Source of the DNA: Bacilli bacterium
GTDB lineage: Bacteria; Bacillota_I; Bacilli_A; RF39; UBA660
Reading direction: 5' to 3'
Length of the DNA: 41,334 nucleotides
NCBI GenBank assembly: GCA_022798795.1
Contig: JAAWNF010000004.1
Coordinates: 1-41,334, forward strand
Part shown: positions 1-41,334 of the stretch, piece after piece
Numbering within the stretch: position 1 is the stretch's first letter
How the letters are laid out: the number at the start of each line of letters is the position of its first letter
Made by a program: the position numbers and the translations under genes
Notes under the pieces: generated by a model
What the model was told of the DNA's origin: nothing
Databases searched by the model: none
Seen by the model: only the letters and a program-made list of their open reading frames with translations

Positions 1-99
1 GGCTATGAATCCTTCCAGATGGTTGCCGACCTCGAAGCCTGCGGCATCCCGTTTGTCATCCGGGTCAAAAAGCCTTCCAGCAACTGGGTAATCCTGTAA
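1..99 (+). mobile_element. GC-rich fragment resembling the interior of an IS4-family DDE transposase
   Basis: Frame +1 reads GYESFQMVADLEACGIPFVIRVKKPSSNWVIL*, matching the (DR)GYxS...LxxxGxxFVIRxK motif of IS4-type transposases. The first ~88 nt are far more GC-rich than the rest of the window. Confidence 0.55.
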
Positions 100-148
100 T
101 TTCTCCAGATGTTTGAACATTTGGGAACAAGGAATGAAAAAGTTTCAT
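65..148 (-). pseudogene. mfd: Probable 5' end of mfd (transcription-repair coupling factor), interrupted near nt 88
   Basis: RBS GGAGGC at 155-160, ATG at 148, reads MKLFHSLFPNVQTSGEITGL and then enters foreign sequence and stops. mfd commonly follows pth in Bacilli, so the identity rests mostly on synteny. Confidence 0.4.
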
Positions 149-194
149 ATAATTGCCTCCTATACGCCAAAAAAGTGACACATTTGTATCACAA

Positions 195-755
195 CTATTT
201 TTTATTATATTTATTCATGACACTTTCAAAAGAATTTATACAAAAATCGTCAAAAATATCAATTACTGTATTTAGTACACTATCTATTTTTTCCTTTTCT
301 TCTATTGAAAATCTTCCTAATACATAATCTTTTGTATCATAATTTTTATTATTTGAAATTCCTATTTTTAGTCTTTTATATTCTTGCGTTTTTAAATGTT
401 GTTCTATGTTTTTTAGTCCATTATGGCCCCCTGAGCTTCCTTTATATTTCAACTTAATTTTCCCAGTTGGCATATCTAAATCATCACTGATGATTAATAT
501 ATCTGATACTGCTATTTTATAATATTGCATCAATGCTTTCACAGCTTCCCCAGATAGGTTCATATAGGTAAGCGGTTTTAATAATAATATTTTTTCATCT
601 TCTTTTTCAAAAATTGTATAAATCCCATTTCCTTTTTTTGAGTTCAAGGTAACATGATTTTTTAAAGCAATTTTATCAATTGCCATAAAGCCAACATTGT
701 GTCGCGTATTTTCATATTCTTTTCCTGGATTTCCTAATCCTACTATCATTTTCAT
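195..755 (-). CDS. pth: Peptidyl-tRNA hydrolase
   Basis: Motifs IVGLGNPGKEYENTRHNVGF, KPLTYMNLSG and GSSGGHNGLK. Confidence 0.98.
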   Translation of the reverse strand: MKMIVGLGNPGKEYENTRHNVGFMAIDKIALKNHVTLNSKKGNGIYTIFEKEDEKILLLKPLTYMNLSGEAVKALMQYYKIAVSDILIISDDLDMPTGKIKLKYKGSSGGHNGLKNIEQHLKTQEYKRLKIGISNNKNYDTKDYVLGRFSIEEKEKIDSVLNTVIDIFDDFCINSFESVMNKYNKK

Positions 756-1603
756 AAATCCACCTGCTTTATCCCATGATACTCATTATATATTTCACTC
801 GTTTTTACATTTCTATCTTTCGCTACTTTTTTTATTGCTTCTTTTGTATTATAACCTTGTGTTAAATAAATATTAACATGGTCTATAATAGATAAAGAAT
901 CATAATTTTTTTCATCATGATTTCCAGTAACTATTAATACCATTTCTCCTTTGGCATCTTCTATTTCTAGTAATACCTCACTAATGGTTCCACGATAAAC
1001 TTCTTCAAATTTTTTTGTTATTTCTCTTGAAATGCTGATATTTCGTTCCCCAAAAATATGAGATATATTTTGAAGAGTATCTTTTATTCGATGTGGTGCT
1101 TCATAAAAAATCAATGTATAAGGAAAATCTTTTAAATTTTCGAGTTCTTTTTTTCTTTTACTTTCTTTACTGCTTAAAAATCCATAAAACAAAAATGGAT
1201 TTGGTTCTATCCCAGATGAAGTGAGGGCTGGAATAAGAGCGGTTGCTCCTGGAAGAGATACTACATTATATCCTGCTTCTATTGCTATTTTTGATAAAGC
1301 ATATCCTGGGTCACTAATAATAGGAGTTCCTCTATCACTCGCTAGTCCAACATTTTTTCCTTCTTTTAAAAATTGTATTAACTTCTCACTATTTTGTCTT
1401 TCATTATGTTCATGATTTGCGATTAAAGGCTTTTTTATATTTAAACTTTTTAATAATTGTCCTGTTACTCTTGTATCTTCTGAAAATATAACATCTACAA
1501 ACTGTAATATTTTAATCGTTCTAAGTGTAATATCGTCCATGTTCCCAATAGGAGTTGGAATTAAATATAAGGTTGGACTATTATCATAACTTTTCTGTGA
1601 CAT
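752..1603 (-). CDS. rsmI: 16S rRNA (cytidine1402-2'-O)-methyltransferase
   Basis: Motifs LYLIPTPIGNMDDIT, SDRGTPIISDPG, IFYEAPHR and REITKKFEE. Start placed at ATG 1603 after RBS GAGGTG. Confidence 0.96.
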   Translation of the reverse strand: MSQKSYDNSPTLYLIPTPIGNMDDITLRTIKILQFVDVIFSEDTRVTGQLLKSLNIKKPLIANHEHNERQNSEKLIQFLKEGKNVGLASDRGTPIISDPGYALSKIAIEAGYNVVSLPGATALIPALTSSGIEPNPFLFYGFLSSKESKRKKELENLKDFPYTLIFYEAPHRIKDTLQNISHIFGERNISISREITKKFEEVYRGTISEVLLEIEDAKGEMVLIVTGNHDEKNYDSLSIIDHVNIYLTQGYNTKEAIKKVAKDRNVKTSEIYNEYHGIKQVDL

Positions 1604-1617
1604 TTTTCTCACCTCAC

Positions 1618-2331
1618 TTATGAAAAATACTTCATTACTTCTTCTGTATAGCTTCCATCTTTATGGTGTACATATAAAGGGGGAAGAATTTTCAATCCAG
1701 AATTACCATTCTTTTTTCCTTCTATTAATAGAATGTGACTATTTTCTTTTGCATTTGGATATACATATTGAATTTTTTTAGGTTCAATATTATTCTTTCT
1801 CATTTCTACTAAAATATCAACCAAGCGTTCAGGTCTATGAACCAAAGCGATAACACCACCATTTTTTAATAATTTTCGAGCTACTCTTAAAACATCTTCT
1901 AAAGTTAATGTTACTTCATGACGTGCTATTGTTTTCTCATCTTTTTCATTAAAATGAGAATTTTCGCATACTTTAAAAAAAGGAGGATTACAAGTAATCA
2001 CATCATATTGGTCTGTTTCAAATGAATAACTTCTAATATCATCCTCTATAATTTGAATTTGATTTTCCAAATTATTTAATACTACTGATTTCCTAGCTAG
2101 TTCGGCACTCTTCTTTTGAATTTCTATTCCAATTATCTGTGCTTCTGTTTTTGTCGATAAAATAAGAGGGATTGGTGCATTTCCTGTTCCTATATCTAAT
2201 ATTTTTTTTACATTTTTATTTATGGTTACAAAGTTTGGCAATAATATCGAATCAATTGAAAATCGAAAACTATCACTATCTTGAATAATCTTTAGATTTT
2301 CGTAACTCAATACATAATTAATGATTTCCAC
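1618..2331 (-). CDS. yabB: tRNA1(Val) adenine(37)-N6-methyltransferase (YabB/TrmN6)
   Basis: Motifs FSIDSILL, LDIGTGNA, CNPPFF, ARHE and VHRPERL; conserved position between yaaT and rsmI. Confidence 0.93.
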   Translation of the reverse strand: MEIINYVLSYENLKIIQDSDSFRFSIDSILLPNFVTINKNVKKILDIGTGNAPIPLILSTKTEAQIIGIEIQKKSAELARKSVVLNNLENQIQIIEDDIRSYSFETDQYDVITCNPPFFKVCENSHFNEKDEKTIARHEVTLTLEDVLRVARKLLKNGGVIALVHRPERLVDILVEMRKNNIEPKKIQYVYPNAKENSHILLIEGKKNGNSGLKILPPLYVHHKDGSYTEEVMKYFS

Positions 2332-3109
2332 AAACTTCTTCTTCTCTTACACCAATTCCTGAAATTTCCACTGAATATTTTTTATTCAAAATATCAACTG
2401 ACACTACTTTTCCTCTTCCTTCTTCTGTCTCTATTATTTCTCCTATTTTAGGTAAACACTTTCTACATTCTGAATAGGTTTCATCCTCATATTTTAAACA
2501 ACATAATAATCTTCCACAGGCACCATTTATTTTTGTTTGATTGAGTGAGATATTTTGATTTTTTGCCATATTAATAGAAACAGATTCAAAATCATTCAAA
2601 AAGCATGAGCAACATAAAGGTCTTCCACATGGTCCAATTCCGCCAATTTCTTTTGCTTTGTCACGTACTCCTACTTGCCTCAATTCAATTCTAGTTTTAT
2701 AAATAGAAGCCAGCTCTTTTGCTAAATTTCTAAAATCAACTCTCGCATCCGCTAAAAAACGAAATACAAGTTGTGTTCTATCAAATGTATAATGAGCATC
2801 TATAATCTGCATGTTTAAATGTTCTTTGATTGCTAAGTCTCTACATTTTTTGAGTGCTTCTTCTGCATCTTTTAAGTTTTTCTTATTTGCATAATAATCT
2901 TGTTTGGTGGCAATTCGAACCACGTTTTTTAATGGAGACATTAGTTTTTTTTCTTCTATAGAAAAGGCTTCTTTTGTTACTTTTCCAAACTGCTCTCCTT
3001 TGTCTGTTTCCACTATTACTGTAATATTATTTTTTAGTTTCAAATTATTTGGTGAAAAATAGTACATTCTACCTTTTTCTTCAAATGAAATTCCTACTAC
3101 TTCTATCAT
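2318..3109 (-). CDS. yaaT: PSP1-domain protein YaaT/RicT
   Basis: Motifs RVDFRNLAKELA, RIELRQVGVRD, GGIGPCGRPLCC and GACGRLLCCLKYE. Confidence 0.96.
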   Translation of the reverse strand: MIEVVGISFEEKGRMYYFSPNNLKLKNNITVIVETDKGEQFGKVTKEAFSIEEKKLMSPLKNVVRIATKQDYYANKKNLKDAEEALKKCRDLAIKEHLNMQIIDAHYTFDRTQLVFRFLADARVDFRNLAKELASIYKTRIELRQVGVRDKAKEIGGIGPCGRPLCCSCFLNDFESVSINMAKNQNISLNQTKINGACGRLLCCLKYEDETYSECRKCLPKIGEIIETEEGRGKVVSVDILNKKYSVEISGIGVREEEVCGNH

Positions 3110-3113
3110 TCTC

Positions 3114-4073
3114 TCACCGCCTTGTTAGTTCTAATATTAATTTATCGATTAAAAGATTATTATTCATATTTACTTTGATTTTCTTTTTCAATTCCATAAT
3201 GATATTCACTTTTTTAGATATTTGTTCTATTTCATTTTTAAGTGCTAATTCATTTATAAATGTTTGTTCATCAAAGAAAATATGTAAATTTCTTCCACAT
3301 TTTATATTTAGTACATCATTATAAAAAAATATCATGATATCAAATGCTAATAAAAATTCCTCTTTTTCTTTTATCATTGTGTGCCATAATTTATTTGTAT
3401 AAAACAACGTATCAATTCCCTTTTTTTCGACATATTCTATAAAATGAATTACATTATGAATAAAATTCTGATATTTTTCTTGTTCCTCTTCTTGTTCTAA
3501 TTCAAAAATATTATTTTTAATATATATCTTTGCTCTCGAAATCGTTGTTTCTTCTATCTCCTCTTTTTTTTCTTTTGTTAAAGACAAAATTTGGCAGCGG
3601 CTTCTTATTGTTTCCAAAACTTGAAATATGTTTCCTGTTGTTAAAATTGCAATAATCCCTGCCTCTGGTTCCTCTAAAAATTTAAGCAAAGAATTAGCGG
3701 CTGCTTTATTTAGTCGCTCTACTTGATGAATAATATATATTTTATATAATCCTTCTAAAGATTTTTTGCTAAATTCTTCTTGGAGCTCGTCCATTTGCTC
3801 TTTTTTTATCCAAAGACCATCTGGCTCTACAATTTTTAATTCAATATAATTAAAATCAGCTATTTTTTGACATTGTGTACATTGTCCACAATCTAAATTA
3901 GTCGTTTTATGGGATGGACATAATAGATATTTTACAAAAGAAAGTACCATTTGTTCTCCAAATGCACAATTTTTCGTATCAATCAAATATGCATGGGATA
4001 ATTTATTATTTATCACTGCATTTTTCATCATTCGATATACAATTGGCTGTTTTTCTTTGTAATCATCTAACAT
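3114..4073 (-). CDS. holB: DNA polymerase III delta' subunit
   Basis: Motifs LSHAYL, zinc-module Cys residues, AANSLLKFLEEP and TIRSRCQ. Start at ATG 4073 after AGGTGA. Confidence 0.93.
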   Translation of the reverse strand: MLDDYKEKQPIVYRMMKNAVINNKLSHAYLIDTKNCAFGEQMVLSFVKYLLCPSHKTTNLDCGQCTQCQKIADFNYIELKIVEPDGLWIKKEQMDELQEEFSKKSLEGLYKIYIIHQVERLNKAAANSLLKFLEEPEAGIIAILTTGNIFQVLETIRSRCQILSLTKEKKEEIEETTISRAKIYIKNNIFELEQEEEQEKYQNFIHNVIHFIEYVEKKGIDTLFYTNKLWHTMIKEKEEFLLAFDIMIFFYNDVLNIKCGRNLHIFFDEQTFINELALKNEIEQISKKVNIIMELKKKIKVNMNNNLLIDKLILELTRR

Positions 4074-4088
4074 ATCTCTCACCTACTT

Positions 4089-4277
4089 TTAAAAAATCGC
4101 TAATAAAATTACCAAAAATCCAAATAAGGCTGGAAGGCCTAATATAGAAATTGTTAAAACTGTTATAAAATTTAAAGGAATACTAATATTGAGTGGTGCT
4201 ACTATTAAATTAAATCCATATAGCAAAAATCCACTCACTACAATTTTTTTAAAAAAAGAAAATATTTTTTTTATCAT
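4089..4277 (-). CDS. bofA: BofA-family small membrane protein (pro-sigmaK processing inhibitor family)
   Basis: Hydrophobic 62-aa protein with an LLYGFN...IPLNFITV...ILGLP pattern, downstream of recR as in Bacillus. Confidence 0.75.
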   Translation of the reverse strand: MIKKIFSFFKKIVVSGFLLYGFNLIVAPLNISIPLNFITVLTISILGLPALFGFLVILLAIF

Positions 4278-4307
4278 ATTATCACCAGTATAGTTTATGA
4301 TAACAAT

Positions 4308-4928
4308 TTAAGAATTATTTTCTTCTTTATTCGATATTTTTTTTCTATCTTCTAATGCCATCTCTAAAGTTAAAGTATCAATATAATCCATATCAGCTCC
4401 AAGAGGAACTCCATGAGCAATTTTAGAAACAACGACTTCCTTTTTTTCTAATAATTTTAATATATAAAGTGAAGTTGTTTCTCCTTCTATACTTGGTTTG
4501 ACTGCAATTATAACTTCTTTAATATTATCTTTTTCAATTCTATCAATCAATGTTTCTATTTTAATATCTTCTGGGTTAATTCCATCTAATGGTGATATTA
4601 AACCATCTAGTACATGATATAGTCCATGATAAGAACCTAATTTTTCAAAAAGTGCTACATTCTTAGGGTCTTCTACAACACAGACAATATCACGTTCTCT
4701 AGTACTATCTTTACAAATACTACATACATCTTCTTCTGATAAATTATTACAAACTTCACATCGTCTAATTTTAGTTTTGGTATTCTCTAAAGATTCAGAA
4801 AATAAATGAATGATTTCTGCATCTAAATTTAAAGTAGAAAGAGCCAAACGTTCTGCTGTCTTTTCACCAATACCTGGAAGTTTTTTAAAACATTCAATCA
4901 AATGTTTTATTGTTGTTGGATAATTCAT
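4308..4928 (-). CDS. recR: Recombination mediator RecR
   Basis: Motifs KLPGIGEKTAERLA, C4 zinc finger, YHVLDGLISPLDG and EGETT. Start at ATG 4928. Confidence 0.97.
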   Translation of the reverse strand: MNYPTTIKHLIECFKKLPGIGEKTAERLALSTLNLDAEIIHLFSESLENTKTKIRRCEVCNNLSEEDVCSICKDSTRERDIVCVVEDPKNVALFEKLGSYHGLYHVLDGLISPLDGINPEDIKIETLIDRIEKDNIKEVIIAVKPSIEGETTSLYILKLLEKKEVVVSKIAHGVPLGADMDYIDTLTLEMALEDRKKISNKEENNS

Positions 4929-4929
4929 T

Positions 4930-5226
4930 TTAGAAAAGCCCTGGAAGTCCTTGTGTATATTTTCCCATTTTTTGTTCTGTAGTATCATCTACTTTTTTTA
5001 GTGCTTCATTTGTTGCTACTAAAATCATATCTTCTAACATTTCTATATCGTCTTTCTCTAAACTGTCTTGTTCTATTTTTACACTTAATATTTCTTTTTT
5101 CCCGTTTGCTTTTACAGTAACAAAGGAAGAAGTTCCTTCAAATTCCATTTTATCAATTTTTTCTTTTTCTTCCATCATATCTTTTTGTAATTTCTGCGCT
5201 TGCTTCATCATTGCTTGTATATTCAT
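4930..5226 (-). CDS. ybaB: YbaB/EbfC nucleoid-associated protein
   Basis: MMKQAQKLQ...[17 protein letters not shown]; lies between dnaX and recR. Confidence 0.95.
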
Positions 5227-5238
5227 TTTCACACTCTC

Positions 5239-6954
5239 CTATTCGCTATATTCTATGATATCTTCAAACATACTTTCTATTTTATTTTTTTCTGTTTTAA
5301 TAAACTCATTTTCTAATTCATGATAAAGTTCTGGCTCTTCTTGCCAATCATACGTTTTCGATTTTGAATTAAATTCTTGTTTTATTTCATTCCAATCATC
5401 AATGTTAGTTGCTACCACTTTTATATCTTCCTCATACGTTCTCTTGATAATTGATTCTATTGGCTGCCAATTATGATTAAATAAATATTCCATTGGTTCA
5501 TCTTTATATACAAAAATCATATATCCTTTTCCTGCTGCTTTTAATTCACCATCTAGAATCAAAGATGCCCACTGACTACAGTTTTCGTCTATCAAACAAG
5601 TAGAAATCATATTTATTTTTTCTTTATATTCTAATAGTTGTTTTCTATTAAAGATACATAAAGTATTATTAATTCTTATTTTTTTTATTTCTTCTATTCT
5701 ATTTTCATCTATTTTTTCCGTTTTATTTTCAACTTTCTCTTTTTTTTCTTTATTTTCAACGGTTTTCGGTATTTGCGTTATTTCTACGCTAAAGTCGTTT
5801 TTTGCTGTTTTTTCAGGTATTTTATTATTTTCTGTTTCTTTTTCTGCTATTTTGTCACTTTTATTCTCATTTTTATATTCTTTTTGAGATAAATTTAACA
5901 TTTTTATTAAATGTAATTCTAATGTTATTTTTTCATTATCTGAATTTTTCATTTCATATATTGCTTCTGAAAATTGATGAATATAATTTAATAACAAATT
6001 TTGATTCATATTATGACTTAATCCTAAATAGTTTTGCTGTTCTGTTTTATCAAAATAATCAGGCGCTATTTGAAATACTAATATATTTCTCAGATAATAG
6101 ATTAATTCTTCTACTAGTTTTATCAAATTCTTACCTTTATCGTCCAATTCATCAAATTTTTTCAGTAATTCAGTAATATTATTATCCAATATCATCTGGA
6201 TAATATGATTCATTTCTTCATTTCCAATTGTTCCATTAATATCATGCACATCTTGACAAGTTATATTATTTGGGCAATAGGATATGACTTGGTCTAATAA
6301 ACTAATGGAATCTCTCATCCCGCCTTGTGATAGAATAGCAATTTCTTTTAATGCTTCTTCTTCAATCATAATATTTTCTTGCTCTACTATTTTTTTTAAA
6401 TTTTCCATTATCTTATTTACACTTATTTTTTTAAAATCAAATCTTTGGCATCTTGATAATATTGTTGCTGGAATTTTATGAGCTTCTGTTGTTGCCAAAA
6501 TAAATAAGATATGAGATGGAGGTTCTTCTAATGTCTTTAATAGTGCATTAAAAGCGCCTGTGCTTAACATATGAACTTCATCAATAATATAAACTTTGTA
6601 TTTACTATTAGATGGTACCAAGTTTACTTTACTTTTTAGTTCTCTAATTTCATCCACGCCATTATTTGATGCTGCATCTATTTCAATAATGTCTGTACTC
6701 TGCTTATTATTTATTTGAATACAACTATCACATTCATTACAAGGTTCAAACCCCTTTAAGTTTTGACAATTGATAGTTTTAGCTAATATTTTAGCTGTGC
6801 TTGTTTTTCCGGTTCCTCTTGGTCCAGAAAATAAATAAGCATGGGTTAATTTATTATTTGCGATTGCATTTTTTAATGTTTGAACAATTGTGTCCTGACC
6901 TATTACATCATCAAATCTAGTTGGCCTATATTTTCTATATAAGGCTTGATACAT
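5239..6954 (-). CDS. dnaX: DNA polymerase III subunit gamma/tau
   Basis: Motifs YQALYRKYRP, GPRGTGKT, EIDAASNNGVD, IIDEVHML and SRCQ. ATG 6954 follows RBS GGAGGTG. Confidence 0.98.
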   Translation of the reverse strand: MYQALYRKYRPTRFDDVIGQDTIVQTLKNAIANNKLTHAYLFSGPRGTGKTSTAKILAKTINCQNLKGFEPCNECDSCIQINNKQSTDIIEIDAASNNGVDEIRELKSKVNLVPSNSKYKVYIIDEVHMLSTGAFNALLKTLEEPPSHILFILATTEAHKIPATILSRCQRFDFKKISVNKIMENLKKIVEQENIMIEEEALKEIAILSQGGMRDSISLLDQVISYCPNNITCQDVHDINGTIGNEEMNHIIQMILDNNITELLKKFDELDDKGKNLIKLVEELIYYLRNILVFQIAPDYFDKTEQQNYLGLSHNMNQNLLLNYIHQFSEAIYEMKNSDNEKITLELHLIKMLNLSQKEYKNENKSDKIAEKETENNKIPEKTAKNDFSVEITQIPKTVENKEKKEKVENKTEKIDENRIEEIKKIRINNTLCIFNRKQLLEYKEKINMISTCLIDENCSQWASLILDGELKAAGKGYMIFVYKDEPMEYLFNHNWQPIESIIKRTYEEDIKVVATNIDDWNEIKQEFNSKSKTYDWQEEPELYHELENEFIKTEKNKIESMFEDIIEYSE

Positions 6955-6975
6955 ATTCCACCTCCAAACAGTTTT

Positions 6976-7004
6976 ATTATAACACAAATTTATCCTATAA
7001 TAAA
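6976..7004 (-). promoter_or_regulatory. Putative sigmaA promoter of dnaX (extended -10)
   Basis: Minus strand TTTATT-17nt-TATAAT with a TGn extension (TGTTATAAT at 6976-6984). Confidence 0.55.
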
Positions 7005-7007
7005 AGG

Positions 7008-7466
7008 TCAATCTTTCATTTGACCTCTTTTATCTTTGAAAAACTTTTTTAATAGATTTGATGCTTCGATTTCACAAACTCCTTTTTCTATAATTGGAAT
7101 ATGATTGTTTTTTTCATTCGTCATTTTACTCAAACTTTCTATATAGCCAAATTTAGGACTAGATGTTGCATACACTAGCTTTTTAATTCTCGATTGAATG
7201 ATTGCACCTGCGCACATTAAACAAGGTTCTAAAGTAACATATAAAGTGCATTCTTCTAAGTGCCAATTTTGAAATTGTTCACAGGCTTCTTTTATCACCA
7301 ATATTTCAGCATGGTCTATTGCATTTCTATTGATTTCTTTTCGGTTATGATTTTTAACAATAATTTTATCGTTGTAAACCAGAACTGCTCCTACAGGTAC
7401 ATCTCCTTCTTTATATGCTTTCTCTGCTTCTTTTATTGCTTCTTCCATATAATATTTATCTTCCAA
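7008..7466 (-). CDS. tadA: tRNA adenosine(34) deaminase
   Basis: Motifs GDVPVGAV, HAE and LYVTLEPCLMCAGAI. Start likely TTG 7466, since the ORF-track GTG at 7502 falls inside the SRP RNA. Confidence 0.93.
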   Translation of the reverse strand: MEDKYYMEEAIKEAEKAYKEGDVPVGAVLVYNDKIIVKNHNRKEINRNAIDHAEILVIKEACEQFQNWHLEECTLYVTLEPCLMCAGAIIQSRIKKLVYATSSPKFGYIESLSKMTNEKNNHIPIIEKGVCEIEASNLLKKFFKDKRGQMKD

Positions 7467-7491
7467 ACTAATCACATCCTTATACAAAAAA

Positions 7492-7568
7492 ATGACGCAC
7501 ACACTCAGAGGTTTTTAAGGCTGCTATCTTCCAATTCTGACCTGGTTCAAACATGAATGTTGCGTCAT
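7492..7568 (-). ncRNA. ffs: Signal recognition particle RNA, small 4.5S-type
   Basis: Minus strand GAACCAGGTCAGAATTGGAAGATAGCAGCC matches the SRP helix-8 core (CAG..GGAA..AGCAG). Closing stem TGACGCA-CATTCA / TGAGTG-TGCGTCA. Next to tadA/dnaX like Bacillus scr. Confidence 0.9.
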
Positions 7569-7572
7569 ATAT

Positions 7573-7601
7573 AGGATATATCATTTAATGATTATTTGCA
7601 A
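7573..7601 (-). promoter_or_regulatory. sigmaA-type promoter for ffs
   Basis: TTGCAA (7596-7601)-17nt-TATCCT (7573-7578) directly upstream of the RNA 5' end. Confidence 0.6.
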
Positions 7602-7611
7602 ACAATTTTAA

Positions 7612-7627
7612 TGTTCCACGTGAAACA
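7612..7627. promoter_or_regulatory. parS: parS site 1
   Basis: TGTTCCACGTGAAACA, a perfect match to TGTTNCACGTGAAACA. Confidence 0.95.
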
Positions 7628-7646
7628 TTTTATTTTTCCACTTCGA

Positions 7647-7662
7647 TGTTTCACGTGGAACA
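7647..7662. promoter_or_regulatory. parS: parS site 2
   Basis: TGTTTCACGTGGAACA, the reverse complement of site 1. Confidence 0.95.
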
Positions 7663-7691
7663 TTCTTTCTTATTCTGTTATCGACCCTATA

Positions 7692-7707
7692 TGTTTCACG
7701 TGGAACA
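7692..7707. promoter_or_regulatory. parS: parS site 3
   Basis: TGTTTCACGTGGAACA. Confidence 0.95.
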
Positions 7708-7710
7708 TAC

Positions 7711-7742
7711 AAAAACCAGAAGCACTTTTATGCTTCTGGTTT
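7711..7742 (-). terminator. Intrinsic terminator of gyrA, overlapping its stop codon
   Basis: Minus strand AAACCAGAAGCA-taaaag-TGCTTCTGGTTT-TT. Confidence 0.85.
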
Positions 7743-10196
7743 ATCCTCTACAACGTCTTCAGAGTCTTCCTTTGTTTCACTTTCTTCTTTATCAATAACA
7801 GCCGCTGTAGCTACTTTTTGTTCCTCTTTTAAATTTATCAAACGAACACCTTGTGCTACTCTTCCTGTTTTTGATACTTGTCCTAAAGAAATTCTAATAA
7901 TAATACCACTATCTGTTACTATCATCAAATCCTCTTCTCCATGCACAGAATGGAACGCTACAATACTGCCGTTTTTATCTGTAATATTTAATGCTTTTAC
8001 TCCTTTGCTTCCTCTATGAGTAATTCTATATTCTTCTAAGTCAGTCTGTTTTCCGTATCCTTTTTCTGTGACAATTAAAACTTGTTGATTTGCTTCTGCT
8101 ATTTCTAGTCCTACAGCAATTCCTTCATCCATTTCAATTCCTTTTACTCCTGAAGCACTACGTCCCATAATTCTAATTTCCTTTTCATCAAACCTTATCA
8201 TTCGACCATTTGATGATGCAATTAAAATTTCGTTTTCTCCAGTTGTTTTCTTTACTGAAATGAGTTCATCATCTTCTCTAAGAGAAATTGCTAATTTACC
8301 ATTTGTTCTAATGTTATCAAATTCAGAAAGGGCTGTCCTTTTTACAAGACCTTTTCTCGTACAGAATACCAAATATTTAGAAGTTTCTTCACTGCTCACT
8401 TTTAACATTACATTAATCGTATCATCTTTATCTATCGGCAATAAATTGACTATTGGTAACCCTTTTGATTGTCTACTATATAAAGGAATTTCATATCCTT
8501 TCATCCGATAAACTTTTCCTTTATTCGTAAAGAATAATAAGTAATCATGTGTTGTCATAGAAACCAAATTTTCTACAAAGTCTTCTTCATTTGTTGCCAT
8601 TCCCTTTATTCCTACGCCTCCACGATTTTGCGTTTTATAAGTTTCACTTGTCATTCTTTTTATATACCCTTTATTTGTTAAGGTTATAACAACATCCTCT
8701 ACTGGAATTAAAGATTCATCTTCTATGAAGTCTATTGCTGTCATGTCAATATTAGTACGTCTTTCATCTCCATATTTGTTTTTAATCTCTGTTAATTCTT
8801 CTTTAATAATTGCTAATACTCTTTCTGATTTTTCTAAGATATCTTTTAAATCCGCAATTGTTAATTCTAATTCTGCTAATTCAGATTCTATTTTTTCTCT
8901 TTCCAATCCAGTCAAACGTCTTAATTTCATTTCTAAAATTGCTTTCCCTTGCGTTTCACTAAGACCGAATCTCTCCATTAATTCTTTTAATGCTTCTTCA
9001 TCATTTTTTGATTTTTTCAATAATTGCACAATTTCATCTATATGGTCTAATGCAATTTTTAGTCCTTCTAAAATATGTTCTCTGGCTAATGCTTTATCCA
9101 AATCAAATTGTGTTCTTCTAATTATTACAATTCTTTGATGTTCAATATAAGTTTCTAGTATTTCTTTCAAACTTAATATTCTAGGTTCTTTATTTACTAT
9201 TGCTAGATTATTAATTCCATAAGTTGTTTGAAGTGATGTATGCTTATATAAATTATTTAAAACTACATTTGGATTAGCATCTCTTCTAATCTCTATTACA
9301 ATTCGAATTCCATCTCTGTTTGATTCATCTCGTAAATCCGTAATTCCATCTATCACTTTTTCTCTTACTAGGTCTGCTATTTTACTAATTAATACTGCTT
9401 TATTTATCATATATGGAATTTCATTTACAATAATCTGAGATTTCCCACTTTTTGTTTCATGAATTTCTGCCTTAGAACGTACTGTTATAATGCCTTTTCC
9501 TGTTTCATATGCTTTTCTTATTCCAGCATTTCCTAATATTGTTGCTCCAGTTGGAAAATCTGGTCCTTTAATATATTCCATCAGTTCTACTACTGATAAT
9601 TCAGGATTATCAATTAGTGCAATAATACCATTGATTACTTCTGTTAAATTATGTGGTGGGATATTTGTTGCCATTCCTACTGCTATTCCTGTTGCACCAT
9701 TTACCAAAAGGTTTGGGAAACGAGATGGTAATACACTTGGTTCATTTTCTTCTGCTGTGTAAGTAGGTTCAAAATCTACTGTATTTTTATTGATATCTCG
9801 TACTAATTCCATACTTAATTTTGACATTCTAGCTTCTGTATAACGTTGAGCTGCTGCTCCATCTCCATCTATGGAACCGAAATTACCATGTCCATCTACT
9901 AACATATAACGATATGAGAAATCTTGAGCCATACGTACTAATGCTTCATAAATACTTGAATCTCCATGTGGATGGAAACGTCCCATTACATCTCCAGTAA
10001 TACGTGCTGATTTTTTATGCGCTACATTTGATGTTGCTCCCAAATCGTTCATTCCATAAATTATTCTTCGTTGTACTGGTTTAAGACCATCCCTTACATC
10101 TGGTAACGCACGAGCTACAATAACACTCATTGCATAATCTAAGAAGGATTTTCTAATTTCTTTTTCAAAATGTAAATCTTTTAATATTTCTGCCAT
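7728..10196 (-). CDS. gyrA: DNA gyrase subunit A
   Basis: Motifs [22 protein letters not shown] and AAQRYTEAR, plus the GyrA-box QNRGGVG. Confidence 0.99.
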
Positions 10197-10209
10197 TTTA
10201 ATTCACCCC

Positions 10210-13261
<3,052 letters not shown>

Positions 13262-13366
13262 GAATTCTCCTCTTTTCCTATTTTTAAGCTCATTATCACA
13301 TTTTTTAGAAAGATATGTACTCCTATACACATCTACTATTATATCATAAATTTGATTAAAATAATA

Positions 13367-13394
13367 AAAAATAAGCCTTAAAAGACTTATTTTA
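13367..13394 (-). terminator. Terminator after comK, followed by an extended -10 (TGATATAAT) for recF
   Basis: Minus strand AAAATAAGTC-ttttaa-GGCTTATTTT-TT. Confidence 0.7.
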
Positions 13395-13841
13395 TGCAAG
13401 TTTTCTTTTTCTAAGAATGGATTCTAATCTTGTTGCTCTTAAAATCTGATTTTCTAATGAACCATATGAAATTTCTAGTTCTAAAGAATTGCCATTTTTG
13501 AAGTAAATAAAAGTTGCACAATCTTTTTTTGTATAATCTTCAATATGATTTAAAGAAATCCAAATGCATTCTTTTATTCTTGGTGATGTTGTTGGAAAAA
13601 AGATTAATTCCATTGTTTCTTCTACTATAATTGGCGATTTATAATTTACTCCAATTAAGTTTTTTGTCCCCTCATGTCTTCCCATATAAGAACTTCCAAA
13701 AAATTTACAACTTTCATCAATAATCTGTGTAGATGATTGATTGACTAAAAAGCTATCTTCCAGTTCGATAATTTTTGATGTTGTTTGGTCTACTGGAACA
13801 ATTGCTACTGTGGCAGAATTAATTTCATAATTCTGTTTCAT
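13392..13841 (-). CDS. comK: Competence transcription factor ComK family protein
   Basis: YEINSAT...IIDESCKFFGSSYMGRHEGTK...KSPII...IFFPTTSP...CIWISLNHI is the ComK signature. RBS AGGAGGG. Confidence 0.9.
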   Translation of the reverse strand: MKQNYEINSATVAIVPVDQTTSKIIELEDSFLVNQSSTQIIDESCKFFGSSYMGRHEGTKNLIGVNYKSPIIVEETMELIFFPTTSPRIKECIWISLNHIEDYTKKDCATFIYFKNGNSLELEISYGSLENQILRATRLESILRKRKLA

Positions 13842-13952
13842 AAAATCCCCTCCTAAAGATATTCTTCTATAAAAGAACCTCTTTGTCCTATCTTATAACA
13901 CTATATTTTGTCAAATTTTGTAGAAAAAAGTCGAATTTGTTCTAAAAATAGC

Positions 13953-13983
13953 AAAAAAAAAGAAAATTTGATAATTTTCCTTT
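13953..13983 (-). terminator. Terminator after dnaN
   Basis: Minus strand GGAAAATT-atca-AATTTTCT followed by a long U-tract. Confidence 0.6.
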
Positions 13984-15103
13984 AATAAGTCCTAATTGGT
14001 AATATCAATTGAATTAAGTCCTCTACTTCTGGATTCTTAATTATAATTGGTTTTATTTCCCCATTAAATAATAATTGCACATCTTCTGCATCAAATGATT
14101 TTAAAGCTTCCATCATATACTTAGAACTGAATGCAATACTGATTTCTTCCTCTTTATTTTTTATTATTTCTACTCTATCTTCTACATTTCCAATTTCTGG
14201 AATATTAGAAGATATGATTGCTACATCACTTTTTGTGGAAAGTTTAATGGTATTTTTATCTGCTTCATTTGTTAATAATGAGGCTCTATCAATTGAATTA
14301 TACAGATTTGAAAGGTTTACTTTAAAATCCATTGAAAATTCTGTTGGAATTAGTTTAGATGTATCTGGATACTGTCCATTAATTAATCTAGACATCAAAA
14401 TAATGGTATCAAATTTAAATATAATTTTATTATTAAAAATGTGTAATTCTACATCCTCTTCTTCTTCATCAAATAAACGAATTAATTCATTTAGATTTTT
14501 TGTTGGAACTATAATATTGATGTTTTCTGTTAAACTTGTGGATAACTCTATTTTCTTTTTTGCTAATCTATAAGAATCAGTTGCTGTACATTCTAAGATA
14601 TTTCCCTCTATTTTAAAGTTAATACCAGTTAAAACAGGTCTAGATTCTTGAGTTGATGTTGCGAATGAAGTTTGATTAATAATTGTTTTAAACAATTTTT
14701 TAGCTATTGTAATTGGTGTTTTATTATCTTCTAATTCTAAATCAGGAAATTCAGATGCATTATTACAATTTAATGTAAATGAAGAATTAGTTGTTGTAAT
14801 ATAGATTTTAGAATCCATTACTTCTTCTATACTGATTAAGTCATTTGGAAGTTTTCTAACAATTTCATAAATATATTTTCCAGATACAACAATATCTCCA
14901 GTAATTTCAATATTTTCAATATCTTTTTTATCAATAAATGTTTTAATAGCAATTTCATTATCTGTACTCATTAAATATAATCCATCAGAAGTTAGTTCAA
15001 ATTTAATACAATTTAAAATTGGGATTAAATTCTTACTTGATATTCCTTTTATTACATAATTTAAATGTTTTAATAATATGTTTTGTTTGATTAATAGTTT
15101 CAT
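13982..15103 (-). CDS. dnaN: DNA polymerase III beta clamp
   Basis: Motifs ESRPVLTG, ATDSYRLA and SRLINGQYPD; C-terminal LILPIRTY. Confidence 0.99.
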   Translation of the reverse strand: MKLLIKQNILLKHLNYVIKGISSKNLIPILNCIKFELTSDGLYLMSTDNEIAIKTFIDKKDIENIEITGDIVVSGKYIYEIVRKLPNDLISIEEVMDSKIYITTTNSSFTLNCNNASEFPDLELEDNKTPITIAKKLFKTIINQTSFATSTQESRPVLTGINFKIEGNILECTATDSYRLAKKKIELSTSLTENINIIVPTKNLNELIRLFDEEEEDVELHIFNNKIIFKFDTIILMSRLINGQYPDTSKLIPTEFSMDFKVNLSNLYNSIDRASLLTNEADKNTIKLSTKSDVAIISSNIPEIGNVEDRVEIIKNKEEEISIAFSSKYMMEALKSFDAEDVQLLFNGEIKPIIIKNPEVEDLIQLILPIRTY

Positions 15104-15109
15104 ATAAAT

Positions 15110-15260
15110 CCTTCTTTCTTTATTCTTATTTTTATACTTATTATTCTTATTATTGGTGTGGAATCTGTGGAAAAGTGTAAAATGCTTTACAAAATCTTAG
15201 AAAATGTAAATTTTTAAGCTGTGGATAATGAAAAATGTAAACTGATATTTTCCACACATA
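15110..15260. promoter_or_regulatory. oriC: oriC dnaA-dnaN element: DnaA boxes plus DnaA-trio-like unwinding region
   Basis: Boxes TGTGGATAA 15220-15228, TTTTCCACA 15248-15256, and tandem TGTGGAATC/TGTGGAAAA 15157-15174. These are adjacent to (TTA/TTC)n repeats at 15138-15154 and an AT-rich tract. Gene strand and purine bias switch around dnaA. Confidence 0.85.
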
Positions 15261-15264
15261 TCCA

Positions 15265-16617
15265 TTATCTTATTTGATTTATTATCTTATTTATTTCTTT
15301 TTCCAAATTTACGTCGTTTTTAATTTCTTTTTTTATTTTGTCAACTGAATGCATAACGGTTGTATGGTCTTTTCCACCAAATTCTATTCCAATTTTAGGT
15401 AAAGATTCTTCTAATACTGTTCTACATATATACATTGCGATTTGTCTTGGAACCGCAATTTTGGCGACTCGTTTTTTGCTTTTCATTTCTTCTACTGTAA
15501 TATTATAATTACTAGCAACTAGTTGCAATACCTGCTCTACTTTGCTTTTTGATATGATACTTTTTACAAAATAGTCTTTTAATGCGTCAACAGCTAAATC
15601 TAAAGTGATATCAGAACCATTCATAATTGTTGCATAAGCGAATATTCTAGTAATGGCTCCTTCTAGCTTTCGAATGTCAGAAGTGCAATTACTAGCAATA
15701 TATTCTTTCACTTCTTGTGGAAAAGGTTTTGCCATATCATGTCCTTCTATTTTCTTATCAATGATATCCATACGAAGTTTAAAGTCAGGTGGTAGAATAT
15801 CAATGGTAAGTCCCCAGTTAAATCTCGTGCGAAGGCGTTCTTCTAATTTTTTTAAGTCATCTGGAGAACGGTCAGAGGAAATGATGATTTGTTTGTTATT
15901 GCAATGTAATTCATTAAAAGTATTAAAGAATTCTTGTTGCGTTTTACTTGCAATTTCTAAATATTGTATATCATCTATCATGAGAACATCTATTTCCCGA
16001 TATTTCTTTTTAAATTTTTCAACAGTTTCAAAGTTTGTTTCTTCATTATTTTTTCTATAAATGTTTAAAAAGTCATCAACAAATTTTTCACTTGTTACGT
16101 ATAGAACTTTTTTATGTGTCGTTTTATAAATATAGTTTCCGATAGCATGCATTAAATGTGTTTTTCCTAGTCCACTGCTTCCATATATAAAAAGTGGATT
16201 ATACATGAAGCCAGGTTGTTCTGCTACGGCAATAGAAGTGGCTTTTGCAAATTTATTACTCTCCCCTACTATAAAATTTTCAAATGTATATCTTGGGTCC
16301 AAATTTGATTCAAAAGTTGGGTCTTCATTGGCATTCGTATTGCCAGAAGCAATATTCACATTATTTTCTAAGTCTTCTTCAATAAAAAATTCAAATTTGA
16401 AATTAGAACCTGCAACTTCAGTGAATATTTCTTCAATGATATCATTGTAATTTTCTTTCAAATGTTTTTTATGTACTGGCATTGGAACCAATACTTTTGC
16501 GCTATTCCCTTTTAATTCTAACAGTTTTGTTTCTGAAAACCATGTTTCATATAACATTGGAGAAAGATTTTCCTTTATTTTCTCAAGAAACATGTTCCAG
16601 ATGGTGTCCAAATTCAT
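15265..16617 (-). CDS. dnaA: Chromosomal replication initiator DnaA
   Basis: Motifs YNPLFIYGSSGLGKTHL, IDDIQ, RLRTRF and GGKDHTTVMHS. Start is ATG 16617 or 16638; both follow GGGGTG. Confidence 0.99.
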   Translation of the reverse strand: MNLDTIWNMFLEKIKENLSPMLYETWFSETKLLELKGNSAKVLVPMPVHKKHLKENYNDIIEEIFTEVAGSNFKFEFFIEEDLENNVNIASGNTNANEDPTFESNLDPRYTFENFIVGESNKFAKATSIAVAEQPGFMYNPLFIYGSSGLGKTHLMHAIGNYIYKTTHKKVLYVTSEKFVDDFLNIYRKNNEETNFETVEKFKKKYREIDVLMIDDIQYLEIASKTQQEFFNTFNELHCNNKQIIISSDRSPDDLKKLEERLRTRFNWGLTIDILPPDFKLRMDIIDKKIEGHDMAKPFPQEVKEYIASNCTSDIRKLEGAITRIFAYATIMNGSDITLDLAVDALKDYFVKSIISKSKVEQVLQLVASNYNITVEEMKSKKRVAKIAVPRQIAMYICRTVLEESLPKIGIEFGGKDHTTVMHSVDKIKKEIKNDVNLEKEINKIINQIR

Positions 16618-16659
16618 GAATAGCACCCCCACTTCCATAAATACACCCCTATTTTACAA

Positions 16660-16945
16660 TATTTTTATGGGAAATAAAAGCAAAAATCTAAAAAAGTGTG
16701 GAAAAAAAGCGAGTTTTTAAATTCCACAACTTTTTCCCCTATTTTTTCTATTGAAAACCAATTATTTCCCAACTTATACACAGTACCTGTGGAAAACTCT
16801 TACACATAATATTTCCCAAGTGGATTAATTATTCACAATTATGTGGAAAAACAAACTTTAAATAGGAATTTTAGAAGAGTGAGTTGTTGAAAAATATGTT
16901 AATTATGAAAAAATCTTGGGAAATAATTGAAAAATATCCACCATA
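16660..16945. promoter_or_regulatory. oriC: oriC upstream DnaA-box cluster / dnaA promoter region
   Basis: TTATACACA 16774-16782, TTATTCACA 16829-16837, TGTGGAAAA at 16697, 16788 and 16842, and AATTCCACA ~16720. Confidence 0.85.
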
Positions 16946-16948
16946 TTG

Positions 16949-16977
16949 TTGACAACAAAAGTTATTTTTAGTAAGAT
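16949..16977 (+). promoter_or_regulatory. sigmaA promoter for ORF 16996
   Basis: TTGACA-17nt-TAAGAT. Confidence 0.65.
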
Positions 16978-16995
16978 AAGCCCTGGTGATTTTTT

Positions 16996-17601
16996 ATGGA
17001 ACGAAAATTAGATGATATAGAACTAGAAGAATTTGTACATTTTCATATAGACCAAACAACTTTAATTGTTAGAACGAATTCAGAAACAATATCTTATTCA
17101 TATCCAAATTCGTTAGAGTTATTAAGAAGAATAGGGTATTTATTACATCGTTATGAAGTAGAATACAATAGAAAAGAGGAACAAACAAAAGCAGTATCTA
17201 AAGTTCCTTTAACTCCAATTCAAAAAGAATGTCAAAAGCGATTATTGATAGGTCGTAATATTGTTTTTGGAACATATTTTGTTTATATACTACTAACTAT
17301 GTTATTTCCCAATATAACTCCCTTTTTATTTAATATATTTTTGGTAATTGATGGAGCAGCATTAATAACTGGAATAAAGAATGCAAGTATAATAAGAAGT
17401 GAGGCATTAAAGCAGGAAGAAACGAAACAAAATAATCAATCACAATTAGAAAAAGGTTTTGAGTCACTAAAAGAAACTGCACTTTCTTATTTAAATAAAA
17501 TAATGAAAGATAATACAAAATTTACTGTGGAGGAAAAACATTACATAGAAGTAATAGAAAAAGGATTTCAAAAAAGAATTGGTACTTATCCACAACAATA
17601 G
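16996..17601 (+). CDS. Hypothetical membrane protein (two TM helices flanked by charged regions)
   Basis: 201-aa ORF with its own promoter and a GGTGA RBS. Hydrophobic stretches IVFGTYFVYILLTMLF and FLFNIFLVIDGAALITGI. No family recognised. Confidence 0.75.
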   Translation: MERKLDDIELEEFVHFHIDQTTLIVRTNSETISYSYPNSLELLRRIGYLLHRYEVEYNRKEEQTKAVSKVPLTPIQKECQKRLLIGRNIVFGTYFVYILLTMLFPNITPFLFNIFLVIDGAALITGIKNASIIRSEALKQEETKQNNQSQLEKGFESLKETALSYLNKIMKDNTKFTVEEKHYIEVIEKGFQKRIGTYPQQ

Positions 17602-17631
17602 TTTGACAAAAAAGAGTTTTCTCTATATAAT
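17586..17631 (+). promoter_or_regulatory. rpmH promoter with adjacent perfect DnaA box
   Basis: TTATCCACA 17586-17594; TTGACA 17603-17608 -17nt- TATAAT 17626-17631. Confidence 0.85.
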
Positions 17632-17673
17632 GTTAAAAGCAACCAAAATTAGAAAAGTTCAGGAGGTGTTAAG

Positions 17674-17796
17674 ATGAAAAGAACATATCAACCAAATAGT
17701 AGAAGAAGAAGTAAAAAAATGGGTTTTTTAGCACGTATGAAAACAAAAATGATTAATAGCCGAAGAAGAAAAGGACGTAAAGTATTAGCTCATTAA
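17674..17796 (+). CDS. rpmH: 50S ribosomal protein L34 (40 aa, below the ORF-track cutoff)
   Basis: AGGAGGT RBS; translation [40 protein letters not shown]. Confidence 0.96.
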
Positions 17797-17806
17797 TAAC
17801 TAGCTT

Positions 17807-17834
17807 AACACCACTGATAAGTTCAGTGGTGTTT
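17807..17834 (+). terminator. Hairpin between rpmH and rnpA
   Basis: AACACCACTGA-taagt-TCAGTGGTGTT-T; short U-tract, probably leaky. Confidence 0.7.
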
Positions 17835-17864
17835 CATTATCTTAAAGTAGGAGTAGGGAAGCTT

Positions 17865-18203
17865 ATGAAAAAAATAAATATCTTAAAGAAAAATGAAGAT
17901 TTTAATAGAATAATTGCTTCTATAAAACCATATAAATATAAAGATTATATTATATATAAGGAAAAACATAATTTTGGAATTTCTCATTTTGGAATATCCG
18001 TTGGAAAAAAAGTAGGGAACGCAGTTACTCGAAATCATATAAAAAGGCAATTAAAAAATATAATTGACCAAATTCCCTATAAAAATAACTTTAATTGTAT
18101 TATAATAGTGAGGAAAGGAATTATTGGGAAATCATTTTTAGAAATGAAAAATGATTTAACAGAAGCAATGAAACAAGTACATATATTGGAGGAAAATGAA
18201 TGA
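17865..18203 (+). CDS. rnpA: Ribonuclease P protein component
   Basis: Motifs LKKNEDF and FGISVGKKVGNAVTRNHIKRQL. Start at ATG 17865. Confidence 0.96.
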   Translation: MKKINILKKNEDFNRIIASIKPYKYKDYIIYKEKHNFGISHFGISVGKKVGNAVTRNHIKRQLKNIIDQIPYKNNFNCIIIVRKGIIGKSFLEMKNDLTEAMKQVHILEENE

Positions 18204-19147
18204 AGAAAAAAAAATTAATATTAATTATGATGTTATGTGCAATCACATTATCAGCAACAGGATGTACAACACTTTTAAAAGATGAAAAAGGGAAGGCTGT
18301 TCAAAATCCTGTAACTGGCCAAAATCTTCCTAAAAACATTTTATGTAGACCAGAATCTAAAAAAACAATTGAAGTATATGAAGATAATAAAATAGAATTA
18401 AATAAGTTGCCAAAATGTTCAGAGTTTGTTCCTGCTTCAGGAGGTTATGAAGGAATCTGGACAACCATATTTGTAAAACCACTAGCATGGATAATTATTC
18501 AAATTGGTAAAATTGTAAAAAATTATGGATTAGCAGTTATTTTAATTACTTTGTTAATTCGTATGATTATGTTTCCATTAACACAAAAGTCTGCAGTGCA
18601 ATCGGAAAATTTAAAATTAGCAAAGCCAGAACTGGATAAATTAGAAAAAAAATATAAAAACCGTCAAGACCAAGAAGCTATGATGCAAAAGAGTCAAGAA
18701 ATGCTGGTTATTTATAAAAAATATAAAATTAATCCTATGGCTGGATGCCTATATGCATTTATTCAATTACCATTATTTTTGGCATTCTATGAAGCACTTA
18801 ATAGATTACCACTGATTTTTGAAGGAAGTTTCTTAGGACTTCATTTAGGAATGACTCCGTTAACAGGAATTACATCTGGAAGAATTTATTATATTATCAT
18901 TGTTATATTAGTTGGTTTGGTAACATATTACTCATTTAAATTGAATAGTGGTGCGAGTATGAGTGAAGACCAAGCAAAACAAATGAAGATGATGACAAAT
19001 ATTATGACAGGTGTCATTACATTAAGTTCATTAACAATATCAAGTGCAATTGGGTTATATTGGATTACCAATAGTGGATTTACAATTGTACAAAACTTAA
19101 TTGTAAAAAGGAGAAAAAATAATGGAAAAGATAGTAATAGAAGATAA
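18200..19147 (+). CDS. yidC: Membrane protein insertase YidC/SpoIIIJ (lipoprotein signal)
   Basis: Lipobox SATGC; motifs YGLAVILITLLIR, INPMAGCL, IQLP and LYWIT. Confidence 0.95.
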   Translation: MKKKKLILIMMLCAITLSATGCTTLLKDEKGKAVQNPVTGQNLPKNILCRPESKKTIEVYEDNKIELNKLPKCSEFVPASGGYEGIWTTIFVKPLAWIIIQIGKIVKNYGLAVILITLLIRMIMFPLTQKSAVQSENLKLAKPELDKLEKKYKNRQDQEAMMQKSQEMLVIYKKYKINPMAGCLYAFIQLPLFLAFYEALNRLPLIFEGSFLGLHLGMTPLTGITSGRIYYIIIVILVGLVTYYSFKLNSGASMSEDQAKQMKMMTNIMTGVITLSSLTISSAIGLYWITNSGFTIVQNLIVKRRKNNGKDSNRR

Positions 19148-19727
19148 AGAAAAAGAGAATGCTTATAAAAAAATAGAAGAATTTGCTTCTTTAGCAGATT
19201 TATATTATAGAGAAACGATTGAAGAGGGGAAACTATTCAAAAGTGGAAAATGTAAAATAGAAGCGATTAAAAAAGAAGATGTAAAACAATATATAAAAGA
19301 ATTTTTAAGTAAAATAGGGGAATTAATGCAAATAGAACTTCATTCAGAAATTAGAATGGACGAAGATGTGATAAACGTGAGTATTATTTCTGACAATAGT
19401 CCTATTTTAATAGGAAAAGAAGGAAAGAACTTAGATGCATTACAAACTTTATTAAGACAAACTATAAAGAATCAAACAGATATGTTAATAAAAATAAATT
19501 TAGATGCCTCTGATTACAAATTAAAAAAACAGAAACGTTTAGAAAGAGAAATAAAAAATATAGCACGTGAAGTATTAAAAACTAGAATAGATGCCAAATT
19601 AGACCCAATGAACGCTTTTGATAGAAGGATTGTCCATTCTGTTATTAGTACTTATGATAATTTAGAGACAGAAAGTTTAGGAGAGGCTCCAAATCGTTAT
19701 GTCACAATTAAATATAAAGAAAATTAG
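19122..19727 (+). CDS. jag: Jag/KhpB/EloR RNA-binding protein (KH + R3H)
   Basis: Motifs ILIGKEGKNLDALQ, PMNAFDRRIVH and SLGEAPNRYV. Confidence 0.93.
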   Translation: MEKIVIEDKEKENAYKKIEEFASLADLYYRETIEEGKLFKSGKCKIEAIKKEDVKQYIKEFLSKIGELMQIELHSEIRMDEDVINVSIISDNSPILIGKEGKNLDALQTLLRQTIKNQTDMLIKINLDASDYKLKKQKRLEREIKNIAREVLKTRIDAKLDPMNAFDRRIVHSVISTYDNLETESLGEAPNRYVTIKYKEN

Positions 19728-19750
19728 AGACCACAAAGGTTTCTTTTTTT
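19727..19750 (+). terminator. Terminator after jag
   Basis: AGAGACC-acaaa-GGTTTCT-TTTTTT. Confidence 0.75.
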
Positions 19751-19802
19751 GAATTGACTAAATAAAACACTTATAGTAGAATACAAAAGAAGGAGACTAA
19801 AT

Positions 19803-20342
19803 ATGGCAAAAAAAAATATAGAAAATTATTTAGTATCAGGGAATGAATATTATGAAATTGTCAAAGAAATATTGGAAAGTGCAGAATTTCAAAAACGAAA
19901 AACTTATCTGCATCATGAGAATTGTACCGTTTATGAACATTGTCTAATGGTTTCTTTTTTATCATATTTGTGGGCTAAAAAGTGGAAATGTGATTATAAA
20001 AGTGCAGCTATAGGTGGATTACTACATGATTTTTATGATAAACCATGGCAAACGAATGCTCCTAAATCTTCTGTAAAAAAGAAAACAAAATTCTTAAAAC
20101 AACATGGATTTGTTCATGCAGGGGAGGCTGTTGCAAATTCGTATCGATATTTCCCAACCTTAATGAATCAAAAAGTAGAAAATATTATTCGAAGGCATAT
20201 GTTTCCTTTGAATATTTGTCCACCTAGATATAAAGAAGCCTGGATAATTACTTGTGTGGATAAGTATGTATCAATGGATGTTTTAAAAAATCCTAAAGTA
20301 TGGCCAAAATATTTAGGATTAGGAAAAAAAGAAAAGAAGTGA
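19803..20342 (+). CDS. HD-domain phosphohydrolase
   Basis: Motifs HH...EHC, GGLLHDF, H..., IRRHMFPL and CVDKY. Own promoter TTGACT-17-TAGAAT at 19754-19782. Confidence 0.85.
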   Translation: MAKKNIENYLVSGNEYYEIVKEILESAEFQKRKTYLHHENCTVYEHCLMVSFLSYLWAKKWKCDYKSAAIGGLLHDFYDKPWQTNAPKSSVKKKTKFLKQHGFVHAGEAVANSYRYFPTLMNQKVENIIRRHMFPLNICPPRYKEAWIITCVDKYVSMDVLKNPKVWPKYLGLGKKEKK

Positions 20343-20346
20343 GAAA

Positions 20347-21699
20347 ATGGAAGATACAATAGCAGCAATATCAACATCATTAGGAGTAGGTGCAATCTCT
20401 ATTATTAGAGTCAGTGGAAAAGAATCTATTCCTATTGTAAACAAAATTTTTAAAGGAAAAGATTTAAACCAAGTTCCAAGTCATACCATTCAATATGGAC
20501 ATATTGTGGATGGTTTAGAAGTGATTGATGAAGTATTGATTTCAGTTATGAAAGCGCCAAAAACATTTACGGTAGAAGATGTAGTAGAAATTAATGCACA
20601 TGGTGGAATTGCTACAACACATCGCATTTTAGAGTTACTTTTAAAAAATGGTTGTCGTCCTGCATCTCCTGGAGAATTCACAAAACGTGCTTTTTTAAAT
20701 GGTCGTATAGATTTAATAGAAGCAGAATCTGTTATGGATTTGATATCTGCCAAAACAGAAACAACAAGAAAGATGGCTTTGTCTGGAGTAGACGGCAAAG
20801 TATCAGCTCTCATACATTCTCTTCGGAATAAAATCATTTCCTTATTAGCAAATATTGAAGTAAATATTGATTATCCAGAATATGAGGATATTGCAGAAAT
20901 GACAGTGGAAGAGTTAAAAAAGAGTATGACATCTATAGAAGTAGAATTAAAAGAAATTTTAAAAAATAGCAAAGAAGGAAAAATGATAAAAGAAGGAATA
21001 AAAACTTCGATTATTGGTAGACCAAATGTAGGAAAAAGTAGTATATTGAATCGATTATTAAATGAAGAAAAGGCAATTGTTACAGATATAGAGGGAACAA
21101 CAAGAGATGTAGTAGAGGGAAATATCATTATAGATGGTGTTATGCTTCATATTTTAGATACAGCTGGAATTAGGCAAACAGAAAATGTAGTAGAGCAAAT
21201 TGGAGTGAAAAAAAGTTTAGAATTATTAGAAGAATCGGAACTGGTACTTGTTGTATTAAACTATAATGAAGCTTTAACAGAACAAGATACACAAATCTTA
21301 GAACAAGCGAAGAATAAAAATCATATTGTAATTGTCAATAAAAAAGATTTAGAAAGAAATTTGGATATTGAAGCATTAGAACAGCAATATATTGAAGTGA
21401 GTGCTTTAAATGATGATGGTATTGATAAAATTAAAAACAGAATCCGAGAATTGTTTCATTTAGAGCAATTTGAAAATAGGGATATGACATATCTTACCAA
21501 TGCAAGAAGTATTGCGCTTGTAGAAAAAGCTTTGGACAGTTTAGAAGAGGTAAAAAAAGGAATAGAACAGAATTTGCCAATTGATATGATAGAAATTGAT
21601 TTGAAAAATGTATGGAATATATTAGGCGAAATTACTGGAGAAACTTACCAAGATGAGCTGATAGACCAATTATTTAGCCAATTTTGTTTAGGAAAATAA
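20347..21699 (+). CDS. mnmE: tRNA modification GTPase MnmE
   Basis: Motifs DTIAAIST, GRPNVGKSS, DTAGIR and NKKD; C-terminal FCLGK. Confidence 0.99.
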   Translation: MEDTIAAISTSLGVGAISIIRVSGKESIPIVNKIFKGKDLNQVPSHTIQYGHIVDGLEVIDEVLISVMKAPKTFTVEDVVEINAHGGIATTHRILELLLKNGCRPASPGEFTKRAFLNGRIDLIEAESVMDLISAKTETTRKMALSGVDGKVSALIHSLRNKIISLLANIEVNIDYPEYEDIAEMTVEELKKSMTSIEVELKEILKNSKEGKMIKEGIKTSIIGRPNVGKSSILNRLLNEEKAIVTDIEGTTRDVVEGNIIIDGVMLHILDTAGIRQTENVVEQIGVKKSLELLEESELVLVVLNYNEALTEQDTQILEQAKNKNHIVIVNKKDLERNLDIEALEQQYIEVSALNDDGIDKIKNRIRELFHLEQFENRDMTYLTNARSIALVEKALDSLEEVKKGIEQNLPIDMIEIDLKNVWNILGEITGETYQDELIDQLFSQFCLGK

Positions 21700-21756
21700 T
21701 ATATAAGAAAAATCTTATATATTTTATTGTGCAATAAAAAAAATGATAGTATAATA
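21696..21756 (+). promoter_or_regulatory. AT-rich hairpin after mnmE plus internal promoter for mnmG
   Basis: AATATATAAGA-aaaa-TCTTATATATT; TTGTGC-18nt-TATAAT (21751-21756). Confidence 0.55.
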
Positions 21757-21781
21757 AAACGCGAGTAGAGGAGGTGTTCTG

Positions 21782-23656
21782 ATGGAATATGAAGTAATTG
21801 TAGTAGGTGGAGGACATGCTGGTTGTGAAGCAAGTCTTGCTGCTTCTAGAAAAGGACACAAGACAATATTAATAACGGGAAATATTAAAAATATTGCAGA
21901 TATGCCTTGTAATCCTTCCATTGGAGGAAGCGCCAAAGGAATTGTGGTTAGAGAAATTGATGCATTAGGCGGAGAAATGGGGAAAAATGCAGACAAAGGG
22001 CAACTTCAGATGAAAATGCTAAATCATAAGAAAGGCCCAGCGGTGCAAGCTTTGCGTGCTCAAGCAGATAAAATCACATATCCAAAAGAAATGTTAAAAA
22101 CGTTAAATAAGGAAAATAATTTGACTATTTTGGAAGCATTGGTTGAAGATTTAATTGAAGAAAATCATAAAATTAAAGGTGTCATTTTAGAAAATGGAGA
22201 GCAGATATTTGGGAAGACTGTTATTTTAACAACAGGAACTTATTTAAAAGCAGATATAATGGTAGGAGATACAAGACACAGAGAAGGACCACATGGGGAA
22301 AGACCTAGTCAACATTTGAGTGATAACTTAAAAAAATTAGGATTTCAAATAATTCGTTTAAAGACAGGAACTCCACAGCGAATCGATAAAAAAACAATAG
22401 ATTTTTCAAAAACGAAGGAAGAATATGGAAGTGACCAAAAATATACTTTTAGTTTTGATAACGAGCCAAATTATAGTTTAGAAGAACAAATTCCATGTCA
22501 TTTAATCTATACAACCCCAGAAACACACCAAATTATAAGAGATAATTTAAATAAATCAAGCATGTATGGCGGATTAAATGATATTACTGGAGTAGGTCCT
22601 AGATATTGTCCTTCTATTGAAGATAAAATTGTAAGATTTAGTGACAAAGAAAGACATCAATTATTTTTGGAACCAGAAAGTTTATATTATGATGATATTT
22701 ATATTCAAGGGTTTTCAACCTCAATGCCTCATGATATTCAGGAAAAGATGGTTCATAGTTTGCCAGGGCTAGAAAATGCTAAAATATTGAAATATGCTTA
22801 TGCAATTGAATATGATGCAATTTATCCAACCCAACTGAAGCTTTCTTTAGAAACAAAGTTAATAGAAAACTTATTTACAGCAGGACAAATAAATGGTACT
22901 AGTGGTTATGAGGAAGCCGCTTGTCAAGGATTAATCGCTGGAATTAATGCATCTCTTAAATTAGAAGGAAAAGAACCATTAATTTTAAGAAGAAATGAAG
23001 CTTATATAGGAGTATTGATAGATGATTTGGTAACAAAGGGAGTTATAGACCCATATCGTTTGTTGACATCCAGAGCAGAGTATCGTTTATTATTAAGACA
23101 TGATAATGCAGACTTACGATTGCGAGAATATGGATATCAAGTAGGATTAATCAATGAACAACAAAATCAAAAGTTACAACATAAAAAAGAAGAAATGAAA
23201 AAAGCGATAGAGTATTTGAAAAATCATAAAATGGTTCCAGCTGAGGATACAAATTGTTTTTTAGAAGAAATTGGTTCTTCTATATTAAAAGATGGAATTA
23301 CTTTATATGATTTATTAAAAAGACCAGAGATAAAGATAGAACATTTAGAGAACTTTTATGAATTATCTTTTGATAAAGATGTCTTGGAACAGGTTGAAAT
23401 TGAAATAAAATATGAAGGATATATAAAAAAGGCTCTTCATGAAGCAGAAAAAATGATAGATTTAGATAATAAAAAAATACCAGATGATATTGATTATGGT
23501 AGAATTCATAACTTGGCAAGTGAAGCTAAGCAAAAATTAAATGAAATAAGACCAACTTCAATTGGGCAAGCTCTTAGGATTAGTGGAGTGAATCCAGCCG
23601 ATATTTCTCTTCTAATGGTCTATATAAAAAAGGAGTATCATTATGACAGAGGATAG
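21782..23656 (+). CDS. mnmG: tRNA modification enzyme MnmG (GidA)
   Basis: Motifs VVGGGHAGCEA, CNPSIGG, GPRYCPSIEDK and GQINGTSGYEEAA. Confidence 0.99.
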   Translation: MEYEVIVVGGGHAGCEASLAASRKGHKTILITGNIKNIADMPCNPSIGGSAKGIVVREIDALGGEMGKNADKGQLQMKMLNHKKGPAVQALRAQADKITYPKEMLKTLNKENNLTILEALVEDLIEENHKIKGVILENGEQIFGKTVILTTGTYLKADIMVGDTRHREGPHGERPSQHLSDNLKKLGFQIIRLKTGTPQRIDKKTIDFSKTKEEYGSDQKYTFSFDNEPNYSLEEQIPCHLIYTTPETHQIIRDNLNKSSMYGGLNDITGVGPRYCPSIEDKIVRFSDKERHQLFLEPESLYYDDIYIQGFSTSMPHDIQEKMVHSLPGLENAKILKYAYAIEYDAIYPTQLKLSLETKLIENLFTAGQINGTSGYEEAACQGLIAGINASLKLEGKEPLILRRNEAYIGVLIDDLVTKGVIDPYRLLTSRAEYRLLLRHDNADLRLREYGYQVGLINEQQNQKLQHKKEEMKKAIEYLKNHKMVPAEDTNCFLEEIGSSILKDGITLYDLLKRPEIKIEHLENFYELSFDKDVLEQVEIEIKYEGYIKKALHEAEKMIDLDNKKIPDDIDYGRIHNLASEAKQKLNEIRPTSIGQALRISGVNPADISLLMVYIKKEYHYDRG

Positions 23657-24347
23657 ATTTGAAAAAGAACTTGAATTACTGGGAGTATTATTGTCAGAGA
23701 CTCAAAAAAATCAATTAGAAACTTATTATAAGTTATTGGTTGAATGGAATGAAAAAATGAATTTAACTGGAATTACAGAAAAAGGACAAGTATATTTAAA
23801 ACATTTTTATGATAGTGCAACTTTGGTAAAAGTGATAGATTTAAAAGAAGAGAAAACTTTATGTGATATAGGAACAGGAGCAGGATTTCCAGGTTTGGTA
23901 TTAAAAATTTTATTTCCTCATTTGGAAGTCACTTTGGTAGATGCATTAAATAAAAGAATTGTTTTTTTAGAAAATGTGATAGAAACATTGAAATTAGAAA
24001 ATATTAAAACAGTCCATGCAAGAGCAGAAGAGTACGCACGAGAACATAGAGAAAAATTTGATGTGGTTACATCTAGAGCTGTAGCCGCTCTTCCAATGTT
24101 ATTAGAATACTCTGTTCCGCTAGTGAAAATAGGAAAATATTTTATCCCAATGAAAGGCGATATTGCCCAGGAAATAAAGGGCTCAGAGCATTCTATTAAA
24201 CTTTTGAATGTCAATTTAGAGTGTCAAGAAAAATTTTCACTTCCACTCGAAAATAGTACTAGAACAATATTAAAATTTCGAAAAGAGAGAAGTTCACATG
24301 TAAAGTATCCAAGAAAATTTAGTGAGATGAAGAAGAATCCATTGTAA
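23643..24347 (+). CDS. rsmG: 16S rRNA G527 methyltransferase RsmG (GidB)
   Basis: Motifs WNEKMNLT, KHFYDS, DIGTGAGFPG and SRAVA. Confidence 0.98.
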   Translation: MTEDRFEKELELLGVLLSETQKNQLETYYKLLVEWNEKMNLTGITEKGQVYLKHFYDSATLVKVIDLKEEKTLCDIGTGAGFPGLVLKILFPHLEVTLVDALNKRIVFLENVIETLKLENIKTVHARAEEYAREHREKFDVVTSRAVAALPMLLEYSVPLVKIGKYFIPMKGDIAQEIKGSEHSIKLLNVNLECQEKFSLPLENSTRTILKFRKERSSHVKYPRKFSEMKKNPL

Positions 24348-24389
24348 AAAGAATATCAAAAAAATATCAAAAAAAGATATTTTTTTATT

Positions 24390-24432
24390 TTTGGGAAATG
24401 ATATTGAAATATTTCCCAAAGTATAGTATTAT
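24390..24432 (+). promoter_or_regulatory. noc promoter straddled by a perfect 10-bp inverted repeat
   Basis: TTTGGGAAAT (24390-24399)-11nt-ATTTCCCAAA (24411-24420); -35 TTGAAA 24404-24409, 17 nt, -10 TATTAT 24427-24432. Confidence 0.7.
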
Positions 24433-24460
24433 AGTATATAGAATAAAAAGGAGGATGACT

Positions 24461-25975
24461 ATGGATAATAGAAAAATTGTCGAGCTAGACTTAAATGATA
24501 TATTGCCAAATAGATTTCAGCCAAGAATTAAGTTTAATGAAGATTCTATTACAGAACTAGCTGAGTCAATTAAAGAACATGGTGTCATTCAACCTATTGT
24601 TGTAAGACCTTTAGGGGATAGATATGAAATTATAGCTGGAGAAAGACGTTATAAAGCAAGTGTATTAGCTGGAAAAGAAACAATTCCAGCAATTGTAACT
24701 GAGTTAAATGATAAAGATAGTGCAGAAGTAGCGCTTATAGAGAATGTACAACGTCAAGATTTAACTCCAATAGAAGAAGCAATTTCATATAATAAAATTC
24801 TTGATATGGGATATTTAACACAGGAAGAATTGGCATTTAAATTAGGAAAAACTCAATCAACAATTGCAAATAAATTACGGTTATTAAAACTAGATGATGA
24901 AGTTCAAGAAGCTTTATTAGAATCCAAGATTTCAGAAAGACATGCAAGGTCTTTATTGAAATTGACAGATAAGAGTAAACAAAAGCAAATGTTAGCAAAA
25001 ATAATAAATGAAAGATTAACTGTAAGAAAAACAGATGAGGAGATAAGTAAAATGATGAATGAAAATGATAATAGAAATATAGAGATAATTGATTTCGGAA
25101 ATCAAAATAATAATACAGTACCTATGAATCAAGGTATGAATTATAATATTCCAACAACACCAATTGTAGAAGATGTGGTACCAACTATGCCACAAACACC
25201 AGTACAGGAAGCACCAGTTATAAATCCAGGCTTTATGAATGTAGAACAAATAGAAAAGACTGCACAAGATATTAATGTAGTTCCACCAGTAGCGAATATG
25301 GATGCATTATTAACTCCAGCTGATATGCTAAATACAGTACCAACTCCATCAACTAATGTTAATTTGGAAAATCCATTTGGAGTATCAATGGAGACAACGG
25401 AAGCAGAAGATGGTTCAGCAGAAGCAATGTTAAAACCTGGTAAATTTTTTAACTTATCCGATTTGGAAAACCCTGTTATGGAACAAAAACAGCCTGTTGT
25501 AGAAACACCAGTTGAGCAAGCGAATCCAATTTTAACAAATCCAACAGTAGGAATTCAATCAACAATAGAATCAGTTCCTATGAATCCATCAATGGAACAA
25601 TCGTCTATAGAGAAACCGATAGAAGTTGTAAATAATTTTGTAACAAATTTTGATAATACTATGACTGAAAAACCAACTCCAATTATTCCTGCTAATCCAG
25701 AGCCACTTATTCAAACCCCAATAATGGAGCCAATGAGTAATCAAACAATTGCGGTTCCTAATTATAATGAATTAGAATCAACAATGTATGGTCCAGTAAG
25801 TCCAATAACTCCATCGGTTCCTGAAATGCCAGTAGGACAGAATAATATGAAACAAGTAATTGATATTATTAGAGAGTGTTCTTCTAAAATAGAAGCCTTG
25901 GGATTTGAGATAGAAACTGAAGAATATGATTTTGAAGATATGTATCAAGCAATCTTTAAGATAAATAAGAAATAG
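24461..25975 (+). CDS. noc: ParB-family protein of the Noc (nucleoid occlusion) type with a long low-complexity insertion
   Basis: ParB CTPase motifs PNRFQPR, GERRYKA and ENVQR; HTH LGKTQSTIANKLRLLKL...ISERHAR (Noc-type); Noc-like C-terminus IETEEYDFEDMYQAIFKI. Follows rsmG. ATG 24461 after AGGAGG. Confidence 0.85.
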   Translation: MDNRKIVELDLNDILPNRFQPRIKFNEDSITELAESIKEHGVIQPIVVRPLGDRYEIIAGERRYKASVLAGKETIPAIVTELNDKDSAEVALIENVQRQDLTPIEEAISYNKILDMGYLTQEELAFKLGKTQSTIANKLRLLKLDDEVQEALLESKISERHARSLLKLTDKSKQKQMLAKIINERLTVRKTDEEISKMMNENDNRNIEIIDFGNQNNNTVPMNQGMNYNIPTTPIVEDVVPTMPQTPVQEAPVINPGFMNVEQIEKTAQDINVVPPVANMDALLTPADMLNTVPTPSTNVNLENPFGVSMETTEAEDGSAEAMLKPGKFFNLSDLENPVMEQKQPVVETPVEQANPILTNPTVGIQSTIESVPMNPSMEQSSIEKPIEVVNNFVTNFDNTMTEKPTPIIPANPEPLIQTPIMEPMSNQTIAVPNYNELESTMYGPVSPITPSVPEMPVGQNNMKQVIDIIRECSSKIEALGFEIETEEYDFEDMYQAIFKINKK

Positions 25976-25995
25976 CACTTAAATAGTGCTTTTTT
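25974..25995 (+). terminator. Terminator after noc
   Basis: AGCACT-taaat-AGTGCT-TTTTT. Confidence 0.75.
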
Positions 25996-26048
25996 CTATC
26001 ATTTTTAATGAAATTAAGATATAATATCCATAGTTAGGGGGATATTAA

Positions 26049-29000
26049 ATGTTAACATATGAACAATTTATGAATCTTGTTCCAAAAGAAACAGCTACTT
26101 TTGTATCAAAAGTATTACCTTATTTGGATGGATATTTGAGAGACGATGTAAAACTTCGATTTAAAGGTGATTATCAATCTGACCATAAAGATAGTAAAAC
26201 TAATTATTTACTACTATATTGTCTTTCAGACAGAAAAGAATATGCTACTTTTTTAAAAAGGTATGGATTTGATATAGAAAAATATAAAATAAACACAGAT
26301 TGGGTAAATTTAAATGTAAATAGTGAATTACTTTTCGAAAAATTTAGCCAAGTTTTTAATATTTATGATGACCAAACATTATATGCTAGTTTGACACCAT
26401 TGGATATTGTACAGAAAGCATTCAAACAATGTATTTCAAATTGTGGAAGTTACATTTTTGACTATTTATTTCCACATATAAGTTTAAATACTTTTTTAGA
26501 AGAATTAGAAAAATTAAGGCAAGCTGAAAAGATAGAAAATGAGCATCAACTGGAACAAGAAACCTATGGAGAACTTTCAATTTCTGTTATTTCTTATTTA
26601 GAGACTGCTTCAAAAATAAGAACGTTATTATATTCTATTTTGAGAAAGGATCATGAATTAATAAAATTAAATGATGAGGATATTGTACCGATATCATTAT
26701 TATTGGCTTTATATTATTATAAAGATATGCCTTTAAGAGAGGAAGAAATACCAGAGCAGAAACTTCTTCAAACTATGTTACAGGAAAAAGGTGTAAATTT
26801 AGATAAAATTACAAATGCAATTGGACAAAGTTTTTATGTAAATACAGTAAGAGATACAATAAAAAATGTAGATGCAATTAGATTACTATATTCAAAATAT
26901 TATTATAGTGGAGTGAATGAGAAAGTAGAAGAGGCGGAAATTACAGTATCAAAGATATTCAGTAACTTATTTGATCGTAATTTTACAAATAGTTATGCAA
27001 TAGAAAAATTATTTGCAAAATTAAATTGTTATGTAGGTGTTTTTTTGCCATTGGAAGAAAAAGTAGAAAAATTAAGGGATTCAGAAGAGCGAATAAATTC
27101 TTTATCTTATGTGAAAAATTTTTATGCAGAGCTTTCAAAAGAATCTAGAGATTTTATCGAGTTTACGACAAAGACTTATTTATTATTGTTAGAAAAAATG
27201 AAAGAAAAGACACATAATGAAGAAATATTGGTAGATGAAGATGATGCTGATACATTAGCTTTGTTTATTGCATCTTATTATTATAAATTAGATGTTAGTG
27301 AGTTCTTTGAGGACTATGGTATATCTTTAGAGAGCGTTTTAGAACTTTTAAATTTAAAAATAGCGAAAGAAGAAATAGACGCAATGAAACTAAATCAAAA
27401 AGTTTTGGTTGACCGTTATAAGAGATTCGTATATGAAGGAGTAAACAGAAATAAGTCGGCTAAAACTATACGTATTACTGATATTGCACATAACCTTTGT
27501 AATAGAGAGTTTAATCGTAGTATGATTATGGAGAATATTTTCTTTGAGCTGGCGAAATCTACCGATTTACAAAGTGACTTTTTAGAGCAATTAAGAATAC
27601 ATTTAGAAAAAAAAGAACAAAAAAGAAAGATGGATTTGACACAACGCTTATTTAAAGATATGCCAGTAAGTACTATGGAATATTTAGAAAACGCATCAAT
27701 TATACATCAATTTCTTCTTGGACATATAAAACAATATAGTGAAATGGATATACAAGTTTTATCTCTTTTACTTTCTGCAATTATTTCTACAAAATCAGAT
27801 ATTGCTAACTTTCTAAATTCAAAAAATTTAACGTTGAATGGTGTTTGTAACTTTTTAAGTGTATCACCAAACTATTTAATGAAAGGAACTATTAATATTG
27901 ATATTTTAGCAGAGCAATATGGAATGTTTATTTTCGGAGGTTGTAACAAAGACTTAGGAAGAAAAGATATAACTATATTTAATATAATAAGAAATATTTT
28001 TTCAAAAGATGTTTATAATAGTGTTTTAATTAGTAAATTTCTAGGAAATTTTGGATTATCTTATGAAGACTTTGAAAATCTGGAAGAGAAATTTGCGACT
28101 TATTTAGAGGAAACAGAAGAAGACAAAAAGATAGAAGAAGCAAAAGGAATATTAAATAGTTTTAGAGAAAAAGCAAAACAATATATCATAAATGTTATGC
28201 GTATTCATCAAAGATTGGTGAGAGTTGCCTATCAAGATGAATCAGTAGCACGTTTGATTCCAAATATAACAGATGTAAGAGAACTATCGCTTTTATTAGG
28301 AATGTTTACAATTGAAAATGATGTTCAATATTTTTTCGAAAAGAATAAGGTTACACTTGAACATATATGTTCATTAATTGGATTGGATACAGATATCATA
28401 AAAGGATTAGAAGGAGAAGAAATTAATTACAAATTGATTTTAGAAACTTATAGGCCTTGGATTCAATATGGAAGTTCAAACTATAATAGAACGGTATCAG
28501 ATTTGATTTCTAGGATTTTTGATAAGTCAATTGGAAAGGAGAGCTTAATTCTTGAAGAAATTGTATCTTTTGTTGGTTCTAACTATGATATTTTAAAAGA
28601 AGAGGTAGAATCTAAGAAAGACCATGAAGTCTCATTATCAATAGATGATAGAATTAAACTATTGTCTGAGGAAAGTATTGATGTATTAGATTTGACAGAT
28701 GTAAAAAGTATTTTGCATTTTGGAAATTCATTATCTATTCACTCAAAGTATATTCATGATGAATTGCCAAGACTAATGATGAGTGATGCTCATGATAAAT
28801 CAGTAGAAGCAATTCGTCATATTGTAGATAAAATATATACAGGAGTGCCAGTAGAAAAAAAAAAACGTTCCTTGTTTGAACGTATATTTGGTGTTATGGT
28901 AGAAGAAGAACCCAAGTTAGTATTAAACCCAGATGCAATTCAGGAACTGAAAGAGGCAATAGATTCTAATATAGAATCATTGTCAAAAGAATTATTAGGT

Positions 29001-29672
29001 TATGATGCAATTCGTAGGTATATTGAAGCATATCGTAAAAAAAATCGTTCTCATTTACTTGTAGCAATATCTGAAACAGAAAAAGTAGAGGAAGAAGTGA
29101 AAGGACTAGCTCCAGATAAGGAAGAAGAGTATGCAGCCTTTTTATTAGCTACATCTAGATTACAGATTATGAGAGATAAGACAAATCGTTTTAGTACTTC
29201 GAATCATTTAATGAAACAGGAATTGTTGAAAGTAAATCAAGCAATAGTAAATCATTTTATTACAATAAATGCATTAGAAATGGCAAAAGATGATTTGCTT
29301 CCTTTAATAGGAGCTGAACTTGCTCTTACACAAGGAAGAAATACTGAGAATAAAAGCTTAGATTTATCTGAAAATGTAATAGGACTATTTCAATCATTAT
29401 TATCTAGAAATGTAGCAGGAGCAGTTGAAAATATGGAAAAGTTAAAACAATCTAGTTTATCTGCAGATACTTTTGCTTTATTGAATAGAGATATTGAAGT
29501 TTATTTAAAAGGCTTGAATCAAGTAGCTCAGTTAGAGGGAAAAGTAGAATCTTTAGATATTGACCAAGTTGTAATTACTTCTGATTATAAACCAAAATTA
29601 GTATTAACTGGACAAGAAGATTCTATTGACCAGAAGAATAAGCAAATGGTTTTGGAATATCCAAAAGAGTAA
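26049..29672 (+). CDS. 1207-aa protein: five ~170-185-aa Clp-N(Clp R)-like helical repeats plus a C-terminal TelA/KlaA (toxic anion resistance)-like domain
   Basis: Repeats start near aa 7, 173, 359, 535 and 702. The C-terminal region LDLTDVKSILHFG...KKKRSLFERIFG...LLPLIGAEL...LLSRN resembles TelA. RBS AGGGGG. The ORF itself is solid; the domain calls are by eye. Confidence 0.65.
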   Translation: MLTYEQFMNLVPKETATFVSKVLPYLDGYLRDDVKLRFKGDYQSDHKDSKTNYLLLYCLSDRKEYATFLKRYGFDIEKYKINTDWVNLNVNSELLFEKFSQVFNIYDDQTLYASLTPLDIVQKAFKQCISNCGSYIFDYLFPHISLNTFLEELEKLRQAEKIENEHQLEQETYGELSISVISYLETASKIRTLLYSILRKDHELIKLNDEDIVPISLLLALYYYKDMPLREEEIPEQKLLQTMLQEKGVNLDKITNAIGQSFYVNTVRDTIKNVDAIRLLYSKYYYSGVNEKVEEAEITVSKIFSNLFDRNFTNSYAIEKLFAKLNCYVGVFLPLEEKVEKLRDSEERINSLSYVKNFYAELSKESRDFIEFTTKTYLLLLEKMKEKTHNEEILVDEDDADTLALFIASYYYKLDVSEFFEDYGISLESVLELLNLKIAKEEIDAMKLNQKVLVDRYKRFVYEGVNRNKSAKTIRITDIAHNLCNREFNRSMIMENIFFELAKSTDLQSDFLEQLRIHLEKKEQKRKMDLTQRLFKDMPVSTMEYLENASIIHQFLLGHIKQYSEMDIQVLSLLLSAIISTKSDIANFLNSKNLTLNGVCNFLSVSPNYLMKGTINIDILAEQYGMFIFGGCNKDLGRKDITIFNIIRNIFSKDVYNSVLISKFLGNFGLSYEDFENLEEKFATYLEETEEDKKIEEAKGILNSFREKAKQYIINVMRIHQRLVRVAYQDESVARLIPNITDVRELSLLLGMFTIENDVQYFFEKNKVTLEHICSLIGLDTDIIKGLEGEEINYKLILETYRPWIQYGSSNYNRTVSDLISRIFDKSIGKESLILEEIVSFVGSNYDILKEEVESKKDHEVSLSIDDRIKLLSEESIDVLDLTDVKSILHFGNSLSIHSKYIHDELPRLMMSDAHDKSVEAIRHIVDKIYTGVPVEKKKRSLFERIFGVMVEEEPKLVLNPDAIQELKEAIDSNIESLSKELLGYDAIRRYIEAYRKKNRSHLLVAISETEKVEEEVKGLAPDKEEEYAAFLLATSRLQIMRDKTNRFSTSNHLMKQELLKVNQAIVNHFITINALEMAKDDLLPLIGAELALTQGRNTENKSLDLSENVIGLFQSLLSRNVAGAVENMEKLKQSSLSADTFALLNRDIEVYLKGLNQVAQLEGKVESLDIDQVVITSDYKPKLVLTGQEDSIDQKNKQMVLEYPKE

Positions 29673-29720
29673 CTTTCTACTCTTTTTTTGTGTTATAATA
29701 TAAGCTATAGGAGTAAGAAT

Positions 29721-30770
29721 ATGAAAAAAGAATATCAGGTAATTATTGTTGGAGCTGGGCCCTCTGGCTTGTCTGCTGCTCTACATTTAAAAAATCTTGG
29801 AATGACAGATATTTTAATAATTGAAAAGGATATATTTCCAAGATACAAGTGTTGTGCTGGTTATATAACAACGAAAACAAGAAAGATATATGAGAACTTA
29901 GGACTTAAATTAGAGAATTGTCATTATACATTAATCAAAGATTTTCATATTTTTTATAAGTATAATAAGAAGCAAACTATTGATAATAGATTTCTGTATA
30001 CCAATAGAAAGATTGACCGAGTAGAACTAGATTATGAATTTTATAAATTAGCAAAAGAAAAGGATGTAGAGTTCTTAGAAGGAATTAAAATAAGGTCGCA
30101 TAATATAGAAAAATCGAAACTTTATTTATCGAATAATCAAACAATTTATTATCAGAATTTAATTTTTGCAGATGGAACTTTAGGGTATGGGAGCAAATAT
30201 CAGACGAATAAAAAACGAAATATAGCCCTTCAACTAACGTTTCCAAGTGAGTATTTTGATGAAATACAAATTCATTTTGGAATTACAAAAAAAGGATATG
30301 GATGGGTAAGTAGTTATCAAGGTATAACCAATGTAGGGTTGACAGATGTATATAATAATCACTATAATTATAGAGAAATATTTTCTGAATTTTTAAAGAA
30401 CTTAAATATTAATATAGATATGGAAAATTTAAAAGGCGCTTTTACACCAATTGGAATTAGAAAGCCGATTATTTATAATAATATTTTTTATATAGGAGAT
30501 GCAGTAGGAGCGTGTGACCCACTTACTTTATCTGGTTTACGATATGGTTTGATGACAGGAGAAAAATGTGCATTGGCAATTGTGAAAAAAAATAATAATA
30601 TTTATAAAAATTGTATTAGACTTCTAAAGTTCCGATTTTTATTTATGAGGATATTACAAAAAATATTTTATGTAAAGTATATTTTATTTTTAGTTTTTAA
30701 TGTAGGATGTCGATATTTTGGCAATTTTATTAGTTTTATTTTTAATAATTTTTTTGTTAATAAAAAGTAA
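29721..30770 (+). CDS. FAD-dependent oxidoreductase, geranylgeranyl reductase/FixC family
   Basis: Motifs IVGAGPSG, EKDIFPRYKCCAG, RVELD, ADG, GYGWV and IGDAVGACDPLTLSG. ATG 29721 after AGGAG. Confidence 0.85.
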   Translation: MKKEYQVIIVGAGPSGLSAALHLKNLGMTDILIIEKDIFPRYKCCAGYITTKTRKIYENLGLKLENCHYTLIKDFHIFYKYNKKQTIDNRFLYTNRKIDRVELDYEFYKLAKEKDVEFLEGIKIRSHNIEKSKLYLSNNQTIYYQNLIFADGTLGYGSKYQTNKKRNIALQLTFPSEYFDEIQIHFGITKKGYGWVSSYQGITNVGLTDVYNNHYNYREIFSEFLKNLNINIDMENLKGAFTPIGIRKPIIYNNIFYIGDAVGACDPLTLSGLRYGLMTGEKCALAIVKKNNNIYKNCIRLLKFRFLFMRILQKIFYVKYILFLVFNVGCRYFGNFISFIFNNFFVNKK

Positions 30771-30803
30771 TATATTTATAAAATAGAGGAGTGAAATGAA
30801 GAA

Positions 30804-31466
30804 ATGAAAATGATTAGTAAACATATAAAAGAGTATATAGAAAGTGAGATTTTATCTCAATATAGTTCTAATATTGGAGGGCATGGAATCGACCATATAA
30901 AGACTGTGATTACAAGAAGTTTTGAAATTGTAGAAGAGTTTGGCTTAGATTTAGATTGGGATATGGTTTATGTAATAGCTGCATTTCATGATATTGGATA
31001 TAAGCAAGACCCTGATAATCATGAACAAGTATCTGCAGATATATTGAGTAAGGATTCATTTTTGAATCAAAATTTTGATTCAGAAAAAATAAAGATTATG
31101 AGTGAAGCAATTATTGATCATAGAGCAAGTTTAGAATATGAAGCAAGAAGTAAATATGGGAAGGTAGTATCTTCTGCAGATAGAGAAATTTCTGTTAGGA
31201 ATATGTTAGAACGTTCTTTATTATTTCAAAAAGATAAGCATATAGGAGAAAATCCAACATTAGACCAAGTAATTGAATATTCATTTAAAAAATTATCAAG
31301 TAAATATGGTAAAAATGGATATGCAAAAATGTATTATCCTGACCAAAAGTATAAAGATTATTTAAGAGAGATGCAATCACTTTTAAGTGATAAAATATTA
31401 TTCACAGAAAGAGAAAAACAAATTGCACAGGAAATAGATTTATTTGGCTATCAGAAGAAAAAATAA
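30804..31466 (+). CDS. HD-domain phosphohydrolase
   Basis: Motifs GHGIDH, AAFHDIG, HEQVSA, DHRAS and SSADR. Confidence 0.85.
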   Translation: MKMISKHIKEYIESEILSQYSSNIGGHGIDHIKTVITRSFEIVEEFGLDLDWDMVYVIAAFHDIGYKQDPDNHEQVSADILSKDSFLNQNFDSEKIKIMSEAIIDHRASLEYEARSKYGKVVSSADREISVRNMLERSLLFQKDKHIGENPTLDQVIEYSFKKLSSKYGKNGYAKMYYPDQKYKDYLREMQSLLSDKILFTEREKQIAQEIDLFGYQKKK

Positions 31467-31524
31467 TAATTCTTCTGTTTTTTTTAAATACATGATATAC
31501 TAAATGTGAAAGATTGGTGTATTT

Positions 31525-32610
31525 ATGAAAAAATTGTTGTATTATGTTGTTTTTGGATTATTATTTTTGTTACCAACCTCTGTGAAAGCAGATGTAGCAA
31601 TAAAATCAACATCGTTAAATGGACCATTGAGTGTAGAAGAAGGGTCATCATTTACAATGACTGTAAATGTGAATGTTTCTGGATTAAGTAAACTTCCCAA
31701 TTCGTCTCAGGGTATTGCATCAGCAATATTTGCTTTTGGGATGGATGAAGATGTGTTTATACTAGAGTCAGTTTCTGCAGAAGGATTTGAATCAATTGCT
31801 CAAAAAGTAGATGGTGTGTATTATATATTGAGTCAGTCATTGCAAAATAATAATTGTGGCTCAGGAATGTTATATTGTGGAGATTATAAAGTTGAATTAA
31901 AATTTTATGTAAAAAATACAACTTTGAATTCATCTGTAATTACATTAGGAGAAGTAGCAATGGGATTTATTGATGTGGAAACTTATCAAACAGAAGATGA
32001 TATTATTGTTAGACGTTATGATGAATATAAACCACATTCAATTGTGATAAATCATAAAAAGGAATCAGCAGTCGTAGAATCACCAAAAACCATAGTAGAA
32101 GAACAAAAAGAAAAGCCAAAAGTGACAGAGAAGCCAGTGGCCCCAAAAAAAGAGATACCAAAATCATCAAATGCTTTATTAAAATCAATAGTAGTAGAAA
32201 ATTATAATGTTGACTTTGATACATATTTATTAGAATATACATTAGAAGTAGAAGAAGGTGTTAATAGTCTTTCAATAAAGGCGGAAGTAGAAGATGAAAA
32301 AGCGAACTATAAAATTATAGGAGCAGAAGATTTAAAGAAAAATGAGAACAAAGTGTTGATAGAAGTGACTGCAGAAAATGGGAATAAAAAAGTTTATACA
32401 ATTAATACGAAAATAAAAGAGCAGACAAAAGAAGTGGAAAAGATTGTAGAGAAAACAGAAATTGAAACTCAAGAAAAAGTGACAGTAAATAAAAAATTTG
32501 TAACATATATCATAATTTTCTTTGGTGGGATTGTAGGTTTAGTAATAATTGGATTTATTATTTCAAAAATAAGAAATAGAAAACTTAATAAAATGTTAGA
32601 TGAATTATAA
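31525..32610 (+). CDS. Membrane-anchored surface protein with cadherin-like beta-sandwich domain
   Basis: Signal peptide ending VKA; beta-rich N-domain; K/E/P linker; KSSNALLKSI...IEVTAENGNKKVYTI; C-terminal TM helix and basic tail. Confidence 0.8.
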   Translation: MKKLLYYVVFGLLFLLPTSVKADVAIKSTSLNGPLSVEEGSSFTMTVNVNVSGLSKLPNSSQGIASAIFAFGMDEDVFILESVSAEGFESIAQKVDGVYYILSQSLQNNNCGSGMLYCGDYKVELKFYVKNTTLNSSVITLGEVAMGFIDVETYQTEDDIIVRRYDEYKPHSIVINHKKESAVVESPKTIVEEQKEKPKVTEKPVAPKKEIPKSSNALLKSIVVENYNVDFDTYLLEYTLEVEEGVNSLSIKAEVEDEKANYKIIGAEDLKKNENKVLIEVTAENGNKKVYTINTKIKEQTKEVEKIVEKTEIETQEKVTVNKKFVTYIIIFFGGIVGLVIIGFIISKIRNRKLNKMLDEL

Positions 32611-32647
32611 GGATATCTATTTTGATATCTTTTTTAAAGGAGAGTTT

Positions 32648-33280
32648 ATGAAATATTATAAAGGAAATTTATTAAAACATGAAGTAACAACCATTGCAGA
32701 GGACATAAAAAAAGGAAAGATATTTGTTTTTCCAACAGAAACAGTATATGGTTTAGGAACAAATGCCTATAGAGAAGAATCTTGTAAACAGATTTATGAA
32801 ATAAAAAAGCGCCCAGCATGGAAGCCCTTAATAGTATTAATATCAGATATTGAAATGCTAAATGATTTGGTAAAAGAGATTAATGAAATTGAGAAAAAAC
32901 TAATAGATACATTTTGGCCTGGTTCTCTTACTATTGTTTTTCAAAAAAAGGAGAATTCATTAATTTCTAAATATGTAAGTGCAGGATTAGATACCCTCGG
33001 AATTCGTATGACAGACGGTGAGATTATTCGAGCAATTATAAAAGAAGCAAATGTGCCAATAGTGGCCCCAAGTGCTAATTTATCAGGATTATCTGATGGC
33101 ACAAAAATAAATGAAATTATAGAAGAAATTGGAAATGATATAGATGGAATTGTAGATATTGGAGATATTTCTGATTCGATTCCCTCTACTCTTGTGCAAG
33201 TGATAGGTAATAAAATTAACGTTTTAAGGGAAGGTAAAATTTCCAAAGCAAAGTTATCAGAAATAGCAGAAATATTATAA
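32648..33280 (+). CDS. tsaC: L-threonylcarbamoyladenylate synthase (TsaC/YrdC, short form)
   Basis: Motifs FPTETVYGLG, IKKRP..KPLIV, FWPGSLT, APSANLSG, PST and LREG. ATG 32648 after AAGGAGAG. Confidence 0.93.
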   Translation: MKYYKGNLLKHEVTTIAEDIKKGKIFVFPTETVYGLGTNAYREESCKQIYEIKKRPAWKPLIVLISDIEMLNDLVKEINEIEKKLIDTFWPGSLTIVFQKKENSLISKYVSAGLDTLGIRMTDGEIIRAIIKEANVPIVAPSANLSGLSDGTKINEIIEEIGNDIDGIVDIGDISDSIPSTLVQVIGNKINVLREGKISKAKLSEIAEIL

Positions 33281-33307
33281 ATATGATATAATAAAATTGG
33301 TGATAAT

Positions 33308-33727
33308 ATGGGAAAGTTTTGTACAAATTGTGGAACGCAATTAAAAGATAATGCTGATGTTTGTTTAAATTGTGGTGCTCAGACACATGCGAATGAATTC
33401 AGTGGAAGCTGGAGTAACCAAGTAAGAGAATTAGTTATAACACATAATATGGAAGAAACAACAGAAATTGTTTTAAAGGCAATTCATGATGTAAAACCTT
33501 TTAAAGTAAAAAGAGTGGATTCAGAGGAACATATGATTTATGTAAATGTTCGTATGTCTATGTTTTCTTATGGAGAAATATTAACAGTTCATTTAAATAG
33601 AATGGATGATAATAAAACAGTATTGTCTTTTAATAGTAGAAGTAAATTAGGAACGGAAATTGCTGCTAATTCAAAAAATAAAAAGAATATTGAAATGTTA
33701 ATTAATGCAATAAATCAGTATATCTAA
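33308..33727 (+). CDS. Zinc-ribbon domain protein
   Basis: N-terminal FCTNCG...VCLNCG, followed by an alpha/beta domain (SMFSYGE..V). Confidence 0.8.
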   Translation: MGKFCTNCGTQLKDNADVCLNCGAQTHANEFSGSWSNQVRELVITHNMEETTEIVLKAIHDVKPFKVKRVDSEEHMIYVNVRMSMFSYGEILTVHLNRMDDNKTVLSFNSRSKLGTEIAANSKNKKNIEMLINAINQYI

Positions 33728-33749
33728 GCAAGTAATACTTGCTTTTTTT
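33726..33749 (+). terminator. Terminator after zinc-ribbon gene
   Basis: AAGCAAGT-aat-ACTTGCTT-TTTTT. Confidence 0.8.
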
Positions 33750-34006
33750 GAATGGGAAAAATTTAATAATTTATCTTAATTATTTCAATATATATTTTGA
33801 CCTTTTAAAACAAAAAGGTATTGTAAAAGAATTAAAAAAGTCAAAGGATGTTTAGATATTGATAAGTAAAAAATAGAAAAAATATATAAATAAGGGAAGT
33901 TCAGCAGATGTTCTTGTCTTGTTTAATATTGATAAAAATGATAAAATAGATAAGAATTTTAAGTACATTGAATGGGACAATGAATAAAAAATAATAGGAG
34001 GGTAAT

Positions 34007-35962
34007 ATGTTTGAACTAGTATCAAAATATAAGCCAAATGGTGATCAGCCCGAGGCGATAAAAAACCTGGTAAATGGAATAAAGGAAGGAAGAAAGCATC
34101 AAGTTTTATTGGGAGCAACTGGAACAGGGAAAACTTTTACAATTGCAAATGTAATTGAGCAAACAGGAAAAAAAACATTAGTGCTAGCTCATAACAAGAC
34201 TTTAGCAGGACAGTTATATTCAGAATTAAAAGAATTATTTCCGAATAATCATGTTGAATATTTCGTTTCCTATTATGATTATTATCAGCCAGAAGCATAT
34301 GTTGCAAAAACAGATACTTATATTGAAAAAGATGCTTCTATCAATGATGAAATTGATGAATTAAGACATGCTGCAACTTCTTCTTTACTTAATTTTGATG
34401 ATGTAATTGTAGTAGCGTCGGTTTCTTGTATTTATGGAATTGGTGAAATAGAAGAATATAAAAATAAAATGTTAACTATTTTTTCAGGACAACAAGTTGA
34501 TAGGAATTATGTTATTGAGAAGTTGGTAGATATGCTTTATGAAAGAAGCAATTTAGATTTGAAAAGGGGAAGCTTTAGAGTACGTGGAGATATTTTAGAA
34601 ATTATTCCTGTTAATCAGCATGGAAAAGGAATACGAGTAGATTTTTTTGGGGAAGAAGTAGAGCAAATCTGTGAATTTGATACATTAACAGGAATCGTTT
34701 TATCAAAGAAAAAAAGTATTAGTATATTTCCAGCTAGTCATTTTGTAACCAGTGAAGAAAAACTAAAATTAGCAGTTGTAAATATAAAAAAAGAATTAGA
34801 AGAAAGACTAGAAGAATTTAAAAAAGAAAATAAATTGTTAGAACATCAACGATTAATGGAAAGAACAAACTATGATATTGAAATGCTTTCAGAAACAGGA
34901 GTCTGTAGAGGTGTAGAAAATTATTCTAGACATTTAGCACTTAAAAAACCGGGAGAAACACCAACTACATTAATTGATTTTTTTGGAGATGATTATTTAC
35001 TTGTAATTGATGAGTCTCATGTGACAGTTCCACAGGTACGCGGGATGTTTAATGGTGACCAAGCAAGAAAGCAAGTATTAGTAGATTTTGGTTTTCGTTT
35101 ACCCTCAGCAATGGATAATCGACCACTTCGTTTTTCAGAATTTGAAAATAAAATATCACAAGTTGTTTATGTTTCAGCTACCCCAGGTGATTATGAGTTA
35201 GAAAAGAGTGAGGGACAAGTTATAGAACAAATTATTCGTCCAACTGGCTTGTTAGACCCAACAATTGAAGTCAGAAAAACATCAGGGCAAATTGATAATT
35301 TAGTAGAAGAAATTCAAAAACAAATAGATAAAAATGAGAGAACTTTAATTACGACTTTAACAATTCGTATGGCAGAAGAATTAACAGATTATTTAAAAAA
35401 ATTGGATATGAAAGTAGCTTATTTACATAGTGAGATAAAAACTTTGGAACGTCTTCGAATTATTAGAGATTTAAGATTAGGGAAATATGATGTAGTAGTA
35501 GGAATTAATTTGCTTAGAGAGGGGATTGATATTCCAGAAGTAAGTTTGATTGCAATCATGGATGCGGATAAACAAGGATTCCTAAGAAGTGAACGAAGTT
35601 TAATTCAGACGATTGGTAGAGCAGCAAGAAATGAAAATGGACGTGTAATTATGTACGCCGACCATATGAGCGAGGCAATGGAATATGCAATAAAAGAAAC
35701 AGAACGAAGAAGAAGCATTCAAGAAGAATATAATCAGAAACATCATATTGTTCCAAAGACAATTATAAAAGAAATTAGGGAATTGATTTCGAATAATCAA
35801 GAAATAGAAGAGAAAAAGCCTGAAAAATTAAGTAAACAAGAATTAAATTCATTAATTCAGAATGTAGAATCTGAAATGAGAGAGGCAGCGAAAAATCTTG
35901 ATTTTGAACGTGCAACTGAATTAAGAGACATTTTATTTGAACTCAAAGGGGAGAGAAAGTAG
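34007..35962 (+). CDS. uvrB: Excinuclease ABC subunit B
   Basis: Motifs [22 protein letters not shown] and QTIGRAAR; C-terminal UVR domain. Confidence 0.99.
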
Positions 35963-35977
35963 TCTCTCTTTTGTTTT
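35951..35977 (+). terminator. Terminator after uvrB
   Basis: GAGAGA-aagtag-TCTCTC-TTTTGTTTT. Confidence 0.7.
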
Positions 35978-36104
35978 CAATGTACAATAACTATCATTAT
36001 ATAGAAATAATTTATTTATTAATAAAATGCAAGTATATAGATGTGTCATTTTTATTTAGAAATTTAATAATATTATGCTATAATAGAAATGGAGATGGTA
36101 AAAG

Positions 36105-36512
36105 ATGTCAAAGAAACAATTAAAGGCAACTCTTTTATTGGAATGGTTATTACATATGGTTGCATATGGCTTGATATTGATTAGTGCATCTGTTCTTTTT
36201 AGCAAAACAATTTCAATTGATAATTCTTATTTTGGTTTTTGGGGATTATTAGCAGCAGTAATTATTTATGGACTTAACAGGACTGTAAAACCGTTTTTAG
36301 TTTGGCTTACGATTCCAATAACAGGACTTACATTAGGACTTTTTTATCCATTTATTAATGTATTAATTTTAAATATGGTAGATTGGATTTTAGGAAGTCA
36401 TTTTGAAATCCATGGATTATGGATGTCATTTATAGTTGCTATATTGATTTCTATTATGAATGAGGTTGTAAATGACTATGTTATAAAACCATTAATTAAG
36501 AAAGAGGGATAG
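36105..36512 (+). CDS. YvlD-like 4-TM membrane protein (phage holin 4 family, chromosomal)
   Basis: LN.TVKP...LTIPI..LTLGLF...IN pattern; upstream of lgt as in Bacilli. Confidence 0.85.
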   Translation: MSKKQLKATLLLEWLLHMVAYGLILISASVLFSKTISIDNSYFGFWGLLAAVIIYGLNRTVKPFLVWLTIPITGLTLGLFYPFINVLILNMVDWILGSHFEIHGLWMSFIVAILISIMNEVVNDYVIKPLIKKEG

Positions 36513-36513
36513 T

Positions 36514-37323
36514 ATGAATGCGGTGTTATTAGATTTAGGAGTTATTAAAATATATTGGTATTCAGTAATTATGTTTTTCGCAATTCTTATAGGAGGTTCT
36601 TTGGCTTTAAAAGAGTCTAAAAAGTGGAAAATACCGGAAGATTTTATGGTAAATTTATTTTTCTTTATTATTCCAATCGCGCTAATTGGAGCTAGATTGT
36701 ATTTTGTTGCCTTTCATTGGGATTTTTATGGAAATCATTTGTTAGATATTTTTAAAGTTTGGGAAGGTGGATTAGCGATTCATGGTGGAATTATAGCAGG
36801 GTTGATATTTATTATTCTTTATGGAAGGAAGTATAAAATAAATATAAAGAGGCTTGTCGATATTATTGTAGTTAGTCTATTATTAGGTCAAGCGATAGGA
36901 AGATGGGGGAATTTTTTCAATGGAGAAGCACATGGTGCGGTGACATCATTGGAAGCACTAAAATGGTTGCCTGAATTTATTAGAGAAGGGATGCATATTA
37001 ATGGTGTGTATTATCAACCTACCTTTCTTTATGAATCTTTATGGTGTTTAATTGGTTTTGCATTGGCTTTAGTTATTAGAAAATGGTCATATTTAAAAAT
37101 TGGAAATTTAACTAGTTTTTATTTAATATGGTATGGAATCGGCAGATTTTTTATAGAAGGTTTTAGAACTGATAGTTTGATGTTGGGCAATCTCAAAATG
37201 GCTCAAATTGTATCGATTGGAATGATTGTAATAGGAATTGTCTATCTATTGATATGTTATAAAGGTTCTAAGTTTGATAATCGATATAATGATAAGGAGA
37301 ATGTGGAACATGTCATATTTTGA
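36514..37323 (+). CDS. lgt: Prolipoprotein diacylglyceryl transferase
   Basis: Motifs IYWYS, GARLYF, WEGGLAIHGG, GRWGNFFNGE, PTFLYES and RFFIE. Confidence 0.98.
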   Translation: MNAVLLDLGVIKIYWYSVIMFFAILIGGSLALKESKKWKIPEDFMVNLFFFIIPIALIGARLYFVAFHWDFYGNHLLDIFKVWEGGLAIHGGIIAGLIFIILYGRKYKINIKRLVDIIVVSLLLGQAIGRWGNFFNGEAHGAVTSLEALKWLPEFIREGMHINGVYYQPTFLYESLWCLIGFALALVIRKWSYLKIGNLTSFYLIWYGIGRFFIEGFRTDSLMLGNLKMAQIVSIGMIVIGIVYLLICYKGSKFDNRYNDKENVEHVIF

Positions 37324-38224
37324 TTGTATAGTGATAGGGGCAGGAGTAGCAGGAATGACTTCTGCTATTTATTTAAAAAGATATAATTTAGATGTATTGT
37401 TGATTGAGAAAGGAGCTCCTGGTGGGCAAATTACACAGACACCTAATGTGGAAAATTATCCAGGCTACTCTAGCATAGATGGAGCTTCGTTAGCTCTCAA
37501 TATTTTTTCTCAAGTAAATCATCTTGGAGTATCCTATCAATATGGAAATGTAATTAAAATTGAGAATTTAGACGAAAGAAAAATTGTTTATACAGATAAT
37601 GGAATTTATGAAACAAAAAGTATTATTATAGCGTCAGGACGAAAACCTAAAAAGTTAGGCTTAGAAAAAGAAAATCAATTAATAGGAAATGGGATAAGTT
37701 GGTGTGCTACTTGTGATGGAATGTTTTATAAAAATCAGCATGTAGCAGTAATTGGTGGGGGGAATAGTGCAATAGAAGAGGCTTTATTTCTCTCTGAAAT
37801 TTGTGAAAAAGTGGATGTTTTGTATCGTGGAGAAAATTTAAGAGCAGATGCAGTGTTACAGCAAAAAGTATTTGAAAAAAATAACATAGAGATTCATTAT
37901 AATACGGAAGTACAAGAGTTGATAGAAGAAAAAAATAAGCTTATGGGAATAAAAGTAGAGAAAAAAGAAAATATAGAGACGATATGGATAGAAGGATTAT
38001 TTATTTATATTGGATATGAACCAGATACAGATTTTTTGTCAAATTTAAATTTGAAATTTGAAAATCAATATATAGTTGTGAATGAAAATATGGAAACTAA
38101 TATTTCAGGGGTTTATGCTTGTGGAGATGTAATAAAAAAAGAACTATACCAATTAACAACAGCAGTAGGAGAAGCAAGTTTAGCTGCTTATCAAGTAAAA
38201 AAATTTTTAGAAAATGTAAAATAG
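37310..38224 (+). CDS. trxB: Thioredoxin-disulfide reductase
   Basis: Motifs IGAGVAG, VENYPG, CATCDG, GGGNSA and GVYACGD. ATG 37310 after AAGGAG. Confidence 0.93.
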   Translation: MSYFDCIVIGAGVAGMTSAIYLKRYNLDVLLIEKGAPGGQITQTPNVENYPGYSSIDGASLALNIFSQVNHLGVSYQYGNVIKIENLDERKIVYTDNGIYETKSIIIASGRKPKKLGLEKENQLIGNGISWCATCDGMFYKNQHVAVIGGGNSAIEEALFLSEICEKVDVLYRGENLRADAVLQQKVFEKNNIEIHYNTEVQELIEEKNKLMGIKVEKKENIETIWIEGLFIYIGYEPDTDFLSNLNLKFENQYIVVNENMETNISGVYACGDVIKKELYQLTTAVGEASLAAYQVKKFLENVK

Positions 38225-38230
38225 TTGTAA

Positions 38231-38277
38231 AAAAAAGAACATTTAAGGATAAAAATCAAAAAAATGTTCTTTTTTTT
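38231..38277. terminator. Inverted repeat between convergent trxB and XRE genes
   Basis: AAAAAAGAACATTT...AAATGTTCTTTTTT with a large (~18 nt) loop. Confidence 0.5.
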
Positions 38278-38341
38278 ATAAAGTGGGGAATACTGATTTT
38301 AGAACAAGAATGTATTTAGCCTTTTAAAGACTAAGAAAAAA

Positions 38342-38578
38342 TTATTTTCCGCTTTTATTTTTTAAAAAGATTTTATCTCCATCAGTACCACCTTCTACTA
38401 AATAGTCTACAGAAACATTATATAATTTTGATAAATTAATTAGACAAGAAACTGGTATTTCTCGAACCCCATTTTCGTATCTACTATAAACAACTCTGTG
38501 GATATTTAGATAGGTAGCAACATATTGTTGCGTGAAGTCGTGGTCTTCACGTAAATTTTTAATTCTCTTGAAATGCAT
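38342..38578 (-). CDS. XRE-family HTH transcriptional regulator
   Basis: RIKNLREDHDFTQQYVA..L...YSRYENG.REIP...YNVSVDYLV. ATG 38578 after AGGTGG. Confidence 0.93.
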   Translation of the reverse strand: MHFKRIKNLREDHDFTQQYVATYLNIHRVVYSRYENGVREIPVSCLINLSKLYNVSVDYLVEGGTDGDKIFLKNKSGK

Positions 38579-38590
38579 AAGTACCACCTA

Positions 38591-38688
38591 TTGACATTGT
38601 ATCCGTTTGGTAATATAATATACTAAATTGTAACCATATGGTTTCCAAAAACCTATTTTTTGCTCTTTTGTGTAACTAAGTGGTGACA
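38591..38688 (+). promoter_or_regulatory. Consensus sigmaA promoter with three imperfect palindromic operators (TGTAACC-N4-GGTTACA)
   Basis: TTGACA 38591-38596 -17nt- TATAAT 38614-38619; sites at 38598-38615, 38629-38646 and 38671-38688. Confidence 0.75.
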
Positions 38689-38715
38689 ATAGTAGAAAGG
38701 ATAAGGAGTTTTAGT

Positions 38716-41334
38716 ATGATGTGTGGTAGAAAAAAAGGGTTCACTTTGATTGAACTACTAGCAGTAATCATAATCATTGGAGTTATCGCATTGATAGTTA
38801 CACCAATTGTAATTGATGTCATCAAAAAACAGGAGAAAAAAACTTTTCAAGAGAGTGTTCACGGAATTATGGAATCAATTAGAATTGATACAGCCGATGA
38901 TAATTTTTCGCTTCCTAGAGAATACTATTATAAAGATGGGACTTTAACTTTAGAACAAGTTGGAAATGGAAATCGTGATGACCTTCCAACGACAGTAAAG
39001 GTAAATGGACGTTATAGTGGTGAAGGAAGATTTATTGTTGATGAAGATGGTGACATTCTTGTAGTGAATGCATGTAATGGAAATTATTGTATCAACAATT
39101 CAAAGGATAATAACGAGCTTGTGCTTGAACCAGATGATGGTACGCATAATCCAGTTAGAGATCCAGAAGATCCAGTAATTACATTAATCGATAGCAAAGT
39201 AATGATGATAGGGTTGGGTTCTACGTTTACTGATCCAGGAGTTAAATCAGAAACGAGAGCAGGAGATGCATTAACATATACAACTGTAATAAAACGTGGC
39301 AATACAGTTGTAGAAAGTGTAGAAACAGGAGCAGTAGCAACGTATACAATTACATATACAAATGAAAGTAATGGTAAAAAGGCGACTGTAACAAGAACAG
39401 TAAAAGTAGTAGAAATGAAGCCACAAATTACAATTACAAAAGCAGATAGTAGCTATGTAAGAAGTAAAACTGTAGTAATAAAAGTAGCAGCAGTTTCACC
39501 AAACAAGGTAACAGGCTTTACTTATCAAATTGATGGACAAGACCCAATACAAGTAAGTGGAAATGAAAAAACAATAACATTAAACACTACGGGAATTTTT
39601 AGTATTGTGGTAAGAGCAACAGATGATAATGGTCATAGTGATAGTATCACTGGAGGACCATATAGAATAGATGCAACAGGACCAGAATTAACAATTGACC
39701 CTGAAATTGTGACATTAGATTCTGCAACAGCAGGAAGTTATAATATATTTACAGGAGTAACAGCAGTAGATAATGTAGATGGAACAATAGATAATAGTAA
39801 AATTATTACAGGTGGGGACACATTGTTATCAATTCCGGGCACATATCGAGTTACTTATATTGTAAAAGATAGATTAGGAAACGAAACTATTGGTATAAGA
39901 ACATTTGTGGTAAGTGATTCAACAAAACCAGTAATAACAATAGCACCAGAGGAAACAACAAGACATGTAAAATCGCAAAGTGTAAAAATAACAGCAACAG
40001 ATAACAATAGAGTGGATAGTATAACTTATGTTATTATAAAAGATGGAGTAAGAGGAACAACAAATCCAATTAATAATGGAGGTTCAGTCTTATTAAATTC
40101 TACAGGAAATTATCAAATAGAAGTATCAGCAACAGATGATAGTGGAAATACAGAAGTAAAAACAAGTAAAACATATATGATAGATACAACAGAGCCACAA
40201 CTTGTATTTGATAATGTAACATTAGCAGTAGATGAAGTTGTTGGTTATAATTTAATGACAGGAGTAACAGCAACAGATAATAGTGGAGTGACGCCAACAA
40301 TTACATATACAGGTGGTTTAAGTGCAACAGTGGGAACACAAACAATAACATATAAAGCAACAGATGAGGCAGGAAATGTAGGAACAAGAACAAGAACATT
40401 TACGATAACAGCAGCAACAGCCCCAATTATAAGTTTCTCACCAATTCAAACAACAGGATGGGTAAAATCAGTAAATATAACAATAAGTGCGACTGTAAAA
40501 CAGGGAGAAAACTTAAGTGCATTTACATATAGTATAAATAGTGGAGCAGCTCAAAGTGGAACAAGAAATGAAAACACAGGAACAGCAAATGTGACACTAA
40601 ATACAACAGGAACCTATACAATAAGTGCAACAGCAACAGGAGGATATGGAAATTCTAAAACTGAAGGCAGTGGGACTTATTATATAGACGCAACAGTTCC
40701 AACAGTGGGAGCAATAGGTGGAAATACAGATAGTTGGACAACAAGTAAGACTTTAACAGCAACGCTTTCTGATTCACATAGTGGTGTAGTAGCATATGCA
40801 TGGACAACAAGTAGTGCAACGCCAACAAGTTGGACATCAGTAACAAATACAAGTAGTTATGCATTTAGTAAGAGTGTAACAGCAAATGGAACATATTACT
40901 TATGGGCAAAAGATGCAGCAGGAAATATATCTGCAGCAAAAAGTGTTACAGTAAGTAAGATAGATACAACAACACCAAGTATAACAAGTAGCTATACAAG
41001 TACAGCTTATTCAGTAAATGAGAAAACAAGTGTAGCAGTAAGTACATTATATAGTGCAACATTCGGAGGAATGGGAGGAAGTGTTACATGTAAGAATGGA
41101 ACTACAACAATAACAAATCTAAATTCATTGGCAGTGGGGACATATACATTAACATGTACAGCAACAGGAGGAAATGGAAAGACAGCAAGTATAAAACCTA
41201 AAGTAACGATTAAGTCAGCAGGAACAAGTGGAAGTGATTTAGCAAATCAAGATAATTTACCTGACTTAGCAAATCTAAAAAGATATAGAGGAGCAAATCC
41301 GAATAACTGGGTATGCTTTGGTTCATCAAGTATA
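38716..41334 (+). CDS. Giant type IV prepilin-like surface protein with tandem Ig-like repeats (partial, runs off the window)
   Basis: RBS AAGGAG; MMCGRKKG|FTLIELLAVIIIIGVIALIVTP class III signal; open for 873 codons. Thr-rich repeats such as DxTxPxIT...GVTAxDNxDG...GTYxxTYxxxDxxGN. Absent from the ORF track because there is no stop codon in the window. Confidence 0.92.
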   Translation, partial: MMCGRKKGFTLIELLAVIIIIGVIALIVTPIVIDVIKKQEKKTFQESVHGIMESIRIDTADDNFSLPREYYYKDGTLTLEQVGNGNRDDLPTTVKVNGRYSGEGRFIVDEDGDILVVNACNGNYCINNSKDNNELVLEPDDGTHNPVRDPEDPVITLIDSKVMMIGLGSTFTDPGVKSETRAGDALTYTTVIKRGNTVVESVETGAVATYTITYTNESNGKKATVTRTVKVVEMKPQITITKADSSYVRSKTVVIKVAAVSPNKVTGFTYQIDGQDPIQVSGNEKTITLNTTGIFSIVVRATDDNGHSDSITGGPYRIDATGPELTIDPEIVTLDSATAGSYNIFTGVTAVDNVDGTIDNSKIITGGDTLLSIPGTYRVTYIVKDRLGNETIGIRTFVVSDSTKPVITIAPEETTRHVKSQSVKITATDNNRVDSITYVIIKDGVRGTTNPINNGGSVLLNSTGNYQIEVSATDDSGNTEVKTSKTYMIDTTEPQLVFDNVTLAVDEVVGYNLMTGVTATDNSGVTPTITYTGGLSATVGTQTITYKATDEAGNVGTRTRTFTITAATAPIISFSPIQTTGWVKSVNITISATVKQGENLSAFTYSINSGAAQSGTRNENTGTANVTLNTTGTYTISATATGGYGNSKTEGSGTYYIDATVPTVGAIGGNTDSWTTSKTLTATLSDSHSGVVAYAWTTSSATPTSWTSVTNTSSYAFSKSVTANGTYYLWAKDAAGNISAAKSVTVSKIDTTTPSITSSYTSTAYSVNEKTSVAVSTLYSATFGGMGGSVTCKNGTTTITNLNSLAVGTYTLTCTATGGNGKTASIKPKVTIKSAGTSGSDLANQDNLPDLANLKRYRGANPNNWVCFGSSSI

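Follow-up and report, generated by a model that had tools for sequence, protein, structure and literature searches.

The window analysed here, a stretch of 41,334 nucleotides from the genome of an uncultured gut Bacilli bacterium, carries the gene order mnmE-mnmG-rsmG-noc, in which a frame of 504 codons plus stop occupies the noc slot. This frame has its own promoter-like site and Shine-Dalgarno sequence and ends at a terminator-like hairpin, and its product consists of ParB-type folded domains separated by a long acidic linker (Table 1). Sites of the ParB/Noc type are also present elsewhere in the window, between gyrA and tadA and upstream of dnaA.

Table 1. Position of the noc-type gene, its domains and motifs, and the associated DNA sites in the 41,334-nucleotide window (aa, amino acid residues;., no strand given).
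Feature	Position	Strand	Basis or remark
Three parS sites	7612..7707	.	gyrA-tadA gap, where relatives hold mixed parS/NBS arrays
Four NBS half-sites (16669-, 16763+, 16810+, 16918-)	16669..16925	.	among DnaA boxes upstream of dnaA
Inverted half-site GGGAAAT	24393..24399	+	10 nt upstream of TATTTCCC, 11 nt before the ATTTCCC core
Promoter-like site TTGAAA-17-TATTAT	24404..24432	+	10/12 matches; consensus conserved in related loci
NBS half-site TATTTCCC in the -35/-10 spacer, putative operator	24410..24417	+	conservation
Shine-Dalgarno AGGAGG	24449..24454	+	6 nt 5' of ATG 24461
noc-type gene (504 aa + stop)	24461..25975	+	ORF translation
ParB N-terminal (CTP-binding) domain, aa 5-97	24473..24751	+	Pfam ParB_N
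HTH DNA-binding domain, aa 99-199, with Q132, K138, K143 and R160	24755..25057	+	Pfam HTH_ParB
Acidic disordered linker, aa 207-460 (254 aa)	25079..25840	+	AlphaFold2, composition, conservation
Motif NIEIIDF, aa 207-213	25079..25099	+	conservation
Motif YNIPTTPIVED, aa 228-238	25142..25174	+	conservation; family form YNIPTxPIVED
Motif INPGFMNVEQIEKTAQDI, aa 254-271, predicted short helix	25220..25273	+	conservation, AlphaFold2
Motif LKPGKFFNL, aa 324-332, behind an acidic run	25430..25456	+	F329 and F330 97% conserved
Noc-type C-terminal dimerisation domain, aa 461-504	25841..25972	+	AlphaFold2 fold, profile matches
Terminator-like hairpin, then a T run	25974..25990	+	

The initial annotation had read the protein as beginning with MDNRKIVEL, without an amphipathic helix, and had pointed to a start at position 24398 as the one that could restore a membrane helix. 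The former reading holds, as the ParB N-terminal domain begins after only four residues and the upstream starts are unusable. The ATG at 24398, which would add 21 residues, has no Shine-Dalgarno sequence and lies upstream of the promoter-like site; the intervening stretch is not kept as coding sequence in relatives and contains a stop codon at one of the related loci (L007). We compared the starts of 76 related loci, chosen by the presence of the motif LPNRFQPR. A start with a Shine-Dalgarno sequence is found 11 to 19 codons ahead of this motif in 75 of them, an in-frame stop occurs within 30 codons upstream in 63, and none has a start preceded by a Shine-Dalgarno sequence at 25 codons or more upstream of the motif. 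These data exclude the 24398 start and, with it, any N-terminal helix.

The folded domains place the protein with Noc. No variation is seen among 70 relatives in the CTP motifs GERR and ENxQR or at Q132, K138 and R160. The four specificity positions do show the Q-K-K-R pattern that had been recognised in the sequence, and correspond to Q173/K179/K184/R201 in the numbering of Jalal 2020; according to that work, NBS specificity is set by Q173 and R201, and a single lysine at 179 or 184 suffices (PMC7383237). Noc structures are the top Foldseek matches of the protein, the HTH domain superposing on the Noc-NBS complex 6y93 with an rmsd of 1.4-2.0 and a TM-score of 0.88-0.92, and among solved structures Noc 7ng0/7nfu come closest to it (217 bits, versus 180 bits for Spo0J 1vz0). 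The score against TIGR04285 (292.7 bits, below the curated NCBIfam cut-off of 315) comes in two stretches because the long linker splits the match. The last ~45 residues, previously likened to the Noc dimerisation domain, are modelled by AlphaFold2 as a helix and two strands with a pLDDT of 85-95, and a profile of this domain matches 17/20 Noc-type C-termini and 0/21 Spo0J proteins (E <= 0.03). In a quick maximum-likelihood tree, the long forms make up one clade (SH-aLRT 100) apart from the Spo0J clade (SH-aLRT 100). Given this tree and the syntenic mnmG-rsmG-noc arrangement, the gene is most likely a Noc orthologue in a variant architecture found in a family of gut Bacilli.

One might instead see here a second parS-binding Spo0J/ParB, since near its origin this genome has no ParB-type palindromes other than the three parS sites. 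This is extremely improbable: the specificity residues are Q-K-K-R rather than R-x-x-G, the protein falls outside the Spo0J clade and carries a Noc-type C-terminal domain, and the LGxGL peptide that contacts ParA is absent from the 504 residues. In addition, another contig carries an ordinary soj-spo0J pair, whose Spo0J has both LGRGL and the R..G residues.

The linker agrees well with the ~260-residue disordered, acidic, low-complexity insert of the initial annotation. It is rich in P (14%), N (11%), V (10%), E (9%) and T (9%), has a net charge of -26 (6 basic versus 32 acidic residues) and is predicted by AlphaFold2 with a pLDDT of 35-55, the exception being a short helix at residues 261-267. 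In a set of 70 non-redundant relatives, 38 columns of the linker reach a conservation of 60% or more, and their order is constant. The linker has at least six short conserved motifs arranged in a fixed order, those of Table 1 being accompanied by the islands KPxAxxDxLLxP, NFxxNFD and VPxY. The two islands singled out from the sequence of this one protein are the best conserved parts of the linker in these relatives (74-91% for NPGF and 81-97% for KFFN). In more distant members of the family the motifs are degenerate, and they recur in no other protein of the genome, barring one chance occurrence of GKFFNL. By eye, the YNIPTTPIVED motif seems to be repeated in some of the longer relatives.

Several features of the linker would suit a gene in decay whose insert is a low-complexity expansion devoid of function, namely a median identity of 28% to the relatives, a length that varies from 163 to 415 residues, and a dN/dS of 0.24-0.38, far above that of the folded domains (0.03-0.065 for the domains with a defined dS). 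We nevertheless regard such decay as very improbable, as none of the 34 genomes sampled from the family has an interrupted frame, the conserved columns keep their order, the dN/dS of the linker stays below 1 and the flanking domains are strongly constrained. The contrast in dN/dS between folded domains and linker persists within the subclade that lacks full NBS sites, described below.

The design is common to a whole GTDB family of uncultured gut Bacilli with small genomes (f1 hereafter). The long form was found in each of the 34 sampled genomes, with open frames of 351-611 residues; the best 120 database relatives have 404-667 residues, and rsmG lies upstream of noc in 72/80 related loci. The insert is thus no peculiarity of this assembly, and the proposal of a distinct Noc subclass is borne out by the length of these relatives and by their grouping into one clade. 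Literature searches retrieved no published description of a long-linker, anchor-less Noc. As regards the anchor, we located short canonical noc loci of the same class by tblastn; canonical Noc proteins retrieved from this class show the N-terminal hydrophobic motifs MGIFFSN, MNIFSG, MFNIFSR and MGLFDFLG. However, 13/20 of the short Noc-type proteins sampled there (249-362 residues) also lack an N-terminal motif, so that its absence, although true of the protein studied here, does not distinguish the long-linker form.

The noc gene itself is probably transcribed from its own promoter, and the half-site lying in the spacer between the -35 and -10 boxes suggests that Noc would repress it. The core ATTTCCC is present at the noc promoter in 73/74 usable loci of close relatives, at a density of 11.1 per kb versus 0.098 per kb elsewhere in these loci (113-fold). 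At least two promoter half-sites occur in 42 of the 74 loci, and the spacing between half-sites is 21-23 bp in 38/50 intervals. The arrangement GGGAAAT-N(0-20)-ATTTCCC occurs once in the whole genome, at the noc promoter. The half-site is absent from all 20 short canonical noc loci, in which the gene abuts rsmG, and from the three more distant f1 genomes inspected (G299, G069 and G159). It is not enriched genome-wide, with 60 occurrences observed for 60 expected, and only its placement in the promoter and its clustering at oriC stand out. Binding of a ParB-family protein to such isolated or directly repeated half-sites, at the promoter or at oriC, is putative, and TATTTCCCAAA could be recognised by another factor.

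Full sites were searched with the NBS palindrome consensus, allowing at most one mismatch. They occur in 55/61 f1 genomes, usually with 1-7 copies each (0-1 for a reversed-pattern control), and in 34/34 f1 genomes of a class-wide sample, as opposed to 2/10, 0/8 and 2/17 genomes of f2, f3 and f15, three families with only one ParB-type match per genome. Sampled genomes with a short canonical Noc also hold only 0-20 full NBS each, so a low number of sites is not in itself distinctive of f1. In five out of five large-contig genomes, all 24 parS and 14/16 NBS fall in one gyrA/tadA/dnaX zone, ~17 kb from noc, and the remaining two NBS lie inside dnaX, ~1.9 kb away. Exact NBS-parS pairs 15-76 bp apart were found in 16/61 genomes (0 in the control). 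The genome studied here and its four close relatives (G000, G339, G360, G361 and G362 as a subclade, G339 being apparently the same assembly as G359) have no full NBS, and their arrays contain parS only. No GC-containing palindromic 14- or 16-mer is enriched in this genome as an alternative site.

Four half-sites are instead interleaved with the DnaA boxes of this genome. They form its only such cluster (2.3e-5 expected by chance) and are conserved in the four close relatives. They are no family trait, as G002 and G003 have none upstream of dnaA and those of G001, G004 and G005 are scattered. The promoter half-site, the mixed parS/NBS arrays of the relatives and the subclade's loss of full NBS all go beyond the first reading of this locus.

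We consider the most likely reading, with a probability of about 0.6, to be that of a CTP clamp acting in the origin region and regulating its own gene, with a linker that recruits partners. As the CTP-binding N-terminal domain, the NBS-type helix and the Noc-type C-terminal domain have been kept, the protein most likely remains a CTP-gated DNA clamp. In most of the family, it would load at the few full NBS palindromes beside the parS sites of Spo0J, which form an origin-proximal array where mapped. Their small number and their position beside parS near the origin suggest an action on the origin region, not on the whole chromosome. The motifs of the linker may recruit one or several partners, or the membrane. 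The enlarged clamp lumen and the condensates envisaged in the initial annotation are likewise putative. For this genome and the relatives closest to it, the likely targets would be the half-site of the noc promoter and the four half-sites at oriC; thanks to its long linker, a dimer would be able to contact separated half-sites with its two DNA-binding domains.

Gene context offers no conserved neighbour as the partner, the usual downstream gene being uvrB. Two candidates were discarded. The gene of 1207 residues that follows noc here is the same neighbour in just 5/80 loci, and a second ParA-like gene on contig C73 is surrounded by ORFs suggestive of a Tad/Flp pilus locus, which would make it a TadZ-like gene.

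Within the subclade, the data might also be accounted for by a regulator resembling KorB, which would repress its own promoter and modulate dnaA expression or the firing of oriC, the linker being a mere flexible spacer. Consistent with this are the position of a half-site exactly in the promoter spacer, the conserved half-sites among the DnaA boxes, the lack of full NBS and the strong purifying selection on the DNA-binding domain; control of replication initiation by Noc has a precedent in Staphylococcus aureus (PMC5540599). But this explanation leaves aside the motifs of the linker and the mixed parS/NBS arrays seen elsewhere in the family, and half-sites at oriC are not general across the family; we hold it to be rather unlikely. 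KorB of plasmid RK2 is described as a ParB-family CTP clamp that represses promoters (8qa8/8qa9; bioRxiv 10.1101/2024.02.16.579611). The protein studied here shares with it the fold (Foldseek match to 8qa9, E 1.5e-11) and the presence of operators, putative here, in promoters, but the identity is only ~30%, the operators of KorB are palindromic as opposed to single or directly repeated half-sites, and no KorA-like partner is known.

A different alternative would retain classical nucleoid occlusion, DNA being tethered to the membrane by an anchor relocated into the linker (an acidic run followed by L-x-P-G-K-F-F-N-L). This motif is similar to the hydrophobic stretches at the N-termini of canonical Noc proteins retrieved from the same class, and its two phenylalanines are among the best conserved residues of the linker. 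Moreover, the genome encodes FtsZ and a cell wall and has no MinD above the cut-off, so a safeguard of the division site would be useful. The motif, however, sits within a strongly acidic tether, does not rank among the linker's most amphipathic windows and is given no helix by AlphaFold2; occlusion also needs sites distributed chromosome-wide, whereas full NBS are few, near the origin where mapped, and absent from this genome. A relocated anchor therefore appears unlikely.

Beyond the preferred origin-region clamp, a bolder and speculative view, which we think improbable as a whole, would be that of a two-ParB centromere. Spo0J and the anchor-less Noc would load side by side near oriC, the tether bringing factors of division or replication to the origin, as a safeguard that takes the place of the absent Min system or holds back DnaA, and in the subclade the Noc sites would have moved into oriC as half-sites, creating a direct Noc-oriC control circuit.

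Among known systems, the closest is Noc of Bacillus subtilis and Geobacillus thermoleovorans (TIGR04285; 7nfu, 7ng0, 7ol9 and 6y93). The likeness extends over the ParB N-terminal domain with its CTP motifs, the Q-K-K-R HTH and the C-terminal domain, with 51-55% identity across the first 200 residues, and includes a gene located after rsmG (gidB) and an NBS palindrome kept in relatives of this genome. The differences are the missing N-terminal amphipathic membrane peptide, the acidic linker where canonical Noc has a short one (the sampled canonical proteins have 249-310 residues in total), the promoter of its own with an NBS half-site, the NBS that are few and beside parS where mapped in relatives but absent here, and the sub-threshold TIGR04285 score. 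With the Spo0J/ParB-parS systems of Firmicutes (ParABS), the protein has in common the fold, the CTP motifs and, in relatives, clustered origin-proximal loading sites; it differs from them by its Noc-type specificity residues, the absence of the ParA-contact peptide, the lack of an adjacent parA and its separate clade. In Caulobacter, the MipZ-ParB system is anchored at the origin, with ParB as the platform. The comparison is a possible analogy only, that of a protein loaded next to the origin and connecting the origin with division control or the envelope; sequence kinship is not expected and such a function is putative here. It extends to RicO, reported as the origin-membrane anchor of S. 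aureus (bioRxiv 10.64898/2026.03.06.710092).

The interest of the family lies in its departure from the textbook model, in which a CTP-switched N-terminal helix of Noc draws DNA to the membrane. Here the clamp and its DNA specificity appear to be kept, the helix has been dropped and an acidic tether with docking-type motifs has been added, implying either that the contact with the membrane is made differently or that this Noc has another job. The NBS beside parS in relatives and the half-sites among DnaA boxes in the subclade both point to an origin-centred role, which could be relevant to the as yet unexplained connection, reported in S. aureus (PMC5540599), between Noc and the initiation of replication. 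With its range of linker lengths, the family is also a natural system for studying how linker length affects the geometry of a ParB-type clamp.

The best-supported view of P0001, the 504-aa ParB/Noc-type protein of the window's noc slot, is that of a CTP clamp of the type that binds the Noc palindrome (NBS), for which we infer DNA binding, clamp action and any contact with a partner or the membrane; it would autoregulate and act at the origin region, while its motif-rich acidic tether may recruit partners. Pfam matches cover ParB_N (residues 5-97) and HTH_ParB (99-199), and the NCBIfam Noc model TIGR04285 aligns in two stretches with 292.7 bits, a score that does not reach its cut-off of 315. 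The closest solved structures by sequence are Noc proteins (7ng0 and 7nfu, 217 bits; 7ol9, 191), trailed by Spo0J (1vz0, 180; 6sdk, 171). A Foldseek search with the predicted model likewise ranked Noc structures first, its HTH superposing on the Noc-NBS structure 6y93 at 1.4-2.0 Å. All four specificity positions read Q-K-K-R, the Noc pattern recognized in the initial annotation. The excerpted text of Jalal 2020 (PMC7383237) assigns adenine 1 of NBS to Q173 and cytosine 6 to R201, and states that a single lysine, at 179 or 184, is enough for NBS specificity. Lysine at the third position is confined to the ten closest proteins; of the 113 others, 99 have Asn.

In a quick maximum-likelihood tree built on residues 1-200 (67 rows), the 26 long forms (Noc-type proteins with a long linker) and the 21 Spo0J proteins each formed a single clade with SH-aLRT 100, so that the class does not cluster with Spo0J; long forms and helix-less short Nocs were grouped weakly (SH-aLRT 53). 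An AlphaFold2 model built with 70 relatives (mean pLDDT 68) predicts a folded region at 1-206, disorder at 207-460 (pLDDT 35-55) save a short helix at 261-267, and a confidently modelled C-terminal domain comprising a helix (462-479) and two strands. The proposed Noc-like character of this C-terminus held, the family profile of the domain matching the C-termini of 17/20 Noc-type versus 0/21 Spo0J proteins (E <= 0.03).

In the ORF list, mnmE, mnmG and rsmG are followed by a 525-codon open frame beginning at 24398. Across 76 related loci encoding the motif LPNRFQPR, a start preceded by a Shine-Dalgarno sequence lies 11-19 codons ahead of the motif in 75 and at least 25 codons upstream in none; 63 have an in-frame stop at most 30 codons upstream. 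These data and a promoter-like site downstream of 24398 rule out a start at that ATG and set P0001 at 504 aa. The protein thus begins four residues ahead of the ParB N domain, lacking the N-terminal membrane helix as had been proposed; judging from the sequence, such a helix is not encodable in this gene. rsmG lies upstream of the noc-type gene in 72 of 80 related loci; no conserved neighbour emerged as a candidate partner. The 1207-aa ORF directly 3' of noc adjoins it in just 5/80 and therefore looks as if it belongs to an insert that separates noc from uvrB.

Features of the window discussed in the text
Feature	Position	Strand	Basis or remark
Three parS sites	7612-7707		in the 226 bp separating gyrA from a tadA-like gene; 35-45 bp start to start
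ComK-family gene	13392-13841		between recF and dnaN; same place in three other f1 genomes (L159-L161)
Four half-sites T(A/T)ATTTCCCAA	16669-16925		among DnaA boxes upstream of dnaA
201-aa ORF	16996-17601		adjoins oriC, upstream of rnpA; no Pfam match
Promoter-like TTGAAA-17-TATTAT	24404-24432	+	downstream of alternative ATG 24398
Shine-Dalgarno AGGAGG	24449-24454	+	precedes ATG 24461
In-frame ATG of noc gene	24461	+	within the 525-codon frame
1207-aa ORF	26049-29672		no Pfam match
Large ORF, open at 3' end	38680-41334		pilin-type N-terminal methylation motif and bacterial Ig-like surface domains

The long form is not unique to this assembly. The best 120 of at least 8000 database candidates span 404-667 aa and all contain both Pfam domains; 118 have at most 20 residues ahead of LPNRFQPR (one has 27, one fell outside the search pattern), and the conserved C-terminal domain closes 118, two being truncated. 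Related loci derive from uncultured gut or rumen MAGs labelled 'Bacilli', 'Tenericutes' or 'Mollicutes', and one named relative is classed under Mycoplasmatota incertae sedis. Among 300 genomes sampled from the window's class, each of the 34 in its GTDB family f1 (27 genera besides its own) encodes both Spo0J and a long form, with open frames of 351-611 aa; Noc-type proteins of other families measure 252-310 aa, bar three of 372-681 aa. Two proteins from another family have layouts unlike both other Noc forms: one of 632 aa (L128, genome G084) with an N-terminal hydrophobic motif and ~360 additional residues beyond the Noc C-terminal domain, and one of 362 aa (L129, G058).

Among 20 short Noc-type proteins from this sample, seven carry an N-terminal hydrophobic motif (MFNIFSR, MNIFK, MGIFFSN, MNIFSG, MGLFDFLG, MALFNRK) and 13 begin right at the domain, as long forms do; helix loss hence extends beyond the long-linker family. 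Literature searches found no published description of helix loss or a long linker in Noc. The excerpts of Jalal 2021 (PMC8429893) describe helix α1 as held in place in the apo-Noc structure and α2 as conserved among Noc homologs.

The linker of P0001 (14% Pro, 11% Asn, net charge -26) is acidic and disordered, as first described. Median identity to P0001 is 79% in the N-terminal half, 56% in the C-terminal domain and 28% in the linker, where 38 columns are nevertheless at least 60% conserved. They form islands in constant order: NIEIIDF, YNIPTxPIIED, NPGFMDVxKIExxAxDI, KPxAxxDxLLxP, an acidic run then LxPGKFFNL, NFNFDxxF and VPxY; both islands singled out initially (NPGF, KFFN) are among them. 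By eye, YNIPTxPIIED is apparently repeated in some longer proteins. Comparison with four close relatives gave dN/dS values of 0.24-0.38 for the linker and 0.03-0.065 for the folded domains, the C-terminal domain giving no value in one comparison because dS was saturated. Distant f1 members retain long linkers with degenerate motifs only, and no other protein of the window's genome contains the motifs.

Site searches relied on NBS and parS consensus sequences. The noc promoter holds an NBS half-site, TATTTCCC, exactly between -35 and -10. The half-site core ATTTCCC occupies this place in 73 of 74 usable best related loci, with at least two copies in 42 and a spacing of 21-23 bp in 38 of 50 intervals; its density is 11.1 per kb in promoters versus 0.098 in the rest of the loci. 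It is missing in three more distant f1 members and at all 20 short noc genes, which all abut rsmG. An NBS-like palindrome, ATTTCCYAGGAAAT, occurs in the final rsmG codons of four loci (L019, L021, L045, L063), some 120-190 nt ahead of where noc starts; it encodes roughly K-F-P-R-K-Y with CCC/CCT and AGG codons, expected to be rare at such GC, which would suggest selection for a site within coding sequence.

Full NBS occur in 55/61 f1 genomes, mostly 1-7 each (reversed-pattern control, 0-1), and in the class sample their presence tracks Noc-bearing families, canonical-Noc genomes also having just 0-20. One f1 genome, G334, has 23, far above the others, on contigs C1, C53 and C68, those on C1 forming a tandem array with a ~79-bp period. 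Across five f1 genomes with large contigs, 24/24 parS and 14/16 NBS fall in a single gyrA/tadA/dnaX zone ~17 kb from noc, on the other side of oriC; the remaining two NBS lie ~1.9 kb off, inside dnaX. NBS and parS are interleaved in four of these genomes; the fifth has one NBS flanking its run of parS. In 16/61 f1 genomes, exact NBS and parS form pairs separated by 15-76 bp (control, 0).

The window's genome (G000) lacks NBS even with 1 mismatch allowed, and full NBS are also absent from its congener G339 (which appears to be the same assembly as G359) and from G360, G361 and G362. Shared by G000 and four close relatives is a compact parS-only array in the gyrA-tadA gap, the only parS of the window's genome at up to 2 mismatches. 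Four oriC half-sites, the outer two inverted relative to the inner two, are likewise common to G000, G339, G360, G361 and G362 and are the sole such cluster in the genome (chance expectation 2.3e-5). Constraint on the DNA-binding domain remains strongly purifying (dN/dS) in this NBS-less subclade, in which P0001 appears, from site content, to be retargeted to oriC half-sites.

On contig C85, the host genome (1.36 Mb, 29% GC, 91 contigs, 97.7% complete) also encodes a conventional soj-spo0J pair (261 and 291 aa), this Spo0J having the LGRGL peptide and R..G residues. The genome contains FtsZ and five transpeptidase-domain genes, with no MinD above cut-off. Contig C73 (L088) carries what by the look of its ORFs may be a Tad/Flp-type pilus locus, with a CpaF-like ATPase, small TadE-like proteins and a TadZ-like ParA, the last accounting for the genome's second MinD/ParA-like match.

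What the first reader, a model, noticed from the sequence alone, without database searches (positions are those of the whole stretch)
26049..29672. Candidate novel architecture: five tandem Clp-N-like repeats fused to a TelA/KlaA domain
Seen: five diverged units start near nt 26067, 26565, 27123, 27651 and 28152. Each shows a helix like (F/Y)xx(L/M)xxxxxx(Y/F)(L/I)Exxxx(I/T), then D-x3-(L/I)SLLL, then (F/M)(L/F)xxxG(V/I)xL, then (Y/F)xGxN...(I/V)xx(I/L)xxN(L/I)F...S. This is the pattern of the substrate/adaptor-binding double Clp-N domain of ClpC/ClpB. No Walker A/B motif is present. From ~28670 the sequence follows the TelA pattern (LDLTDVKSILHFG, amphipathic KKKRSLFERIFG, long helices, LLPL, LLSRN). 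Known: TelA/YaaN proteins are ~350-400-aa membrane-associated stress-resistance proteins usually paired with XpaC. Inference: a stand-alone sensor-effector in which Clp-N-like repeats bind damaged or foreign (phage, bacteriocin) proteins or act as ClpC decoys, coupled to a membrane-acting helical domain. It has its own promoter and terminator and sits where soj-spo0J would be expected. This is the best candidate for an undescribed system here.
Basis: partly seen in the sequence, partly recalled or inferred. Interest (0 to 1): 0.75.

Follow-up and report, generated by a model that had tools for sequence, protein, structure and literature searches.

The report
Giant TelA-like protein with five repeats
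This gene encodes a 1207-residue cytoplasmic protein, found only in uncultured gut Bacilli, with five diverged helical repeat modules in front of a divergent TelA (toxic-anion/envelope-stress) domain; this domain arrangement has not been described and its function is untested.

Summary
The ORF 26049-29672 (+) is real and encodes 1207 aa. Sub-alignment hhalign gives 99.0-99.8 % probability among units 2-5 and 97.2 % for unit 1 versus unit 4. The AlphaFold model of aa 1-873 is all-helical and confident (pLDDT 89.5).

The C-terminal ~300 aa is a divergent TelA domain, on four lines of evidence:
- Pfam TelA hits in 6 of 123 family members, one above cut-off.
- hhalign against a KlaB/TelA profile: P 3.4e-5 over 276 columns.
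- The seven best BFVD structure matches include five phage TelA or tellurite-resistance proteins, all at probability 1.00.
- One ESM Atlas lead.

The Clp_N likeness of the repeats is weaker. Sequence evidence recurs and is in register, but probability stays below 27 %. The one structure search gave no support.

Neighbours are housekeeping or envelope genes and are not conserved, and there is no PADLOC hit. No downstream terminator was found.

Verdict: an uncharacterised, lineage-restricted TelA-family variant of moderate interest.

The parts
26049..29672 (+). CDS of the 1207-aa protein (P0001), stop TAA 29670-29672
   Evidence: There are 95 homologous 90 % clusters, mostly 1100-1230 aa, and none has a precomputed Pfam domain.
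26020..26042 (+). Possible -10 box TATAAT (26020-26025) and RBS AGGGGGA (26036-26042), 6 nt before the ATG
   Evidence: Read from the sequence. The consensus promoter scan did not report a site here, so this is unverified.
25974..25996 (+). Terminator-like hairpin plus T-run that ends the upstream noc/parB-like gene; it sets a transcription boundary before the target
   Evidence: 6-bp stem, 3 GC pairs, TTTTTT tail
26049..26573 (+). Repeat unit 1 (aa 1-175), the most diverged
   Evidence: hhalign U1-U4 97.2 %, U1-U3 81.7 %; helical in the model
26574..27131 (+). Repeat unit 2 (aa 176-361)
   Evidence: hhalign 99.0-99.8 % to U3-U5. Best Clp_N alignment: 113 columns, P 7.5e-4, probability 25.5 %.
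27132..27659 (+). Repeat unit 3 (aa 362-537)
   Evidence: hhalign 99.4-99.8 %; Clp_N P 0.024
27660..28163 (+). Repeat unit 4 (aa 538-705)
   Evidence: hhalign 99.2-99.8 %. The Pfam Clp_N stretch of homologue P0039 (556-598) maps to aa 560-603 here.
28164..28667 (+). Repeat unit 5 (aa 706-873)
   Evidence: hhalign 99.0-99.4 %; Clp_N P 7e-4, probability 26.5 %, 36 columns
28668..29582 (+). Divergent TelA-like domain (aa 874-1178). The hhalign-aligned core is aa 879-1156. It is the most conserved part of the family.
   Evidence: All invariant columns except Y377 lie here.
28857..28901 (+). Basic-then-hydrophobic segment KKKRSLFERIFGVMV (aa 937-951) in a lower-confidence loop flanked by two short strands; candidate membrane-contact element (inferred)
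   Evidence: Helical hydrophobic moment up to 1.36. pLDDT 64-69 and strands at model residues 71-74 and 97-100. The KKKG...RLF motif is kept in the family consensus.
29583..29669 (+). Low-confidence, poorly conserved C-terminal tail (aa 1179-1207)
   Evidence: pLDDT below 50 at model residues 320-348

Best explanation
The gene encodes a soluble, acidic cytoplasmic protein of a lineage-specific family. The family is known only from MAGs labelled uncultured Bacilli, 'Tenericutes', Mycoplasma, Erysipelotrichaceae or Clostridiales. The protein is a much-enlarged member of the TelA/KlaB/YaaN superfamily.

Shown:
- Five homologous ~170-185-aa all-helical modules lie in tandem, followed by a ~300-aa domain with TelA sequence and fold.
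- The TelA-like domain is the conserved end of the protein.
- There is no ATPase motif, no transmembrane helix, and no conserved operon partner.

Inferred:
- The TelA-like domain does what TelA does elsewhere. That is a role at the cytoplasmic face of the membrane in envelope-stress tolerance, whose biochemistry is still unknown. Contact may run through the conserved basic-hydrophobic loop at aa 937-951.
- The five modules form a built-in protein-binding or regulatory platform. They stand in for a separately encoded partner such as XpaC.
- The modules are probably very distant derivatives of the double Clp-N motif. The explanation does not depend on that.
For: Repeats: hhalign 97-99.8 %. The model of aa 1-873 has pLDDT 89.5 with five similar sets of helices joined by long helices of about 24-28 residues. 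A unit HMM finds 4 units in 102 and 5 units in 7 of the 159 relatives of at least 1000 aa.

TelA:
- Pfam TelA at E <= 0.005 in 6 of 123 full-length relatives scanned. These are P0223 (56.5 bits, cut-off 30, E 3e-15), P0161 (E 3e-6), P0124 (7e-6), P0153 (5e-5), P0117 and P0225 (2e-4). All hits lie in the C-terminal domain.
- P0223 itself matches the family's C-terminal profile at E 1e-25.
- hhalign of the 197-sequence C-terminal profile against 119 KlaB-like TelA proteins gives probability 71.9 %, P 3.4e-5 and 276 co-linear columns (aa 879-1156 against KlaB 43-335). The reversed control gives P 0.085.
- In Foldseek against BFVD, five of the seven best matches are phage proteins named TelA or tellurite resistance. 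All seven have probability 1.00, E 4.6e-4 to 7e-3 and TM 0.36-0.53.
- One Atlas neighbour cluster is 54 % TelA.

Cytoplasmic and soluble: the maximum 19-residue hydropathy is 1.38, pI is 5.1, and there is no Walker A.

Function of TelA relatives:
- A lmo1967 mutant is 4-fold more sensitive to nisin, and YaaN is induced by a cationic peptide (PMC12791056, passages read).
- In E. faecium the xpaC deletion phenotype (daptomycin binding, lipid-domain redistribution) needs intact telA (PMC6811118, whole abstract read).

Neighbours in other lineages include glmS, LemA, DUF2207, DUF218, FemAB, a D-Ala-D-Ala carboxypeptidase, an acyltransferase and YqfD.
Against: - The window's own protein has no Pfam or NCBIfam hit at E <= 10 to TelA or Clp_N.
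- 117 of 123 relatives have no TelA hit at E <= 0.005.
- The PDB holds no significant match for either model. The PDB profile searches gave no hits or only three weak, unrelated ones (E 0.13-0.9), none a Clp or TelA protein.
- No function of TelA is established biochemically, so 'works like TelA' carries little mechanism.
- No XpaC-like gene and no conserved envelope partner is linked.
- The envelope flavour of the neighbours is loose and was not tested statistically.
- Clp_N ancestry of the modules is unproven: hhalign probability is at most 26.5 %; Clp_N was not among the 25 listed of 78 families when 60 isolated units were scanned; there is no Foldseek hit; and there is no detectable half-versus-half similarity inside a unit.
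Confidence: 0.55

Rival explanations
1. One reading: a stand-alone defence or stress sensor-effector. The Clp-N-like repeats capture foreign (phage, bacteriocin) or damaged proteins, or titrate ClpC adaptors, and trigger a membrane-damaging TelA-like effector.
For: - The TelA-like model has weak resemblance to ClyA-family pore-forming toxins: XaxA E 0.02 and probability 0.91; ClyA probability 0.84 and TM 0.30.
- In E. faecium TelA is harmful to membrane organisation when XpaC is missing (PMC6811118, abstract).
- Phages carry TelA homologues.
Against: - No PADLOC hit for the protein, three relatives or its neighbours beyond generic ParB_N and HD matches.
- Neighbours are housekeeping genes at oriC.
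- Context differs between lineages and contains no recognisable defence or mobile genes among the 25 neighbour clusters scanned.
- Each of the 29 loci recovered holds one copy of the gene, and the C-terminal domain is strongly conserved, which fits vertical inheritance.
- The Foldseek toxin matches are not significant (none at E <= 1e-3).
Confidence: 0.08
2. Proteostasis adaptor: the array of Clp_N-like modules supplies substrate- or adaptor-binding N-domains in trans to a Clp/Hsp100 ATPase that lacks its own N-domain. The TelA-like domain anchors this at the membrane.
For: - In L014 and L018 a 468/481-aa AAA+ protein lies one or two genes downstream of the homologue. It matches ClpA/ClpB models only from the position just after their N-domain (ClpB profile 149, ClpA 163; E about 1e-49).
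- The weak Clp_N signal in the repeats.
Against: - The ATPase is linked in only 2 of 29 loci. Both belong to one sub-lineage (51 % identical target proteins) that shares a wider synteny block including glmS.
- No such ATPase is in the window.
- Clp_N homology itself is unproven.
Confidence: 0.1
3. Chromosome, nucleoid or division scaffold: a long helical protein working with the unusual Noc/ParB-like protein encoded just upstream, in genomes that lack Soj at this position.
For: - The gene follows rsmG and a 525-aa Noc-like ParB with a ~300-aa low-complexity tail. No ParA/Soj is among the ORFs of at least 100 aa in the window.
- A ParB-like gene lies immediately upstream, or one gene away, in the window and 7 of 29 loci (L001-L006, L016).
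- Weak Foldseek matches to SMC coiled coils.
Against: - The linkage is absent in the other 22 loci, where neighbours are unrelated.
- The SMC matches are generic long-helix hits (E >= 0.04).
- The conserved end of the protein is TelA-like, and TelA has no known role in segregation.
Confidence: 0.08

Closest known systems
TelA / KlaB / YaaN family (Pfam PF05816, 'toxic anion resistance protein')
   Same: The C-terminal ~300 aa aligns co-linearly with KlaB residues 43-335. It shares the most conserved helix region, N-Q-x-I-V-N-H-F-I-T-I against N-N-Q-M-L-V-D-K-F-H-T-I. Its predicted fold matches phage TelA models best. The protein is soluble and acidic with no transmembrane helix.
   Different: - Canonical TelA proteins are about 360-400 aa and single-domain. 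In Firmicutes they are paired with xpaC (PMC12791056, PMC6811118).
- Here the domain is too diverged for the Pfam model to detect it in the window protein.
- It is preceded by about 870 aa of repeats.
- It has no xpaC-like neighbour.
Clp_N double repeat (Pfam PF02861) of ClpA, ClpB and ClpC
   Same: - The D-x3-LSLLLA ... F-x4-G-I/V-T motif aligns with the H-L-L-L-A-L-L ... L-x3-G-V/I motif of Clp_N.
- Units 2 and 4 align over both Clp_N sub-repeats, at 106-113 columns.
- Each unit has about 8-9 helices. The 8-helix count for Clp N-domains is recalled, not taken from a call.
   Different: - Not attached to any AAA+ module.
- Five copies in tandem, each extended by a long linker helix of about 24-28 residues.
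- Similarity is below the usual significance thresholds.
- No structural match was found with the only query that could be sent.
XpaC-TelA two-gene envelope-stress module of Firmicutes
   Same: A TelA-type domain that appears to need a partner or regulator (the E. faecium xpaC phenotype depends on telA; PMC6811118 abstract).
   Different: The partner function, if there is one, would be fused N-terminally and is unrelated to XpaC. Pfam reported no XpaC-type family for the window's 32 other ORFs of at least 100 aa.
ClyA-family alpha-helical pore-forming toxins (XaxA, AhlB, ClyA, MakA)
   Same: An elongated bundle of very long helices with a short strand-containing loop at one end. These are the top PDB matches of the C-terminal model.
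   Different: The matches are not significant (E 0.02-0.3, TM 0.17-0.30, 9-11 % identity). The protein has no signal for export. This is a resemblance only.

Membership tests
TelA (PF05816) | Score against the Pfam TelA model above the gathering cut-off (30 bits) | tested here: not met
   The window protein has no TelA hit at E <= 10. Among 123 full-length relatives, 1 is above the cut-off (P0223, 56.5 bits) and 5 more have E between 3e-6 and 2e-4.
TelA (PF05816) | Profile-profile homology, co-linear over most of the domain | tested here: met
   hhalign gives probability 71.9 %, P 3.4e-5 and 276 columns, aligning aa 879-1156 with KlaB 43-335. The reversed-profile control gives P 0.085, and units versus TelA give P 0.17-0.48. 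The TelA profile was narrow (at least 64 % identity to KlaB, Neff 2.9).
TelA (PF05816) | TelA fold | tested here: met
   The model of aa 860-1207 has pLDDT 82.4. The seven best BFVD matches all have probability 1.00, E 4.6e-4 to 7e-3 and TM up to 0.53, and five of them are named TelA or tellurite resistance. No TelA chain was among the PDB matches listed, so the comparison is model to model.
TelA (PF05816) | Single-domain protein of about 360-400 aa, in Firmicutes next to xpaC | tested here: not met
   The protein is 1207 aa with about 870 aa of N-terminal repeats. Pfam reported no XpaC-type family for the window's 32 other ORFs of at least 100 aa, nor for the 25 neighbour clusters scanned.
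TelA (PF05816) | Contributes to tolerance of tellurite, nisin and cell-envelope agents | not testable with these tools
   Known for relatives only (PMC12791056 passages; PMC6811118 abstract).
Clp_N (PF02861) | Score against the Pfam Clp_N repeat model above the cut-off (20.7 bits) | tested here: not met
   The window protein has no hit. Among 123 relatives the whole-protein score is above the cut-off in 2 (P0039 30.8 bits, P0111 22.1 bits), with P0200 at 18.2 bits. No single stretch was significant on its own. When 60 isolated units were scanned, Clp_N was not among the 25 of 78 families listed.
Clp_N (PF02861) | Profile-profile homology to the ClpA/ClpB N-domain | tested here: inconclusive
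   Units 1-5 against a 131-sequence ClpA/ClpB N-domain profile give P 0.11, 7.5e-4, 0.024, 0.0023 and 7e-4, with probability at most 26.5 %. Reversed controls give P 0.23-0.56. A pooled 545-unit profile is weaker at P 0.015. A Clp_N HMM scores above 5 bits in 27 of 159 relatives, against 1 of 159 reversed and 0 of 159 shuffled.
Clp_N (PF02861) | Double four-helix repeat fold | tested here: inconclusive
   Foldseek of the whole 873-aa model against the PDB gave no match at E <= 1e-3 and no Clp chain in the 50 listed. Half-versus-half hhalign inside a unit shows nothing (12 columns, P 0.039).
Clp_N (PF02861) | N-terminal appendage of a Clp/Hsp100 AAA+ ATPase | tested here: not met
   There is no Walker A and no GK[ST], and no AAA family in Pfam or NCBIfam.
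Known anti-phage defence systems (PADLOC-DB 2.0) | Match to any defence-system protein model | tested here: not met
   No family for P0001, P0039, P0223 or P0161. The neighbours give only generic ParB_N and HD matches.

The most novel reading that the evidence does not exclude
The protein is a self-contained membrane-stress machine of a kind not yet described. An array of five degenerate Clp-N modules acts as a multivalent receptor for damaged or tagged proteins, or as detachable N-domains for an N-less Clp ATPase of the kind seen next to it in two lineages. This array controls a TelA domain that remodels or perforates the cytoplasmic membrane in the manner of a ClyA-type helical bundle. If so, it would give TelA, a protein family with no known biochemical mechanism, its first mechanistic link, namely to proteostasis.
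Probability: 0.1. Interest if true: 0.75.

Novelty: new variant of a known kind. Interest (0 to 1): 0.45.

Why it matters
TelA/YaaN proteins are widespread. They affect tolerance to nisin, daptomycin and tellurite, yet have no known mechanism.

A natural fusion often shows what a domain works with. Here the TelA domain is joined to a five-fold protein-binding-type repeat array in place of the usual separate partner. This suggests that TelA activity is coupled to recognition of other proteins.

The family is also an unannotated ~1200-aa protein recurring in a clade of uncultured gut Bacilli. A name and domain map for it improve annotation of those genomes.

The practical limits are real. There is no cultured host, no experimental handle yet, and the Clp_N link is unproven.

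Tried and rejected
- Direct Pfam and NCBIfam scans of P0001: only noise.
- HMM searches of PDB sequences with the whole-protein, pooled-unit and unit-4 profiles: 0, 3 irrelevant and 0 hits.
- Foldseek of the 873-aa repeat model against the PDB: only long, non-significant alignments to albumins and other helical repeat proteins. This is uninformative for a single unit.
- Foldseek of the C-terminal model against the PDB: nothing at E <= 1e-3, only weak ClyA-family and SMC matches.
- ESM Atlas with unit 3: no usable hit.
- tblastn of the C-terminal domain against 72,556 plasmids at E <= 10: no match.
- hhalign of the unit and C-terminal profiles against single ClpB, ClpA and KlaB sequences: right register, not significant.
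- BLASTP of P0161 against KlaB: E 0.051.
- Pooling 545 units into one profile lowered the Clp_N signal.
- The test for an internal duplication within a unit was negative.
- PADLOC: nothing.
- The full-length protein was too long for the representative search, so the C-terminal profile was searched instead. 42 of its 192 hits were not listed and stayed unseen.
- Accession BN000925 is not in the plasmid collection; NC_008357 was used instead.
- Literature: four searches found no paper describing a TelA protein with N-terminal Clp_N-like repeats. Subscription journals are not covered.


Full report
**The object.** The window is a low-GC (26-34 %) chromosomal origin region. GC skew changes sign near 16-17 kb, between dnaA (15265-16638, -) and rnpA (17826-18203, +). 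On the + strand the order is rnpA, yidC, jag, an HD protein, mnmE, mnmG, rsmG, a 525-aa Noc/ParB-like gene (24398-25975) and then the ORF in question. That ORF is 26049-29672 and encodes 1207 aa. The protein is acidic (pI 5.1) and has no 19-residue window above hydropathy 1.38. It has no Walker A and no GK[ST]. Pfam and NCBIfam give only noise for it.

**The repeats are real.**
- Units 2-5 are mutually related at 99.0-99.8 % probability (E 2e-18 to 5e-28).
- Unit 1 is related to unit 4 at 97.2 %.
- The C-terminal 334 aa is unrelated to any unit.
- The AlphaFold2 model of aa 1-873 (72-row alignment) is confident, with mean pLDDT 89.5 and no residue below 50, and entirely helical. Each unit has a similar succession of about 8-9 helices ending in a long connecting helix of about 24-28 residues (146-173, 335-359, 512-535, 678-703).
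- pTM is 0.54, so the relative placement of the units is uncertain.
- The units in the window are only 18-20 % identical to each other. Nothing unit-sized repeats at DNA level. The one exception is a 43-nt, 74 % match spaced 558 nt apart in the linker helices of units 1 and 2.

**The family.**
- A word-indexed search found 95 clusters at E <= 1e-3. Nearly all are 1100-1230 aa, none has a precomputed Pfam domain, and the only source name is 'hypothetical protein'.
- An exhaustive profile search with the C-terminal domain found 192 representatives at E <= 1e-3 among 1.84 billion. The 150 listed are all the same family or fragments of it. Some are longer (1370 and 1629 aa) and some shorter (about 770 aa).
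- A unit HMM detects 4 units in 102, and 5 units in 7, of the 159 relatives of at least 1000 aa. The diverged unit 1 usually escapes detection.
- In one genome per species of GTDB, 29 loci were recovered. Nearly all are in MAGs labelled uncultured Bacilli, 'Tenericutes', Mycoplasma sp., Erysipelotrichaceae or Clostridiales, and one contig belongs to a bin labelled Muribaculaceae. That these are RF39-type gut Bacilli is my recollection, not a tool result.

**The C-terminal domain is TelA-like.** Four lines of evidence agree.
- *Pfam.* TelA is hit at E <= 0.005 in 6 of 123 full-length relatives, always in the C-terminal domain. One hit is above the curated cut-off (P0223: 56.5 bits, E 3e-15, profile positions 8-263 of 332). 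The same protein matches the family's own C-terminal profile at E 1e-25, so it bridges the two. There were no hits among the 39 closer relatives.
- *Profile-profile comparison.* I took KlaB from plasmid pBS228 and collected 119 KlaB-like proteins, all labelled PF05816. I compared them with a 197-sequence alignment of the family's C-terminal domain. The result was probability 71.9 %, P 3.4e-5 and 276 co-linear columns, aligning aa 879-1156 with KlaB 43-335. A reversed TelA profile gives P 0.085, and the repeat units against TelA give P 0.17-0.48. The TelA profile was narrow (Neff 2.9), which probably understates the relationship.
- *Structure.* The model of aa 860-1207 has pLDDT 82.4. Its seven best matches among predicted viral protein structures all have probability 1.00, E 4.6e-4 to 7e-3, TM up to 0.53 and 285-351 aligned columns. 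Five of the seven are phage proteins named tellurite resistance, TelA or toxic anion resistance.
- *ESM Atlas.* One of the three nearest clusters is 54 % TelA (a lead only).

In the PDB nothing is significant. The best weak matches are ClyA-family pore-forming toxins and SMC coiled coils.

**Are the repeats Clp_N-like?** The evidence is consistent but weak.

*For:*
- The Pfam Clp_N whole-protein score is above the cut-off in P0039 (30.8 bits, E 3.4e-7) and P0111 (22.1 bits). P0200 scores 18.2 bits. That is 3 of 123 relatives at E <= 0.005.
- The P0039 stretch maps exactly onto the D-x3-LSLLL...F-x4-L motif of unit 4 in the window (aa 560-603).
- Against a 131-sequence ClpA/ClpB N-domain profile, units 1-5 give P 0.11, 7.5e-4, 0.024, 0.0023 and 7e-4. 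Reversed controls give 0.23-0.56. Unit 2 aligns over 113 columns spanning both Clp_N sub-repeats.
- The signal rose when nine more diverse ClpB N-domains were added to the profile.
- A Clp_N HMM scores above 5 bits in 27 of 159 relatives, against 1 of 159 reversed and 0 of 159 shuffled. These relatives are not independent of each other.

*Against:*
- hhalign probabilities never exceed 26.5 %.
- When 60 isolated units were scanned, Clp_N was not among the 25 of 78 families listed.
- Three PDB sequence-profile searches found no Clp protein.
- A pooled 545-unit profile is weaker.
- No similarity is detectable between the two halves of a unit.
- Foldseek of the whole 873-aa model returned no Clp N-domain. 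That query favours long alignments, so it is a poor test for one 140-aa helical domain.

I put the Clp_N derivation at roughly two in three and list it as inconclusive.

**Context.**
- The gene follows a terminator-like hairpin of the noc-like gene (25974-25990). It is preceded by a perfect TATAAT (26020-25) and a strong RBS. No terminator follows it.
- The next gene is a geranylgeranyl-reductase-family flavoprotein. It most likely starts at ATG 29721 behind TGTTATAAT.
- The rsmG/noc-like/target arrangement, sometimes with a gene in between, is seen in the window and 7 of 29 loci (L001-L006, L016). In the other 22 loci the neighbours are unrelated.
- Those other neighbours include glmS, DUF218, LemA, DUF2207, FemAB, a D-Ala-D-Ala carboxypeptidase, an acyltransferase, YqfD, a signal peptidase, YqeY and a bacteriocin-type ABC exporter. 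This gives a loose envelope flavour. No partner is conserved.
- PADLOC finds nothing.
- In L014 and L018 a Clp/Hsp100-type AAA+ protein that begins just after where the N-domain would be lies downstream. This is one sub-lineage with wider shared synteny.

**How it most likely works.**

*Shown:* the domain map, the conservation pattern (all invariant columns except Y377 lie in the TelA-like domain), cytoplasmic solubility, and the absence of catalytic or nucleotide-binding motifs.

*Inferred:*
- The TelA-like domain is the effector end and acts at the inner face of the membrane, as proposed for TelA relatives. A lmo1967 mutant is more sensitive to nisin and tellurite (PMC12791056, passages read). 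In E. faecium the effect of deleting xpaC on daptomycin binding and lipid domains requires intact telA (PMC6811118, abstract read). That result suggests TelA acts on the membrane and is restrained by a partner.
- The conserved basic-hydrophobic loop at aa 937-951, between two short strands at one end of the bundle, is a candidate membrane contact.
- The five modules would be a fused recognition or regulatory platform. Multivalency, low sequence conservation and a helical repeat build all fit protein binding better than catalysis.

**Novelty.** The TelA superfamily is known. This architecture and this family are unannotated. I found no description in four literature searches, which do not cover subscription journals. 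I rate it a new variant of a known kind, of moderate interest. It offers a natural fusion that could point to what TelA works with, but it sits in uncultured organisms and its key resemblance (Clp_N) is unproven.

**Limits.**
- 42 weak hits were not shown.
- The Clp_N and TelA comparison profiles were taxonomically narrow.
- No single-unit structure search was possible.

Noticed in passing
window 13392-13841 (-): A ComK-family gene (Pfam ComK E 5e-49) sits between dnaN and recF in the origin-proximal dnaA operon region. This is an unusual place for a competence regulator.
   Followed up: no
window 24398-25975 (+): The Noc/ParB-like protein is 525 aa. ParB_N and HTH_ParB occupy aa 26-220, and the NCBIfam Noc score of 292 bits is just under the 315 cut-off. 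A proline-, threonine-, asparagine- and glutamate-rich low-complexity tail of about 300 aa follows. No ParA/Soj is among the window's ORFs of at least 100 aa.
   Followed up: partly
window 16996-17601 (+): A 201-aa ORF in the dnaA-rnpA intergenic (oriC) region has no Pfam or NCBIfam match. It may be spurious or a lineage-specific gene.
   Followed up: partly
L014 11651-13057 and L018 12230-13675: A 468/481-aa AAA+ protein matches ClpA/ClpB models only from just after their N-domain (profile positions 149 and 163 onward, E about 1e-49). It lies one to two genes downstream of the target homologue and is followed by glmS. It is seen in 2 of 29 loci.
   Followed up: partly
window 29688-30770 (+): The mechanical ORF start is TTG 29688. 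ATG 29721, with an AGGAG RBS and an extended -10 (TGTTATAAT, 29691-29699), is the likelier start. The product is a geranylgeranyl-reductase-family flavoprotein. It is shorter (199 aa) in L001 and only an 84-aa remnant matches in L002.
   Followed up: partly
window 31525-32610 (+): A 361-aa protein with an N-terminal signal-like segment, a cadherin-like beta-sandwich domain and a C-terminal hydrophobic anchor. It is conserved only in the closest relatives (L001, L002).
   Followed up: no
BFVD matches of model mced80bd58953: TelA-like proteins of about 360-390 aa are encoded by phages of Lactobacillus, Pseudomonas, Escherichia and Vibrio. They are the closest available structural models to the C-terminal domain.
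   Followed up: no
P0223 (778 aa), P0225 (770 aa), P0153 (1370 aa), P0161 (1629 aa): The family has length variants. The ~770-aa forms have zero or one detectable unit and a more canonical TelA domain. The longer forms have extra N-terminal sequence. This hints that the repeat array expanded stepwise.
   Followed up: partly
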